64,000 nucleotides of DNA, from positions 34,750-98,749 of the forward strand of contig JANOQV010000012.1 in the NCBI GenBank assembly GCA_031414955.1. Reading direction: 5' to 3'. The notes beneath the pieces were generated by a model. That model saw only the letters and a program-made list of their open reading frames with translations, was not told the DNA's origin and searched no databases. The translations under genes and the position numbers were made by a program. Source of the DNA: Pedosphaera sp. Its GTDB lineage: Bacteria; Verrucomicrobiota; Verrucomicrobiia; Limisphaerales; SIBH01. This document shows, piece after piece, positions 1 to 64,000 of the stretch. Positions within the stretch are counted from its first letter, which is position 1, and each line of letters opens with the position of its first letter.

Positions 1-1
1 C

Positions 2-835
2 GTGGTCATCAACCCGCAGTTCGAGCGCGCGGGCAACTTCGCCTCGGGCCTGGCGGAAGTGCGCCTGGGCAAGTGGGGCTACGTCGCTCCGTCGGGCAAG
101 TTGGTCATCAACCCGCAGTTTGACCAGGCGGCCGGCTTCCAGGGTGGGCTGGCGGTAGTTGAGTTTGGCGACCGATTTGGCTTCATCAATGCCGAGGGCA
201 AGTACGCCATCAACCCTCAGTTCGATGCCGCCGGCCCGTTCTCGGAAAATCGAGCCGCAGTCAAACTCAAGCGCCTGCATGGCTACATCGACAAGACCGG
301 TGGCATCGTGATCAACCCGCAGTTCCAAAGCGCGGAACCGTTCTCCGAGGGGCTGGCAGCCGTGGAATTAGGCGGTCGTTTTGGCTTCATCGATCCGGAG
401 GGCAACATCGTCATCAATCCGCAGTTTGACAAAGCCAGTTCGTTTGCCTACGGACTGGCCGCCTTCAAACTGAATCGGCGCTGGGGCTTCGTCAGCAAGG
501 CCGGCAAGATCGTGATCAACCCGCAGTTCGACGAAGTTGGGCCGTTCGTGAAGGAAGTGGCGCCCGCGCGCCTGGGCAAGTGGGGTTACGTCGACGCGAC
601 GGGCAAGTTCACCATCAACCCGCAGTTTGACGAGGCGGGCGAATTCTCGGAAGGCCTGGCGCGGGTTCGGTTGGCCGGTCGCTGGGGCTTCATTGATCGC
701 AGTGGCAAGTTCGCCATCAACCCCCAATTCGACGAGGCGATGTCCTTTACCGACGGGCTGGCCCGGGTAAAGATCGGCCGCAAGATTGGCTACGTCGATC
801 CCACCGGGAAGTACGTCTGGAATCCGGTGAACTGA
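2..835 (+). CDS. WG (KWG) repeat-containing protein, 5' truncated by window edge
   Basis: About six repeats of F-S-E-G-L-A-x-V...K-W-G-[YF]-I-D-x-x-G-x-x-x-I-N-P-Q-F-D. Confidence 0.9.
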   Translation: MVINPQFERAGNFASGLAEVRLGKWGYVAPSGKLVINPQFDQAAGFQGGLAVVEFGDRFGFINAEGKYAINPQFDAAGPFSENRAAVKLKRLHGYIDKTGGIVINPQFQSAEPFSEGLAAVELGGRFGFIDPEGNIVINPQFDKASSFAYGLAAFKLNRRWGFVSKAGKIVINPQFDEVGPFVKEVAPARLGKWGYVDATGKFTINPQFDEAGEFSEGLARVRLAGRWGFIDRSGKFAINPQFDEAMSFTDGLARVKIGRKIGYVDPTGKYVWNPVN

Positions 836-854
836 GCGCCGAGGCCGTCCCGCC

Positions 855-1475
855 TCAGAACCGCACCATCAACCCGGCGGTGAAGCCCGCATAGGTCACG
901 TCCTTTGTGGCCTGGGTCGGTCCTTGGACTTCGATGGACGAGCCATCGTAGCCAACCTCGATGGCCATGCCGATCTTCTTGCTCCGCCAAAAGTCGACCC
1001 CGACGGCGACCACCGGCCCTACTTGCGAAGACTCCACGTTGCGACCGCCGACGATGGGGTACCGAAAGCCGACGCGCAGGTAGGGTGAGACATCCTTGTC
1101 CCGCAAAAAGGTGTAACGGAGATCGGCTCCGATGGGGACGACATAAGAGACATCGTAGCTGTCCGACGATCCGTCGGAATAGATGGTGCGGTTGTTCAGG
1201 ACAATGACGGTGGCGGGGCCGACATTCAGGCCGACGGCCAGACCGTTGTCGAATTCATAGTAGGGGTTCAGGGAAAGCCCGATAGGCACCACGACATTCT
1301 CTTCAAAACGATAACCCGCCGCCGTGTAGAGATCGTCCAGCGCGGACACGGCATCATTGATGCCAGAGGCATAGGTAATCCCCACCGGGAAGTAGAAGTG
1401 GCCCGCTTGCGCCGCCCCAGGCAGCGCGAGACCGGTGACGAGGGCAAGGAGGCATTTGAGCTGGCGTGTGTTCAT
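855..1475 (-). CDS. Small outer-membrane beta-barrel protein
   Basis: Signal peptide (..AAQA), alternating amphipathic strands, C-terminal Phe (GLMVRF). Confidence 0.7.
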   Translation of the reverse strand: MNTRQLKCLLALVTGLALPGAAQAGHFYFPVGITYASGINDAVSALDDLYTAAGYRFEENVVVPIGLSLNPYYEFDNGLAVGLNVGPATVIVLNNRTIYSDGSSDSYDVSYVVPIGADLRYTFLRDKDVSPYLRVGFRYPIVGGRNVESSQVGPVVAVGVDFWRSKKIGMAIEVGYDGSSIEVQGPTQATKDVTYAGFTAGLMVRF

Positions 1476-1780
1476 GGTGTTTCCTGTGTTTTGCCCTGGG
1501 CAACAGGGCGGTGTGCGTTTGGTCTTTTTTGGGCTTCCTCAAGGCTTTCTGTGCCCATTGCTGGATGTTGCGTAGAGCACGCGCCTGAGGAGTCGCTCGT
1601 TGCTATCCTCCGCTCCGAAGGTTGTCAAACGTCATCTTGTGGATAAATTTCGGCTCGGCGCAGTTTGCACGGCCGCTGCCGTGGGGCGGGATCAAGATCG
1701 GCGCGACGAAGTTGCTCGCCCATTTTTACTCCTTCTCGGTTGCGGCAGTAGCGCCAAGCCATGATACAACTTCGGTTGTC

Positions 1781-3412
1781 ATGCAAAGCACCAGGGTCCA
1801 TTCATCTCGGAGACGCGGCCTCGGATGTTTCACCGGCCTGCTGCTGGCCCTGACGATCCAGGGAGCGGGGACGAAGAAAGAGCCGGGTGAAAAGTTCTTC
1901 ACCGAGCTGATCCCGCGCACGTTTCACTTCGAGATTCCAGAAGCCACGATGGCCCAGCTTCGCCGTTCGCCGCGCACTTATGTTTCAACCACCGTCCGCG
2001 AAGGCGACCGTGTGCTGACCAATGTTGCCGTCCGCGTCAAGGGCATGGGCAGCTTCCGCACCATCGATGAAAAGCCAAGCCTGGTGGTGAAGTTCGATGA
2101 GTTCGCCACCAACCAGCACTACCGCGGCCTACGCAAGCTCATGTTCAACAACTCAGTCCAGGACTCGACCTACCTGGCCGAGTTGCTGGCCACGCAGATG
2201 TTCCGCGACGCCGGCGTGCCGGCGGCGCGCGGCACTCATGCGAGAGTGACCTTGAACGGTCGCGACCTCGGCCTCTTCGTGGTCTTCGAGGCCATGAACA
2301 AGCAGTTCCTCAAGCAGCATTTCCCGAGCGGCAACGGCAACCTGTATGAGACTTACGTCCGCGACATCGACGTGACGATGGAACAGGACGGCGGAAGCGA
2401 CACCTCGCAGTCGGACGTGGCCGCCCTGCTCGCCGCCTGCCGCATCTCCGAACTGGCGGCGCGCTGGCGGGAATTGCAGAAGGTGCTCGATGTGGATCGA
2501 TTCATCTCGTTCGCGGCGATGGAGGTTCTCACCAGCCATTGGGATGGCTACGTGATGCACACCAACAACTTCCGGCTCTACCACGATCCAGTGACCGACA
2601 AGTTCGCCTTCATCACGCACGGCATCGACTGGGCCTTTCGCCGACCGAACATCTCCATCCATCCACCGCCGAAAAGTCTGGTGGGCCGGGCCGTGCTGGA
2701 AACGCCGGAAGGTCAACGGCTCTTCCGCGAACGCCTCGGCACGCTCTTCACCAATTACTTTCGTGGGCCGGTGATCACCAACCGCCTCGAACAGGCGCTG
2801 GCGAAAATCCGCCGGGCCAACTTAAACGCCAGCGACCTGGAGAAGATCGAACGTCGCGCCATCTGGTTGCGGCAACAGATTGAAGCCCGCGCCGCCAAGG
2901 TCAGCGAGCAACTGCGCGGAATCCCGTTGGCGCCGATGAAGTTCGGGCCGGACGGCACCGTGAGCCTGAGCGAAACCAATCGCTGGCGCGACGAGCCGGA
3001 TCGCGGTGACGCGCGGATGGACCGCGGGAAGGTGGACGGGCACAACGCACTGCACATCGCGGCGCGCAACGAGCGCACGCGCGCCTCGTGGCGGGCGCAG
3101 GTTTATCTGGCGCGGGGCTGGTATCGCTTTGAAGGTTTGGCGCGCACGGAAACTTTGAGCGGCGGCTCGGTGCGCCTGCGCATCTCAGGCGACACCCGCA
3201 GCGTCGGCATCGCGGATACGCGTGGCAGTTGGCGTCCGCTGACCCATGACTTCGAAGTGGTGGACACCGGCATGGACATCGAGTTCGTCTGCGAACTGAC
3301 CGCGATGCAAGGCGAGGTGTGGTTCGACATCGATTCGCTCAAGGTTCGGAAGTTGAACGCTGACGAAGCGCGCCCGGCCAACAATCTCCGCCGGACTATT
3401 TTGGAACAGTGA
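1781..3412 (+). CDS. CotH kinase family protein with C-terminal beta-sandwich domain
   Basis: VRVKGMGSFR, KPSL..KFD, GNLYE, HWDGY, NNFRLY and I-D-W-A-F motifs; ATG 1781 precedes a signal peptide. Confidence 0.85.
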   Translation: MQSTRVHSSRRRGLGCFTGLLLALTIQGAGTKKEPGEKFFTELIPRTFHFEIPEATMAQLRRSPRTYVSTTVREGDRVLTNVAVRVKGMGSFRTIDEKPSLVVKFDEFATNQHYRGLRKLMFNNSVQDSTYLAELLATQMFRDAGVPAARGTHARVTLNGRDLGLFVVFEAMNKQFLKQHFPSGNGNLYETYVRDIDVTMEQDGGSDTSQSDVAALLAACRISELAARWRELQKVLDVDRFISFAAMEVLTSHWDGYVMHTNNFRLYHDPVTDKFAFITHGIDWAFRRPNISIHPPPKSLVGRAVLETPEGQRLFRERLGTLFTNYFRGPVITNRLEQALAKIRRANLNASDLEKIERRAIWLRQQIEARAAKVSEQLRGIPLAPMKFGPDGTVSLSETNRWRDEPDRGDARMDRGKVDGHNALHIAARNERTRASWRAQVYLARGWYRFEGLARTETLSGGSVRLRISGDTRSVGIADTRGSWRPLTHDFEVVDTGMDIEFVCELTAMQGEVWFDIDSLKVRKLNADEARPANNLRRTILEQ

Positions 3413-3433
3413 ACTGCACCGACGCTCCGTGCG

Positions 3434-6298
3434 CTACGCCAGCACGTCCGCCAGGAATCGACCAGTGTGCGAGCCTTTGGTCCGCGCCACCTGCTCCGGC
3501 GTGCCCTGCGCCACCAGCGTGCCGCCGGCTTCGCCCGCCTCGGGACCGAGATCGATCACCCAGTCGGCCTCGGCGATGAGGTCGAGGTTATGCTCGATGA
3601 CGATGACGGAGTGTCCGGCCTCGACGAGCCGCTGAATCATTTCCACCAATCGCCGCACATCGGCCATGTGCAATCCGATGGTGGGTTCCTCGAGGATGAA
3701 CAGGTTGCGCTTCTGCTTGGGGTCGAACAGCGTGGGTTGCCTGAGTCCGGTGAGCAGATGCGTGACGAGCTTGACCCGCTGCGCCTCACCACCGCTCAAG
3801 GTCGGGCTGGTCTGGCCGAGTTGGAGGTAGCCCAACCCCGTGTCGCGCAACGCCTCGATGGGCCGTTTGATTTTCGGGAAGCTCGCGAAGAACTCGATGG
3901 CTTCCTCGACCGCCAGATCCAGCACCTGCGCGATGTTCCGGCCCTTGTATTCGATGTCGAGGGTCTCGCGATTGAACCGGCTCCCGCCGCACGTCTCGCA
4001 ACGCACGTAAGCCGGCGGCAGGAAGTTCATCTCCAGCTTGATCTGGCCCGCGCCCTCGCATTCGGGGCAACGACCCTGCGCGCTGTTGAAGGAAAATCTT
4101 CCCGGCCCGTAGCCGCGCATCCGGGCCTCGGGCGTCTGGGCGAAGAGCGCGCGGATGTCGTCGAAGAAACCGACATAGGTCGCCGGCGTGGAGCGTGGCG
4201 TGCGTCCGATGGGCGATTGATCGACTTCATAGACTGCGGCGATTTGCTCGTGACCAGAAACAATCTCGCCCGAAGGCGGCCCGACCTTGGACGCTCGCTC
4301 GCGCTTTATCGGAGTTGGACCTTGGCCCTTGGACCGCTTCAGCTTCCCCAGGAGCGTGGGCAACAAACACTCCCGGATAAGCGTGCTCTTGCCCGAGCCG
4401 CTCACGCCGGTCACCACCACGAAGCGATTCAGGGGAAACTCGACGGTGAGGTTTTTGAGATTGTGAACGGACGCGCCGCGCAGCACCAACGTGCCCCCGG
4501 CGTCCCGCCGGGTCGGGGCGCTCTCCGTCCGGGCAGTCCTCCTGGGCTTGAGCACGGAACCCGGCGGGACGCCGGGGGCACGTTGCACTGACCGCCTCTC
4601 CCCGCGCGCCGGATACTGCTTATGTTCCCGCAGGCAGCGCCCCGTGATGGAGTCCTCTTGCCGCAACAACTCGGCCAGCGTTCCAGCCGCGACAACCACG
4701 CCGCCTTGCACGCCGGCACCGGGGCCAAGGTCCACGATGAAATCCGCGCGACGCATGGTCGCTTCATCATGTTCGACGACCACGAGCGAATTGCCGCGCG
4801 CCCGCAACTGCTCCAGGGTGGCGATAAGCTGCTCATTGTCGCGCGCGTGCAGGCCGATGGTCGGCTCGTCGAGCACGTAGAGCACGCCGCAGAGGTTGGA
4901 ACCAAGCTGGGCCGCAAGCCGGATGCGCTGGGCTTCCCCGCTGGAGAGCGTGGTCACGCTGCGACCCAGTTGCAGATAACCCAGACCCACTTCGAACAGA
5001 AACTTCAGCCGCTCGGAAATTTCCGGAATCATGTCGCGAGCGATGAGCGCCTCGCGTCCGCTGAACTGGAGCGTGCGGAAAAACTGCGCGGCCTGCGCCA
5101 CCGACAGTTGAGCGACCGAATCGATAGTGGGCGGCTTTGGACCTTGGACGCTCGCTCGCGATTTATCGGAGTTGGACCTTGGACCCACACAATCAAGCCG
5201 CACCGCGCGCGCGATCTCGTTCAGCCGCCCGCCGTGGCACGTCGGGCACTCCTCGCGCTTGCCTTCCTGCCATCCAAACCATGACTCCTCGATGGCATCG
5301 GCCCGCGCGCCCCGCTCCACGTCTGGGAGGTAGAACAACTCGCCAAAGCCGCGGCATTGGGGACACCAGCCCTGCGACGAGTTGTAGCTGAACATCTTCG
5401 GGTCGAGCGGCTGAAAGGAGCGCCCGCACTGACCGCAGGCGCGCTCGGTCGAATGCACGCTCACATGCTGCTGGTCGTCCACCGCGAGCAAAGTGCCGTG
5501 GCCGAGGTCGAGCGTGGTGTCGATAAGTTGTTGCGGGGTGCGCTGGCCGGGCGCGGTGTTCTCACCGCGCCGGGCGGCGGACGACGTTCGCGGCGCGCTG
5601 AGGACAGCGCGCCCTACCTTGCGAGGTTTTGCTTCCAGCACCCCGGTCACGATCTCCACATCGTGCTCCTTGAAACGGTCGAGACGCAAAGGCTTGTCGG
5701 TGCGGACCAGTTTTCCGTCGGCGCGAACTTCGGCGTAGCCGTGCTTCGCGGCCCACTCGGCGACGTCGGTATGGAAGCCCTTGCGGTTCTTGACCACGGG
5801 CGCGAGCAGCAGCAAATCACCGCGTTGCTTCATCTCCTTTTGCAACTGCGCCCGCAACTGGTCCCGGGTCTGCGGCTCCACCGGAATCTGGCAGGCCGGA
5901 CAATACTGAGTGCCGAGCCGGGCCATGAGCAGGCGAATGAAATGATAAACCTCGGTGACGGTGGCGACCGTGCTCTTGCCGCCGCCGCGCGTGGTGCGCT
6001 GCTCGATGCTGACCGCGGGCGGGAGGCCGGTGATGAGATCCACATCCGGCCGCGCCATCTGTTCCACAAACTGCCGCGCGTAGGCGTTCATGGAATCGAG
6101 AAAGCGCCGCTGCCCTTCGGCGAACAGCAAGTCGAAGGCGAGCGTGCTTTTGCCCGAGCCGCTTACGCCGGTGATGACGACAAACTTCCCGCGCGGGATG
6201 TCGAGCGAGATGTTCTTCAAGTTATGCTGGCGCGCGCCCAGGATGCGGATGACATCCGGGCTGGCAACGAGAGTCAGAGGCGTGGGCGCGACGTTCAC
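3434..6298 (-). CDS. uvrA: Excinuclease ABC subunit A (UvrA family); start uncertain
   Basis: GARQHNLKN, two GVSGSGKS Walker A motifs, CxxC zinc motifs, LS[SG]GEAQR signatures, DEPTIGLH/EEPTIGLH. Confidence 0.92.
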   Translation of the reverse strand: MNVAPTPLTLVASPDVIRILGARQHNLKNISLDIPRGKFVVITGVSGSGKSTLAFDLLFAEGQRRFLDSMNAYARQFVEQMARPDVDLITGLPPAVSIEQRTTRGGGKSTVATVTEVYHFIRLLMARLGTQYCPACQIPVEPQTRDQLRAQLQKEMKQRGDLLLLAPVVKNRKGFHTDVAEWAAKHGYAEVRADGKLVRTDKPLRLDRFKEHDVEIVTGVLEAKPRKVGRAVLSAPRTSSAARRGENTAPGQRTPQQLIDTTLDLGHGTLLAVDDQQHVSVHSTERACGQCGRSFQPLDPKMFSYNSSQGWCPQCRGFGELFYLPDVERGARADAIEESWFGWQEGKREECPTCHGGRLNEIARAVRLDCVGPRSNSDKSRASVQGPKPPTIDSVAQLSVAQAAQFFRTLQFSGREALIARDMIPEISERLKFLFEVGLGYLQLGRSVTTLSSGEAQRIRLAAQLGSNLCGVLYVLDEPTIGLHARDNEQLIATLEQLRARGNSLVVVEHDEATMRRADFIVDLGPGAGVQGGVVVAAGTLAELLRQEDSITGRCLREHKQYPARGERRSVQRAPGVPPGSVLKPRRTARTESAPTRRDAGGTLVLRGASVHNLKNLTVEFPLNRFVVVTGVSGSGKSTLIRECLLPTLLGKLKRSKGQGPTPIKRERASKVGPPSGEIVSGHEQIAAVYEVDQSPIGRTPRSTPATYVGFFDDIRALFAQTPEARMRGYGPGRFSFNSAQGRCPECEGAGQIKLEMNFLPPAYVRCETCGGSRFNRETLDIEYKGRNIAQVLDLAVEEAIEFFASFPKIKRPIEALRDTGLGYLQLGQTSPTLSGGEAQRVKLVTHLLTGLRQPTLFDPKQKRNLFILEEPTIGLHMADVRRLVEMIQRLVEAGHSVIVIEHNLDLIAEADWVIDLGPEAGEAGGTLVAQGTPEQVARTKGSHTGRFLADVLA

Positions 6299-6452
6299 GG
6301 CGGGAGGAGTAACATGAGTCGGTCGAAACGCCAAAATTGAAACCCCGCCTCCATGAATGCAGGCCGGCCCAGGCACCCACGCCGCCGGCCCATTTTGGCT
6401 CGGGAGAACTATTTGATGTTTGGCGGGCGGTGTTTGGTGTTTATTCCGAGCG

Positions 6453-7319
6453 ATGTATTCGGCCAACTTCAAAGACGCCGCACTGGTCTTGATTGGGCAC
6501 GGCTCAACGCTCAACGCCGATTCGGCCGCGCCGACCCATCAACACGCGGACGAGCTGCGGCGGCGGGGCGTGTTCGGTCAAGTTCGCGTGGCTTTCTGGA
6601 AGCAGGAGCCGGCCATCCGCACGGTTTTGGACGGCCTGCAGACGCGACGGGTTTTCATCGTGCCGTTGTTCATCAGCGAGGGCTACTTCACTCAGGAGGT
6701 GATTCCCCGCGAGCTGGAGTTGTTGGTCCAAGGTCCAAAGTCCGAGGTCCAAAGCCTGGAGAGGGTGCAGCGGCGTGGCGCGCAGACGATCTATTACTGC
6801 GGCCCCGTCGGCACGCACGACAGCATGACGGAGGTGTTGCTGGCCCGCGCGTGCGAGGTCGTGGAACGGTTTCCCGCCGGCCCTGCACCCGCTCCGTCTG
6901 ACACCACGCTTTTCATCGCCGGTCATGGCACGGGCAACAACGAGAACTCGCGCCGGGCCATTGAGCGACAGGCGGAACTAATCCGTGCGCGGAAGATTTA
7001 CGCCGAGGTCCACGCCGTCTTCATGGAGGAGGAACCGCGCATTGAGACGTGTTACGCGATGGCCCGCTCCCGGAATATCGTCATGGTGCCGCTCTTCGTC
7101 AGCGATGGGCTGCACTCCCAGGAGGACATCCCGGTGCTGCTCGGCGCGTCGCCTGCAGTCGTCAAAGAGCGGATGCGGCTGGGTCAGCCGACCTGGCACA
7201 ACCCGACCGAGATGCAGGGCAAACTCGTCTGGTACGCGCGCAGCATCGGCAGCGAACCGCACCTGGCCGACGTCATTCTGGAGCGTGTGCAGGAGCAGGT
7301 GGTCGCGGCGGTCGATTAG
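6453..7319 (+). CDS. cbiX: CbiX/SirB family sirohydrochlorin chelatase (two-domain)
   Basis: LVLIGHGS, VPLFISEGY, second domain FIAGHGT and VPLFVSDGLHSQEDIP. Confidence 0.8.
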   Translation: MYSANFKDAALVLIGHGSTLNADSAAPTHQHADELRRRGVFGQVRVAFWKQEPAIRTVLDGLQTRRVFIVPLFISEGYFTQEVIPRELELLVQGPKSEVQSLERVQRRGAQTIYYCGPVGTHDSMTEVLLARACEVVERFPAGPAPAPSDTTLFIAGHGTGNNENSRRAIERQAELIRARKIYAEVHAVFMEEEPRIETCYAMARSRNIVMVPLFVSDGLHSQEDIPVLLGASPAVVKERMRLGQPTWHNPTEMQGKLVWYARSIGSEPHLADVILERVQEQVVAAVD

Positions 7320-7349
7320 ATCTGGCGGAGAGGCGCGGCTCAACCGCCC

Positions 7350-8153
7350 TCAAGACGGCGCGAAAAGCCGCTCGAACTGGAAGATCAGTTCGAGTCCGGT
7401 GACGAAAAGAAAGGCGAAGACCACGCGCATGAAAGCCCGTTCGGAAATTCTCCGGTTCATCCACACCCCGAGCCACACGCCGAGCGGGACGAGCGGGAAG
7501 AAAATCAGACTCGTGAGCAACGTCTCGCGGGTGATCAGCGCGCGGGCCGCAAAAACGGGCAGGTTAATCTGTGTCTGATCCAGGCAGAAGAAGGGCATCT
7601 TAAGCCAGTTCACGAAGGTGAAGATGAGCACATTGGTGGCGACGAAGGTTTCCTTGGGCAGCCGTTGCGGGATGAGAAACATGCTGATGATCGGCCCGGC
7701 CCCGTGGGCGAAGGTCGAGGTGATGCCAGTGGCCAGTCCGATCGGGACGCCCACGCGGTGATTCGGCGCGAAGGCGCCTTCGGCCCGGAAGATTCTCTCC
7801 TTCATCAGTTGAAAGAGCACGAAGGCCACGGCAATGCCGCCGATGGCAATGTTGAGCTGCCGGTGGTTAAACTGCCCGATGAGTTGCACGCCGATCACGA
7901 TGCCCACGATCACGCCGGGGAGGACAAACTTCAGATTTCGCGCCTCCCACTTGCGCCAGTAGTTCCAGAGGGAGAAGGCATCGCCGGCACAGAGCAGCGG
8001 GAGGATGACGCCGATGGCGTCCTTCGAGCCGAAAGTGAGCACAGCCAGCGGAGTGGTGAGCAGGCCCAACCCGCCGCCGAAGCCAGCCTTGGAGATGCCG
8101 ATGAAGAGCACGGCCACGATGGCAAACGCAAGCTTGGGTGAAATTTCCGGCAC
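7350..8153 (-). CDS. Sulfite exporter TauE/SafE (TSUP) family membrane protein
   Basis: GISKAGFGGG, STFAHGAGP, FVAT..NWLKMP, about 8 hydrophobic segments; GTG start at 8153 inferred. Confidence 0.85.
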   Translation of the reverse strand: MPEISPKLAFAIVAVLFIGISKAGFGGGLGLLTTPLAVLTFGSKDAIGVILPLLCAGDAFSLWNYWRKWEARNLKFVLPGVIVGIVIGVQLIGQFNHRQLNIAIGGIAVAFVLFQLMKERIFRAEGAFAPNHRVGVPIGLATGITSTFAHGAGPIISMFLIPQRLPKETFVATNVLIFTFVNWLKMPFFCLDQTQINLPVFAARALITRETLLTSLIFFPLVPLGVWLGVWMNRRISERAFMRVVFAFLFVTGLELIFQFERLFAPS

Positions 8154-8299
8154 GACGGCGCGGACTAAACACCAAATCCGAAACATCAGACACCAAATAA
8201 ATTCCTGGCGACAAAGCGCCCTGGCGAGCACGGCGCAGCTCCGTGGTGCAGCTTTTCGCAGCGCGACCATGGCCAGGATGGAGGACCAAGGCGGGCGAC

Positions 8300-9631
8300 T
8301 CAGGGCGCGATCCAGAGGCCGAAGGGCGCGTATTTGGAAACCCCGCCAATCTGCACCTGGGCGAACAAGCGCACCAGGCCCGGCTGGGGCGGAAAGAACT
8401 GGAACTCAAGCTCCGGTCCACCGCGCGCCGCCGGATCCGAAACCAGCCCACCTTTCGGGTGCAGATGCAGCACCGTCTTGCGGTCTTCGTGGAAACCAAC
8501 CAGATGCACAAAGGCGTTCATCAACGGCTCCAGCCGGGTGAAAGGTTTTCCGTCCGCGCCCGTCAGGCGCAGTTTCCCGACCACCGGACGGCCGCTGCGC
8601 AACTTCTCCGTGGCGAAGGTCAGCTCAAAGAGCATGCCTTCCACCAGCACGCGGTTGGTGACCGTTCGATCGGAGAGCGGAGCCTCGGACGTCGTCGCGG
8701 AAATGGTGGTGGTGAGATATTGCTGCAGCCCCAGGGGCCGCGGACGGACATCCACCCAGGCGAGATAGCGCCCTGGTCTTTGCGGAGTGAACGAGAACGG
8801 ATACTCGCCCGGCACCCGGCTGACCTGCGGATGGAGGTGGTGATAATCGGTCAGAGTCGAATCGATGAGGAGCAAGTGGATGCGCTCCGTGTGCGCCACA
8901 ATCAGGTCCGGCGGATACACCGCTGAACCGTCCAGTTTGTTCAGATCGAGAAACCCTTTGGCCGGCTGGCCAGGCACAAGCGGCTGGTCGGTGTGAATCT
9001 TCGCCGTCATGGAGGGCCGCGCCGGAGTGGGCAGTCCGCAGAACTCGGGCAGGATGCGCACGCGCTGATCGAGCAGGGCACCACACTTGGGACAGGTGTC
9101 GGCGCGCTGGCCGCGAATGTCCCGGTGCGAGGGACACATCCAGTGCGAAGCCGCCGTCTCGGCGTCAGCCACGGCCGAGGGGTTGAAACAGCCCTTGATG
9201 CGGCCCAGCGTTTCAAGAATCAGCCGGAGTTTCTCCTCCGCGACCGCCTGTTGCTGCAAATCCCCCGCGAGATGCAGCGCGGCCACGCCCTGCGCCAAGG
9301 TTTCCACATCCGCGCGAAAGGCCACGCGCCGTTCCTCGTCGATGCGCCGGGCCTGTTGCTGAATCGCCACCAGGCTCGCGGCCAGCACCATGTCCTCGCT
9401 GTGAATCGACGCGAGATCCTTCGACTGCACGGTCTCCTCCAGATGGCTCACCACCTGCAAGAGCATCCCCAGCGCCTCGGTGGAACTGGCGAAATAGTTG
9501 GTCCCATCGACACGGGCAGACTCCGTTCCCTCCGCCCCGGCGACGGGCCGGGCCAAAGTCGCCAGCCCGAGGCTGACGGAAGCGAGCAGGCTCGCGCTGA
9601 AACAGAGGCTCAAACTGCGGTTCATAATCAT
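8300..9631 (-). CDS. Exported heavy-metal-binding domain protein
   Basis: Signal peptide; WMCPSH...CPKCG metal-binding motif; paired His motifs (HTERIHL, YHHLHP, VHLV, LHLHP). Confidence 0.75.
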   Translation of the reverse strand: MIMNRSLSLCFSASLLASVSLGLATLARPVAGAEGTESARVDGTNYFASSTEALGMLLQVVSHLEETVQSKDLASIHSEDMVLAASLVAIQQQARRIDEERRVAFRADVETLAQGVAALHLAGDLQQQAVAEEKLRLILETLGRIKGCFNPSAVADAETAASHWMCPSHRDIRGQRADTCPKCGALLDQRVRILPEFCGLPTPARPSMTAKIHTDQPLVPGQPAKGFLDLNKLDGSAVYPPDLIVAHTERIHLLLIDSTLTDYHHLHPQVSRVPGEYPFSFTPQRPGRYLAWVDVRPRPLGLQQYLTTTISATTSEAPLSDRTVTNRVLVEGMLFELTFATEKLRSGRPVVGKLRLTGADGKPFTRLEPLMNAFVHLVGFHEDRKTVLHLHPKGGLVSDPAARGGPELEFQFFPPQPGLVRLFAQVQIGGVSKYAPFGLWIAP

Positions 9632-9751
9632 CTCCGGCGCGAGAAGCTATCGGCACGAACCCGCCTCCGGTCAACCCTGCGCAAGACGGTGGTGGTTTTA
9701 TCCCTACAGGATTTTCCCTGGGCAGCCGATGTGGGGGAAGGAAAACAGTTC

Positions 9752-10162
9752 ATGAACACCAAGAACATTTTAGTGCTGGAAGACGCGGCTTTAATTCGCA
9801 ACCTCGTGCATGGTCGCCTGGAGGCCGAGGGTTATCAGGTCACCTCGGCCAGCATGGTCTCGGAAGCCTTGCATGAAATCCGCGCCCGGATGCCGGACCT
9901 GATCATTCTCGACCTGGGCCTGGAGGATGACGATCCCTTCGCCGCCCTGACTGACGGGTTCGCTTTTCTCGGCATGCTGCGCCGCAGTTACCCTGGCTCG
10001 GACACCTCGGTCATCATTTACTCGGTGAGTTACTCGCCGGAGATTGAGGTGCGCGCCAAAACGCTGGGCGTGCTCGAGGTCATCGAGAAAAAGCGCGGGA
10101 TGACCGCCTTGCTCGGCGCGGTGCGGAAGGCTTTCGAGCGCCGAGAAGAACAGGCGGCTTAA
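9752..10162 (+). CDS. Single-domain response regulator (receiver only)
   Basis: ILVLED, PDLIILDLGL, DGF, conserved Ser and Lys positions. Confidence 0.85.
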   Translation: MNTKNILVLEDAALIRNLVHGRLEAEGYQVTSASMVSEALHEIRARMPDLIILDLGLEDDDPFAALTDGFAFLGMLRRSYPGSDTSVIIYSVSYSPEIEVRAKTLGVLEVIEKKRGMTALLGAVRKAFERREEQAA

Positions 10163-10270
10163 CCCGCCTGCGGGGAGGGCCCGCCGGAAGGCCGGACCTG
10201 CACCCAGCCAACGATGGACTTGGTGGCACCGATCCGCCGAAGGCGAGGCCGTTCGCTCGTCTGGATTCTC

Positions 10271-10449
10271 AGAGCCGGTCTGAAAATTCACTGGGGCAGC
10301 GCAAGCTGCCCGCCCCGGAGTGCGCTCGTGCTCGGGCGCCGCCACTTGCAAACACAAGCGGGTGTGGGTTTTTCCGACGCGCTCCAAGTCATCACCTTGC
10401 TGCGCCCGAGGACGGGCGCACTCCGCCTCCGAATTTTCAGATCGGCTCT
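10271..10449. mobile_element. MITE-like element with 19-bp terminal inverted repeats enclosing a palindromic repeat pair
   Basis: AGAGCCGGTCTGAAAATTC (10271-10289) vs GAATTTTCAGATCGGCTCT (10431-10449), 18/19 complementary; inner pair 10316-10425. Confidence 0.65.
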
Positions 10450-13319
10450 TACCGAGGAATGGCGGCGGGCAGGACGGGCAATATGTTTAGCAGCACGGGC
10501 TGGGAGACGTGGTCCCCATCAACTCTCGCCCGGAGATGGAACAAGCGTCGGCCAGGCGAGGCGACCTTCGAGGCGGTCAGGAAGAACTCGCGCTCGGTCT
10601 GGCCTTCGACAATCAGCAGGCCGTTCAACCCGATGTTGTCCACATAGACACCGTGCGGTGAATTGCGGCCGCAATCCTCCACGCCCAGCTCGATGCGCTC
10701 CTTGAAGTCATGACGCGTGGCCCGCACGAGGGCCGTGATGGTCTGGCCGGGACGGAGGGTAAACTCCAGCGGCTGGCCGGGAGTTTCCTTCACAAAGCTC
10801 CGGTCTTTTCCCGGCCGGATGGCCACCGTCACCTTGGCCGGCTTGGCAAGCTCGATGTTGCCGAGGGTGCCCAGTTCGTGCGTGACCGCGCGGCCGTGGA
10901 TGCGGGCGGTGGCGATAATTTTCACGGCGCGGTCGGCATTCGTGTCCGGTGCCACGGCGTTGGTCGCGGCCTGCAACGTGGCCTGGGCGCGAATCTGGCC
11001 GGCCTCGATCTCGAGGGGCGAACTGGCGCTGAAGCCGATGGGCAGATTCGTAAGCTCGATGCGGATGGGACCCATGAATCCCTCCCGGCGTTGGGCGACG
11101 AAGCTGATTTCCCGGCCGCTGCCCGGACTGACCTTCGGATCCTTGCCCTCCACCGTGACGCTGAAGCCGGGGCGTTGTTCGCGCACAGCCAAGGTGTAAT
11201 GGAAGTTCGTGCCGCCCAGGCCGCGCGTGTCGCGGACGCGCACCAGGTAGTCGCCGCTGGCCGGCGCGGTAAAGAGCAGCACGGAATCGGCACCGGCCCG
11301 GCGGCTTGGATCGTCGTCGTTTTCGTAGCTCAAGCGATAGACGGGCAGGCCGTTCGGCACCGGCTCCGTGCCGGGCGGGAGCGGCGTGACGATGTAGCCA
11401 GGTTCGTTGAGCGCGTGCGTGAGCGCGGTGGTGCCGAAATAAGTCTGCCGCCGGCCTTCGCCCGGATAGACCTTGTAGCCGGAGTCCGGCCCGCGCGGGT
11501 AAAGCCACAGCTTCACGACCTCGCCGTTGGCGTAGAAGTATTCGTCCAGTTCCATCTCGGCCCAGTTGTGCAGGCGGAAGTCATCCACGGTGTCGGAATC
11601 CTTGCCCCGGAAGGTGAACCACGAGTCGCGCACGGCTTGCAGCACGACTTGCTCGACCGGGCGACCATCGGCGTGCAGCACTTCGAGCCGGCTGTCCAGC
11701 GGCGACTTCGATTGCGCCGCGTGGATGGCCAGCGTGAATTCCTCTCCGGCCCGGGCGCGAAAGCGAAACAGGTCGGCGTCGCCGGGCGGGTCGATGACTC
11801 CCTTGATTTCGGCCGGCCAAGGCACGGAGGCGGCCTGCGCGGGCCGGTTGTTCGGCTCGGCTTCGGCGAGCTGCGTCACGTTGGTGGAAGCGGAGCCAGG
11901 CGCCTTCGTCACGAGTGACGTGGCCCGTGGTTTCTTCGCCGGGGAAACTTTCGCTTCGTAGAGTTGCAGTGAACCATCCAAGCGCACGGCGAGGAATTCA
12001 TCGGCCTTGGGACGGGCCGCAATCGCGGCGGCGAGGTCGGGCTGGAGATCATACGCATAACGCTCGGTCAGATCAGGCAGGCTCCAGAGCTTGAGCGTGC
12101 GATCGGCGGCCGAGGTGATGAGGAACTTGCCGTTCGCGCTGAGATCAAAGGCGGTGATGGCCGCTTCGTGGGCAAAGCGGGAATGAACCACGGGATTGAG
12201 CGCGGGCCCGGTCTTGGAAACGAAACGCCAGAGGTGGATGCGCTTGTCGTTCCCGGCGGCGAGCAGGTGCTGGCCGTCCGGCGTGAAGGCCACGGCGTTC
12301 AATTCGCCCTGCGGCTGGTTCAAGGTGTCGAGCCGCGCGCCATCGGCCACGCGCCAGAGCTTCACGGTTTGATCCGCGCTGGCCGAGGCCAGGACAGTGC
12401 CGCTCGGATCGAAGGCGAGATCGAAGACCGCGCCGTTGTGGCCGGCGATGGCGTGAAGCAACGTGCCGTCGCTGATGCGCCAGAGTTTGATCACCCGATC
12501 GTAACCGGCGGTGGCGAGTGTCCGGCCGTCGGGCGAAAACTCCGCGTCGTAGAGCGCATCGCGATGGCCGCCAAACTCGCGCACCTTCCGTCCGCCGGCC
12601 ACTTCCCAAAGCTGGGCCGCGCCGCTCAGTCCGGTGATACCGCTGGCCGCGATCAAATGCTTGCCGTCCGGCGCGAAGTGAACGGCGTTGACCTTGCCGG
12701 GCAGGCCGCTGAAGACGCGCAAGGCCGGGCCGCGCGAAGAACGACGCAGTTCGACCCGGTTGGCCAGGCCCACGGCGAATTGCCGGCCATCGGGCGACCA
12801 GGCCGCGGCGGTCAACGGCGGTCGCAGGCCGGGCGCGGTCTTGATTTCCGGGACCACGAGGCTTTCGAGAATGGAGACGTCCTGCCTGGGCGCGGCGGCT
12901 CCGGCGGCGATCCATTGCTTGAGCACGGCGAGTTCAGCGGCGGGAACTTGCGGTTCGTCCTTGGGCGGCATGTGCGGTCGCGCGCGGCTTTCAATCGATT
13001 TGATCAGAAACGATTCATCTGCCTGACCGGGCTTGATGGGGTCGCCCTTCTCGCTGCCGCCCTGGCGCAAGGCGGCGTAGGTCTCGACGGAGAAATCATT
13101 TTCGTGCTCGGTCGCGTTGTGACAGCCCGCGCAATAGGTGCGCAGAATGGGCGCGATGTTCTGCTCGAAAGTAATCTGGGCCCGAGCGGCGGCGCAAAAG
13201 GTGAGCAGGACCAGGAGGCCAGCCACCGGCCACGCGGGCAGAGCGAAGCGCCGGGACGGGCGAGGCCTGGCGCTCCAGGACGGGTTGAAGCAGGACGTAA
13301 CGGATGGAACCAGGTTCAT
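10449..13319 (-). CDS. Planctomycete cytochrome c + WD40 repeat + PPC domain protein
   Basis: CAGCH heme motif and MPP; WD40 repeats (GH..DAEFSPDG..LATAGYD..IKLW); E-x-EPNN and D-x-D-x-F-R-F PPC motifs. Confidence 0.85.
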   Translation of the reverse strand: MNLVPSVTSCFNPSWSARPRPSRRFALPAWPVAGLLVLLTFCAAARAQITFEQNIAPILRTYCAGCHNATEHENDFSVETYAALRQGGSEKGDPIKPGQADESFLIKSIESRARPHMPPKDEPQVPAAELAVLKQWIAAGAAAPRQDVSILESLVVPEIKTAPGLRPPLTAAAWSPDGRQFAVGLANRVELRRSSRGPALRVFSGLPGKVNAVHFAPDGKHLIAASGITGLSGAAQLWEVAGGRKVREFGGHRDALYDAEFSPDGRTLATAGYDRVIKLWRISDGTLLHAIAGHNGAVFDLAFDPSGTVLASASADQTVKLWRVADGARLDTLNQPQGELNAVAFTPDGQHLLAAGNDKRIHLWRFVSKTGPALNPVVHSRFAHEAAITAFDLSANGKFLITSAADRTLKLWSLPDLTERYAYDLQPDLAAAIAARPKADEFLAVRLDGSLQLYEAKVSPAKKPRATSLVTKAPGSASTNVTQLAEAEPNNRPAQAASVPWPAEIKGVIDPPGDADLFRFRARAGEEFTLAIHAAQSKSPLDSRLEVLHADGRPVEQVVLQAVRDSWFTFRGKDSDTVDDFRLHNWAEMELDEYFYANGEVVKLWLYPRGPDSGYKVYPGEGRRQTYFGTTALTHALNEPGYIVTPLPPGTEPVPNGLPVYRLSYENDDDPSRRAGADSVLLFTAPASGDYLVRVRDTRGLGGTNFHYTLAVREQRPGFSVTVEGKDPKVSPGSGREISFVAQRREGFMGPIRIELTNLPIGFSASSPLEIEAGQIRAQATLQAATNAVAPDTNADRAVKIIATARIHGRAVTHELGTLGNIELAKPAKVTVAIRPGKDRSFVKETPGQPLEFTLRPGQTITALVRATRHDFKERIELGVEDCGRNSPHGVYVDNIGLNGLLIVEGQTEREFFLTASKVASPGRRLFHLRARVDGDHVSQPVLLNILPVLPAAIPR

Positions 13320-13322
13320 ACC

Positions 13323-15545
13323 TCAGTGCTGGAACAGGAATTCACGGCTGGTCAGGAGGGACCAGAAGATGTCCTCGACGATCAGGCGTTGCTCACCGGC
13401 GGAAGCCTCGCGCAGCATCGGCCCGAACTGCTCGAGTTCCTTGACCGAGGGCGGACGGCCCAGGCAGAGCAGCCAGGCCTCGCGGAGGAGTTGCTCCGGC
13501 GGCGGATTCGTCGCCAGGATTTTGGCGAGGCGTCCGTTGGTGGAAGCGAGCTTGTCGTTGATGGTGCCGCCGTTGGAGAGGTGCAACACCTGCACCAGGC
13601 TGGGCTGGTTGGAGCGTTCGCACTCGCAGGTGATTTCACGCTCGTTCCGGCCAAAGGTTTTCAGGAAGTAGTTCTTCACCTTCGAGTCGTAGAGTTGCAC
13701 CGCGCGAGTGGTGTTGGTGTAGAGAGAAACCTTTTCCGTGGAACCGTCGTTGAGCGCGAGTTCGGTGTACTTGTCGCGCACGGCCGTGATGTCCGCGATG
13801 GCGTCGCTCAACACCTCGGCACTGAGCCGGCGCGGGAAGAAGCGCGAGTAATGGCGGCGGTCCTCGCGGTTCTCGGCCAGCGGCTCGCTGGAGCGGCGAT
13901 AGGTCTGGGAGGTGAGAATCAGCCGCATCAAGGCGCGCAGGTCGTAGCGTTGCTCCACCGTGGAGGCGGCCAGCGCCGCGAACAGTTGCTCATTGCTGGC
14001 CGGATTGGAGACGCGCAGATCATCGACGGACTCGACCAGGCCCACGCCGAGGAAGCTGGCCCAGACGCGGTTGACGATGGCGCGGCTGAAATACGGATTC
14101 TCCGGCGCGGTCAGCCAGTCCGCCAACACCTCTCGTCGGTCGCGCGTGTTTTCAGCCGGAATGGCCGGGGCGTCGAGCGGGGCGGGCGGCTGGGGTTGGC
14201 CGGTGCGCGGCTGAAGCAAGTCGCCGTGCGACTCGACGTAGAGCGTGCGCTGGCCGTCACCGCTGCGGGAATCGCCGCCCCAGCCCTTGGCCCGGACACG
14301 CGCGAAGAGGTTGGCGAACTGGTAATACTGATCGTTGGTCCACTTCTCGAGCGGATGATTGTGGCAGCGCGCGCAGCCGATGGAGAGCGAGAGAAAAGCC
14401 TGGCTCACGTTCTCGGCCATCGACTCCGGGTCCTGATGTACGGCGTAGAAATTGGACTCCCCGTCCTCCAGCGAGGAGCCGCGCGCGGTCACTACTTCGC
14501 GGACCAATTTATCCCAGGGCGTGTTCTCGGCCACGCGTTGCCGAATCCAGCCATAGTAGGACTTCACCGCCGCAGGCCGCAGCTTCGCGCCGCTTACCAG
14601 CAGCAAGTCCGACCATTTGTAAGCCCAGTAGTCCACGAATTCGGGCGTGTTCAACAGGCGATCGGCCAGGCGGGCGTGTTTGTCCGGCGCGGCATTGGTG
14701 ACGAAGGCGTTGACCTCCTCGGGCGTGGGCAGCCGACCGATGGTATCCAGCGTGGCGCGGCGGACGAAGGTGGCATCACGGGCGGGGGGCGAGGGCTTCA
14801 GGTTGAGCCGCTCCAACTGCGCGAGCACCAGGTCGTCGATCAAGTTGGCGCGCGGCGCACGGGCGAAAACGGCGGCGGGCAGATTGTTCGAGTAGGGCGA
14901 GGTCAGGCGGGCAATGACAATGCGGGAAGAATACCACGCGGTGATCGCGCCGGCCCCGGGACCGAGCACGGTGACGTGGCCATTGGCCTCGACGGTGGCC
15001 ACGGTTTCGTCCGTGGAGGTGAACTTCGCCCAGCGCGTCACGTCGCGTTCCTGGCCGTCGCTGAACCGGGCGCGTACGACGAGCTTCAAGCTTTGGCCCT
15101 GCTGCACGGTGCTTTCCGCCGGCGTGATCGTGAGGTGCGTCATCTGGGCCTCATCCGGCCGCGGACCGGGCGCGCCCTCGGCAATCCAGGCCGCGAGAAT
15201 GCGGTAGTCGTCCGAATCGACGGCGATGCGCTTGCCGCCCTTGTGCTTCAAGGCCGTGGTCGGCTTGGTCAGGAACAGGCTGGCCCCGGGCTGGGCCAGG
15301 TCGATGCGCCGGCCCCGCGACTCGCGGGTGAGGGCCAGGTAATCAGCCTCGGGATTGTAGCCGAAGAGGGAGAGCTTGAAACCGCCCTTCCCCGCCAGCG
15401 CCCCATGACAGCCGCCGCCGTTGCAGTTGGCCTTGGAGAGGACGGGAAGGACATCGTTGCGAAACGAGGTCGCGGCGTGCGCGGACGTGAACAAGGAGAA
15501 CGCGAGCGCCAGGAACAGAAGACGGGGTTTCTGCAAACGGCTCAC
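13323..15545 (-). CDS. DUF1549/DUF1553 protein with Ig-like (Big_2) domain
   Basis: CNGGGCHG, FVRRATLD..GRLPT, CARCHNHP, NPYFSRAIVNRVW, CECER, terminal EFLFQH; GTG overlaps upstream TGA. Confidence 0.88.
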   Translation of the reverse strand: MSRLQKPRLLFLALAFSLFTSAHAATSFRNDVLPVLSKANCNGGGCHGALAGKGGFKLSLFGYNPEADYLALTRESRGRRIDLAQPGASLFLTKPTTALKHKGGKRIAVDSDDYRILAAWIAEGAPGPRPDEAQMTHLTITPAESTVQQGQSLKLVVRARFSDGQERDVTRWAKFTSTDETVATVEANGHVTVLGPGAGAITAWYSSRIVIARLTSPYSNNLPAAVFARAPRANLIDDLVLAQLERLNLKPSPPARDATFVRRATLDTIGRLPTPEEVNAFVTNAAPDKHARLADRLLNTPEFVDYWAYKWSDLLLVSGAKLRPAAVKSYYGWIRQRVAENTPWDKLVREVVTARGSSLEDGESNFYAVHQDPESMAENVSQAFLSLSIGCARCHNHPLEKWTNDQYYQFANLFARVRAKGWGGDSRSGDGQRTLYVESHGDLLQPRTGQPQPPAPLDAPAIPAENTRDRREVLADWLTAPENPYFSRAIVNRVWASFLGVGLVESVDDLRVSNPASNEQLFAALAASTVEQRYDLRALMRLILTSQTYRRSSEPLAENREDRRHYSRFFPRRLSAEVLSDAIADITAVRDKYTELALNDGSTEKVSLYTNTTRAVQLYDSKVKNYFLKTFGRNEREITCECERSNQPSLVQVLHLSNGGTINDKLASTNGRLAKILATNPPPEQLLREAWLLCLGRPPSVKELEQFGPMLREASAGEQRLIVEDIFWSLLTSREFLFQH

Positions 15546-16933
15546 GCGAACAACTCCTTGATCGGCTCCGTGCCCAGATCGGTCAGCGAGAAGGGACGCC
15601 CGCCGGGGCCGGGCAGATGCGCGGCATGATTGAAGCCGAGGCTGTGAAAAATCGTGGCCACGACATCGCCGGGCTTGGCCGGGCGCTCGGCTGGGAATCC
15701 GCCGATGGGATCGCTCGCTCCGATGACGCGTCCCCCTTTCACGCCGCCGCCGGCAAAGTAGGTGGTGAAACATTGCGGCCAATGATCGCGACCGCCGGCT
15801 GGATTCACCTTGGGCGTGCGCCCGAATTCCGACAGACAAGCCACCAGCGTGTCATCCAGCAGACCGCGCTGGCTCAGGTCTTCAATCAGGGCGCTGTAGG
15901 CCTGATCGTACATCGGGCACACCAAGTCCTTCATGCCTTCGATGGAGGTGAAGGGCTTCGAGCCGTGAATGTCCCAGGTGATTTCGTCGAAGACGGTCAG
16001 GAAAGTGTTGATGGTGATGAAGCGCACCCCGCCCTCCACGAGCCGCCGCGCCAGCAGGCAGCATTGGCCGAAGCGGTTCATGCCGTAGCGCTCCCGCACC
16101 GCCATCGGTTCCTTGGTCAGATCAAAGGCCGCGCGCGCCTGGGCGCTGGTCATCATGCGGAAGGCGGCGTGGAAATTCTCGTCGAGCAACCGCGCATCTT
16201 CGCTCGCCTCGAAGTCCGCCACGGTCTGCTCCACGATGTCGCGCATCTTGCGGCGGCGTTCGAGCCGGTGCGCGCCGATTTGATCCGGCGGCAACAAGTC
16301 CGGCACTCTGAAATCCTTCTTCGACGGATCAGCCATGAGGGCAAAAGGATCGTGGGCCTTGCCCAGGAAACCGCCGGCCTGGCCGTTGGGCAAATTGCCG
16401 CCGCCCCGGCCCATCAACTGTGGCAGCACCACAAAGGGCGGCAGGTCGGTCTTGCGCCCCATCAGGTGCGCGGTCACTGCACCGGCGTGCGGCGTGTGAA
16501 TGCCGCCCGTAAAGCGCCGCCCCGTCTGCATCATCTGCCAGCCCGCGTCATGCACGGCCGCGCCATCGTGATGACAGGAGCGCACGAGCGAAAACTTGTC
16601 GGCGATTTTCGCGTGGAGCGGGAGCAGTTCGGAAAGCTCGAAGGCGTCGGACTTGGTGCGGATCGGTTTGAACGGGCCGCGAATCTCGCTCGGCGCGTCG
16701 GGCTTCATGTCCCACAGATCGATATGACTCGGTCCGCCGAGGTTGAAGATCATGATGCACGAACGCTGATCCTGGCCCGGCTTCACCAACCCGGCCTGCT
16801 TGGCCTGCAACAGTTGCGGCAGCGAAAGACCGATGGCGGCCAGCGAGCCGATCTGGAGGAACTCCCGGCGGCTGTGGCCGGGGCCGCACAGGCGCGCCCG
16901 GTCCTGCGGTGATTCAGCGAGGAAATCGAACAT
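15542..16933 (-). CDS. DUF1501 domain-containing protein (Tat-like leader)
   Basis: SRREFLQIG, GGPSHIDLWDMKP, LLARRLVEGGVRF, EFGRTPKVN..GRDHWP. Confidence 0.92.
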   Translation of the reverse strand: MFDFLAESPQDRARLCGPGHSRREFLQIGSLAAIGLSLPQLLQAKQAGLVKPGQDQRSCIMIFNLGGPSHIDLWDMKPDAPSEIRGPFKPIRTKSDAFELSELLPLHAKIADKFSLVRSCHHDGAAVHDAGWQMMQTGRRFTGGIHTPHAGAVTAHLMGRKTDLPPFVVLPQLMGRGGGNLPNGQAGGFLGKAHDPFALMADPSKKDFRVPDLLPPDQIGAHRLERRRKMRDIVEQTVADFEASEDARLLDENFHAAFRMMTSAQARAAFDLTKEPMAVRERYGMNRFGQCCLLARRLVEGGVRFITINTFLTVFDEITWDIHGSKPFTSIEGMKDLVCPMYDQAYSALIEDLSQRGLLDDTLVACLSEFGRTPKVNPAGGRDHWPQCFTTYFAGGGVKGGRVIGASDPIGGFPAERPAKPGDVVATIFHSLGFNHAAHLPGPGGRPFSLTDLGTEPIKELFA

Positions 16934-17003
16934 GGCCGCAGGTTGCCAGAACCCGGCCCGTTCCGGCCTTGATAGAAACCGCATCTTTTTGTAATTAAAC
17001 CGC

Positions 17004-17780
17004 ATGGCTGCAACCGTTATTCGCCCGCCCCCGGCCCCCGCCCTGGTGCGGGAGTTTTTCGCCGCGCTCGGCGAAGGCACGCCCTGGTTCCAGCTCTTCG
17101 ACCATCTGCCGCGCGTTTACCTCTTCGTGAAGGATGCGCGCGGCCGCTTCATGAAGGTGAACCGGGCCGAGCTTGATCTGCATGGCTGCCGGCAGGAGTC
17201 CGAGATGCTGGGCCGGACCGACTACGACTTCCATCCGCCGGCCATGGCCGCGCAATACGTGGAGGAGGATCAGCGCGTGATGAAGTCCCGCCGCCAGCTC
17301 CGGGACCAGGTCTGGCTGGTCATGGGCCATGACCGGATGCCGCGCTGGTATTTAAGCACCAAGATTCCGCTCCTGGGCCGCGACGGGAAGCCCGTCGGCA
17401 TCGCGGGTGTGATGCGACCCTACGACCACACCGGAGTCTCCCCGGCGGATTACAATCGCCTCACGCCCGTCATGGAATACGTCCTGGCCCATTACGGCAA
17501 ACGCATCGAGGTGGCCCAGCTCGCCGCGCGCGCCCACGTCTCGGTCAGCCAGTTGCAACGTGAATTCCAGAAACTCTTTGGCCTGACGCCCGGCGATTAC
17601 CTCCTGAAGGTCCGCCTGCTCATGGCCCGGCGGCGGTTGGAGGAAGGAGACGAGGCGGTCGGGGCCATCGCCCTCGACTGCGGCTTCTACGACCAAAGCC
17701 ATTTCAACCGCGCCTTCCGCTCCCTGGTCGGCCTGCCGCCCAGTGATTACCGGCGGAGGTTCCGGCGCACCAGCCGCTGA
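17004..17780 (+). CDS. AraC family transcriptional regulator with N-terminal PAS domain
   Basis: FVKD..GRF..VN, GRTDYDF PAS; IALDCGFYDQSHFNRAFR..G..P..YR AraC HTH. Confidence 0.92.
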   Translation: MAATVIRPPPAPALVREFFAALGEGTPWFQLFDHLPRVYLFVKDARGRFMKVNRAELDLHGCRQESEMLGRTDYDFHPPAMAAQYVEEDQRVMKSRRQLRDQVWLVMGHDRMPRWYLSTKIPLLGRDGKPVGIAGVMRPYDHTGVSPADYNRLTPVMEYVLAHYGKRIEVAQLAARAHVSVSQLQREFQKLFGLTPGDYLLKVRLLMARRRLEEGDEAVGAIALDCGFYDQSHFNRAFRSLVGLPPSDYRRRFRRTSR

Positions 17781-17950
17781 GGCGCCGTGGTTCCACGCCC
17801 CCGCTGCTCCCGAACGAGGCCGGGCCGAACGACGAAACGAACGACCCGCCCGCCCCGCCGGTGCCCAAGGCTCCGTGAAGTGATGGTGGCAGTGGCGGGC
17901 CTCCTCGTGTCGCCGGCGGTTGCGTGAACGACTGGCGCAGCCGCGTTCCG

Positions 17951-18574
17951 TTAATCATTCTCCAGGCGGCGGACTTCCTTCTTGAGGCGGGTGGAGATTT
18001 TGTATTTCGCAAAATAAACCTGCGGCAATTTCGCGCCGAGGCGACGCGCCACTTGCAAGGCCGGCATGTTCTTCACCACATGCAGGTAGAACATCTGAAA
18101 CTCCCGGGCGTCGGCCTGCTCTTTGACGCGATCCAGCGCCGTGTCGAGCAGGTGGGTCCGCCATTCGTCCTCCCAGATCGCGTCCAGCGTCAGACCCGCA
18201 TGGCCGGGCTGGGTTTCCAGCAGGGCGGTGCTGAGCGTCTCTTCGCGGGGCACTTGCTCGTCCCCCTGCTTGTAGCTCTTGCGGCGGAACGCGTCGATGA
18301 TCCGGGACCGGGTGATTTGCAGCATCCAGCCTTTGAATGACCCGAGTTCCGGGTTGTAGCGAAACTCCGGCATGTGCCGCGAAATCGCCACGAAGGTTTC
18401 CTGGACAATGTCCTGCGCGGCGGCCTCGTTGAATCCCGCTTTTCGCGCCACGCTAAAAATCAATTTCCAGTAGGTGTCGAAGAATTCGCGCCAGCTCTTG
18501 TCGTCCCCGAGATCCCGGAGCCGGAGCAGGAGCGTCTCGCGCGTCGGGAGCAGGTCTTCAGGTGGTGTGGTCAT
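17951..18574 (-). CDS. ECF RNA polymerase sigma-70 factor
   Basis: TRETLLLRL..W.EF...Y, QDIVQETF, GSFKGWM..I.R...IDAFRR, C-terminal region-4 HTH. Confidence 0.9.
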   Translation of the reverse strand: MTTPPEDLLPTRETLLLRLRDLGDDKSWREFFDTYWKLIFSVARKAGFNEAAAQDIVQETFVAISRHMPEFRYNPELGSFKGWMLQITRSRIIDAFRRKSYKQGDEQVPREETLSTALLETQPGHAGLTLDAIWEDEWRTHLLDTALDRVKEQADAREFQMFYLHVVKNMPALQVARRLGAKLPQVYFAKYKISTRLKKEVRRLEND

Positions 18575-18585
18575 GGGAATTATTT

Positions 18586-20697
18586 TCAGGCGGGCGGTTC
18601 TGAGTCGAGCTGCTGTCGCAACTCGGCGAGACCGCGGCGCAAGTCCGCCGCGGTCTGGTGGCGTCTCGCGGGGTTGGCGTCGCACGCCTGGAGCACGATC
18701 CGGTTGAGTCCATACAGCACGTTGCCGCCGGGATTCGCGATCATGTCCGTGGGCAGTTCGGGGTAATGAGCCACCGCCAGTCCGAAACCGATCTCGTAGA
18801 TGAGTTTGCCCAGGCTGTAGATGTCCGCCATCGGCGTGCCCGGCCCTTCTGGCGCGATGTAGCCCTTGGTGCCGAGGTAGGTGACGCTGGCGCCGCCCGT
18901 GGCGGCATCCGTGACCAGCCCGATGTCGGCAAACTTGGCGATGCCTTGCACAAAAATGATGTTCGCCGGTTTGATGTCACGATGAATGAGCTTGTGCCTG
19001 TGCAGGTGATGCAGCGCATCGGCCAGGTGCATCGCGATGTCCAGGCACTCCGCCAAGGGGAGCCGCTGGCGCCGGCGCAATTCGCTCTTGAGCGTTTTTG
19101 CGGCGTAGGATTCGGGATTGATTTGCTGGCCCTGGGTTTCGTCGTCGCCCAGTTCCATCACGTAGTAGATGTAATCATCACGAACGCTGCGCCCGACGTG
19201 GAGGACGTGGACGAAACCGGGATGCGTTCGCGAAATTGGTGTGAAGCGGCTGATGCCCCGGAACTCCCGTTCGTACGGGCCCGCGTCCTGGAACACCTTC
19301 CGGTGAACGATCTTGACCGCGTGGTAGCTGCCGATGATGTCGCGCGCCAGCCACACTTCGCCATAAGCCCCCTTGCCGATGGGGCGCAGCATTTCGTGAT
19401 CAGGGACGCTCGGCACCAGATCGTCCGGCTCGGGAAGAATCACCGTGCGCTCGGGCGCGACCCACGCCGCGCTGGCCGGAGCCAACGCTGGTCCGGCACT
19501 GCCCGGAGCTGGGGATCTTCCAGCCGGCGAATTCGCACCACCGCCCAAGGCGACTTCTTGTTCGAGCAGATTCATTTCCCGCTGCAATCGCCGCGTATGA
19601 ATGACCACGGACCATCCGACCGCGCAGGGGATTTGCACGGCCGCGGGGATCAGCCAGGGGAACCAGACCTGCGTGGTCAAAACGCTGATAATTCCGCCGA
19701 CCGCGACGCAGCAGGCGAACACCATCCCGACCCAGACTGAGGTCAGCGGGCGCAAGGAGGTGAAATAAATTCCCACGATCGCTCCGAACAACATCACCAA
19801 GGGCAGCTCGACGAAGGGAGACAGCCGCGAGAGCGATTCGCCGCGCGCCAGGTTCAGATACGCTGTGGCGTTGACCTCGACTCCGGGCGCCTTGCGGCCG
19901 GTCCACAAGGTGTGCGGAATGCGGAAATCGTCGGTGCCCTTTCCGCCCGTAAAACCAACGCTCCACAAGGCGCCGACGAACACGACCTTGTTCGAAAAAG
20001 CCGCCACCACGTCGAAATCTTTCTCGAACACGTCCGCGTACGACTTGTGCGGCAGGTAGCCGGGCGGACCATAAAAGTTGACCCAGTGCCGCGCGAAGGG
20101 ATCGCCGTCCAATTTTCCATGCGCCAGTTCCGCCGCGCGCCAGGCGAGGCTGGGGATTTGGAACACCGTGTCGCGATAATGTTCGCGCACGGCTTTGCTC
20201 GCGTCGCTGGCCTCGCTCATTCCCCAGGCGCTCACGGCGGCGAGTTCGTCGAAGGGCTTGATGATCTCGGAGCCGATGATTTCGCCGGCATGGACCCGGA
20301 AACCGTTGATGGCCGCCACCACGACTTTGCCATTCTCCCGCGCGGCCGCGGCGAGTTCGCGATTGGCCACCAGGTTGGTGTCTGCGCCGAACACCACGTC
20401 GAACACCACGGCCTTCGCTCCCGCCCCGGTGAGCCTCCGAATCAGCCGCGCATGCACCGTCCGATCCCATCTGTCCCATCGGCCCTGGCCCAGCGCCGCT
20501 TCGGAATGCTCGTCCATGTAGAGCACCACCACTTCATTCACCGGGACGGTCGCGCGAAAATAAAAAGGCAGGTCATAGCTGTAATTCGCCGGCCCTTGCA
20601 GGAAAGGAAGCGTGAGAAAGCACAGGCCGAGCAGGGCGGGAAAGGCGGCGGCGGTGGCCGGGGCGAGCCACTTGCGTCCGGCCCGGGAATCAAACAT
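18586..20697 (-). CDS. CHASE2 sensor + transmembrane + Ser/Thr (Hanks) protein kinase
   Basis: GAKAVVFDVVF, KVVFVGA, PGVEVNA CHASE2 motifs and 3 TMs; IGKGAYGEVW, HRDIKPAN, DIG, GTKGYIAPE, DIYSLG. Confidence 0.92.
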   Translation of the reverse strand: MFDSRAGRKWLAPATAAAFPALLGLCFLTLPFLQGPANYSYDLPFYFRATVPVNEVVVLYMDEHSEAALGQGRWDRWDRTVHARLIRRLTGAGAKAVVFDVVFGADTNLVANRELAAAARENGKVVVAAINGFRVHAGEIIGSEIIKPFDELAAVSAWGMSEASDASKAVREHYRDTVFQIPSLAWRAAELAHGKLDGDPFARHWVNFYGPPGYLPHKSYADVFEKDFDVVAAFSNKVVFVGALWSVGFTGGKGTDDFRIPHTLWTGRKAPGVEVNATAYLNLARGESLSRLSPFVELPLVMLFGAIVGIYFTSLRPLTSVWVGMVFACCVAVGGIISVLTTQVWFPWLIPAAVQIPCAVGWSVVIHTRRLQREMNLLEQEVALGGGANSPAGRSPAPGSAGPALAPASAAWVAPERTVILPEPDDLVPSVPDHEMLRPIGKGAYGEVWLARDIIGSYHAVKIVHRKVFQDAGPYEREFRGISRFTPISRTHPGFVHVLHVGRSVRDDYIYYVMELGDDETQGQQINPESYAAKTLKSELRRRQRLPLAECLDIAMHLADALHHLHRHKLIHRDIKPANIIFVQGIAKFADIGLVTDAATGGASVTYLGTKGYIAPEGPGTPMADIYSLGKLIYEIGFGLAVAHYPELPTDMIANPGGNVLYGLNRIVLQACDANPARRHQTAADLRRGLAELRQQLDSEPPA

Positions 20698-20857
20698 GCG
20701 CTGGAGCTGTGGTGATGAACCCTGGGGCCGGTCCGCCCCGGCGGGCTGGCCCGGTCGTTCCTTCTGAATGGGGCTTTGCAGGTTCACAATCGCGCGGCTG
20801 TCGATGAGCCGGATACGTCCGCAGTTTGAACCGCGGTCCCGGCGCAAACGAGCCTCA

Positions 20858-23800
20858 TCAAAAATTAAATTTCAGCCGGGCCACGTAAGTTCTTTCGCGC
20901 GGCAGTTCCGCCGTCAGGTTCAACGGACTCAGCCGGTAGTCTTCGCCCGTCAGGTTCAGCACGCCGACCCGGACTTCAAAGCGTCGCTGAAATCCGCGCC
21001 ATCCGGCATACAGATTGAACTGCCAGAACTCGTCGTCGGTCCCCGCCCCCGCTCCGCCGTTGATCTGACCGTTCCAAAGCGCCTCCGCCTGGGAGAAAAA
21101 GCCGGAGCGGTGATTGAAAATCGCGAAGAGATTCACCTGGTGCAACAAGGCGTCGCTCTTTGTGCGCGAATGAAAATCCAGGGCGGTCAGTGCGTTCCCG
21201 GGGATGTCTCTGAAGTGACTTTCCAGCTCGGCGTAGCTGACGCGGTAACGCACCCCGAGCGACCAGTCATCCGCGACGAGCTGGTTGAGGGTCAGCGCCA
21301 CGGTCCGCTCCTGGTAATCCAGACGCTGGCGCGTCGAGGATCGTGCGACTTGGAATGACGGCAGAAAATCATAGACCCCGAAGTCCCGCTCGAGCTCCGA
21401 TCGCAGCCATTCGCCGGACAGCCCGACATACGTGCCCTTCCCGAACCGCTGCTCGATCGACGCACCCCAGTTCTCGAAACTGGCCGCCGAGTTCGCGCCC
21501 GCAATCGACTCGGGAATAATGCTGCGAAACGCCTGGTTGAAGCCGGCCACCTGCGTCGGCTCCAGACGAAAGCTCTGGTCGAAGCCGACCCCGCCGAGGG
21601 ATTGCGAGTAGGCCGCGCGCAGCGTCGTGCGATCCGTCGGCGTCCAAATCAAACCGCCCTTGGGAGAAATTTGATCCGTCTCGTCTTCGCCCGCCCCGAG
21701 CGGCGCGTAACGAAAGTTCACCGGATAACGCAGCCAGTCATAACTCACTCCGGCCACCAGCAGGAGCGGCGTCACGGGACGCCAGTGGTAGTACCCGTAG
21801 CCGCTCGCACGCTCCATCTGCGAATCAACACTTTCGCGCCCGGTCGGAAACAGCGCCGAGACAAAACCCGGAATAGGCGGAGGGACTTGCGCATTCATCT
21901 GCTCGCTGCGCGTCTCGAACTGCCCGGCCTGGTACCGGCCACCGACAATGAAGGCGTGATTCTCAGTCTGCCAAAGCTGCTGCAACTCGGCCGTGAACAG
22001 CCCAAGGTCGGTGGCATACTTCTGCTCGATCAGGATCGGCACCGCGTCCGTCACCTTGCCGCCTGAGTCCTTGCCCAGCAGCAGGGTTTGTTGCTGGCCG
22101 TTCTTGACCATCATCTCGTCCTGCAACCAGCCGACGAGGGCCAGGGTGTGAACGCCGGGCGCCCACTTGTGTTGCCAGCCCGCCAGCAACAACGGCTCCT
22201 GCCGCTCCTCTACGCGCAAGGTGCGGTTGGCCGAGGCCGGATCCTGCCGGGTCAGCAGATCGCCGCCTTCGATTTCACTGCGCACCGCGTGGAAGTAAAG
22301 GCTGTCTTCGGGCGTGATCTGGTACTTGAGCTGCAAGGACAGTTCATTCTGCTCCAGGTCGTTGCTGGCGCGCTGGCCCTGGTCGGAATTGTAGAACGCG
22401 GACACCGCGTAGCTGAAATTTTCGACGCTTCCGTATTGCGCGCCGGACTGCCACCACGCGCCGCGACTGTAGTATTCCGTGCTCGAGGAAACGCCCAGTC
22501 CGTCGCGCTCGAAGAGCTTTGAGTATTCGTTCTGGGTGACCGACTGCGCGAGGGTGCCCGCGCCGATCGGCGCGAGCAGGTTGGCCAGCAGGTATTCGGT
22601 CACGGCGGCCGTCTCGAACCGCTGGCTGATGCGCGCGGGATCGCGCCGGCGCTCATACGTCTCCGCGAGAAACAGGTGCGTCGAGTAATTCGCGGGATCA
22701 GCTTCCACGGCCCGGCCCGCTTCGCGCGCACTCACCTCCAACATGCCGGCATCATCGTATAAGCCGGCCAGGTTCACGGCCTGCACGGCCAGATCCTGAT
22801 CCAGCGTCAGGCGCGGGCGAAAGACCCGCCGGTTCTCGTTCAATTCACGCGCGTGTTCCAGATCCCGCACGCCTTCGTTGATTCGGTTCACGTCCCGGTT
22901 CAGCAGGGCCGAGTAAAGCCACGCCGTCGGGTCGTTGGGATCGAGGCTCTGCGCGAGATGCAGTTCTTTGCGCGCGCGCAGGACATCACGTTCGTTGCTG
23001 AAGGCTTTGCCCAGGTAGCTGCGAAAAATCGCGCGCTGCGGTTCGACCGTTGCCGCCACTTGCAAATCCTCCCGGCCACCCGCGAGATCACCGCGACGGA
23101 TACGGCACAGGCCGCGTCCCAGCCAGGCGTTCCCCATCGCGCTGTTGAGCACGATGGCTTCGTCGAAGGCCGCGATGGCTTCCCGGGTGCGATTGTCCGC
23201 GGCGAACAGAAATCCCCGGAGCGCGACGGCGTGGGCGTTGCGCGGCGCCAGGGATAAACTTTTCTCCACGGCCTCGCGCGCTGGCGTCGTTCGCCCGAAA
23301 CTGAATTCCAATTCGGCCACCCGCGCCCAGGCAAAACTGAAACCGGGCGACACCCCGGTGGCACGCCGCGCGAATTCCAGCGCCTCCTTCAGTTCGCCGC
23401 GCGACTGCGCGAAATACGATTCCGCGAGCAGCTTTGTGGCGGTCCCGGCTGCGCCTTGCTCCCTCTCCTGGGGGAGAGGGCCGGGGTGAGGGCGCAATTG
23501 AATCGCGGCCATGACCGTGCGCAGCGCCCGCGCTATCGACGCCGCTGGGCTGTTCACATCGGGAATCGTATTGAGAGCAGCCTGCGCCAGCCCGACCTCG
23601 CCGACCGCGAGGTCCAGCGCGGCCAGATAAACTTTCTCCGCATCCGAGGCGGGCTGACGGTTCGCCGGATAATTCGTCACCGCCGCGATCAAGTCGCCGC
23701 TGCGATACGCCGCCAGCGACGCCTCCAACGCCTGCGCCTCCGCTGGCGTGAGCGGCAGCTCCTCCAAATCCAAAACGCCGGGGTAATACAGCACCCATTG

Positions 23801-24667
23801 AATCACGTTCACCGCTTCGAGAGCGGGCACCTTGACTGGAGCAGAGTTCACTTGCGCCGTGGCCGCTTCGCCATTCGTCAGCGTGAGCGGCGGCCCAAAC
23901 TGATTCGTCATCACGAGGCTGCCGTCGATCAGCGTCACCCGCGTGGCGTCATTGTCATCCACCTCGATCACGAATTCCGTGCCGAGAATGGCCGCGTAGG
24001 CGGAAGGTGTCTGCACCGGCAACGTGCCCGGCTCGTCGCGGTGAAAGTAGTAGAGCAGGCCGCGCAGCAACTGGACGCCGCCGCCCTTCTCCTCGGGAAT
24101 GCGAACGAAGCTCAGCGGACCGAGGCGCAGCGTGCTGTGATCGGAGAGTTGCACCACGGCGCGGCTGCGTTCCATCGTGCGCAGACTGTCCCCGGGGAAC
24201 AGCACCTGATTGGTGTAGCCCGGATCCCGGGCCGGGGAGTTGCCGCGCGAGACGAATATTTTCCCTTCAAAGCCCAGCAGCACCGCCTCCGTTTTCTGCG
24301 CCGCGCCCGCCGTGGTTCCGATCCCGCCCAGGACGATGGCCCACAGCGCCAGCGCGAAGCCAATGTAACGCCGCGTTATTCTCCCTCTCCCCTCACCGGG
24401 GAGAGGGCCGGGGTGAGGGGTGAGAATGGCAGTGGGCGGTGGTTGGCAAACGACAGTGCTCGGACGATCCCACCCCTCACCCTCAATCCCTCTCCCCGTT
24501 GAGGAGAGAGGGAAGCCCGCCACGGACGCGCTCTTCATGGAAAGAGAGCCATCCTCCTGAGTGTGCGGCAAGCTGCGCCGGCTTTCGCCGCGAGCCTCCC
24601 CAGCCGCGCCAACACTTCTGCTCCGCTGTTTCGAGGAAGGTTCAAGTTCACATTTCATGCGTGTCAT
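20858..24667 (-). CDS. FecR + TPR + TonB-dependent-receptor-like beta-barrel outer-membrane protein; start uncertain
   Basis: GDSLRT..SRA, VQTPSAYAAILGTEF FecR; TPR helices; beta-strand-rich C-terminus ending NLTGEDY..LKFNF. Confidence 0.85.
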   Translation of the reverse strand: MTRMKCELEPSSKQRSRSVGAAGEARGESRRSLPHTQEDGSLSMKSASVAGFPLSSTGRGIEGEGWDRPSTVVCQPPPTAILTPHPGPLPGEGRGRITRRYIGFALALWAIVLGGIGTTAGAAQKTEAVLLGFEGKIFVSRGNSPARDPGYTNQVLFPGDSLRTMERSRAVVQLSDHSTLRLGPLSFVRIPEEKGGGVQLLRGLLYYFHRDEPGTLPVQTPSAYAAILGTEFVIEVDDNDATRVTLIDGSLVMTNQFGPPLTLTNGEAATAQVNSAPVKVPALEAVNVIQWVLYYPGVLDLEELPLTPAEAQALEASLAAYRSGDLIAAVTNYPANRQPASDAEKVYLAALDLAVGEVGLAQAALNTIPDVNSPAASIARALRTVMAAIQLRPHPGPLPQEREQGAAGTATKLLAESYFAQSRGELKEALEFARRATGVSPGFSFAWARVAELEFSFGRTTPAREAVEKSLSLAPRNAHAVALRGFLFAADNRTREAIAAFDEAIVLNSAMGNAWLGRGLCRIRRGDLAGGREDLQVAATVEPQRAIFRSYLGKAFSNERDVLRARKELHLAQSLDPNDPTAWLYSALLNRDVNRINEGVRDLEHARELNENRRVFRPRLTLDQDLAVQAVNLAGLYDDAGMLEVSAREAGRAVEADPANYSTHLFLAETYERRRDPARISQRFETAAVTEYLLANLLAPIGAGTLAQSVTQNEYSKLFERDGLGVSSSTEYYSRGAWWQSGAQYGSVENFSYAVSAFYNSDQGQRASNDLEQNELSLQLKYQITPEDSLYFHAVRSEIEGGDLLTRQDPASANRTLRVEERQEPLLLAGWQHKWAPGVHTLALVGWLQDEMMVKNGQQQTLLLGKDSGGKVTDAVPILIEQKYATDLGLFTAELQQLWQTENHAFIVGGRYQAGQFETRSEQMNAQVPPPIPGFVSALFPTGRESVDSQMERASGYGYYHWRPVTPLLLVAGVSYDWLRYPVNFRYAPLGAGEDETDQISPKGGLIWTPTDRTTLRAAYSQSLGGVGFDQSFRLEPTQVAGFNQAFRSIIPESIAGANSAASFENWGASIEQRFGKGTYVGLSGEWLRSELERDFGVYDFLPSFQVARSSTRQRLDYQERTVALTLNQLVADDWSLGVRYRVSYAELESHFRDIPGNALTALDFHSRTKSDALLHQVNLFAIFNHRSGFFSQAEALWNGQINGGAGAGTDDEFWQFNLYAGWRGFQRRFEVRVGVLNLTGEDYRLSPLNLTAELPRERTYVARLKFNF

Positions 24668-24673
24668 CTCGCC

Positions 24674-24710
24674 AGGGATACGTATGGGACCCGTCGAGTT
24701 TTAATCTTTC
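24674..24710 (-). promoter_or_regulatory. Candidate ECF promoter for the receptor-kinase-sigma operon
   Basis: Minus strand AAAGATTAAAAC...CGTATCCCT about 10 nt before ATG 24667; resembles motif at 25096, 31294 and 38420. Confidence 0.45.
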
Positions 24711-24721
24711 TGCAACTTTGT

Positions 24722-25290
24722 GAAGATTTTTTCAAAAAGGCCCGGCCGGTTGCGTGTTCATGCCAGTGCAGGCAGCCGCGCAAATTGTTTTCAGCCGCTC
24801 TGGTCCACCGCCGAGACGGGAAGAGCGCAGAGGTTTTCCGGCCGGGATCTCTGTACTGCAATCCATCCGAATCCTCGTGCGCCGCGAGGATTTCTGCCCG
24901 CCTGATCCACCGCCGAGGCGGGAAGGGCGCAGAGACAGCGCGTTCGGAAAGCTCTGCCCCCTTCCCGCCTCTGCGGTGGATCAGCCCGTTCCCTTTGGTT
25001 GCGGCTCCGCCGCGCTGTGTCCTTCCCGTCTCTGTGGTGCCACCGGGTGGATCGTTTGGTTGCGGCTTGGCCGCTCCGTGTCCAGCCGTGGTTAAAAGAT
25101 ATTTTCAAAAAGGCCCGGCCCGTTGCGTATTGCTCTGTAGAGATGGACAGGATGTGTTATGACAGGACCCGAATTGCCCAGGTCATCCGGCGACGAGGCG
25201 CAGCTTTGTCCGCGAATGACACCCCGGCGGCTACTTGACGAATGAAATTTTGCTTCACAGTTTGCGGTGATCCAAGGCGGCGGTGGCGTG
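24722..25290 (+). repeat. Leader region duplicated at about 31122-31480, with internal palindromic repeats
   Basis: 24722-24845 matches 31122-31243; 25096-25290 matches 31294-31480. Confidence 0.9.
25096..25130 (+). promoter_or_regulatory. Candidate ECF promoter (AAGAT-TTTTCAAA-N-GCGTAT)
   Basis: 35-nt motif recurring at 24723, 25096, 31123, 31294 and diverged at 38420. Confidence 0.5.
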
Positions 25291-28200
25291 GCCCTGCGGC
25301 CCTGCGGCGGTGGCGGCTTCTTCTGCTGCTGGGGTCCGCGCTCCTCCTCCTGTGCGCCTGGCTCGGAATGGGCACCGCTTATGCCGCTACTCCCGGCGCG
25401 GTGCTGGGGTGGGGAATCTCCTCCCAAAGTTACATGCCCCTCGCGACGCAGAGTGGGGTGGTGGCCGTTGCGGCGGGACAGTATCGCGCGGTGGCCTTGA
25501 AGACCGACGGGAGCTTGCTGGCGTGGACACCCTTCGCCTACGAGGTAACGACCGTGCCCGTGGAGGCGCAGAGCGGGGTGATGGCCATTGCAGCGGGAGG
25601 GGATAACATCGTGGCCTTGAAGACCAACGGGAGCGTGCTGGAGTGGCTGGTGTGGGGAGACAACTGGTCCGTCCAAACGGTGCCCGTGGAGGCGCAGAGC
25701 GGGGTGACGGCCATTGCAGCGGGAAGCTTTCACGCCGCGGCCTTGAAGACCAACGGGAGCGTGGTGGCGTGGGGATCCACCGTCCACGGCCAAACGACGG
25801 TACCGGTCACGGCGCAGAGCGGAGTGATAGCGATTGCAGCGGGAGGTTCTCACACCGTGGCCTTGAAGTATGACGGGAGCGTGGTGGCGTGGGGTTATAA
25901 CGCCTACGGCCAAACCAATGTGCCCGTGGCCGCGCAAAGCGGGGTGGCGGCCATTGCGGCGGGAAAATATCACACCGTAGCCTTGAAGTATGACGGGAGC
26001 GTGGTGGCGTGGGGAGACAACGGCTTCGGCCAAACGACGGTGCCCGCGGCGGCGCAGAGTGGAGTGATGGCCATTGCAGCCGGATACGGACACACCGTGG
26101 CCTTGAAGACCAACGGGAGCGTGCTGGCGTGGGGAGACAACTGGGCCGGCCAAACGACGGTGCCCGTGGCGGCGCAGAGTGGAGTGACGGCGATCGCGGC
26201 GGGAGAGGGACATACCGTGGCGCTCGTCATCCCGACTCCCCCCACCATCACCACTCAACCCGTGAGCCTGACGGTGAACGCGGGGCAGAGCGCGAGCTTC
26301 ACCGTGGTGGCCACGGGTTTTCCCTTGAACTACCAATGGTTCAAGGACGGAACCAATCTCAACGGGGTAACGAGCCACGGCCACGGCTTGGACCACGCAT
26401 CGTTCAATGACGCGGGAAGCTACACCGTGGTGGTGACCAACTCTGTCGGGAGCGTGACGAGCGCGCCACCGGCGGTGCTGACGGTGAACGCGGCGCTTCC
26501 CGGCGCGGTGGTGGAGTGGGGAGTCAACTTCTCGGGCCAAGTGAATGTGCCTGTGGCGGCGCAGAGCGGGGTGACCGCCATTGCGGCGGGAGAGTATCAC
26601 ACGGTGGCCTTGAAGACCGACGGGAGCGTGCTGGCGTGGGGACAAAACGACGTTGGCCAAACGACCATTCCCGTTGAGGCCCAGAGCGGGGTGATGGCCA
26701 TCGCCGCGGGAGAGATACATACCGTGGCGCTGAAGAATGACGGAAGCGTGGTGGCGTGGGGAGACAACGCGGAAGACCAAACGACCGTGCCCCTGGCGGC
26801 CCAGAGTGGAGTGACGGCCATTGCGGCGGGAGCATATCACACCGTGGCCTTAAAGAACGACGGAAGCGTGGTGGCCTGGGGATACGCCGGCATCGTAACG
26901 ACGGTGCCCGTGATGGCGCAGAGCGGGGTGACGGCCATCGCGGCGGGAGGCTATCACACCGTCGCCTTGAAGAATGACGGAAGCGTGGTGGCGTGGGGAG
27001 ACAACTGGGCTGGCCAAACGATCGTGCCCGTTGCAGCGCAGAGCGGGGTGATGGCCGTTGCGGCAGGAAACTCCCACACCGTGGCCTTGAAGACTGACGG
27101 GAGCGTGCTGGCGTGGGGAGACGGCTCTTACGGCCAAATGAATGTGCCTGTGCCGGCACAAAGCGGAGTGACGGCCATTGCGGCGGGATATGGCCACACC
27201 GTGGCCTTGAAGAACGACGGGAGCGTGATGGTCTGGGGCCGCAACGACTACGGCCAAGCAACGGTGCCCGTGGCGGCGCAGAGCAGAGTGACGGCCATTG
27301 CGGCGAGAGGTGGTCACACCGTGGCGCTGCTCGGAGATGGGAGGCCGGTGGTGACCGTGCCACCGGTGGAACAAACCGCGCTCCTCGGTAACACCTTCCG
27401 CCTGGCGGCCATGGTCGTGGGCAACGGGCCGTTGTTTTATCAGTGGCGCTTCAACGGAGTGGACATCGCCGGAGCGACCAATGCCCTGCTCGAACTTCTC
27501 AACGTGCAAACCAATCAGGCGGGTGGTTACACGTTCGTCGTGACCAATGCCCTCGGCGCGGTAACGGGCGCGGTGGCGCAAGTGACAGTTCTCGTTCCGG
27601 CGCACGTTGATCCCTTGCCGCCGAGCACCACGGTGTTGCTTGGCTCCAACGTGACGCTGTCTGCGAATGCGGAGGGCACGCCGCCGCTGCGGTATCAGTG
27701 GCGCAAGAACGGGGCGAACATTCCGGGAGCCACGAACAGCAACTACACCATCACCAACGTCCAGGTCAGCGATGGCGGCGCGTACACGGTGGTGGTGCAG
27801 AACGATTACGGCACAGCCACCAGCGACCCGACGCTGCTCATCGTCCAAGTGCCGCCCCAGGCTCCGGGCGATAATTTCGCCAACCGAGTCGCGATCATCG
27901 GCACCAACGGGGTGGTCGGGGGCACGAACCGTTTCGCGACCAAGGAAGCGGGCGAACCCAACCACGGCGGCAAGGCGGGCAGCAATTCAGTCTGGTACAC
28001 CTGGCAGGCGCCGAGCAACGGCATCGCCACCTTCCGCACCCAGGGCAGCGTGTTCGACACCCTGCTCGGCGTTTACACCGGCGGCACCGTTTCCAATCTC
28101 ACGACGGTCGCCAGCGACGAAGATCTCGGCGGCTTCTTCACCAGCGAAGTGCAGTTCAACGCCGTGGCCGGAACCGACTACCAGATCGCCGTCGATGGCT

Positions 28201-29450
28201 TCGCCGGGGGACAGGGCGAGTTCATCCTGGGCTGGGATCTGGAGATCACCAGCGACACCCTGCCCGTGATCACCACCCAACCACTTAGCCGGGCCGTGTT
28301 GATCGATTCAGACGTGACGTTCAACGTGTCTGCTACGGGAACCGGCCTGACCTACCAATGGTTCTTCAACGGCTCCGCCCTCTCCGGCGCAACCAACACC
28401 GCCCTCACCCGCAGCAGCGTGCAAGCGGCGGATGTCGGCTACTACACCGTGCGCGTGCGCAACAGCGTGGGACGTGAAGTGGACAGTCTGGCCGCAGCCT
28501 TGGAACTGGTGAGCGAGCTGCGGCCACTCTCCCAGGATAAGTTCGAGGATCTACTGTCGCCGCCGGTCCCGGATCGTTACCCGCCCAAGGGCGGCTCCTC
28601 GTTCACCGTGTCGCTGGGGACGATCGATTATCAGATCGTGAGCAACGTGCGTTCGACGACCGATCTGGGCGAGCCGACCCCGTGCGACGTGATCGGCGGG
28701 GCCAGCCAGTGGATCACCCTGCGCGGGACGAGCAATGGGGTGTTCCGCATCGACACCATCGGCAGCGCCATCAACACGGTGCTGACGGTCTATCGCTCGA
28801 CCAACCTACTTTACCTCCACACGGCGCAAGTGGCCTGCGACGACAATGGCGCGCCGGACGGTGTGCGCAGCCTGCTCTGGTTCAATGCCACCGCCAACAC
28901 CGATTACCTGGTGGTGGTGGACGGCGTGAACTCCGCGCGCGGCACCATCCACATCAACTGGGCCTTCGGCCTGCCGCCCTCAGCAGCAACCAACAGCCTG
29001 CCGCCGCGCCACGCTTTTCTGCCCGGCCAGAGCCTGACGCTGCGCTCACCGGCGACCAACGGCCTTCCCCCGCCGCGTTTCCAGTGGCTTTGGAACGGCA
29101 GCCCGATCGTCGGTGCGACCAATGCGCTGCTCACCCTGACCAACCTGCAATCGGCCCAGGTCGGTTTCTACACTGTGGTAGTCAGCAATGCCCTGGGCAT
29201 ACTGACCTACGCGACCGACCTCAGCCTGGAGGTGCCCACCTTCCAGGCCGAACTCACGCTGACCAACAAGACGCTGCGCCTCTGGCTGCCCACTACGACT
29301 AATCAAATCACCATCGTGGAAACTTCCACCAACCTCCTGAACTGGACGCCGGTGTACTTTTACGCGCCGCCCCAGAACAACTACTTCGACCTCTCCATCA
29401 CCAACGCCGCCCAGCAGTTCTTCCGCACGCGTTCGATCACCGGGCCGTAA
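25242..29450 (+). CDS. Secreted RCC1-repeat (2 propellers) / Ig-like domain surface protein
   Basis: Signal peptide; 2x7 repeats AIAAG-xx-HTVALK.DGSVVAWG; Ig domains (YQW.KNG..I.GAT, DGGAYTVVV); PPC-like NDNF/SVWY/FDTLL domain. Confidence 0.9.
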   Translation: MKFCFTVCGDPRRRWRGPAALRRWRLLLLLGSALLLLCAWLGMGTAYAATPGAVLGWGISSQSYMPLATQSGVVAVAAGQYRAVALKTDGSLLAWTPFAYEVTTVPVEAQSGVMAIAAGGDNIVALKTNGSVLEWLVWGDNWSVQTVPVEAQSGVTAIAAGSFHAAALKTNGSVVAWGSTVHGQTTVPVTAQSGVIAIAAGGSHTVALKYDGSVVAWGYNAYGQTNVPVAAQSGVAAIAAGKYHTVALKYDGSVVAWGDNGFGQTTVPAAAQSGVMAIAAGYGHTVALKTNGSVLAWGDNWAGQTTVPVAAQSGVTAIAAGEGHTVALVIPTPPTITTQPVSLTVNAGQSASFTVVATGFPLNYQWFKDGTNLNGVTSHGHGLDHASFNDAGSYTVVVTNSVGSVTSAPPAVLTVNAALPGAVVEWGVNFSGQVNVPVAAQSGVTAIAAGEYHTVALKTDGSVLAWGQNDVGQTTIPVEAQSGVMAIAAGEIHTVALKNDGSVVAWGDNAEDQTTVPLAAQSGVTAIAAGAYHTVALKNDGSVVAWGYAGIVTTVPVMAQSGVTAIAAGGYHTVALKNDGSVVAWGDNWAGQTIVPVAAQSGVMAVAAGNSHTVALKTDGSVLAWGDGSYGQMNVPVPAQSGVTAIAAGYGHTVALKNDGSVMVWGRNDYGQATVPVAAQSRVTAIAARGGHTVALLGDGRPVVTVPPVEQTALLGNTFRLAAMVVGNGPLFYQWRFNGVDIAGATNALLELLNVQTNQAGGYTFVVTNALGAVTGAVAQVTVLVPAHVDPLPPSTTVLLGSNVTLSANAEGTPPLRYQWRKNGANIPGATNSNYTITNVQVSDGGAYTVVVQNDYGTATSDPTLLIVQVPPQAPGDNFANRVAIIGTNGVVGGTNRFATKEAGEPNHGGKAGSNSVWYTWQAPSNGIATFRTQGSVFDTLLGVYTGGTVSNLTTVASDEDLGGFFTSEVQFNAVAGTDYQIAVDGFAGGQGEFILGWDLEITSDTLPVITTQPLSRAVLIDSDVTFNVSATGTGLTYQWFFNGSALSGATNTALTRSSVQAADVGYYTVRVRNSVGREVDSLAAALELVSELRPLSQDKFEDLLSPPVPDRYPPKGGSSFTVSLGTIDYQIVSNVRSTTDLGEPTPCDVIGGASQWITLRGTSNGVFRIDTIGSAINTVLTVYRSTNLLYLHTAQVACDDNGAPDGVRSLLWFNATANTDYLVVVDGVNSARGTIHINWAFGLPPSAATNSLPPRHAFLPGQSLTLRSPATNGLPPPRFQWLWNGSPIVGATNALLTLTNLQSAQVGFYTVVVSNALGILTYATDLSLEVPTFQAELTLTNKTLRLWLPTTTNQITIVETSTNLLNWTPVYFYAPPQNNYFDLSITNAAQQFFRTRSITGP

Positions 29451-29569
29451 CGCCGACATTCGTGTCGGCCGGTCAAGACGCTTTCCAGCGTCGCCCCGCC
29501 AGTTGAGTTGGCCGGTGGCGTTGGCCTCCGCGGTGCCTCCAAGCCCTGTCCGACCTCCCGCCGCCCCAT

Positions 29570-29895
29570 GCTTCGCGCGAGCGTCTTGGAGTGCGGTAGC
29601 CCTCTACCGCTTTCCCCCTGACGGGGGATGAGTCCGAGAGCGAAGTTCTGCCCGCCGTCCTTTTCACACGCGCGGTCAAAGCGCCAGAGGACTGGCGCAC
29701 TCCAAGCCCTGGCGGCCCTCCCAGCGCCCCGTGCTTCGCGGAGCGTCTTGGACTGCAGTAGCCCTCTACCGCTTTTCGTTCGCAGTGCGCCGCGCCCACG
29801 ACAAATCCCGCGCCTACTTCCTTCCCCCGCCCGCCGCCAAGGCGCCACGGCCCTCTCACCTCCATCGCTCGTAGCAGCCGACGTCAGGAGGCTCC
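29570..29895. repeat. Cluster of REP-like palindromic elements
   Basis: GAGCGTCTTGGA(G/C)TGC(G/A)GTAGCCCTCTACCGCTTT at about 29579 and 29741, inverted relative at about 29678, GTAGCAGCCGACGTCAGGAGGCT at about 29871. Confidence 0.7.
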
Positions 29896-29929
29896 GATCC
29901 ATTTCCCCTTTCTGCTTTTCCAGACGCCC

Positions 29930-29957
29930 TTGACAATCTGGTGTCAAAGTGGCACCA
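29930..29957 (+). promoter_or_regulatory. TA operon -35 box overlapped by inverted repeats (probable autoregulatory operator)
   Basis: TTGACA-N6-TGTCAA and TGGTGTCA-AAG-TGGCACCA just upstream of ATG 29965. Confidence 0.6.
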
Positions 29958-29964
29958 AGCTGGA

Positions 29965-30249
29965 ATGGAACATGTCATCGAACAGCCTCGCAAGCGGATC
30001 ACGGCCCGCGTTTCGGACACGGTGCGCGTGACGCTGGAACAGGCGGCGGAGCTTTTGGGTTCGACCGTCAACCAGTTCGTCGTGCAAACGGCGTATCAGG
30101 AAGCGCAGCGCGTGGTGGAGCGTGAGACGGTCATCCGGCTGTCGCAGAAAGACGCGCGGAAGGTTCTTTCCCTGCTCGACCATCCGCCCAAACCCAACCA
30201 GCGTCTCAAGGACGCGGTAAAAGAATTCAAAGGCACGGTGCGTGCGTAA
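29965..30249 (+). CDS. DUF1778 RHH antitoxin (TacA/AtaR-like)
   Basis: RITARV...LEQAA.L.G.TVNQFV...A..EA..V, IRLS..D, LDHPPKPNQRL. Confidence 0.9.
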   Translation: MEHVIEQPRKRITARVSDTVRVTLEQAAELLGSTVNQFVVQTAYQEAQRVVERETVIRLSQKDARKVLSLLDHPPKPNQRLKDAVKEFKGTVRA

Positions 30250-30754
30250 AATCGAACGGCTGGCCAAGTCTCACGACCGGGACGGATTCGACTGCGGGAG
30301 TGAACCGCTCAATCTGTTTCTGAGGCAAACCGCACGCCAACACGCGGAACGGGGAATCTCGCGGACCTTCGTTCTCGTGGACGGGGACGCTGCCGCACCC
30401 AAACCCATTTTGGGTTTCTTCTCCCTCAACATCTGTCAGATAAAATCGGAATCCCTTTCAGCGGAAGAAGCGAAGAAGCTGCCGCGTGACGTGTCCGGGA
30501 TAAGGCTTGGCCGGCTGGCCGTCTCGAAAGCATTCCAGCGGCAAGGCATCGGGAAAACCCTGCTGGTCGCGGCCATGGGGAAATTCATCGAGATTTTCAA
30601 CACGGCGGGCGGGATTGGACTTTTCGTGGACGCGAAAGACCAGGAAGCCAAACGCTACTACGAGCAATTTGGTTTTGTTTCCCTGCCGTCGAACGAATTG
30701 GAACTGTTCCTGCCGGTCAAAACGATTCAAGAGGCATGGACCTCGCACCCGTAA
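30242..30754 (+). CDS. GNAT acetyltransferase toxin (TacT/AtaT-like)
   Basis: HDRDGFDCG..PLN.FL, LGRLAV...QRQGIG..L, VDAK...A..YY..FGF; overlaps antitoxin stop. Confidence 0.9.
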   Translation: MRKIERLAKSHDRDGFDCGSEPLNLFLRQTARQHAERGISRTFVLVDGDAAAPKPILGFFSLNICQIKSESLSAEEAKKLPRDVSGIRLGRLAVSKAFQRQGIGKTLLVAAMGKFIEIFNTAGGIGLFVDAKDQEAKRYYEQFGFVSLPSNELELFLPVKTIQEAWTSHP

Positions 30755-30986
30755 GGCGACGGGGCAGAGGTGACGGACCTTTGGCGTGGGGGGCTGGGGA
30801 CGGCGCAAGTACCCAAGGAAAGAAAAAGGCGGTCGAGTCGCTATGCCCCGGCCGCGTGCTTTACCGGCGATCCATCCTGGTCTGGCACCATCACGGTGAT
30901 GGCGGGTTGTGGGTCGTTGCTGGCGAGCGTCCCGCCAGTGGCGATGAGTTTCAGCAGCCGTGAACTGTGGTCGGGGGAAAGCTCCC

Positions 30987-31120
30987 AACCGCGGATAAAC
31001 ACAGACGGACAAGGATGAAGAGCGGGCTATTTCGGCTTCCGCCGGTCACGAAATGACAATTGGTTCGCGGTGATCACAAGATGGCTCCTTATCCGTGTTT
31101 ATCGGTCTTCATCCGCGGTT
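30987..31120. repeat. Inverted repeat element with 9-nt-like internal periodicity
   Basis: AACCGCGGATAAACAC.. vs ..ATCCGTGTTTATC..ATCCGCGGTT. Confidence 0.55.
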
Positions 31121-31433
31121 GAAAGATTTTTTCAAAAAGGCCCGGCCCGTTGCGTGTTCATGCCAGTGCAGGCAGCCGCGCAAATTGTTTTCAGCCGCTC
31201 TGGTCCACCGCAGAGACGGGAAGAGCGCAGAGGTTTTCCGGCCGGCGATCTCGGTGTCCTTCTCGTCTCTGCGGTGCCAGAACGCGCCCGGCGAAGATTT
31301 TTTCAAAAAGGCCCGGCCCGTTGCGTATTGCTCTGTAGAGATGGACAGGATGTGCTATGACAGAACCCGAATTGCCCAGGTCATCCGGCGGCGTGGCGCG
31401 GCTGCGGATGACACCACGGCGGCTCCTTGGCGA

Positions 31434-34400
31434 ATGATTTTTTATATCACAGTTTGTGGTGATCCGAGGCGGCGGTGGCTGTTAACCCTGCTGCTTTTGT
31501 GCGCTGCGCTCCCTGGCCCGGCGACGCACGGCGCGGGTTCCTTGCTGTCGTGGGGTTTGAACAACGCCGGCCAGACCAATGTGCCGGCGGGCCTGACCAA
31601 TGTTGTGGCCGTGGCGGCGGGCCAGAACCACAGCCTGGCCTTGAGGGACGACGGCACCGTGGTGGCGTGGGGCAGCAATGCCACCGGCCAGACCAACCTT
31701 CCTCCGGGGCTGGATGGAGTGAGCGCCATGGCCTCCGGACTCTTCCACAACCTCGCCGTGCGCGCCGATGGCACTGTCGTGGCGTGGGGCCAGAACATCT
31801 ATGGCCAGACCAATGTCCCGGCCGGGCTGCAAAATGTCGTCGCGGTGGCGGCTGGCACCCGACATAGCCTGGCCTTGCGGGCGGATGGCACCGTCGCCGG
31901 CTGGGGCACGAATGAGGACGGCCAGATCACCATCCCGCCCAACCTCACCAACGCCCTGGCCATCGCCGCCGGGGCTTATCACAGCCTGGCGCTCCGCCGC
32001 GACGGCACCGTCGTGGCCTGGGGCCGGACGAACTACTTGCAGACGGCGGTCCCGGCCTCGGCCACGAACATCCTCGCCCTCGCCGCCGGCGGAGATCACT
32101 CCCTCGCCCTGCGCGCGGACGGCCAGGTGATCGCCTGGGGTTACAGCGTCTCCGGCCTGACCAACGTGCCGGTCGATCTCACCAATGCCGTGGGCGTTGC
32201 GGCGGGATACTATTTCAACAGCGCCCTGCGCGCGGATGGCCGAGTGGTGGCCTGGGGTGCCAACAACTCCGGCCAGACCAACGTGCCGCCGGGCATGACG
32301 AACGTGGTAGCGCTGGCCGCGGGTTACGGTCACGCCTTGGCTCTGCGCGATTCAGATTTTGTCGTGTCCTCTGCGCCAAGGATTCTAACCCAGCCGCACG
32401 CACGGACCATCTACAGCGGCACTACCGTCACGCTGGACGTGCTCGCCATCGCTCCCGATCCAATCGCCTATCAGTGGCAATTCGGGGAGACGAATCTGGC
32501 CGGGGCGACGAATGCGTCGCTCGTTTTGGAGAACGTGCAGTTCGCGCAGGCGGGACTGTATCGTGTGGTGGTCAGCAGCAGCGGTGGAGTTGCTGTGAGC
32601 ATCGACTCCTTGCTTTCGGTGGTTGGCGCCGGCCCGATCATCGTCAGCGGACCATCGAATGTGGTGACGCTTGCTGGTTCGACTGCGGAGTTCCACGTCA
32701 CTGCGGACGGATCAGAACCCTTCAGCTACCAATGGCAGTTCAATGGTGCGGACATCAGTGGGGCCACCAGCAGCAGTTTGTTTCTCTCGAATATCCAACT
32801 GGCTGACCAGGGCGGGTACCGCTGCGTCGTCAGCAACGCCTTCGGCGTCATCACCAGTTCGGCGGCGATCTTGATCGCACCGGCGCTCGTCATCGCGTCG
32901 CAGCCTCAAAGCCAGACTGTCTTGGCGCTGGCCAGCGTCACCTTCAGCATCGTCGCCGTTGGCTCTGGCCCCTTCACCTACCAGTGGCGGAGATCCGGCA
33001 TCAGCCTGACGGAGGGCGGCTGGATTCTGGGGGCGCAGACGGCCACGCTGACCTTGTCCAATGTTCTGCCCGCCGACGCGGGCAGTTACTCGGTGACGGT
33101 GCATAATGCCTTTGGCACCGCGTCCAGTTCCAACGCTTGGTTGGCGGTGGTGCCACTGGTGGCTTGGGGCACCAATTCATTCGGGCAAACCAGCATTCCA
33201 CTGAGTCTCACCAACGTGACGGCGGTGGCTGCGGGCGCCTATCATAATCTGGGGCTGAAGGCAGACGGGACAGTAGTCGCTTGGGGGCAGAACTCTTCCG
33301 GTCAGATCAATGTTCCACCGAGCTTATCCAATGTGGAGGCCGTCGCGGCAGGAGTCGCTTGGAGCCTGGCTCTGCGCGGCAATGGAACGGTGATGGCGTG
33401 GGGATCTGGTATTCAGACCAATGCTCCGTCCGCGCTGTCGAACGTGATCGCGATCGCGGCTGGCGGCTTTCATGGTCTGGCCTTGAAACAGAACGGCACC
33501 GTGGTGGCCTGGGGCCAGAACACCGAGGGCCAGACCAATGTGCCTCCCGGCCTGTCGAACGTGATTGCGATTGCGGCCGGACAATCCCATAGCCTGGCCT
33601 TGAAGGCGGACGGTCGGGTCGTCGCCTGGGGCTGGAACACCTGGGGCCAGACGAACGTGCCGCCGGGGCTTTCAAACGTGGTCGCGATTGCAGCGGGCAT
33701 GTTCTACAGCCTGGCCTTGAAAGACAACGGGACCGTGGCGGCCTGGGGTTCCAACTCCCTTCCCAGCGGATTAAGCAACGTCGTGGCCATCGCGGCAGGT
33801 GCGGCAGGTGCGCCCGATCACGGTCTCGCACTCACGGACGACGACACGTTGCTACGGTGGGGAAACACTTGCTGTGGCCTGACGAACATTCCGTCTGGCC
33901 TGACCGGCATCGCCGCTGTCGCGGCGGGTGCCAACCATGACCTGGCTCTCGTGTTTGGCTCATTGGCCGTGAACCCGATAACTCCTGGTGCCGTGGTGGC
34001 CTGGGGAAACAACAACTACGGCCAAACGACGGTGCCCGTGGCAGCGCAGAGCGGAGTGGTGGCCATTGCGGCGGGAGGTTCTGAATACGGTGGTCACACC
34101 GTGGCCTTGAAGACCGACGGCAGCGTGGTGGCGTGGGGAGAAAACGACTACGGCCAGACGACGGTGCCCGTGGCGGCGCAGAGCGGAGTGACGGCCATTG
34201 CGGCGGGAGCTGGTCACACTGTGGCCTTGAAGAACGACGGGAGCGTGCTGGCGTGGGGACGCAACTTCGAAGGCCAAACGAACGTGCCCGTGGCGGCACA
34301 GAGCGGAGTGACGGCCATTGCGGCGGGACGTGTTTATACCGTGGCCCTAAAGACCGACGGGAGCGTGGTGGCGTGGGGAAGCTACTACACGGTCCCCGGG

Positions 34401-37400
34401 GAAGCGCAGAGCGGGGTGATGGCCATTGCGGCAGGAAGGAACCACACTGTGGCCTTGAAGAATAATGGGAGCGTGGTGGCCTGGGGACGAAACTACGAAG
34501 GCCAGACGACCGTGCCCGGAGAAGCGCAGAGCGGCGTGACGGCGATTGCGGCCGGAGCTAATCACACCTTGGCCTTGAAGATCGGCGGGCGCGTACTGGG
34601 CTGGGGAGACGACGACAACGACCAATCGGATGTGCCCGGCGAGGCGCAAAGTGGAGTGGTGGCCATTGCGGCGGGAGGTTATCACAGTCTGGCTTTGAAG
34701 GCTGACGGTAGCGTGGTGGCCTGGGGAGAAAACGAGGACCCATGGGAACAACACTGGTACGGCCAGGCGACCGTGCCCGTGGCAGCGCAGAGTGGAGTGG
34801 AGGCCATCGCGGGGGGGAGCTACCACTCGGTCGCGCTCGTCATCCCCTCGGCCCCCAGCATCATTGCCCAACCCGTGAGCCAGGTGGCGAACGCCGGACA
34901 GAGCGCCACTTTCACCGTTACGGCCAGGGGTGCGCACAATTACTTCCAGTGGCGGAAGGATGGAACCAACCTCCCCGGGGCGGTGGGGGTCACCTTGCAC
35001 TTGAACAACGTCTGGTTCAGCGACGCGGGTTATTATACTGTGGTGGTGAGCAACTCCCTGGGCAGTGTGACGAGCGCGCCAGCAGCCGTGCTGACCGTGA
35101 ACGCCACCTCTCCCGGCGCAGTGATAGCGTGGGGATACAACGGCCGGGGCCAAACGACGGTGCCCGTGACGGCGCAGAGTGGAGTGATAGCAATTGCTGC
35201 GGGATATGGTCACACGGTGGCCTTGAAGAATGACGGAAGCGTGGTGGCATGGGCAGGGGACGGGTACGGCGAAGCGATCGTGCCTGTGGCCGCGCAGAGC
35301 GCGGTCAGGGCGATTGCGGCGGGACGATATCACACTGTGGCCCTGAAGAACGATGGGAGCGTGGTGGCGTGGGGAAGCTACTACACGGTCCCCGTGGCAG
35401 CGCAGAGCGGAGTGACGGCCATTGCGGCGGGAAGTTATCACGATGTTGCGCTGAAGAATGACGGGAGCGTGGTGGCGTGGGGGTGGAACGACTACGGCCA
35501 AACCATGGTGCCCATAGCGGCGCAAAGTGGAGTGATAGCAATTACTGCGGGATATGGTCACACCGTGGCCTTAAAAGACAACGGGAGCGTGGTGGCATGG
35601 GGAGACAATTGGTACGGCCAAACGACGGTGCCCGTGGTGGCGCAAAGTGGAGTGATAGCAATTGCTGCGGGATATGCTCACACCGTGGCCTTAAAAAACG
35701 ACGGAAGCGTCGTGGCGTGGGGATACAACTACTCCGGCCAGACGACCGTGCCCGTGGTGGCGCAGAGCGGGGTAGTCGCTATTGCGGCGGGAGATTGGCA
35801 CACCGTGGCCTTGAAGAACGACGGGAGCGTGCTGGCCTGGGGCCGAAACGACTACGGCCAAACGACGGTGCCTGTCGCAGCTCAGAGCGGGGTGATAGCC
35901 ATTGCGGGCGGAGGTTTTCACACCGTGGCACTGCTGGGGGATGGAAGACCGATCCTGACCTCTCATTTGGTGAATCAAACTGCTTTCCTTGGCGAAACCG
36001 TCCGCCTGGCCGCGATGGTCGTGGGCAACGGGCCGATGTTCTATCAGTGGCGCTTCAACGGACTGGACATCGCCGGAGGGACCAATGCCCTGTTCGAGAT
36101 CCTCAACGTGCAAACCAACCAGGCGGGGGCTTACACATTCGTCGCGAGCAATGCGCTGGGTTGGGTGACGGGCGCGGTGGCACAAGTGACAGTTCTCGTT
36201 CCGGCGCACGTTGATCCCCTGCCGCCGAGCACCACGGTCTTGCTCGGCTCCAATGTGACGTTCTCTGCGAACGCCTCGGGCACGCCGCCGCTGATCTATC
36301 AGTGGCGCAAGAATGGCGCGAACATTCCCGGCGCTACGAACGCCACCTTCACCCTCACCAACGTGCAGGTCATTGATGGCGGTGCCTACACGGTGGTGGT
36401 GCAGAACAATTACGGCGTTGCCACCAGCGATCCAACGCTGCTCATCGTCGAGGTGCCGCCACAAGCACCGGGAGATAATTTCGCCAATCGTGCCACGATC
36501 ATGAACACGGTTGGAGTCATCGGCGGCACGAACCGCTTCGCGACGAAGGAAACGGGCGAACCGCATCACGGCGGCAAGGCGGGCAGCAATTCTGTTTGGT
36601 ACACCTGGACCGCGCCGGCCACGGGCATCGCCACGTTCCGCACCCAAGGCAGCGTGTTCGACACTTTGCTCGGCATCTACACCGGCGGCACGGTGTCCAA
36701 TCTCACCACCATCGCCAGCGACGAAGACCTCGGCGGCTTCTTCACCAGCGAGGTGCAGTTCAATGCGCTGGCCGGAACGAGCTACCACATCGCGGTCGAT
36801 GGCTTTGCCGGCGGCTCAGGCGAGTTCATCCTGGGCTGGGACCTGGAGATCACGAGCGACACCTTGCCGGTGATCACCAATCAGCCAATCAGCCGTGCCG
36901 TGTTGATCGGTTCCGACGTGACGTTCAACGTGTCTGCTACGGGAACCGGCCTGACCTACCAATGGTTCTTCAATGACTCCGCGCTCCCCGGCGCGACCAA
37001 CACAGCCCTCACCCGCAGCAGCGTGCAAGCGGCGGATGTCGGATATTACACCGTGCGCGTGCGCAACAGCGTGGGACGTGAAGTGGACAGTCTGGCCGCG
37101 GCCCTGGAACTGGTGAGCGAGTTGCGGCCGCTTTCGCAGGACAAGCTGGAGGATCTGTTGTCACCGCCGCCAGCCCCGGACGGTCGCCCGCCCAAGGAGG
37201 GAGGCTCGTCCTTCACCGTGTCGCTCGGCACGATCGATTACCAGATCGTGAGCAATGTGCGTTCGACGACCCAGCCGTTGGAACCAACTCCGTGCGACGT
37301 GATCGGCGGGGCCAGCCAGTGGATCGTGTTGCGCGGGACGAGCAATGGCATGTTCCGCATCGACACCCTCGGCAGCAGCATCAACACGGTGCTGACGGTG

Positions 37401-38066
37401 TACCGCTACACCAACCTGCTCTACCTCCACACCGCGCAGGTGGCCTGCGACGACAACGGCGCGCCGGACGGAGTGCGCAGCCTGCTCTGGTTCAACGCCA
37501 CGGCCAACACGGACTATCTCGTGGTGGTGGACGGAGTGAACTACGAGCGCGGCACGATCCATATCAACTGGGCCTTCGGCCTGCCGCCCTCGGCCGGCAC
37601 GAACAGCCTGGCACCGCAGCACACGTTTCTGCGCGGTGAGAGCCTGACCTTGCGATCACCGGCGACCAACGGCCTTCCCCCGCCGCGTTTCCAGTGGCTT
37701 TGGAACGGCAGCCCGCTGGCTGGGGCGACCAATGCCTCGCTCACCCTGACCAACCTGCAACCGGCCCAGGTCGGTTTCTACACTGTGGTAGTCAGCAATG
37801 CCCTGGGCACGCTGACCTACGCGACCGACCTCGGCGTGGAAGTGCCCACCTTCCAGGCCGAACTCACGCGGACCAACAAGACGCTGCGGCTCTGGCTGCC
37901 CACCGTGACCAATCAAACCACCGTGGTGGAAACCTCCACCAACCTGCTGAACTGGACGCCGGTTTACTTCTACGCGCCGCCCCAGAACAACTACTTCGAC
38001 CTCTCCATCACCAACGCCGCCCAGCAGTTCTTCCGCACCCGCTCGATCACCAGCCCGCCTTATTAG
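31434..38066 (+). CDS. Secreted RCC1-repeat (4 propellers) / Ig-like domain surface protein, paralog of 25242-29450
   Basis: Signal peptide; four blocks of about 7 RCC1 repeats; Ig domains between most blocks; C-terminal about 700 aa closely similar to paralog; alternative start ATG 31341. Confidence 0.9.
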   Translation: MIFYITVCGDPRRRWLLTLLLLCAALPGPATHGAGSLLSWGLNNAGQTNVPAGLTNVVAVAAGQNHSLALRDDGTVVAWGSNATGQTNLPPGLDGVSAMASGLFHNLAVRADGTVVAWGQNIYGQTNVPAGLQNVVAVAAGTRHSLALRADGTVAGWGTNEDGQITIPPNLTNALAIAAGAYHSLALRRDGTVVAWGRTNYLQTAVPASATNILALAAGGDHSLALRADGQVIAWGYSVSGLTNVPVDLTNAVGVAAGYYFNSALRADGRVVAWGANNSGQTNVPPGMTNVVALAAGYGHALALRDSDFVVSSAPRILTQPHARTIYSGTTVTLDVLAIAPDPIAYQWQFGETNLAGATNASLVLENVQFAQAGLYRVVVSSSGGVAVSIDSLLSVVGAGPIIVSGPSNVVTLAGSTAEFHVTADGSEPFSYQWQFNGADISGATSSSLFLSNIQLADQGGYRCVVSNAFGVITSSAAILIAPALVIASQPQSQTVLALASVTFSIVAVGSGPFTYQWRRSGISLTEGGWILGAQTATLTLSNVLPADAGSYSVTVHNAFGTASSSNAWLAVVPLVAWGTNSFGQTSIPLSLTNVTAVAAGAYHNLGLKADGTVVAWGQNSSGQINVPPSLSNVEAVAAGVAWSLALRGNGTVMAWGSGIQTNAPSALSNVIAIAAGGFHGLALKQNGTVVAWGQNTEGQTNVPPGLSNVIAIAAGQSHSLALKADGRVVAWGWNTWGQTNVPPGLSNVVAIAAGMFYSLALKDNGTVAAWGSNSLPSGLSNVVAIAAGAAGAPDHGLALTDDDTLLRWGNTCCGLTNIPSGLTGIAAVAAGANHDLALVFGSLAVNPITPGAVVAWGNNNYGQTTVPVAAQSGVVAIAAGGSEYGGHTVALKTDGSVVAWGENDYGQTTVPVAAQSGVTAIAAGAGHTVALKNDGSVLAWGRNFEGQTNVPVAAQSGVTAIAAGRVYTVALKTDGSVVAWGSYYTVPGEAQSGVMAIAAGRNHTVALKNNGSVVAWGRNYEGQTTVPGEAQSGVTAIAAGANHTLALKIGGRVLGWGDDDNDQSDVPGEAQSGVVAIAAGGYHSLALKADGSVVAWGENEDPWEQHWYGQATVPVAAQSGVEAIAGGSYHSVALVIPSAPSIIAQPVSQVANAGQSATFTVTARGAHNYFQWRKDGTNLPGAVGVTLHLNNVWFSDAGYYTVVVSNSLGSVTSAPAAVLTVNATSPGAVIAWGYNGRGQTTVPVTAQSGVIAIAAGYGHTVALKNDGSVVAWAGDGYGEAIVPVAAQSAVRAIAAGRYHTVALKNDGSVVAWGSYYTVPVAAQSGVTAIAAGSYHDVALKNDGSVVAWGWNDYGQTMVPIAAQSGVIAITAGYGHTVALKDNGSVVAWGDNWYGQTTVPVVAQSGVIAIAAGYAHTVALKNDGSVVAWGYNYSGQTTVPVVAQSGVVAIAAGDWHTVALKNDGSVLAWGRNDYGQTTVPVAAQSGVIAIAGGGFHTVALLGDGRPILTSHLVNQTAFLGETVRLAAMVVGNGPMFYQWRFNGLDIAGGTNALFEILNVQTNQAGAYTFVASNALGWVTGAVAQVTVLVPAHVDPLPPSTTVLLGSNVTFSANASGTPPLIYQWRKNGANIPGATNATFTLTNVQVIDGGAYTVVVQNNYGVATSDPTLLIVEVPPQAPGDNFANRATIMNTVGVIGGTNRFATKETGEPHHGGKAGSNSVWYTWTAPATGIATFRTQGSVFDTLLGIYTGGTVSNLTTIASDEDLGGFFTSEVQFNALAGTSYHIAVDGFAGGSGEFILGWDLEITSDTLPVITNQPISRAVLIGSDVTFNVSATGTGLTYQWFFNDSALPGATNTALTRSSVQAADVGYYTVRVRNSVGREVDSLAAALELVSELRPLSQDKLEDLLSPPPAPDGRPPKEGGSSFTVSLGTIDYQIVSNVRSTTQPLEPTPCDVIGGASQWIVLRGTSNGMFRIDTLGSSINTVLTVYRYTNLLYLHTAQVACDDNGAPDGVRSLLWFNATANTDYLVVVDGVNYERGTIHINWAFGLPPSAGTNSLAPQHTFLRGESLTLRSPATNGLPPPRFQWLWNGSPLAGATNASLTLTNLQPAQVGFYTVVVSNALGTLTYATDLGVEVPTFQAELTRTNKTLRLWLPTVTNQTTVVETSTNLLNWTPVYFYAPPQNNYFDLSITNAAQQFFRTRSITSPPY

Positions 38067-38180
38067 TCTTGCGTTCCCTTCCCGCCGCGGAAGCCGTGTT
38101 CATGCTGTTGGAATTTCAACGCCAAGACGCTGGGGAAAACTGACTGATGGGGGATGGGTTCCAGCAGCGACGGCAAAAAT

Positions 38181-38295
38181 CCCGGAGTGCGCCCGTCCTC
38201 GGGCGCAGCAATGCTCGCAGGGTGGCAAAGTCTCGAAAACCTGGCTTCTTTCCGCGCGAGGACATCGCTGCGCCCGAGGACGGGCGCACTCCGGG
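38181..38295. repeat. Palindromic REP-like element, same family as 10316-10425
   Basis: Perfect 29-bp inverted repeat CCCGGAGTGCGCCCGTCCTCGGGCGCAGC. Confidence 0.85.
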
Positions 38296-38515
38296 TGAGT
38301 TCTGCAATCGCGTCTCCAACTTTCCATTTCCGCCTGGCGTCTTCGCGGCTTTGCGCCTTGGCGTTAAACAACTTGGCCCTCAACCGCATGGATACGGTCC
38401 AGAGCCGAAACTCGAGCAAAAGATATTTTCAAATAACGCCTCCCTCCTGCGTATCCCTCAGTGGCCGGACATTCAACCAGACCGGCCTGTGGAAAATTTG
38501 AAAGACGATGTCGCT

Positions 38516-38959
38516 ATGCCAAAACTGATATTCATCGGTGAACATTTCGCCGGCCGGGTTTACGAACTCACGCTGGAAAAAACCACGGTGGGCCGGGGCG
38601 ATGGCAACATTCTCGCCATTCACGAACCATCGGTCTCGCTCGCGCACTGCGAGATTCTGGTGCATGGCCCGGAGGTGATTGTGCGGGATCTCGGCTCCTC
38701 CAACGGCACCTTCGTCAACCGGGTGCGCCTCGAACACCGCCAGGCCCAGCTCAAATCCGGGCAAGTGGTGCGGTTCGGTTCGGTCGAGGCACGCTTGGAG
38801 TTGGATCCGGCCGACGATGAGTACGGGGCGTCCGAAATCACCGCCGTCCACGAACACGCGCGACTGCTGCGCGACCAGCGGCGCGAGCAGAGCCATCCCA
38901 AGGCCGCGGACCCTACCATGACACTCGCCGACGGCGCGACTGGCGCGGGAGGCTCCTGA
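38516..38959 (+). CDS. FHA domain protein
   Basis: TVGR...N, SVSLAHC, VRDLGSSNGTFVN, L..G..VRFG. Confidence 0.9.
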   Translation: MPKLIFIGEHFAGRVYELTLEKTTVGRGDGNILAIHEPSVSLAHCEILVHGPEVIVRDLGSSNGTFVNRVRLEHRQAQLKSGQVVRFGSVEARLELDPADDEYGASEITAVHEHARLLRDQRREQSHPKAADPTMTLADGATGAGGS

Positions 38960-39038
38960 CGGATTACTGTTTCACAGATCACTTTCCCCTACTCCGCGCT
39001 TCCGTTCCAACAGGGTTTGCCCTAGAACCGCCGCACCT

Positions 39039-40445
39039 ATGAAACATTGCCTCGCCCTTTCGACGTCCCTGGCGTTCCTCACTTTATTTTCAACGCTGGC
39101 CCAGGCTGCGGCGGCGCTCCTGCCGCCCAAGTCGGCGGATGCGTATTTCGAGAAGTTCAATCCCAAGCCCGCGCCCCAGCCCGCTGGACTGATGCTGAAG
39201 AAGGGCGACCGGCTGGCCGTCATCGGCGATTCCATCACCGAGCAGAAAATGTATTCGCGCGTCATGGAAACTTATCTGACCGTCTGCGTGCCCGAACTGG
39301 ATGTCACCGTCCGCCAGTACGGCTGGGGTGGCGAAACCGCGCCCGGCTTCCTGCGCCGCATGACTAATGACTGCCTGCGCTTCAACCCCACCATCGCCAC
39401 CACCTGTTACGGCATGAATGATCACGGCTACCGTCCTTATGAAGCCTCCATCGGCGACCGCTACCGCAAGGCGTCCACCGCCATCGTCCAGTCCTTCAAG
39501 GCCGCCGGGACGGGGGTCATCCAGGGTTCGCCTGGCTGCGTCGGCACCAAGAACCAGCCCGGCTGGGACGCGGCGGGCGTCGAGTCCAAGAACCTCAATC
39601 TCGCCACGCTGCGCGACATCGGCATCGAGATCGCCGGAGCCGAGCAGGTCGGTTTCGCGGACGTGTTCTGGCCGATGCTGAACGCGGGCTTTGAGGCGCG
39701 GAATCGTTACAGCACCAACTACAACATTGCCGGCGGCGACGGCGTGCATCCGGGCTGGGCCGGCAGCTTCTCGATGGCCTACGCGTTCCTCAAGTCCTTC
39801 GGCCTCGACGGCGAGATCGGGACGATCAACGTCGATCTGAAATCAAATAAGGCCAGCGCCTCGAAGGGACACGATGTGCTCTCCGCCCAGGCCGGCGCGG
39901 TCGAGATCAAGAGCAGCCGCTATCCGTTCTGTGCCACGGGCGAATTGAACAAGGACAACAACATCCGCTCCGCCATGACGCTTCTGCCCTTCAACCAGGA
40001 ATTGAATCGCCTCACCCTCGTGGCCAAGAACGGCACGGCGCAGAATTACAAAGTGACGTGGGGCACGGAATCGAAGAGCTATTCCGCCGCGCAACTCGCG
40101 CAGGGCGTCAACCTCGCGGCGGACTTCGCGGTCAATCCTTTCTCTGATGCCTTCAAGAAAGTCGATGCCGCGGTCATCGCCAAGCAGAACTACGAGACCA
40201 AACAGATCAAGCAGCTCTTCCACGACCTGCCCGCCGGCAAATACAGCACCAAGGAAGACCGCTGCAAGCCGCTCGAAACGGTCAAGGACGCCGAGGTGCT
40301 CAAGCTTTTCGCCGCCTGCCAGGACGGCAAGTTCAACGCCGACACCATCGCCGCCGAGACCGAGAAGGTCCGCGCCCCTCTGGCCGCGGCCATCAAGACG
40401 GCGTTCGTGCCGGTGACGCACACCATCAAGATCGAGGCGGAGTAA
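39039..40445 (+). CDS. Secreted SGNH/GDSL hydrolase
   Basis: Signal peptide; GDSIT, GWGGET, YGMND, DGVHP blocks. Confidence 0.9.
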   Translation: MKHCLALSTSLAFLTLFSTLAQAAAALLPPKSADAYFEKFNPKPAPQPAGLMLKKGDRLAVIGDSITEQKMYSRVMETYLTVCVPELDVTVRQYGWGGETAPGFLRRMTNDCLRFNPTIATTCYGMNDHGYRPYEASIGDRYRKASTAIVQSFKAAGTGVIQGSPGCVGTKNQPGWDAAGVESKNLNLATLRDIGIEIAGAEQVGFADVFWPMLNAGFEARNRYSTNYNIAGGDGVHPGWAGSFSMAYAFLKSFGLDGEIGTINVDLKSNKASASKGHDVLSAQAGAVEIKSSRYPFCATGELNKDNNIRSAMTLLPFNQELNRLTLVAKNGTAQNYKVTWGTESKSYSAAQLAQGVNLAADFAVNPFSDAFKKVDAAVIAKQNYETKQIKQLFHDLPAGKYSTKEDRCKPLETVKDAEVLKLFAACQDGKFNADTIAAETEKVRAPLAAAIKTAFVPVTHTIKIEAE

Positions 40446-40686
40446 CGGAGACGAGGCGGTGGCGGGCCATGCCTCCGCCCGCAAACGGTGATCTGGTTCG
40501 TGCCTGTAGATCCTTCCGGCGTGCCGGCGAACGGGTCGGTGTCCAGATTCGGGTGCGCTCCGGCCGGCACGCCCGGAGGGAGACTGATGGAGGGGCATCG
40601 ATACCTAGAACCCTGACGATAAAGCTCAACATCCGGCCGATGGTAATAGACCTACCGGTCGATGGAATTGGGGGGGATTGTTGAAT

Positions 40687-40760
40687 TGGAGCGGGCGAAG
40701 GGAATCGAACCCTCGTGGCCAGTTTGGAAGACTGGAGCTCTACCATTGAGCTACGCCCGC
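40687..40760 (-). tRNA. tRNA-Gly (anticodon TCC)
   Basis: GCGGGCGTAGCTCAATGGTAGAGC..CCAGT-CTTCCAA-ACTGG..GGTTCGATTCC..CGCCCGCTCCA cloverleaf with CCA. Confidence 0.97.
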
Positions 40761-40773
40761 CCAAGTGCGCCGC

Positions 40774-40801
40774 AGTCTAGCCGCGAACCCCGTCTTGTCA
40801 A
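40774..40801 (-). promoter_or_regulatory. Sigma70-type promoter of tRNA-Gly
   Basis: TTGACA-N16-TAGACT on minus strand, 13 nt upstream of tRNA. Confidence 0.7.
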
Positions 40802-40974
40802 CGCGGCGAGGTGGGTGCGGTGAAGTGAGTGGAAAGAGCGTATCCGACACACGCCTGACTGGCCGCATATCCCTTCCGCTCCGAGACCCGCCACCGCCCG
40901 TCGCACCGGGAACGCGGTCGCGTCCAGGTCACAATCACGTTGCACGGCGCGGCGGTTCGCGGCTTACTGGCTGC

Positions 40975-42669
40975 ATGCCTTGCATCTTCACCCTGCTACG
41001 TTGTTCCGCCACGGCCGGCTTCATGTTGATAGCCTTCGCGTGGCGGGCCGGCGCGGCCACGGAGCCGTTCTCGCAGGCGGCAGTGGTGGCGCAGGACAAG
41101 ATCGCAGCCCAAGTCGGCACGGACATTCTTCGGCACGGTGGTAACGCGATCGATGCGGCGGTGGCCACGGCCTTCGCCCTCGCGGTCACGCATCCAGCGG
41201 CGGGCAACATCGGCGGCGGCGGCTTCCTGGTCTTTCGCTCCCACCGCGGGACGGCGGCGGCGTATGACTTTCGCGAAATGGCGCCCGCCGCCGCGCGCGC
41301 GGACATGTTTCTGAACGAGGGCCAGTATGACGCGCAGCGGCATCACCACAGCCATGTGGCGGTGGGCGTCCCGGGCACGGTGGCCGGACTGCACCTGGCG
41401 TGGCGGGAGCATGGCAGCCTGCCGTGGAACGAGCTTGTGCAACCCGCTCTCAAACTGGCGGGCGAGGGATTTGTCGTCAGCCCCGGCCTGGCGCGCTCGC
41501 TCCAGACCGCGCTGCCGGTGCTGAAAAAATATCCGGCCTCGCTCGCTCAGTTCACCCGGCGCGGCCGGCCCTTCGAGGCGGGCGACACGCTGCGGCAGCC
41601 AGATCTCGCCCGGACGTTGCAGCGCATCGCGAATGAGGGGCCGGACGGATTCTACGCCGGCGAGACGGCGCGTCTCATTGAGCGGGAGATGAGCGCCCAC
41701 GGAGGTTTGATCACGCGCGCTGATTTGAAGAACTACCGCGCGGTGAGGCGCGAAGCGGTGCGGGGCACGTATCGGGGCTGTGAGATCATTTCCATGCCGC
41801 CGCCCAGTTCAGGCGGCGTCGCGCTCATTGAGATGCTGAACATCCTCGAGGGCTATGATTTGCGGCGCGAAGGCCCGGGGGCGTTGGCCAACGTGCATCG
41901 CATCGCCGAGGTCATGCGCCGCGCCTTCGCCGATCGCGCGCAACATCTCGGCGATCCTGAATTCAATCCCGCCCGGCCGGTCGCGCGGCTCATCTCGAAG
42001 GATTACGCGGCGACCCTACGGGCCAGCATCTCTCCGGCGCGCGCCTCGGTTTCGACGACGACGAATTTCTCGTGGCCAGCGGAGAGCCAGGAGACGACGC
42101 ATCTCTCCGTGGTGGACTCGAACCGCAATGCCGTGGCCCTGACTTACACGCTGGAGGAATCGTATGGTTCGGGCATCGTGGTGCCAGGTGCGGGCTTTCT
42201 GCTCAACAACGAGATGGGCGACTTCAATGCGGTGCCCGGCTTCACCAGCACCAACGGACTCATTGGCACTCCGCCCAACCTGGCCGCACCGGGCAAGCGC
42301 ATGTTGTCCAGCATGACGCCGACCATCGTGGTCCGTGACGGCAAGCTGCTCATGGTCACGGGCAGCCCCGGCGGGCGCACCATCATCAACACGGTACTGC
42401 TGACCGTGCTCAACGTGGTCGACTTCGAGATGAACGCGCAAGCCGCCGTGGATGCGCCACGCTTTCATCATCAATGGCTGCCGGCGCAAATTCAGTTCGA
42501 GCGCGGCGGATTCTCGGCGAACGTGATGCAGGGTCTGCGCGAGCGCGGTCATGGGTTGCGCGAAACCGGCGCGCAAGGCGCGGCCCAAGTCATCGTGGTG
42601 AATGGCACCGGCACGCTCGACACGGGCGCGGATCGCCGGGCCCACGACAGCGCGGCGGCCGGTTGGTGA
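40975..42669 (+). CDS. ggt: Gamma-glutamyltransferase; start uncertain
   Basis: GGNAIDAAVA, DFREMAP, PPPSSGG, ETTHLSVVD, LLNNEMGDF, KRMLSSMTPT, GSPGG. Confidence 0.95.
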   Translation: MPCIFTLLRCSATAGFMLIAFAWRAGAATEPFSQAAVVAQDKIAAQVGTDILRHGGNAIDAAVATAFALAVTHPAAGNIGGGGFLVFRSHRGTAAAYDFREMAPAAARADMFLNEGQYDAQRHHHSHVAVGVPGTVAGLHLAWREHGSLPWNELVQPALKLAGEGFVVSPGLARSLQTALPVLKKYPASLAQFTRRGRPFEAGDTLRQPDLARTLQRIANEGPDGFYAGETARLIEREMSAHGGLITRADLKNYRAVRREAVRGTYRGCEIISMPPPSSGGVALIEMLNILEGYDLRREGPGALANVHRIAEVMRRAFADRAQHLGDPEFNPARPVARLISKDYAATLRASISPARASVSTTTNFSWPAESQETTHLSVVDSNRNAVALTYTLEESYGSGIVVPGAGFLLNNEMGDFNAVPGFTSTNGLIGTPPNLAAPGKRMLSSMTPTIVVRDGKLLMVTGSPGGRTIINTVLLTVLNVVDFEMNAQAAVDAPRFHHQWLPAQIQFERGGFSANVMQGLRERGHGLRETGAQGAAQVIVVNGTGTLDTGADRRAHDSAAAGW

Positions 42670-42909
42670 AGGAGAAATCCTGGCCCAAGGCACTTATTGA
42701 TTCCTCGGGCCATCCATGCCGGGGCGGACGCGGACATCGAATGGGTGGCGAGCAGCGCTCGGCACGAGAAGAAACGCCGCGCCTTCCGGATTTACGGTTT
42801 CTGGCGAACTTGCTTGAGCCGCGCCGGACGGTTTGGCACCAAGGAGCGGTTGGAGATGGCCGGGCGGCGTGCGTTTGCGCTCCCGAGCGGTTCCAATCCG
42901 AATTGATTG

Positions 42910-43995
42910 ATGTCCGCAGCAATTCCAAATCGCAAGACCGTCCTCTTTGTGGATGACGACACGCAGTTCCTCGAACTGCTCCAACCCTACATGGAACGCC
43001 TCAGCCGTGGCGAGTGGGAGGTCTTGGTGGCCTCGAACTCCGGGGCCGCCCTGAGCACGCTGAACTCCCGCACGATTGACCTGGCCGTGCTCGACGTGCA
43101 GTTGCCGGTCATGGATGGGGTGCAACTCTTGCAACTCGTCCATCGCAAGCATCCCCAGCTCAAGAAGGCCGTGCTGAGCGGATTCGTGGACGAGGCCTGC
43201 CGTTCCCGCTCGTTGATCGGCGGGGCCGAGCTGGTTCTGGAAAAGCCGCACGACGCCCCGGGCTACGAAGCCCTCTTCGCCGCCTTGAACGAGTTGCTCC
43301 ACACTCAGAATGAACAGGGCTTCCGCGGCATGCTCCGCAAGGTCGGGTTGGAGGACATCATCCAGATGGAATGCCTGAGCCGGCATTCGCTGATTTTGGA
43401 AGTAGTGGCGCGCGGCAGCCGCGGGAGGCTTTACATCTGCGAAGGAGCGCTTGTGCATGCGGAGTTCGGCCAGCACAGCGGCGAGGCCGGTTTGCAGCAA
43501 CTGCTCAGCCTGACCGGCGGCGAATTTCACCACCGCGCCTACACCGATCCGGCCAAGAAGACTTTGGAAGGCTCCTGGGAATTCCTCCTCATGGAGGCGG
43601 TGCGCCAACGCGATGAGGCGGTGGGTGCCGCCGCAGAAAAGGCTGCCGAGGAGGCGCTCGCATCAGCCATCGCTCCCACCTCATCGGTGGAATTGCCCGA
43701 GACTCCGGTGAGGGCCGAGGAACCGCCCGCCGAAATCCAAATCGAAGAGCAGGCCCCGGTCATCAACGAGTTGGTCGTCTGCACTTCCAAAGGGGAGCTG
43801 CTCTACGCCTCGCAGTCGCCCAATCCCCAGGAGCGCTGCCATTTGTGCGTGGCATTGATGGAAGCCGCCGCGCGCCTGCAACCGCTGCTGCCGTTTGGAT
43901 CGCTCGAACGTGTGGAGTTCGTCTCCGTATCCGGCCGTATGCTCACGCGGCTTCAAGATGGGCAGGCCGTTTTCCTGCGCGCCAACGATGTTTGA
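42910..43995 (+). CDS. Response regulator with DUF4388 (PatA-N) domain and possible roadblock-like C-terminus
   Basis: LFVDDD, AVLDVQLPVMDG receiver; GFRGMLRKVGLEDIIQM..G.L.HA DUF4388-like. Confidence 0.8.
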   Translation: MSAAIPNRKTVLFVDDDTQFLELLQPYMERLSRGEWEVLVASNSGAALSTLNSRTIDLAVLDVQLPVMDGVQLLQLVHRKHPQLKKAVLSGFVDEACRSRSLIGGAELVLEKPHDAPGYEALFAALNELLHTQNEQGFRGMLRKVGLEDIIQMECLSRHSLILEVVARGSRGRLYICEGALVHAEFGQHSGEAGLQQLLSLTGGEFHHRAYTDPAKKTLEGSWEFLLMEAVRQRDEAVGAAAEKAAEEALASAIAPTSSVELPETPVRAEEPPAEIQIEEQAPVINELVVCTSKGELLYASQSPNPQERCHLCVALMEAAARLQPLLPFGSLERVEFVSVSGRMLTRLQDGQAVFLRANDV

Positions 43996-44365
43996 TATGG
44001 ACGACGCAAAAAAAACGAACATGCAGTCCTGGTTCGAACAAGAGTTCGCGCTGGACGGCGTGCTTGCGGCCGGTGGGGGAGTGTCACCCACCGAGGTGTT
44101 CGCGGCCTTCGCCGCCGGCGAGTTCGTCCTCGCCAGCAATGAGGAAGTCTGGCGGAGCATCGGCGAGAGCGTCCAGTCGGTCAGCGCTCACGGCAGCCCG
44201 ACGGGCGAAATGCTTTGGGGCTTCGAGCGCGCCCTGCTCTGCACCATTCGCCGGCCAGACGGGGCGTGGCTCGGCGTCATCACCGAACCGCAGTTGCGCG
44301 ACGATTCGGCTCTCGCCCTCCGCACCAAGCTCGACGCGTTCAAGCAACAGGACTTCACCTCCTAG
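43988..44365 (+). CDS. Hypothetical protein, possibly roadblock/LC7-like
   Basis: Overlaps upstream stop; about 125 aa, DGVLAAG and terminal beta-hairpin/helix pattern. Confidence 0.5.
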   Translation: MFDMDDAKKTNMQSWFEQEFALDGVLAAGGGVSPTEVFAAFAAGEFVLASNEEVWRSIGESVQSVSAHGSPTGEMLWGFERALLCTIRRPDGAWLGVITEPQLRDDSALALRTKLDAFKQQDFTS

Positions 44366-44384
44366 CGCTGACTCACGTCCGCAG

Positions 44385-45239
44385 CTACACGGTGACAACG
44401 CTGTTCTCCAGCACCCCGATCCCGGAAATCTCAATCCGTACCACGTCACCCACTGCGAGTGTGAAATCATCGCCGGGCACCACGCCCGTGCCGGTGAGCA
44501 GCACCGCGCCGTGCGGGAACGTCTGCGAGCGGAACAGGTATTCCGCCATCTCGGCGAAGGTGCGTTTGATTTGCGACACCGAAGTCTGGCCGGTGAAAAC
44601 GGCCTGACCCGCGCGCGAAATCTGCACCGCGATGGTCCAGCCGCGCGCCGCTTCTTCACTTTCACCAACCACGATGCACGGCCCCACCGCGCACGCACGG
44701 TCGTAGATTTTCGCCTGCGGGAGATAGAGCAGATTCTCGCCCTCAATGTCGCGCGAGCTCATGTCGTTGCCCACGGTGTAGCCGACGACGCGGCCGCGCG
44801 CGTTCAGCACCAGCGCCAGTTCCGGCTCCGGCACGTTCCAGGTCGCGTCCCTGCGGATACCCACGGCGTCGCCCGTCCCGACGACTTTCTCCGGCATGGA
44901 TTTGAAGAACAGCTCCGGGCGCGGCGCGTCATAAACCTTGTCGTAAGCCGTGGCGCTGAAATCCGATTCCTCCATGCGCGCCTTCTTGCTGCGCAGATAC
45001 GTGACGCCCACCGCCCAGACCTCCTGCCGCTCGACCGGCGGCAACAACCGCACCTCGCTCGGCGAAACCTCCGGCAGCTTCTGCGCCGCGAGCGAACACA
45101 GATACGCGACGAGATCATCGCGCTCCAGCAACGGCGTGAGTTGTGTCACCCCCGCCGCGCTCAGGTCGGAGATTGTTCCGCCCTCGCTCCACAGGCCGAT
45201 GCGGATTTGGTTTTGCTTCAGGAAACGACAGAGTTTCAT
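44385..45239 (-). CDS. Fumarylacetoacetate hydrolase family protein (2-keto-3-deoxy-pentonate dehydratase-like)
   Basis: QEVWAVGVTY.RS..AR.EES, RPELFFK, VPEPEL, GNDMSSRDIEGENLLYLPQAK, LLTGTG. Confidence 0.9.
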   Translation of the reverse strand: MKLCRFLKQNQIRIGLWSEGGTISDLSAAGVTQLTPLLERDDLVAYLCSLAAQKLPEVSPSEVRLLPPVERQEVWAVGVTYLRSKKARMEESDFSATAYDKVYDAPRPELFFKSMPEKVVGTGDAVGIRRDATWNVPEPELALVLNARGRVVGYTVGNDMSSRDIEGENLLYLPQAKIYDRACAVGPCIVVGESEEAARGWTIAVQISRAGQAVFTGQTSVSQIKRTFAEMAEYLFRSQTFPHGAVLLTGTGVVPGDDFTLAVGDVVRIEISGIGVLENSVVTV

Positions 45240-45622
45240 GGGGGATGATTTGACGAATGACTGGAGTTTGAAAAGCCAGGAGTCAGATCATTCGATCGAA
45301 AACCTGACCCGACGTTTCCGGCCTGGGACCAAGTGCGGAGGGCTTGACCGTGAAAAGCCCCGGATGGGATTTTACCAGACGCGCACGGCGCTTACGCCGC
45401 TTCACCATCCGCCCGCCCGCCGGTGAATCGATCCGCCCTCGCCAGCCCGGACGCTGAAGCGACCTGAAGGCTGCGCAACGGGGACAAGGTGAGGGCGTGT
45501 TGCCCAAATCCCGGAGCGCGGGATTGGGCAACAGACCCGCAGGATGCGTCCCGGCTCACTTCCGGGACGGATTGCAGACTTGTCTTGCCGCGGCAACTTC
45601 CGCACCGTCGCGCCTCATTGTT

Positions 45623-46642
45623 ATGGCAAAGAAAGCTCTCATCACCGGCATCACGGGACAGGATGGTTCGTATCTCGCGGAGTTGCTCCTGAGCAAAGGC
45701 TACGAGGTGCATGGCATCATCCGCCGCGCCTCGACCTTCAACACTGGGCGGCTGGAGGACATTTACCAGGATCCGCACGCGAGCGGAAAAAGGCTTTCGC
45801 TCCATTATGGCGATCTCTCGGATGGCAGCGCGCTGGCGCGGTTGCTGGGGAAAATCGCCCCGGATGAAATCTACAACCTGGCCGCCCAGAGCCATGTGCG
45901 GGTGAGCTTCGATGCCGCCGAATACACGGCCGACGTGACGGCCACGGGCACAGTGCGGGTGCTGGAGGCGATTCGCGAGACAGGCATGAAGCCGCGCTTT
46001 TATCAGGCCTCGTCGAGTGAGATGTTCGGGCTGGTGCAGGAGGTGCCGCAGAAGGAGACGACGCCGTTTTATCCACGCTCGCCCTATGGCTGCGCGAAAC
46101 TGTTCTCGCACTGGCTGACGGTCAACTACCGCGAGAGCTACGGGATGCACGCGAGCAGCGGGATTCTGTTCAATCACGAGTCGCCGCGGCGCGGGGAGAC
46201 GTTCGTGACGCGCAAGATCACGCGGGCCGTGGCGCACATCAAACAGGGTCTGCAAAAGAAACTCTATCTTGGCAACCTCGACGCCAAGCGCGACTGGGGC
46301 TACGCGAAGGAATACGTGGAAGCGATGTGGCTCATGCTCCAGCAGCCCGAGCCGGATGATTACGTGATCGCCACCGGCGAGACGCATTCGGTGCGGGAGT
46401 TCCTCGAACACGCCTTCGCCCACGCCGGGCTGAACTGGAAGGATTACGTGGAGTTCGACGAACGCTACTGCCGTCCAGCTGAGGTGGATCTACTCATCGG
46501 CGATTGCAGCAAAGCCAAAGCAAAGCTCGGCTGGGAGCCGAAAACGAAGTTCACCGAGCTAGTGAAAATCATGGTCGAGGCGGACATGAAGAAAGTGCAG
46601 GACCGCCTGGCCGGCAAGATCAAGGTCATGGATCAACAGTGA
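45623..46642 (+). CDS. gmd: GDP-mannose 4,6-dehydratase
   Basis: [58 protein letters not shown]. Confidence 0.98.
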
Positions 46643-47805
46643 GGCGAGCGGTCCGGCCTTGAGTGCCTTGCCGACTGCCGGGCCAGCAGGCCATCGACCG
46701 CCTGGAGAACTTCCCCCACCGTGATGCGGCCCATGAATTCCTCGCCGCTGGAGGTGTTGGCCTCGGTGGGCGCAAGAAGACGGAAGTCTGGATCGCCTTG
46801 ATGCGTCACCACCACGCTGTCGGCATGGGTTGGGGCCCAAAGCGGCAGCGACCCTTGCCCAAACAAGGCAACCACCGGCCGACCAAGCGCGTCGTTCAGG
46901 TGCATCGGACCGGAGTCGAGCGTGATGATGAAGTCGAACTTCTGGAGCCGGGCGGCCCACTCGGCCACCGAGCCGCACTCCTGAACCTGTCCCCCAGTCT
47001 GGAGAATTTTTTCCGCCGCATCGCGTTGACCAGGACCGCACAAACCGACGGATTCGCAGCCGCGCTGCGCTAGTTGGCCGGCCAGCGCACGCCAGTTTTC
47101 TGCCGGCCACCATTTGCCCCGCCAGGGCGCGACCGGCACAAGGGCGATGCGCACGGGAACGGAACCGGCGCGCGTTTCGATGAAATGCGCCAGCCTCGGC
47201 CCCTCGCTGCTCCGCGCTTCCAAACCAAGGGGGGCAGCACAGCACAGATTGGACTCCCAGCGGCGCAGTCCGGGGGGGACTTCGACGGCGATGGCAGCGT
47301 GCCGGGGCATTTTCAAATCGGAACCAAGATAACGCGACAGGCTGACGACCCGCCGACAGCCGGCGAGATACAGGAGCAATACGCTGCGGATGTCGCCGCG
47401 CGTATCGAGACCAATCGCGCCGTGGGCCGCGTGGCTCAGGGTGCGCAGGAAGTCACGAAACTTCGGGCCGGTGTAAGCCTGGAGCGGATATTTTTCGCCC
47501 GCCGCGTGGCGTCCCCAGGCGATCTCGGAATCCACCCAATTGACTCCCGGCAGCAGGGATCGCCAGGCGGCAGCACCGCAAAAGGTCACATCGTAATGGT
47601 GCGCGCCCAGCAGCCTGACCAGTGGTTCGTGGGAAATAACGTCGCCCAGGCCAAACGGTTCGAGGATTACCACCGAGCGTTCGCGAGCCGGGCGCGATCG
47701 CCCCATCGCTCGGCCACCGCGCCACAGGCCGGCCGCGACCCCAAGCCCGGAGGCCAGAAGCCGTTTCCTAAGGCTGAAGTGAATGAGTGGCACGGTGCGC
47801 ATCAT
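46633..47805 (-). CDS. Glycosyltransferase family 9 (heptosyltransferase-like)
   Basis: [32 protein letters not shown]. Confidence 0.88.
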
Positions 47806-48089
47806 GACGGGCGGAACTGTTCCCGAAAACCGTGGGAGGAATCAACCACGGGCCCGAGGCCCGGTGAGCGAAGGGCGCCGTTGCGGCCGTGGCAGCGCGG
47901 CTGGAACGCGAACGACTTCGCCAATCACCCCGCTGGAGTGGCTGGCTGAGGAAGGAAATCCAGGACTTTGTAGTTTGGGCCACCAGTCTGCGAGATACGC
48001 CCGGTCGAGCGAGCGCAATTAGTTTACCCTCCGAGTGCGGTGAGCATTCCGCAGCGATCAGATCGAACGGGTCGTCTGGAAATCCAGAT

Positions 48090-48122
48090 AAAAAAAGAGG
48101 GACCGGAGTTATCCGGTCCCTC
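48090..48122 (-). terminator. Rho-independent terminator of the large surface protein gene
   Basis: GAGGGACCGGA-N4-TCCGGTCCCTC 11-bp stem followed by T-run on minus strand. Confidence 0.88.
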
Positions 48123-48144
48123 GTGAGAGCAGGCCACGGTCAGG

Positions 48145-51100
48145 CTAGGGCACCATCAATTCGTAGAAGACGGTATTGGTGCCAGCGAGCGAGTTCGTCA
48201 CGGTGACCGATCCGAAGAAGTTGGTGTAAACATTCGTCCAGAGCGTGCTCGCGGCCGGGCTTCTCAGGCCGATGCTGCGCCGAAGGATGACGGTGGCATT
48301 GCTGCCACAAGTATTTATGACTGGATTGCTCCAGTTCAGCACACCTCGGGTGGTGCCATTGCTGTAGGTGATGCTAGTCCGCAGACCGTTGGTACCGAGC
48401 TTGAAGCCAGTCTGCCAGGCGATGTTCGTGCATATCACTCCTCCATTCGTCACGGTCAACACCGCCACGCTGCTGGTGGCGCTGCTGAAGGAGTTGTTGG
48501 CCCGCATCACATAGTTGGAAATGTTCGCGGTCGTGAGGTTCGGGATGACCAGCAGGCTGTTGGTCTCGCCGGAAAGAATAGCACCATTCTTGTACCACTG
48601 AAGGGTGATAGGCAGCGTGCCGGTGGCAGTAGAGCGGAAGAACGCGGTCGAAGCCACGCCATTCGTGCGACTGCGCGGATGCTCCACGATCCGCACCGGA
48701 ATCGGCGTGGGCAACGGCCCGGAAGCAACGGTGGCAGTCATCTCCAGACCAAAAACCACATCGGAACTGGCGGCACCACTCTGGTGGACTTCCGCAGCAA
48801 AGACGTTGGTGCCGGGCAGCAAGGTGACGATCAAATCGACTGGTCCCACAATGACGGCATCACCAACGGCTGCAATGCCCTGACTGGCGGCGGTCATCTG
48901 GCCGGCCGGCATGTTGAAGCGGTAGATTTCAGCCCCGTTCAGGTAGAGAACCAGACCGTCGTCAACGATATGGCGGAGACGCAGCACGGTGTTCGCACCG
49001 CCGATCACGGCCGTGTATTTTTGGCGGAAATAGAATGTGTTGTAGCGGTTGCCAACTCCATCAGCCAAGGCCAGCGGGGTATTCTTGGCCGCTGGCAAAG
49101 GCGCGCCTTCCACGTAAAACAAGGCGTTGCTCGGCCCCGACCAGGTCGAGTCATCGAAAGAAGGAGTGAAGTAGGAGGCGTGGATTTCCTCGTTGGTGTT
49201 CACGAGCAGGTACTTCCAAGCGTTGGTGAAGGAGGCCACCTGCAAGACCGCGCCGACAGTGACTGAACTGTTGGGCGCGATGGGGTTGGCCCGGCTGGAG
49301 GCATCGGTCAGGTTGTTCACCACCACCATGTAGGCACCAACCGGGAGCGGGCTGGCAAAGTTCAGGACGACGTTGGAGCCATTCAGGACGGCGCTGGAGA
49401 CGGGGAAGGTTCCGCCTACAATGTTGGTGACAAGATAGTTCACAACGAGTTGCGCCGGGGTCGCGGCCATTCGCTTACTGAAACCAAGCTGAATGGAAGT
49501 GCTGGAGACCAGAGAGCCGGACAGAAGAACGGGCGCGTTGGAATCAGTGATGACATACAATCGAGCCACGATACTGGTGGCGCTGCCAGAGGCTGGGTTG
49601 CTCACGATGGCGCGGAATTGCCAGCCTGCCATGTTGGTCGAGACGTTCGCGATGGTGTAGTTGGCCGCAGCGGCCCCGGCCACATTCACGTTATTGGTCT
49701 GCCATTGATAGGACACTCCCGCGACAGAGAAGACCTGGAAGGTGGCGGACTGGCCTTCGACCACGGTTTGATCAAACGGGCCATTCAAGACCTGCACCGG
49801 GCCGTTGGTGAAGGACTCCACGAAAGCATCCAGTTGCAGGCCAAATTCCTTGTCGATGTCGTTGATTTGTGGCTGATGCACCTCAACGGCGATCACGTTG
49901 CTGCCAACCTGATAGGAGGGAAGGGCGATGGAAATTGGTCCAATGCGGCTCGAATCACCCACCACTGCAGACGGCAGAGTCAAATAGTTGATCGCACCCG
50001 TGGGCATATTAAAGCGAAGAAATTCGCTCCCGTTCATCCAGAAAACGGCACCATCGTCCAAAATGTGAGTGACGGCGAAATTCAGGTTGCCGGGGCTGGC
50101 CTGTAGGTTGAATCCACCCCGGAAGTAGGAGGTAATGCTCGGCGCTTCCGACAAGGGCGTGCCGCCAGGGCCAGGAAGGTTATCTGCCGGTGAAACGTAA
50201 AACACACCGAAGCCAGGACTCATATATTGCTCATCCGGGTAACTGAAATCCTTCCAAGCGGTCCCCAAATCGGGCCCAATGACATCGAAAGGGGGGAATG
50301 GATCCAGGACGTTCCAAGCCGCAAGCGGATTGTTCAAACCACCCAAAGCCTTGGTCAGCACCTTCATGGTGATGGGCATCATGCTGTTCGGGGCGATGAG
50401 ATTGGTGGCCGGGGAAGTATCGCGGACGTTGTTCACGATCAGAACGTAGTTGTTATTGACGAGGCGCGGGGCGGTCGTGGTGAGCAGGACGTTGCTACCA
50501 TTAACCCGAACCGCACTGGAGACGGTGAGCATTCCGCCGAGAGTGTTGGTGATTTTGTAATAGGCAGCATTGGTGGCGGTGGAGGCCAGCACTAGTTCAG
50601 AGTAACCAACCAGCACCTGGGAGTTGGTGGCGGTACCGTCCGCCATGACCAGCAGGGGCCGGTTGGTGTCAACGATGACTCCCAAAGTGACCACGCTGCT
50701 GGTGACGCTGTTCACGGTATTGCTGGCCACGACGAAGTAACTTCCCACGTCGTTGGTGGTCGCCGACGCGATGATCAACGGATTTTGGGTGGCGTTGGAG
50801 ACAGCCACGCCATCCTTGTACCACTGGTAGTAGGCGGGTTGGCCCTGGAGCCCAAGAGTGAAGTCGGCGATCTTGGTTTCCTCGACCACCAAATTTTGCG
50901 GCTGGCTGGTGATGGCGAGGAGACTGGGATTGTAAAAGTTGACGTTCACCTGCATACCGAAGTCAACGTCACTGCTGGTGTTGTTCACCTGGTGGACTTC
51001 CACCGCCAAGGTGTTGGTGCCCTGAATCAGGAGAGATGAAGGGATGTTGGATACGACAAAAACAGCTTCAGTCAAAGTGCCCGGGGCTGTGACAGTGCAA

Positions 51101-52653
51101 GCCGGATCCCCAGCGGCCATGTTAATGCGAATCGCCTCGACCCCGTTAACATAAAAGATGGCTCCGTCGTCCACGTAGTTGCTGGCCACCAACTGAACTT
51201 CGCTGGGATTATTGGTCAGAACAAACTGCGTGCGAAAATAGTAGGTGATGACGCGATTACCGCCGCCATCGGTCAGGGACAAAACGGTGTTGGTCAATGG
51301 GGTTAGGGCGGCATTGTCTTCGACAGCAAACAGTCCCCGTCCCTGCGGCCAAGCAGCATCATTAGTGTAATTAGCAGTTCTCCAACTCGCATCAAGACAG
51401 ACACCCGCCTGGTTGTATTTCCAGAAATGATTGGTCAGTCCGACGATGACATACGGATTGTCCGCAACAGAGACCACGGCGCTGGCGCTGTTCGGCAACA
51501 CGGCACAGTTGTCCACCGCTAGGGTGTAAAGCCCGGAATCGGAGGACACGGCGTTCAGTTTGGTGTAAGTGGCGTTGGTTGCGCCGAGGAGGATGGCTCC
51601 ATTCCGATACCATTGATAGGAGATGGGCGAGGTGCCAGCCACTAGGGCGTTCACGGTGATGGTCGCTCCCGGAGCGACGGACTGGTCAGCGGGCGGAACA
51701 GTGAATGTGGTCGGGGTGGAGCAATTCACCACCACCAAGGCGTTGCTGCTGGTGACGGAGCCAAAGACATTCGCAACGACCACCGAATACAGACCGCCAT
51801 CAATCGGCTGCGCATTGACAATGGTGAACGAACTGTTGGTTGCATTGACAATCAGGTTGCTCTCCTTGCGCCACTGATAGGAGAGCGGTTGAGCACCGGT
51901 GGCGACCACGGTCAGGGTCACGTTTTGTCCGGGGGAGACAGAAGAATCCTGCGGCTGAGTGGTGATGCCGGGGAAAGGAATCGTGACGGCAAAATTATCG
52001 ATCTGGTAGGCACCATCGGTATTCGTCACAGAGTTGTCATCCGCGAAAAGAATATACATCTTGCTGCCACCAACCCAGGGGCTGGCGAGGCTGATGTTGA
52101 TGTTGGTGTTGCCCGCCGCGTAGAAGTTGCCGAGCGCCACCCAACTGCTGGCCAGACCGCTCAGGCTGTAATAGACGCGATGCCCGGGGCTTTCCTCCGC
52201 CGTCGCCGCCACGGCCACGGCCAGGCTGTAGCTCAGACCGATGTTAGTGAGACTGCTGCCAGAAGTGTTGGTGAGCGAGGCCATGAGCAAGGTCGCCGCG
52301 TTGCCCGTGGGCCGGGTTTGGAGATAAAAGCCCAAACTGCTCCATTGAGCAGTAGCGGCGGTACCAGGCGGATTAGCAGCATTGTTTCCCACGGCCGCGT
52401 TAATCAGAGCGGCGGTGTTGGTCTGCACGGCGGCATCCAGAGTTGCCAGCGTGGTGGCTGTTTGGAAATCGTTTGCGGTGCCTGGGATGGAACGTGTGGA
52501 CCAACTAGTGGCCGGCGGAAGCGTGCCAAAAATATTCACCGCGCTGCCGGCCGGCCCGACGGAGATTTGGGCCGCAGCTTTGGATGGTCCGCTGAACAGA
52601 GCCAGAGCGATAGAGCCGGCCGTCAATAGGGTTCTCAGAGTTTGGGTTCGCAT
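48145..52653 (-). CDS. Large secreted surface protein with Ig-like and three lectin/jelly-roll-like domains
   Basis: Signal peptide; Ig YQW motifs; three repeats of YFR..F...DDGA...NG.E..R.NM...N..AVEVHQ. Confidence 0.85.
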   Translation of the reverse strand: MRTQTLRTLLTAGSIALALFSGPSKAAAQISVGPAGSAVNIFGTLPPATSWSTRSIPGTANDFQTATTLATLDAAVQTNTAALINAAVGNNAANPPGTAATAQWSSLGFYLQTRPTGNAATLLMASLTNTSGSSLTNIGLSYSLAVAVAATAEESPGHRVYYSLSGLASSWVALGNFYAAGNTNINISLASPWVGGSKMYILFADDNSVTNTDGAYQIDNFAVTIPFPGITTQPQDSSVSPGQNVTLTVVATGAQPLSYQWRKESNLIVNATNSSFTIVNAQPIDGGLYSVVVANVFGSVTSSNALVVVNCSTPTTFTVPPADQSVAPGATITVNALVAGTSPISYQWYRNGAILLGATNATYTKLNAVSSDSGLYTLAVDNCAVLPNSASAVVSVADNPYVIVGLTNHFWKYNQAGVCLDASWRTANYTNDAAWPQGRGLFAVEDNAALTPLTNTVLSLTDGGGNRVITYYFRTQFVLTNNPSEVQLVASNYVDDGAIFYVNGVEAIRINMAAGDPACTVTAPGTLTEAVFVVSNIPSSLLIQGTNTLAVEVHQVNNTSSDVDFGMQVNVNFYNPSLLAITSQPQNLVVEETKIADFTLGLQGQPAYYQWYKDGVAVSNATQNPLIIASATTNDVGSYFVVASNTVNSVTSSVVTLGVIVDTNRPLLVMADGTATNSQVLVGYSELVLASTATNAAYYKITNTLGGMLTVSSAVRVNGSNVLLTTTAPRLVNNNYVLIVNNVRDTSPATNLIAPNSMMPITMKVLTKALGGLNNPLAAWNVLDPFPPFDVIGPDLGTAWKDFSYPDEQYMSPGFGVFYVSPADNLPGPGGTPLSEAPSITSYFRGGFNLQASPGNLNFAVTHILDDGAVFWMNGSEFLRFNMPTGAINYLTLPSAVVGDSSRIGPISIALPSYQVGSNVIAVEVHQPQINDIDKEFGLQLDAFVESFTNGPVQVLNGPFDQTVVEGQSATFQVFSVAGVSYQWQTNNVNVAGAAAANYTIANVSTNMAGWQFRAIVSNPASGSATSIVARLYVITDSNAPVLLSGSLVSSTSIQLGFSKRMAATPAQLVVNYLVTNIVGGTFPVSSAVLNGSNVVLNFASPLPVGAYMVVVNNLTDASSRANPIAPNSSVTVGAVLQVASFTNAWKYLLVNTNEEIHASYFTPSFDDSTWSGPSNALFYVEGAPLPAAKNTPLALADGVGNRYNTFYFRQKYTAVIGGANTVLRLRHIVDDGLVLYLNGAEIYRFNMPAGQMTAASQGIAAVGDAVIVGPVDLIVTLLPGTNVFAAEVHQSGAASSDVVFGLEMTATVASGPLPTPIPVRIVEHPRSRTNGVASTAFFRSTATGTLPITLQWYKNGAILSGETNSLLVIPNLTTANISNYVMRANNSFSSATSSVAVLTVTNGGVICTNIAWQTGFKLGTNGLRTSITYSNGTTRGVLNWSNPVINTCGSNATVILRRSIGLRSPAASTLWTNVYTNFFGSVTVTNSLAGTNTVFYELMVP

Positions 52654-52904
52654 AAAGGTGTAGGGTTTTTGATTCACGAGACACGCCGTTGTCGCATCGA
52701 AATTGAGTTTGCACTTCATGGGTTGTTTCAGAAGTGCAACAAGGAATCACGGTTGGCCCTCTTTGGCAACAGTGAAAACAGGCGGCGCGATTATTTTTTG
52801 AGGTATTTTTCCTGCCTCGCCTTGGGAGGCGGCCTCGCGCCAGTTGCGGCCCGGCGGCTGGTTCCGCCGGTAATAATTTGTCGCCGGTATCAGGGACATA
52901 AAAA

Positions 52905-52932
52905 TTGACAATGATGGCTCGATTTGTAGAGT
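52905..52932 (+). promoter_or_regulatory. Sigma70-type promoter of FecR-cyclase genes
   Basis: TTGACA-N16-TAGAGT about 40 nt upstream of ATG 52974. Confidence 0.6.
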
Positions 52933-52973
52933 GCCCTCCGAACAACTTGAAACTGGCCAAGCCAGAAAATGAT

Positions 52974-53720
52974 ATGAATTCAAACCCGCTGTTCTCTTGG
53001 AAGGCCGCTGTCGCCGTGGCAGCCGCCTTGTTACTGATCCCAGTTGCCCAGGCCCAAAATGCCGCGCAGCGCAAAGTGCTGGTCAAGGCCATCGCCGGCG
53101 AAGCTCGTTATTCAAGCGGTGGAGGCGAGTTTAAGATCTTGTCCCCCCAGACTCAGGTGGGCAAAGGCGACGTCATCAAGACCTCCGTCAATTCCCACGT
53201 CGATCTCGACATGGGCAGCAATGTTGGCGTGCTCCAGATTCCAGAGAGCACCACCCTGACCATAGACGAGGCCACCATCACTCAAACGCAGGTGGAAGAG
53301 CTGACTGACACTCAGATTTCGATCAGCGAAGGCGGAGTCTATGCCAAAGTCAATAAGCTGGCCAAAGGCTCGCGCTACGAAATTGCCACTCCCAAGGGCA
53401 TTGCCGGCATTCGTGGCACTTCGATCTACTTGACCGCAGCGGGACAATTGACGGTGGAAAAAGGCTTGGCGGGCATCGCCTACGGTCCCGGCGATGTGGT
53501 TTTGTGTCGCGAAGGTGAAACCGTCGGTCCCAGCGATCGTCCGCCGCACGAGGCTTCTTTGCTCGTCCTCCGCGAGATTGTCGAAGCCCTTCGCGATTGC
53601 TCCTTCCACGGAGTCTGGTACGGGCATCTGCCGTTTTTCCCGGGGTTCGAGCCATTTTGCTCTCCGGCCCTTCCGAATGGTAAGCCTTTCCCCGGTCGCG
53701 GTCGTCCGTTCGGCGGCTAG
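52974..53720 (+). CDS. Exported FecR domain protein
   Basis: Signal peptide; GDVIKT..S.VDL, YEIATPKGIAGIRGT. Confidence 0.85.
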   Translation: MNSNPLFSWKAAVAVAAALLLIPVAQAQNAAQRKVLVKAIAGEARYSSGGGEFKILSPQTQVGKGDVIKTSVNSHVDLDMGSNVGVLQIPESTTLTIDEATITQTQVEELTDTQISISEGGVYAKVNKLAKGSRYEIATPKGIAGIRGTSIYLTAAGQLTVEKGLAGIAYGPGDVVLCREGETVGPSDRPPHEASLLVLREIVEALRDCSFHGVWYGHLPFFPGFEPFCSPALPNGKPFPGRGRPFGG

Positions 53721-53796
53721 AAATTTTGGCCAGACGTAGTCTTTTCAATCCCAGAGCGACCTTGAGTTGCTCTGGGGTTTTTGTTTCTGTCCTGCT

Positions 53797-56142
53797 GTGA
53801 AGTGGAAGGCGTCGCCACTTGTTCTCATCCTGATATGCGCTGGCGTGATCGCCGGTTTGAGTTTGCTTGAATGGTTAGGTGAGACTCAGCAGCGCCTCAC
53901 TTTTTTCAAGCGGCTTGAATGGATCACCTATGATTGGCGGGTCCGTGAAGCGGCCCGGCACGCCTCGCCCGTCGCCACCAATCTTGGTTTTGTAACTTTG
54001 GATGAGGGCAGCATTGACGCTGTCTTGAACGGCTCGTTGCCTTATCGATTTGGGTTGCTCTGGCCCCGGCAGGTTTACGGTCGGCTTGTGAGTGAACTTT
54101 CCGCCCAAGGCGCGAATGTCGTGGGCCTGGATGCGTTGTTTTCCGAATTGCGACCGGATCACCAGGCGGTGTCCACCGATGGCGGCTCGATTTCTTCCGA
54201 CGCCTTCTTCGCCCATGCCATGCGCCGCAGTGGACGGGTGTTACTTGCGACGGAGGATGGTCTTTTCCCACCGGAATTGTTTGCGACCAATGCGCTGGGC
54301 GTGACGCATCTCGCCGCGCAACCGGAATCGGATGGCATTCTCCGGCGTGCTCAGGCTTTCATCGAGGTGCGCGAATGGCACCCCGCCATCAAGCAGGCAG
54401 CGCGGGAATTCGGCTGGGACTTGAATCGGTTCACCTCGAATTCGCGCCAACTTATTTTTCCCCGGCAGGATGGCGGGGGCACAAACATTCTGGCCCTCGA
54501 CGCCGCAGGCCGGTTCAACGTCGGCCTGCTGGAGCGCGCGCTATCCAGCGACAAGATGAGCCCGCTCGTCTGGCGTTTTGCCGTGCCGTTCAAGGATCAC
54601 CGTTTGTGGCACCTCGGCCTCGAAATAGCGGCGCGGGAATTGAAATTCGACCTGAAGAATGCACTCATCGATTTGGAGCGGGGGCAAATCATTCTCTCGA
54701 ATACCCAAGGTGTGCGGCGTGTGCTGCCCGTGGATCGCGCGGGCCGGTTTTACATCCACTGGAGCGTCGGGATGGCGGACCCACGGTTGACGACCAGGCC
54801 CATCGAGCACCTGCTTCACCAATACGAAGCTCGGCGGGCCGGGCGCATGGACGAAGTGACCAACGAGTGGGCTGGTAAACTGGTGGTGGTTGGCTCCACG
54901 GCCTCCGGGAACAACCTGAGTGATCGGGGCGCGACGCCCTTGGAGCAGCAAACTTATCTCGTGAGCGGATATTGGAACGTCGCTAATTCGTTGCTCGTAA
55001 ACCGGTTCGTGCATCCCCTGGGCCTGCCCGCCCGCCTGCTCATCATCGTATTCTTCGCCGTGCTCTCCGCTTTCCTTACTTTGAATGCGCGCCTGCTGGT
55101 CGCGATCGCTTCCATTGTGGCGTTGGCCCTGGCTTACGCCGGCTTCGCCTATGTTTTGTTTATCAAGACAGGCCACTGGCTTCCGATGGTGATGCCGGTG
55201 GCTGGTTCGTTGCTGGTGACCCATGTAAGCCTCATCACCTATCTGGTGCGCGTCGAACGGCGGCTGCGCAGGCACACCAAGGAGATCTTCAGCCGGGTGG
55301 TTTCCCCAGATATTGTGCATGAACTGCTGGATCGGGAAAAACTGCAACTGGGCGGCGCACGGCGGCGCATCACGATATTTTTCGCCGACATTCGAGGCTT
55401 CACCGCCGTGACCGAGCGCAGCCAGCAGCGAGCGGAAGAACTGGTGGCCCGGAGGTGCCTTTCAGGAGCCGAAGCGGAACGGCAATTCGATATCGAGGCC
55501 GAGACGGTGCTAAACACGGTCAACCCCTACTTGAGTGCCGTGGGTGATGTGATTTTGAAGCACGGCGGCTCGCTCGACAAATACATCGGCGATTGTGTGA
55601 TGGCCTTTTGGGGCGCGCCGGCGGCAAATCCGCGCCATGCCGGTGCCTGCGTCCGCGCGGCGGTCGAGGTGCAGCGCGTCGTGCTGGAATTGAACGAGCA
55701 ACGCCAGGCTGAGAATGTTCGCCGGACGGCGGAGCACCTCCATCGCGCGACCCCCGGCCAGGATGCCTTGCCGATGCTCGAAATCCTGACGCTGGGCTCC
55801 GGCGTCAACACCGGCGTGGTGACCGTTGGCATGGTCGGTTCCGAGGCCCATTTGATGAACTACACCGTGTTCGGCCGCGAGGTAAACCTGGCCAGCCGGC
55901 TCGAAGGTGCTTCGGGCCACGCCCGCATTTTGATCAGCGCAGAAACACATGGTGATCTCCTGCGCGATGATCCGGAACTGGCCGCGCTTTGCCGGGAGCA
56001 TCCGCCGCTCACGCTCAAAGGTTTCCGCGACCCGGTGAAAGCTTATGAGGTGATGTGGCGTCCGGCGGATGTCTCCGGGGACGAAGCCGGCCAAACCATG
56101 ACCACCATCCGCTCCAAGACCCAGCGCGAGACCCCCAACTGA
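53797..56142 (+). CDS. CHASE2-domain class III adenylate cyclase
   Basis: WPR.VY..LV, GANVVGLD.LF, DGILRR CHASE2; 3 TMs; FADIRGFT, DKYIGDCVMAFW, YTVFG.EVNLASRLE (Lys/Thr suggests ATP). Confidence 0.92.
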   Translation: MKWKASPLVLILICAGVIAGLSLLEWLGETQQRLTFFKRLEWITYDWRVREAARHASPVATNLGFVTLDEGSIDAVLNGSLPYRFGLLWPRQVYGRLVSELSAQGANVVGLDALFSELRPDHQAVSTDGGSISSDAFFAHAMRRSGRVLLATEDGLFPPELFATNALGVTHLAAQPESDGILRRAQAFIEVREWHPAIKQAAREFGWDLNRFTSNSRQLIFPRQDGGGTNILALDAAGRFNVGLLERALSSDKMSPLVWRFAVPFKDHRLWHLGLEIAARELKFDLKNALIDLERGQIILSNTQGVRRVLPVDRAGRFYIHWSVGMADPRLTTRPIEHLLHQYEARRAGRMDEVTNEWAGKLVVVGSTASGNNLSDRGATPLEQQTYLVSGYWNVANSLLVNRFVHPLGLPARLLIIVFFAVLSAFLTLNARLLVAIASIVALALAYAGFAYVLFIKTGHWLPMVMPVAGSLLVTHVSLITYLVRVERRLRRHTKEIFSRVVSPDIVHELLDREKLQLGGARRRITIFFADIRGFTAVTERSQQRAEELVARRCLSGAEAERQFDIEAETVLNTVNPYLSAVGDVILKHGGSLDKYIGDCVMAFWGAPAANPRHAGACVRAAVEVQRVVLELNEQRQAENVRRTAEHLHRATPGQDALPMLEILTLGSGVNTGVVTVGMVGSEAHLMNYTVFGREVNLASRLEGASGHARILISAETHGDLLRDDPELAALCREHPPLTLKGFRDPVKAYEVMWRPADVSGDEAGQTMTTIRSKTQRETPN

Positions 56143-56193
56143 TCGAAGGGCGTGCGACTTGACCCTGTTCTTGGTACCGCCCAACCGGTGCAT

Positions 56194-56295
56194 GGTAGGG
56201 CGGCGCTGTCCCCAGCGCGCCGGGGTGAGGCGTGGAAAGTGCGGGAGTTCTCCTCCATTCGTGGCCCGGCGCGCTGGGGACAGGCGCGCCCTACC
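56194..56295. repeat. GTAG-type REP dimer between convergent genes
   Basis: GGTAGGGCGGCGCTGTCCCCAGCGCGCCG ... CGGCGCGCTGGGGACAGGCGCGCCCTACC; related copy inside uvrA at 5549-5618. Confidence 0.8.
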
Positions 56296-56298
56296 CCC

Positions 56299-56760
56299 TC
56301 ACTTCACCCGCAGCACCCACACCACTTCGTAATAAGTGGGCAGGCTCGACGCGGGATCGCTGGTGTAATTGCCCGGCGGGAAGACGGTGACGTCCGCGCC
56401 CGCCACCACCGTGCCGCCGTTGATGTTCAAGGGCAGTCCATGCGAATGAATCTCGTTGCCACCCGTGCCGCCGCTGGCATTCGCCCCGCGCAGGAAGACC
56501 GGCACCCCGCCTTGCGCTCCGTTCAGGTCCGGTGCGTTCAATCCGTTCAGCGGCGAGTCGGGATCACTGATGGCCTGCCCATTGCACTCGACCCAGGTGC
56601 CGGGCAGCGCGGGCACATTGGGCAGGCTTTTCAAATAACCGCTCACGCCCCCGACCGGATACACCGCGTCGATGAGCGCCTTGAGCGCGTTGAGTTGCGC
56701 GCGCATCTCGGCCGAGGCGAGCGGCGATTGGTTGGAAGGTTTGTTCGGATCAAAGGGCAT
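56299..56760 (-). CDS. Small phage tail-collar-like domain protein
   Basis: YPVG...P..WVECNGQ...PDLNG..FLRG...GG.E.HSH...LP.YY.V.WV.RVK pattern. Confidence 0.65.
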   Translation of the reverse strand: MPFDPNKPSNQSPLASAEMRAQLNALKALIDAVYPVGGVSGYLKSLPNVPALPGTWVECNGQAISDPDSPLNGLNAPDLNGAQGGVPVFLRGANASGGTGGNEIHSHGLPLNINGGTVVAGADVTVFPPGNYTSDPASSLPTYYEVVWVLRVK

Positions 56761-56768
56761 GGGCGAAG

Positions 56769-56799
<31 letters not shown>

Positions 56800-56885
56800 C
56801 GGGGAAAGCGGCGGTGAGGACCCTGTTCGTTGCCACGGCTCGGCGTTCCGTGGCGGGTGGCGGGAGCGGGCTTCTCACCCCGCTC

Positions 56886-57159
56886 TGAAACCAAGGAAAC
56901 ACCGGGCCAAAAACCCAAGTGAACCGGCTGGAAACCGCGCCGAAGTGCTCAAGAAGCCGACCTCGTTGCTCGGATATCCGACCTCCGGGCCTGGAATTCG
57001 AACCGGATCGGCCTCGGATTCCGACCTCAAAGCTCGGATTTCGGTGCTTCTGGGCGCGGTTTTCGACCGAAGAGGTCGGGTTTTTTACCTCGGAGTCCGG
57101 GTTTTTGACCGATTTGGCCGAGTTTTCAGGCACTGGGGCCGGGTTCTTTACTGATAACG
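56886..57159. repeat. Degenerate 21-bp-period array (about 13 units), quasi-palindromic
   Basis: Units such as CCGGGTTTTTGACCGATTTGG, TCGGGTTTTTTACCTCGGAGT, TCGGATATCCGACCTCCGGGC; dyad centre about 56997. Confidence 0.75.
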
Positions 57160-57184
57160 CCTTCATTGACAGCGATTAGCGTGT

Positions 57185-57772
57185 TTAAGGCGTCGGCGGC
57201 GTCGGCGTGGGGCCACCGCCGCCCCCGCGCGGGAAGAACCGCTTGAGATTGTCGAGGATGGTATTCGCGCCGGGCACGTTGCGCTTCGCGGCCTGCTTCA
57301 CGTTGCTGTAGAAACTCAGGTAGGCCATGTAAGTGTCCACCCCCGCCGCCGTCTGCGTGTCATCCACGCCTTCGCAGAGCGGGCCGAGCTGCTGGAAGAT
57401 CTCGCGCAAGGCCGAGCGCAGGGCGCGATCCTTGTTCACTTCGGCCAGGTCCACGAAGCCCGGCACCAGTTCGGGATGCGCGGCCATTTCCAGGGCGAAG
57501 GCCTCATCCATGCCGCTGCGGATGGTGCTCATCTTGGGCAGCGAACTTTTCTCCTCCGTGGTGAGGTTGAGCAGAAAGGGCAGTAGCGCGGTGATTTCAT
57601 CCAGCTTGGTCAGGATGGTGTTTTTATTGGCCGAGGTCAGCTCGGCCGAGATGCGATTATCCATGGTTTGTGTATGAGTTGAGGTTTGCGGTTGATGGCC
57701 ATCCCAAGTGAGTTCGGGCGAATCCCACGACCAGGCGGGGTTCGGCGCGTCCCAAGTGAGCGGCGTTGACAT
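57185..57772 (-). CDS. Conserved-looking alpha-helical hypothetical protein with Trp-Asp-rich leader (alternative start 57664)
   Basis: MSTPLTWD..WSWD..LTWDG leader; core NRISA..LPFL.NLT.EE...LPKM..P.LVP..DDT...G..AY...L..Y..VK.A; PTP tail. Confidence 0.75.
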   Translation of the reverse strand: MSTPLTWDAPNPAWSWDSPELTWDGHQPQTSTHTQTMDNRISAELTSANKNTILTKLDEITALLPFLLNLTTEEKSSLPKMSTIRSGMDEAFALEMAAHPELVPGFVDLAEVNKDRALRSALREIFQQLGPLCEGVDDTQTAAGVDTYMAYLSFYSNVKQAAKRNVPGANTILDNLKRFFPRGGGGGPTPTPPTP

Positions 57773-57810
57773 GCCCGTGGATATACGCCGGAGACGCGGC
57801 GGGCATAAGA

Positions 57811-57824
57811 GGAACAGTTGTTCC
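57811..57824. promoter_or_regulatory. Palindromic operator candidate
   Basis: GGAACA-GT-TGTTCC about 40 nt upstream of ATG 57772. Confidence 0.45.
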
Positions 57825-57989
57825 CCCCGGAGAACCGCCTCGCATTGCGAATGTGGTGGAACCGGCCGCGCTGCGACCAGGAGCGCCGCGTAACAGCGGC
57901 GCAACAAACTCGCGAGAGTCTCGCCCGGTCGCACGCCCCACCCGGACCGCCCGCTGATGCGCGGGCGAGTTGTCGCAGCGCGACGACTG

Positions 57990-58304
57990 CTACCTCGCCA
58001 CCCGCGCGCGGCGCTCGGCCTCGCGCACGAGCTGCCACGGAAATAATTCCAGCGCGTGCCCCAGTCGCGCCAGCGTGTCCAGCCCCGGCACGCGCTTGGC
58101 CCGCTCCACCAGCGACACGGCCTGATGCGACAAGCGCGAGCGCCGCGCCAGTTCCTTGAGCGACAGACCGAGCTTGACCCGCCGCTCGCGCAGCAACTCC
58201 GGCAGGGCCAGACAGACTGGTTCCAACAACGCGCGCGGCCCGGCCTGAGGTGCGCGCCGGGGGAGCGGTGGGGAGGAACTCTTTCGGGATGATTTCTTTT
58301 TCAT
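57990..58304 (-). CDS. XRE/Cro-family helix-turn-helix regulator
   Basis: LRERR..LGLSLKELARRS.LS...VS.VER..R.P.L.TL.RL..AL. Confidence 0.88.
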   Translation of the reverse strand: MKKKSSRKSSSPPLPRRAPQAGPRALLEPVCLALPELLRERRVKLGLSLKELARRSRLSHQAVSLVERAKRVPGLDTLARLGHALELFPWQLVREAERRARVAR

Positions 58305-58827
58305 GCCCGCGAGCCTCGCCCAAGGGATGGGACAAATACGGTCCCACCGGGGAAATAGTTTCGGAGCCAGCCAGGTGGGCGGCGACGAAATCCGGACCGG
58401 TTTCCAGGCAGGAGAAATCCATGCACCACAAACATATCCCGCCCGCCGAGGGTTCAATCTTCGGTGTAAAATTGGGAAACGAAGTCGGGTGCGGACCTGG
58501 CGGAGTGCCGCCATCGCCCCCGTTTGGGCGCTGGTTTGGGCTGGGAATGGCCGCAAGAATCGGGGCCTTCTGGCCAAGCCCGGTCAAGCGCGGGCCACCG
58601 GCTCAGGGCAATAATCGAGCATGAAGACCAGGGACCAAATGCACCCAAGCCCGCCGAGAAAGATGATCGGCCAGCACGAACCGGCGTGCCATAGCGAGTT
58701 GAAGAAACTAGGAACCGACCGCTCACGCTAATGGGTGCCCCCGTTATGACCCCGTTACGACGACGCGGGCGACACCGACCTGCTGCGGGATGGACAAACC
58801 CAGGGACTTCAGGTAGGAAAATGAACG

Positions 58828-59646
58828 TTGAAAGCGCTGACCATACTCTTCGTTTCAATTGTTTCCATCCTGGCCCAAAGCCCGCCCCCGGCGCACCGTC
58901 TGCTTGGCACCAACATTGTAGATTTCACTTGGGTGTTGCGGGAACTGGCTAATCCCAATTCGGCGGTTGACTGGCACCGCAAATACATTGCGGCTGGTAA
59001 AGTGGAAAAAGTTTCCGCGGGCGGACTCATCGCGCTGGCCCAGACGCGAAAAGTTTACGAGTACAACACCGACTCTGTGAGCGGGCAACTGACGCGCCAG
59101 TACGGGGGCGGGTCCGATATGCTCGGCATGATGGCCGCGGCCAGGCTCGGGCAGAACGGTCCCATTAGCGCGGGCCATTACTTCTCGCTCAGCCCCAATC
59201 TGCGCCAGTATTTCAACGAAGTGAACCTGAAGACGGTGGTGACGGTGCGTGGCTATGAGCAGCCAACCTTCGTTGGTCAGAGTCTGGAGTTGGTCGCATG
59301 GCCGGTCGGCGTGAATACATTTGACTATGGCACGCCGGTGGCTGGCAACCTGGGTGACAAGGCCAGATTCGTCCTCAACGTGGGACCCAACGGAGTGACC
59401 ACGTCACGCGCGGCGTCCACCGCAGATTTGAAACAGAGCGAGGCTGTGGCCTTCGAGCGCCAGCGTATCGCAGCCACCAACGGATCCGGCTCGGCGCAGT
59501 ACGAGGTCGGCAAGCGATACCTGACCGCCGAGGAATTCGAACTGGCCCGCCACTGGCTGATGGCCGCGAAGACCAATGGATATGCGCAAGCCGCCGATAG
59601 GCTGCTCGAGAAGATCAAGCCTTCCAGTGCTCTCCCCGGCAAATGA
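58828..59646 (+). CDS. Exported hypothetical protein with C-terminal Sel1-like repeat
   Basis: TTG start and signal peptide; A.NG...AQY.VG.RYL...A..WL..A..NG..QA. Confidence 0.6.
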   Translation: MKALTILFVSIVSILAQSPPPAHRLLGTNIVDFTWVLRELANPNSAVDWHRKYIAAGKVEKVSAGGLIALAQTRKVYEYNTDSVSGQLTRQYGGGSDMLGMMAAARLGQNGPISAGHYFSLSPNLRQYFNEVNLKTVVTVRGYEQPTFVGQSLELVAWPVGVNTFDYGTPVAGNLGDKARFVLNVGPNGVTTSRAASTADLKQSEAVAFERQRIAATNGSGSAQYEVGKRYLTAEEFELARHWLMAAKTNGYAQAADRLLEKIKPSSALPGK

Positions 59647-59696
59647 CTGGCTGAATTTTCGGTGGGCAAACCCGGCTCTCTTGTTAAGCTCCTTCT

Positions 59697-60188
59697 GTGC
59701 GAACGGTCATTTATCCCGGCAGCTTCGATCCCCTCACGAACGGTCATCTCGACATCGTGCAGCGGGCCGCCAAGCTGTTTGACACGGTGATCGTGGCCGT
59801 GGCGGACAACGAAGGGAAGAAGCCGCTGTTTACGTTGCAGGAACGGATTGCGCTGGTGCAGGAATCCATCGGTTCCCTGCCCAATGTGAAAGTGGACTCG
59901 TTCAATGGGCTGCTGGTCGATTACGTGGAGAGCCGGGGCGGCCAGGCGGTCATTCGCGGATTGCGCGCCATCTCGGACTTCGAGTTTGAATTCCAACTGG
60001 CGCTGATGAACCGTAAGCTTAACGAGCGCGTCGAGACGATCTTCATGATGCCGAAGGAGACTTACACGTTTCTCAGCTCCCGCATCATCAAGGAAATCGC
60101 CCGGCTCCACGGCGATGTCCGGTCATTTGTCCCGGCGCATGTCGAAGCCGCCCTGAAAACGAAATTGGCGAAAGCGGTGAAGCATTGA
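59697..60188 (+). CDS. coaD: Phosphopantetheine adenylyltransferase
   Basis: IYPGSFDPLTNGHLDI, IRGLRAISDFEFE, SSRIIKEIA. Confidence 0.98.
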   Translation: MRTVIYPGSFDPLTNGHLDIVQRAAKLFDTVIVAVADNEGKKPLFTLQERIALVQESIGSLPNVKVDSFNGLLVDYVESRGGQAVIRGLRAISDFEFEFQLALMNRKLNERVETIFMMPKETYTFLSSRIIKEIARLHGDVRSFVPAHVEAALKTKLAKAVKH

Positions 60189-60274
60189 GAAGGGTCTGAT
60201 CCTGGGACTGGTGCGAGGCGCGGCCATCTGCGCCTGATTCATCAGCTCATGGAGAACTCAAACGAGAGGCATCT

Positions 60275-60751
60275 ATGCCATTAACATTTAACATCTGCCA
60301 CTTGGGGAAGAAAGATCTCCACCTTCAGGGCGAGTTACCGGTCGAGGAACTGGAGTTGGACTTGCGTGACGACATGGTCCGAGCCCTCGAGCCGTTGAGC
60401 TATGACCTGGAGGCCCAGGAACTGGACGACGCGGCCCTCGTGCGAGGCAACCTCTGCCTGCCCTTGCTCTGCACCTGCGTGCGTTGCCTCAAGGAATTCA
60501 GCGAGGCGCTGGAAATCGACGGCTGGACCTGCCACCTGCCGCTCAAGGGCGAGGATGCCACCTCCGTCGTCAATGATTTGGTGAACTTGACGCCCCTGAT
60601 CCGCGAAGATATTCTCCTCGCGCTTCCGCAACATCCGTTGTGTGAACCGGAGTGCGGCGGCCTCAAGCTACCCGCAAGCGTCAAGGACCCCGGCGAAACG
60701 TCTGAGAAGACCCCTTCGGCTTGGGCTGAACTGGATAAACTGAAACTGTAG
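60275..60751 (+). CDS. yceD: DUF177/YceD family protein
   Basis: C.RCL, IREDILLALP..PLC...C.GL, terminal W..L..L; position before rpmF. Confidence 0.9.
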   Translation: MPLTFNICHLGKKDLHLQGELPVEELELDLRDDMVRALEPLSYDLEAQELDDAALVRGNLCLPLLCTCVRCLKEFSEALEIDGWTCHLPLKGEDATSVVNDLVNLTPLIREDILLALPQHPLCEPECGGLKLPASVKDPGETSEKTPSAWAELDKLKL

Positions 60752-60762
60752 AACATAAAGTT

Positions 60763-60951
60763 ATGGGCGTTCCCAAGAGAAAACCGTCGAAGAGCCGCCA
60801 GCGTATGCGCCGGGCGTATAACAGCGTGCTGAAACTGCCACAGCTCAGCACCTGCCCTCAATGCGCCGCGCCATACCGTCCGCATCGCGTGTGTCCGGCT
60901 TGCGGCCATTACAAGGGCCGGCAAGTCCTGACCGTGAAGGCCGGCGCGTAA
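60763..60951 (+). CDS. rpmF: 50S ribosomal protein L32 (Zn-binding type)
   Basis: MGVPKRKPSKSR..MRR, CPQC, PHRVCPACGHYKGR. Confidence 0.98.
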   Translation: MGVPKRKPSKSRQRMRRAYNSVLKLPQLSTCPQCAAPYRPHRVCPACGHYKGRQVLTVKAGA

Positions 60952-61008
60952 TTTCCCTTTGTCACCAGAGCGCGGTTGAGTAGCCCTCTCTGCGCTCTTG
61001 TTGTTTCT

Positions 61009-62034
61009 ATGCGAATAGCTGTTGACGTCATGGGCGGCGACCACGGTAGCGGAGTCGTCGTGGCTGGCGTCAAAATCGCCCTTGGCGCACCCGGTCAGGA
61101 ATTGATCGAGAAACTATTTCTCGTCGGCGCGGAACAAGAGGTCAACGCCGCGCTCCAGGCCCAGGGCTGTTCCGACTCCCGCCTCGAAATCGTCAACGCC
61201 ACCCAGGTGCTGACCATGGAGGACAACCCGCTCACCGCCATCCGGCGCAAGAAAGATTCCTCAGTCGTCCGGGCCGTAGGCCTGGTGCGCGACGGGAAGG
61301 CGGCGGCGGTCATTTCGCTCGGCAACACGGGCGGGTTGGTCGCGGCGGCGACGTTTGGCCTGGGCCGACTGGACGGCGTGAAGCGCCCCGCCATTGTCAC
61401 CGTGATGCCTTCACTGAGTGGACATTTCGTATTGCTGGACGCCGGAGCCAACCCCGAGTGCGAGCCGCTTCATCTGCTTCAATTCGCCATCATCGGCAGT
61501 GTTTACGCCCAGCAAATCCTGGCCATCCCCACGCCGCGCGTCGGCATCCTGAGCAACGGCAGCGAAGAGTTCAAAGGCACCGAACTGACTCAGGAAGCGG
61601 CCGCGCTCTGTCAGAAGTCGGGGCTAAACTTCATCGGCTACGTCGAAGGCAACGAAATCTTCAGTGACCGCGTGGACGTAGTTGTGACCGATGGCTTCGT
61701 CGGCAACATCGTGCTCAAGACGGCCGAGGGTCTCGGCAAAACCATCCTGCAAATCTTGAAACGCGAACTGACCGCCACACCCGTGCGCAAGCTGGGCGCC
61801 TTGCTGGCGAAGAATGGATTCCAGATGCTCAAGCAAAAGATGGATCCGGAGGCTCATGGCGGCGCGCGCATCGTTGGACTCAACGGTACCGTGGTCAAAG
61901 TCCATGGCTCGGCTGGAGAGCGAGTGGTGGCCAATGCCCTCCACCAGATTGCCGCGTCCGCCAGCCAGCAATTCAACGAACACCTCGGAGCCGCGCTGAT
62001 CCGCGCTCAAGCACGCACTGCTGTTCCTGCATGA
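61009..62034 (+). CDS. plsX: Phosphate acyltransferase
   Basis: MRIAVDVMGGD, RRKKDSS, GNTG, LLDAGAN, DVVVTDGFVGN..LK. Confidence 0.97.
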   Translation: MRIAVDVMGGDHGSGVVVAGVKIALGAPGQELIEKLFLVGAEQEVNAALQAQGCSDSRLEIVNATQVLTMEDNPLTAIRRKKDSSVVRAVGLVRDGKAAAVISLGNTGGLVAAATFGLGRLDGVKRPAIVTVMPSLSGHFVLLDAGANPECEPLHLLQFAIIGSVYAQQILAIPTPRVGILSNGSEEFKGTELTQEAAALCQKSGLNFIGYVEGNEIFSDRVDVVVTDGFVGNIVLKTAEGLGKTILQILKRELTATPVRKLGALLAKNGFQMLKQKMDPEAHGGARIVGLNGTVVKVHGSAGERVVANALHQIAASASQQFNEHLGAALIRAQARTAVPA

Positions 62035-63062
62035 AGACAACCAAGAAATTCCGCAACCCCCGCGCCAAGCACAATTTTCAGGGCCGTACCTGTTCCATCG
62101 CTGCCGTCGGCTCTTACGTCCCCGAGCGCGTGCTCTCCAATGCTGATCTCGAAAAAATGGTGGATACCACGGACGACTGGATCGTCTCGCGCACCGGTAT
62201 CAGCGAACGGCGCATCGCCGCGCCCGACGAGTTCACCTCGGACCTGGCCACCAAGGCGGCCCTGCTTGCGATGGAACGGGCCCAGATCCAGCCCGAAGAA
62301 ATTGATCTCATCATCCTGGCCACCATTACCCCGGACATGCCATTCCCGGCGACCGCTTGCCTGGTGCAGCAAAAAATCGGAGCCCGCCGCGCGGCCGCCT
62401 TCGACATGGAAGCCGCCTGTTCCGGCTTTATCTACGGCTTGGAAATCGGCCAGCAGTTCGTCATGTCCCAGACCTACGAAACGGTGCTGGTCATCGGCGC
62501 GGAAAAACTTTCCTCCATCATCAACTGGCGGGATCGCAACACTTGTGTGCTCTTTGGTGATGGGGCGGGCGCGGCCATCCTGCAAAACCGGCCCAACACC
62601 CACGGCCTGCTCACCGCCTGCATGGGGGCCGACGGATCAAAGGCCGATCTGCTTTCACTGCCCGGCGGGGGCAGCCGTTGCCCAGCCACCGCGCAATCCG
62701 TGTCCGATGGCCTCCATTACCTGCGCATGGACGGCAAGGAAACCTTCAAGAACGCGGTCAACGCCATGTACACGGCCGCCGAAGAGGCTCTGCGGCGTTG
62801 CGAACTGGACATCACGCAAATCAAATGCGTGATTCCCCACCAGGCCAACCGCCGCATCATCGACGCCGTCGGGGAGCGTCTCGGGGCCACCGCCGACCAG
62901 GTCTTCATCAACCTGCACAAGTTCGGCAACACTTCCGCCGCCTCCGTAGCCATCGCCTTGGACGAAGCCGTGACGTCCGGCCGGGTCAAGCGCGGGGATT
63001 TGATCCTACTGCTCGTTTTCGGCGCAGGTCTCACCTGGGGCGCGGCGGTCATCGAGTGGTGA
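62031..63062 (+). CDS. fabH: 3-oxoacyl-ACP synthase III
   Basis: AACSGF, LFGDGAGA, PHQANRRI, GNTSAAS, FGAGLTWG. Confidence 0.98.
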   Translation: MKTTKKFRNPRAKHNFQGRTCSIAAVGSYVPERVLSNADLEKMVDTTDDWIVSRTGISERRIAAPDEFTSDLATKAALLAMERAQIQPEEIDLIILATITPDMPFPATACLVQQKIGARRAAAFDMEAACSGFIYGLEIGQQFVMSQTYETVLVIGAEKLSSIINWRDRNTCVLFGDGAGAAILQNRPNTHGLLTACMGADGSKADLLSLPGGGSRCPATAQSVSDGLHYLRMDGKETFKNAVNAMYTAAEEALRRCELDITQIKCVIPHQANRRIIDAVGERLGATADQVFINLHKFGNTSAASVAIALDEAVTSGRVKRGDLILLLVFGAGLTWGAAVIEW

Positions 63063-63274
63063 GGCGTCAGATCGATGAGGAGAAATCAGACGTGCTTCAG
63101 CAGCGCAGACCGAAAAGGGTCGTATGCGGGGTGGATTGAAACTTGGAACCGGCCCTGCACCATCTACGCCTCAGTTGGGTCCAATACACCTCAAACCGGC
63201 AGTTGAGCGGATGGCCGTGGGAGGGAGGTAGGTGTTGGAAAGGCCAGGCCGCAGCCCATCGTTCAGTTGGCCGA

Positions 63275-64000
63275 TCACCCGCCGACCGCGACGGCTGCCG
63301 TCCAGCAACGGCCAAATTTTCCTCGTACCCGCTCTTCCAATTCCTGCGCCGCCTGGAGGTCGTGGGCCATCGCGAAGGTGGTGGAGCCGCTGCCTGACAT
63401 GAGCACGGCGGCGCTGCCATTCTCCCGCAGGAAATCCTGAAGCACGGACAGCCAGGGATATTTGTCCAGTGCCGGGGCTTCGAGGGAGTTGTAGAACTCG
63501 CGGCTGGCCTTCGGCAAATCGTCCGCCTCCAGCAGCGAGATCAGTTTTGCCGCCCGGCCAGGCTGCCCGAGGAACGCAGCCGGGAAACGCGCCAGTTCCT
63601 TGTAGGCCCAGGCCGTTGCAATCCCGAAGCCTGGATGCACCAGCAGCAAAGCGCATCCTTGCAAAGCGCGGAAGGCCGGTAATGAAGTCACCTTTTCACC
63701 CCGGCCGACGGCCACGGCCGGATTACTCTGGAGGAAGAAAGGAATATCCGAGCCAAGTTGGGCGGCGATTTCCAACAGTGTTTCTGCGGAAAGGGGATGC
63801 TCGAAAAGATCGTTCAACGCCAAGAGCGTTGTGCCCGCGTTGCCACTGCCGCCGCCCAGCCCGGCGGCCATCGGAATCTTCTTCTCCAGATGGATGCGCA
63901 CGCCGTCTCGAATGCCGGCCTGCTGAAAAAACGCCATGGCGGCGCGGTGGACGAGATTGCTGGAATCGGTCGGCAGGGTCGGATCGTTGCAAGTGAGCTG
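63275..64000 (-). CDS. ispE: 4-diphosphocytidyl-2-C-methyl-D-erythritol kinase, 5' truncated by window edge
   Basis: KKIPMAAGLGGGSGNA, LGSDIPFF, GRGE, LMSGSGST. Confidence 0.96.
   Translation of the reverse strand, partial: QLTCNDPTLPTDSSNLVHRAAMAFFQQAGIRDGVRIHLEKKIPMAAGLGGGSGNAGTTLLALNDLFEHPLSAETLLEIAAQLGSDIPFFLQSNPAVAVGRGEKVTSLPAFRALQGCALLLVHPGFGIATAWAYKELARFPAAFLGQPGRAAKLISLLEADDLPKASREFYNSLEAPALDKYPWLSVLQDFLRENGSAAVLMSGSGSTTFAMAHDLQAAQELEERVRGKFGRCWTAAVAVGG

Follow-up and report, generated by a model that had tools for sequence, protein, structure and literature searches.

The gap of 425 nt that separates two minus-strand genes in the window (the whole stretch of 64,000 nt that was analysed, positions 34750 to 98749 of contig C12) holds a mirrored array of 13 units with a period of 21 nt (56886 to 57159, not assigned to a strand), and it belongs to a lineage-wide class of "period-locked" arrays in which the length of the unit is kept while its sequence, its orientation, and its degree of palindromy are free. 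Arrays of this class are non-coding and locked in period, they are conserved in position and bear no RNA signature, and they lie beside gene starts. The unit length is 21 bp in the window's own genome and 22 bp in a sister clade, corresponding to about two turns of the double helix. Our tentative reading is that the array is a non-coding cis element, phased at the DNA level, that lies upstream of an accessory gene and may be bound by the XRE regulator encoded nearby; the binding of a protein, its identity, and any effect on regulation are inferred.

The host genome (6.5 Mb, 62.3% G+C, 313 contigs) has its relatives in Prosthecobacter, Luteolibacter, and Verrucomicrobiaceae metagenome-assembled genomes (MAGs). 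The gap is bordered by a gene that we call "up" (57185 to 57634) and by a tail-collar-like gene (56299 to 56760); read along the minus strand, it contains the array (57159 to 56886), a separate small hairpin (56885 to 56864), and G-poor heptamers (56799 to 56769). The small hairpin, read from the sequence on the minus strand, has a 7-bp stem and an 8-nt loop and stands directly past the array without a U-tail. The heptamer repeat, delimited by tandem-repeat and genome searches, comprises 4.4 perfect copies (GAGGGTT on the plus strand, G-poor on the minus strand), and its last copy lies 8 nt ahead of the collar-like start codon. This stretch has 19 other matches in its own genome and is hugely over-covered in four metagenome runs (1000 to 5000x summed contig depth), and G-poor heptamer arrays also occur directly ahead of the start codons of collar-like paralogues (C12, C58, C125, C161, and C128). 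The 153-aa product of the collar-like gene weakly resembles tail collar fibre proteins (phrog_1800, E = 0.0083), and its first ~33 residues recur in genes whose C-terminal parts vary; it has 220 relatives, with collagen repeats in 4 among the 120 matches listed.

The gene "up", placed by family and fold searches, encodes a helical protein of 149 aa if the count begins at the conserved start MDNRISA, the database copy having 159 aa; it represents a family of ~150-aa proteins restricted to Verrucomicrobia, with 75 database relatives, all unnamed and all from this phylum. One gene beyond "up" in the upstream direction, the cassette opens with an XRE-family helix-turn-helix (HTH) regulator gene on the minus strand (57990 to 58303; HTH_3, E = 1.2e-9), whose start at 58303 is our choice inside ORF 57990-58577. 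Parts of the non-coding minus-strand stretch ahead of the HTH gene (58300 to 58472) are 85% identical to stretches that precede the HTH genes of two other array-bearing cassettes (C58:643-738 and C213:29399-29460), the DNA being far more alike than the proteins; this stretch, which may be a shared promoter/operator or a cassette boundary, has no folding signal (z = 0.16) and no Rfam match. A scan for sigma-70-like promoters across 56200 to 58700 returned no sites. On the far side, a CHASE2-adenylate/guanylate cyclase gene (53767 to 56142, plus strand) converges on the cassette, and further away a minus-strand gene (48145 to 52719) encodes a 1524-aa protein with several immunoglobulin-type domains.

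The 21-nt periodicity claimed in an earlier note on this DNA was borne out by autocorrelation: the self-match over 56886 to 57159 is 0.455 at lag 21, 0.47 at lag 42, and 0.42 and 0.43 at lags 63 and 64, compared with ~0.19 to 0.30 at other lags. Stacking likewise gives 13 units, one of them the 22-nt unit that had been placed at 56991 to 57012, which contains overlapping GAATTC and TTCGAA palindromes at 56994 to 57002. The best periodic-segment score of the gap is 15.0, against 99th percentiles of 9.7 for 1,500 random 450-nt segments of the genome and 7.5 for shuffles; Tandem Repeats Finder picks up only the best-kept part (57058 to 57126, 3.3 copies, 68% matches), and the units decay toward both array ends. 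The units abut without spacers, which rules out a CRISPR array, and an origin of the 21-mer from heptamers was rejected because there is no 7- or 14-nt signal within the array. Read on the minus strand, the array has A-runs in its first ~6 units and T-runs in its last ~4; three central units (56970 to 57024) are palindromic, including a perfect 12-nt palindrome at 56970 to 56981 and a near-palindrome at 57014 to 57024, with 0 to 2 nt between the arms, a spacing that suits a protein site and not an RNA loop. When the first six units were compared with the reverse complement of the last six, the identity was 0.49 to 0.505 at shifts spaced 21 nt, which equals the identity inside one arm (0.46 to 0.51) and exceeds that of the two arms in direct orientation (0.39 to 0.46; shuffle null, 0.364 ± 0.029), and the array is therefore mirrored. 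Dyad symmetry of the unit is not significant in this array (z = -1.6, column-permutation test).

The earlier note had described a long imperfect hairpin. All four of the complementary pairs that it named are in place about a common centre at 56997, and the minus strand folds better than dinucleotide shuffles (-108.6 kcal/mol, z = -3.12, with none of 200 shuffles as good); the plus strand reaches -109.4 kcal/mol (z = -2.04, 7 of 200 shuffles as good). Three fold-back centres spaced 10.5 nt apart (57018, 57007.5, and 56997) are about equally good, and permuting the order of the 13 units in 300 trials gave a mean minus-strand MFE of -110.7 (SD 5.7) compared with -108.6 for the native order; the folding of the native array is matched or surpassed by 64% of the permutations on the minus strand and by 92% on the plus strand. 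The three equal registers and the permutation result rule out a single evolved long hairpin, indicating that the hairpin potential is real but derives from the units. Long hairpins in such arrays should thus not be read as evolved RNA structures.

At the "up" locus, the array is conserved in position and not in sequence. Metagenome contigs scanned with an alignment of 32 "up" sequences yielded 38 loci, 31 of them distinct and with at least 120 nt downstream; 27 of these 31, whose homologues are 48 to 83% identical, exceed the 99th percentile of the null for a 20- to 23-nt periodicity, and the remaining four score 7.5 to 8.2. The period of the significant arrays is 21 nt in 20 cases and 22 nt in seven, and never 20 or 23 nt. 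Among the named genomes (Prosthecobacter, Luteolibacter, and Verrucomicrobiaceae MAGs), a set in which locus L048 equals L012, the array is present at 9 of 10 "up" loci and absent in L055. An even sample of the phylum found the "up" family in 6 of 400 other genomes, with strong arrays after "up" at two loci (L059 and L063), weak periodicity at two (L060 and L066), and no array periodicity at two more (L061 and L064); one further locus (L062) was too short to judge. In half of the 38 loci (19), the next gene opens with the ~33-residue N terminus of the collar-like gene, 340 to 610 nt past the "up" stop codon.

The sequences of the units vary widely between these loci, and many of them form a short inverted repeat around an A- or T-run; one locus (L018) has ~14 nearly perfect units, and by eye the unit of L046 is about the reverse complement of that of L038. 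Orthologous arrays are barely alignable at ~80% protein identity and too divergent for column-wise covariation, and the array DNA gave no match in 40 related genomes. A paralogous "up"/collar pair on C58 is accompanied by a 21/42-nt array whose unit is unrelated, and there, too, heptamers precede the start codon; the "up" gene of this pair (C58:1551-2021) has one in-frame TAG and is accordingly a pseudogene or an assembly error. Upstream of "up", two related loci have a 23S-rRNA-intervening-sequence-type four-helix-bundle protein (L025:2090-2530) and a tyrosine integrase (L037:701-1756), respectively, genes that hint at some cassettes lying in mobile or variable regions.

The same period recurs across the window's own genome. 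Non-coding stretches with at least 50% self-match in a 126-nt scanning window were found at periods of 7 (98 stretches), 14 (13), 21 (25), 42 (28), 63 (17), and 41 nt (5), and at periods 20 and 22 there were none; multiples of 3 besides 21, 42, and 63 gave 0 to 10 non-coding matches each. Two of the five period-41 stretches are true 41-mers (C111:2541-2928 and C210:34958-35174), and many of the 98 heptamer stretches are arranged as mirrored arms. Helical quantisation at three turns was dropped, as the eight "period-32" matches are artefacts of mirrored heptamer arrays. The ~25 arrays with a 21-nt period have units unrelated in sequence, and in a DNA search the window array matches only itself. 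Own-genome arrays mostly end 24 to 90 nt ahead of a start codon, those at divergent genes included (C32, C137, C215, C279, and C280). Of 52 arrays, 10 have significant dyad symmetry of the unit (P ≤ 0.01 by column permutation) and 42 do not; A/T-tracts are phased in 24 of the 52 (at least 0.25 tracts per unit) and lacking in 14, a distribution on which A-tract curvature was rejected as a common principle. Frequent neighbours of the arrays are toxin-antitoxin-like pairs and XRE genes; the genes adjoining them (C280, C288, C32, C279/C249, C236, C136, and C292/C208) often encode helical proteins without a known family, and several such proteins seem, by eye, to end in a part resembling fibronectin type III or in a tail rich in Pro/Thr or Ser, like that of "up".

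In the reading that we tentatively prefer, that of a phased DNA element, the array takes up the interval immediately before the G-poor leader and start codon of the collar-like gene, where a short site, bend, or half-palindrome every two helical turns would place all copies on one face of the DNA. Since the copies would share one face, the most likely action is the seeding of a cooperative, one-sided protein-DNA assembly or of a coherently bent or cruciform-prone stretch, and such an assembly would set the amount of transcription that reaches or starts at the downstream gene. The evidence that we count toward this element is a place conserved without sequence, the period lock, the lack of a strand signal, the proximity to start codons, the dyads in 10 of 52 arrays, and an association with HTH_3 genes: of the 19 such genes in the genome, 4 are followed on their own strand, at a distance of no more than 1 kb, by a strong 21-nt array (self-match 0.54 to 0.66, the 99th percentile of random 3.2-kb windows being 0.55), compared with a chance expectation of ~0.2 by our own estimate.

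The best candidate binder in the window would be the cassette's own XRE-type repressor (57990 to 58303), which is a better candidate than the "up" protein. The latter looks acidic (by eye, not computed), and its structure model is all-helical (pLDDT 90.2); it belongs to no family in Pfam, NCBIfam, or PHROGs, and no PDB sequence scored better than E = 0.011 in a profile search. The model has no credible match in Foldseek on PDB, in VIA-align wide (best Z = 4.8), or in BFVD, and no fold match to a DNA binder, while the ESM Atlas returned only unnamed Bacteroidota clusters; the acidic look, the lack of a Pfam family, and the lack of a DNA-binder fold match make "up" a poor candidate. The closest known parallel is in lambdoid and 434-type phages, whose repressors Cro and cI, of the XRE family, bind cooperatively to neighbouring operators spaced by about two helical turns. 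The array resembles these operators in its short sites with centres about two helical turns apart on one DNA face and in its position just upstream of what may be the regulated gene. It may also resemble them in partial dyad symmetry, the three central units being palindromic, and in having a cognate regulator, the candidate being the XRE-type gene of the same cassette; the spacing is an integral number of helical turns here (21 nt) and in all 27 significant related arrays (21 or 22 nt). It differs in having 13 or more degenerate sites instead of 2 or 3, and most related array loci have no nearby HTH gene (an HTH_3 gene lies upstream in 6 of the 30 loci with at least 500 nt upstream, 79 of 83 candidate ORFs having been compared).

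Several other observations weigh against a phased DNA element. The ~25 arrays of one genome have unrelated units, so many specific binders or one shape-reading binder would be required, and the HTH proteins of C249 and C292 are 69% identical yet adjoin quite different units. Helical phasing alone would tolerate ±1 bp, whereas the own genome is strictly at 21. In addition, dyads are not significant in the window array or in 42 of the 52 arrays, A/T-tract phasing reaches only 24 of 52, no promoter-like site was found in the region scanned, and arrays occur sporadically in housekeeping contexts.

This sporadic occurrence is the starting point of the strongest alternative, which we consider rather doubtful though only a little behind the phased element: function-less (selfish or neutral) expanding repeats that recur through slippage or through a fixed-length duplicating enzyme, are tolerated in long gaps, and then decay by mutation, so that the period mirrors the generating mechanism and not a use. 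Independent origins are apparent after ribE, where the own genome has an array and 0 of 10 genus relatives do, and before a response-regulator orthologue, where 1 of 8 relatives has one with an unrelated unit. Turnover of the units outpaces that of the neighbouring proteins, as the barely alignable orthologous arrays illustrate; in a second strain, 4 of 328 array-region positions are changed versus 1 of 458 in "up", and the decay toward the array ends, the 98 heptamer arrays and 12 Y1-transposase (PF01797) matches of the genome, and a strictly integer period per lineage that fits a mechanical ruler all favour this alternative. Metagenome contigs mapped to the region indicate that the array is stable in its source population. 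Against function-less repeats, the presence of the array at the "up" locus is kept over 48 to 83% protein identity (27 of 31 metagenome loci and 9 of 10 in named genomes), the unit matches only itself in its own genome and nothing in 40 relatives and is thus not dispersed, and no transposase adjoins the array; we know of no slippage process that fixes 21 nt.

The array has features of REP/BIME/REPIN elements, being intergenic, hairpin-capable, and palindromic in a genome with PF01797 matches, but none of those 12 matches is on C12, and the array differs in that its unit is not dispersed, is syntenic across orthologous loci, and has a locked period with a free sequence. A further, unlikely proposal joins mechanism and use: a molecular "ruler" of the Verrucomicrobiaceae that measures two turns of the helix would create or maintain dozens of sequence-unrelated arrays per genome, and those next to small cassettes of accessory genes, such as the up-array-fibre one, would have been retained for their control over these genes. 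Candidates for such a ruler would be a DNA-binding protein that forms filaments or an enzyme of the integrase or transposase type making staggered cuts 21 bp apart (22 bp in the sister clade).

A structured RNA, with the array transcribed inside an up-to-fibre messenger or as a long leader, is also improbable in our judgement. Its hairpins would stabilise the upstream cistron or serve as RNase III substrates, as terminators or insulators in tandem, or as multiple sites for a bound protein. The flanking genes are co-oriented, and at several loci the array stops only 22 to 45 nt short of the next start codon, so that a separate promoter could hardly fit; the sense-strand MFE (z = -3.1), the resemblance of some units to small terminators with a T-run (L014 and L046), the 6 terminator-like sites in the window versus 2.5 ± 1.5 expected, and an excess of A over T on the sense strand in 25 of 33 "up"-locus arrays point the same way. 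Base pairing argues otherwise. In dyad-paired columns, picked by Watson-Crick symmetry alone, the sense strand has 125 G-U compared with 257 A-C combinations, so that G-U is not in excess; per array, A-C exceeds G-U in 18 of 28 and the reverse holds in 6 of 28, roughly following base composition. The antisense strand folds better than the sense strand in 20 of 29 "up"-locus arrays, and 16 own-genome arrays oriented by the following gene are without bias (sense better in 8, A > T in 7, C > G in 6). We found no strand-specific RNA signature in the arrays.

Palindromes with gaps of 0 to 2 nt, moreover, cannot form RNA hairpin loops, hairpins do not need a narrow period of 21 or 22 nt, permuted unit orders fold equally well, and the covariance models of Rfam 15 gave no match at E ≤ 1 over 56300 to 57700 and 57900 to 58900. 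At L059 and L063, the "up" stop codon is followed, ahead of the array, by a strong hairpin with a T-run that we read as an intrinsic terminator, and the array is thus probably outside the "up" messenger there. The earlier proposal that selection acts on the nucleic acid, for example as a dsRNA scaffold or as phased binding sites for the upstream protein, survives in part: the periodicity belongs to the nucleic acid and not to a protein, as GC3, stop codons, and 22-nt periods indicate, whereas a dedicated dsRNA scaffold finds no support in the unit-order permutation, the rarity of G-U, or the antisense folding; phased binding sites may be present, with "up" a poor candidate for their binder.

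Far less probable is that the array represents the replication-origin iterons or the partition centromere (sopC/parC-like) of an integrated element. Iterons of theta plasmids (R6K gamma, RK2, and pPS10) are direct repeats of ~17 to 22 bp at a spacing of ~22 bp, and the partition centromere of the F plasmid, sopC, consists of tandem 43-bp units, each with an inverted repeat at its core and spanning a whole number of helical turns. The 13 direct-repeat units at 21 nt are iteron-like, the tandem units with integral helical turns and palindromic cores are sopC-like, and an integrase lies upstream at one related locus (L037). Unlike iterons, however, the array is without an initiator gene, arrays number dozens per chromosome, and the mirrored or palindromic units differ between arrays; unlike sopC, it has no partition genes nearby, has a unit of 21 bp instead of 43 bp, and sits in the chromosome amid accessory genes. 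Pfam, NCBIfam, and PHROGs profiles run against the ORFs nearby revealed no Rep, ParA, ParB, ParM, or ParR family, and the ~25 arrays per genome are located between ordinary chromosomal genes.

The array is non-coding, with codon statistics like those of intergenic DNA: the ORFs across it have GC3 values of 0.61 to 0.67 and codon scores of -0.16 to +0.09 (flanking genes, 0.81 to 0.85 and 0.28 to 0.43, respectively) and match no Pfam, NCBIfam, or PHROGs family. The least credible explanation is therefore a small heptad-repeat protein from the minus-strand ORF 56750-57166, which does exist with its SVKNPxx heptads and has an open frame in which 21 nt equal seven codons, but which has a codon score of -0.04 and a GC3 of 0.66, overlaps the start of the next gene out of frame, and loses its heptad register at the 22-nt unit, as the earlier note had recognised and stacking confirms; all three sense frames are stopped in 12 of 28 homologous arrays, that of the closest orthologue (L011) among them, and the 22-nt period at seven loci is not a multiple of 3, and on these grounds the coding reading was rejected.

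Borg elements, archaeal and extrachromosomal, carry tandem repeats that evolve fast, form independently, and occur inside and between genes (PMC9879509). The arrays share with them fast evolution and independent formation, and they differ in that the parts of that account consulted describe no fixed unit length across unrelated repeats (PMC9879509). The listings and abstract openings returned by a literature search contained no description of such period-locked arrays.

All that is conserved in these arrays is how long the unit is, 21 or 22 bp or roughly two turns of the helix, in unrelated sequences at one syntenic position family-wide. Sequence is what ordinarily identifies a bacterial cis element. 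Arrays with a function would amount to regulatory or architectural DNA built from phase alone, together with a binder or mechanism able to read or write that phase; arrays of selfish or mutational origin would reflect a fixed-step duplication process that has not yet been described. Either outcome is directly testable in cultured Prosthecobacter or Luteolibacter, and a molecular ruler in the Verrucomicrobiaceae, if true, would mean a new class of cis elements that is defined by length and not by sequence.
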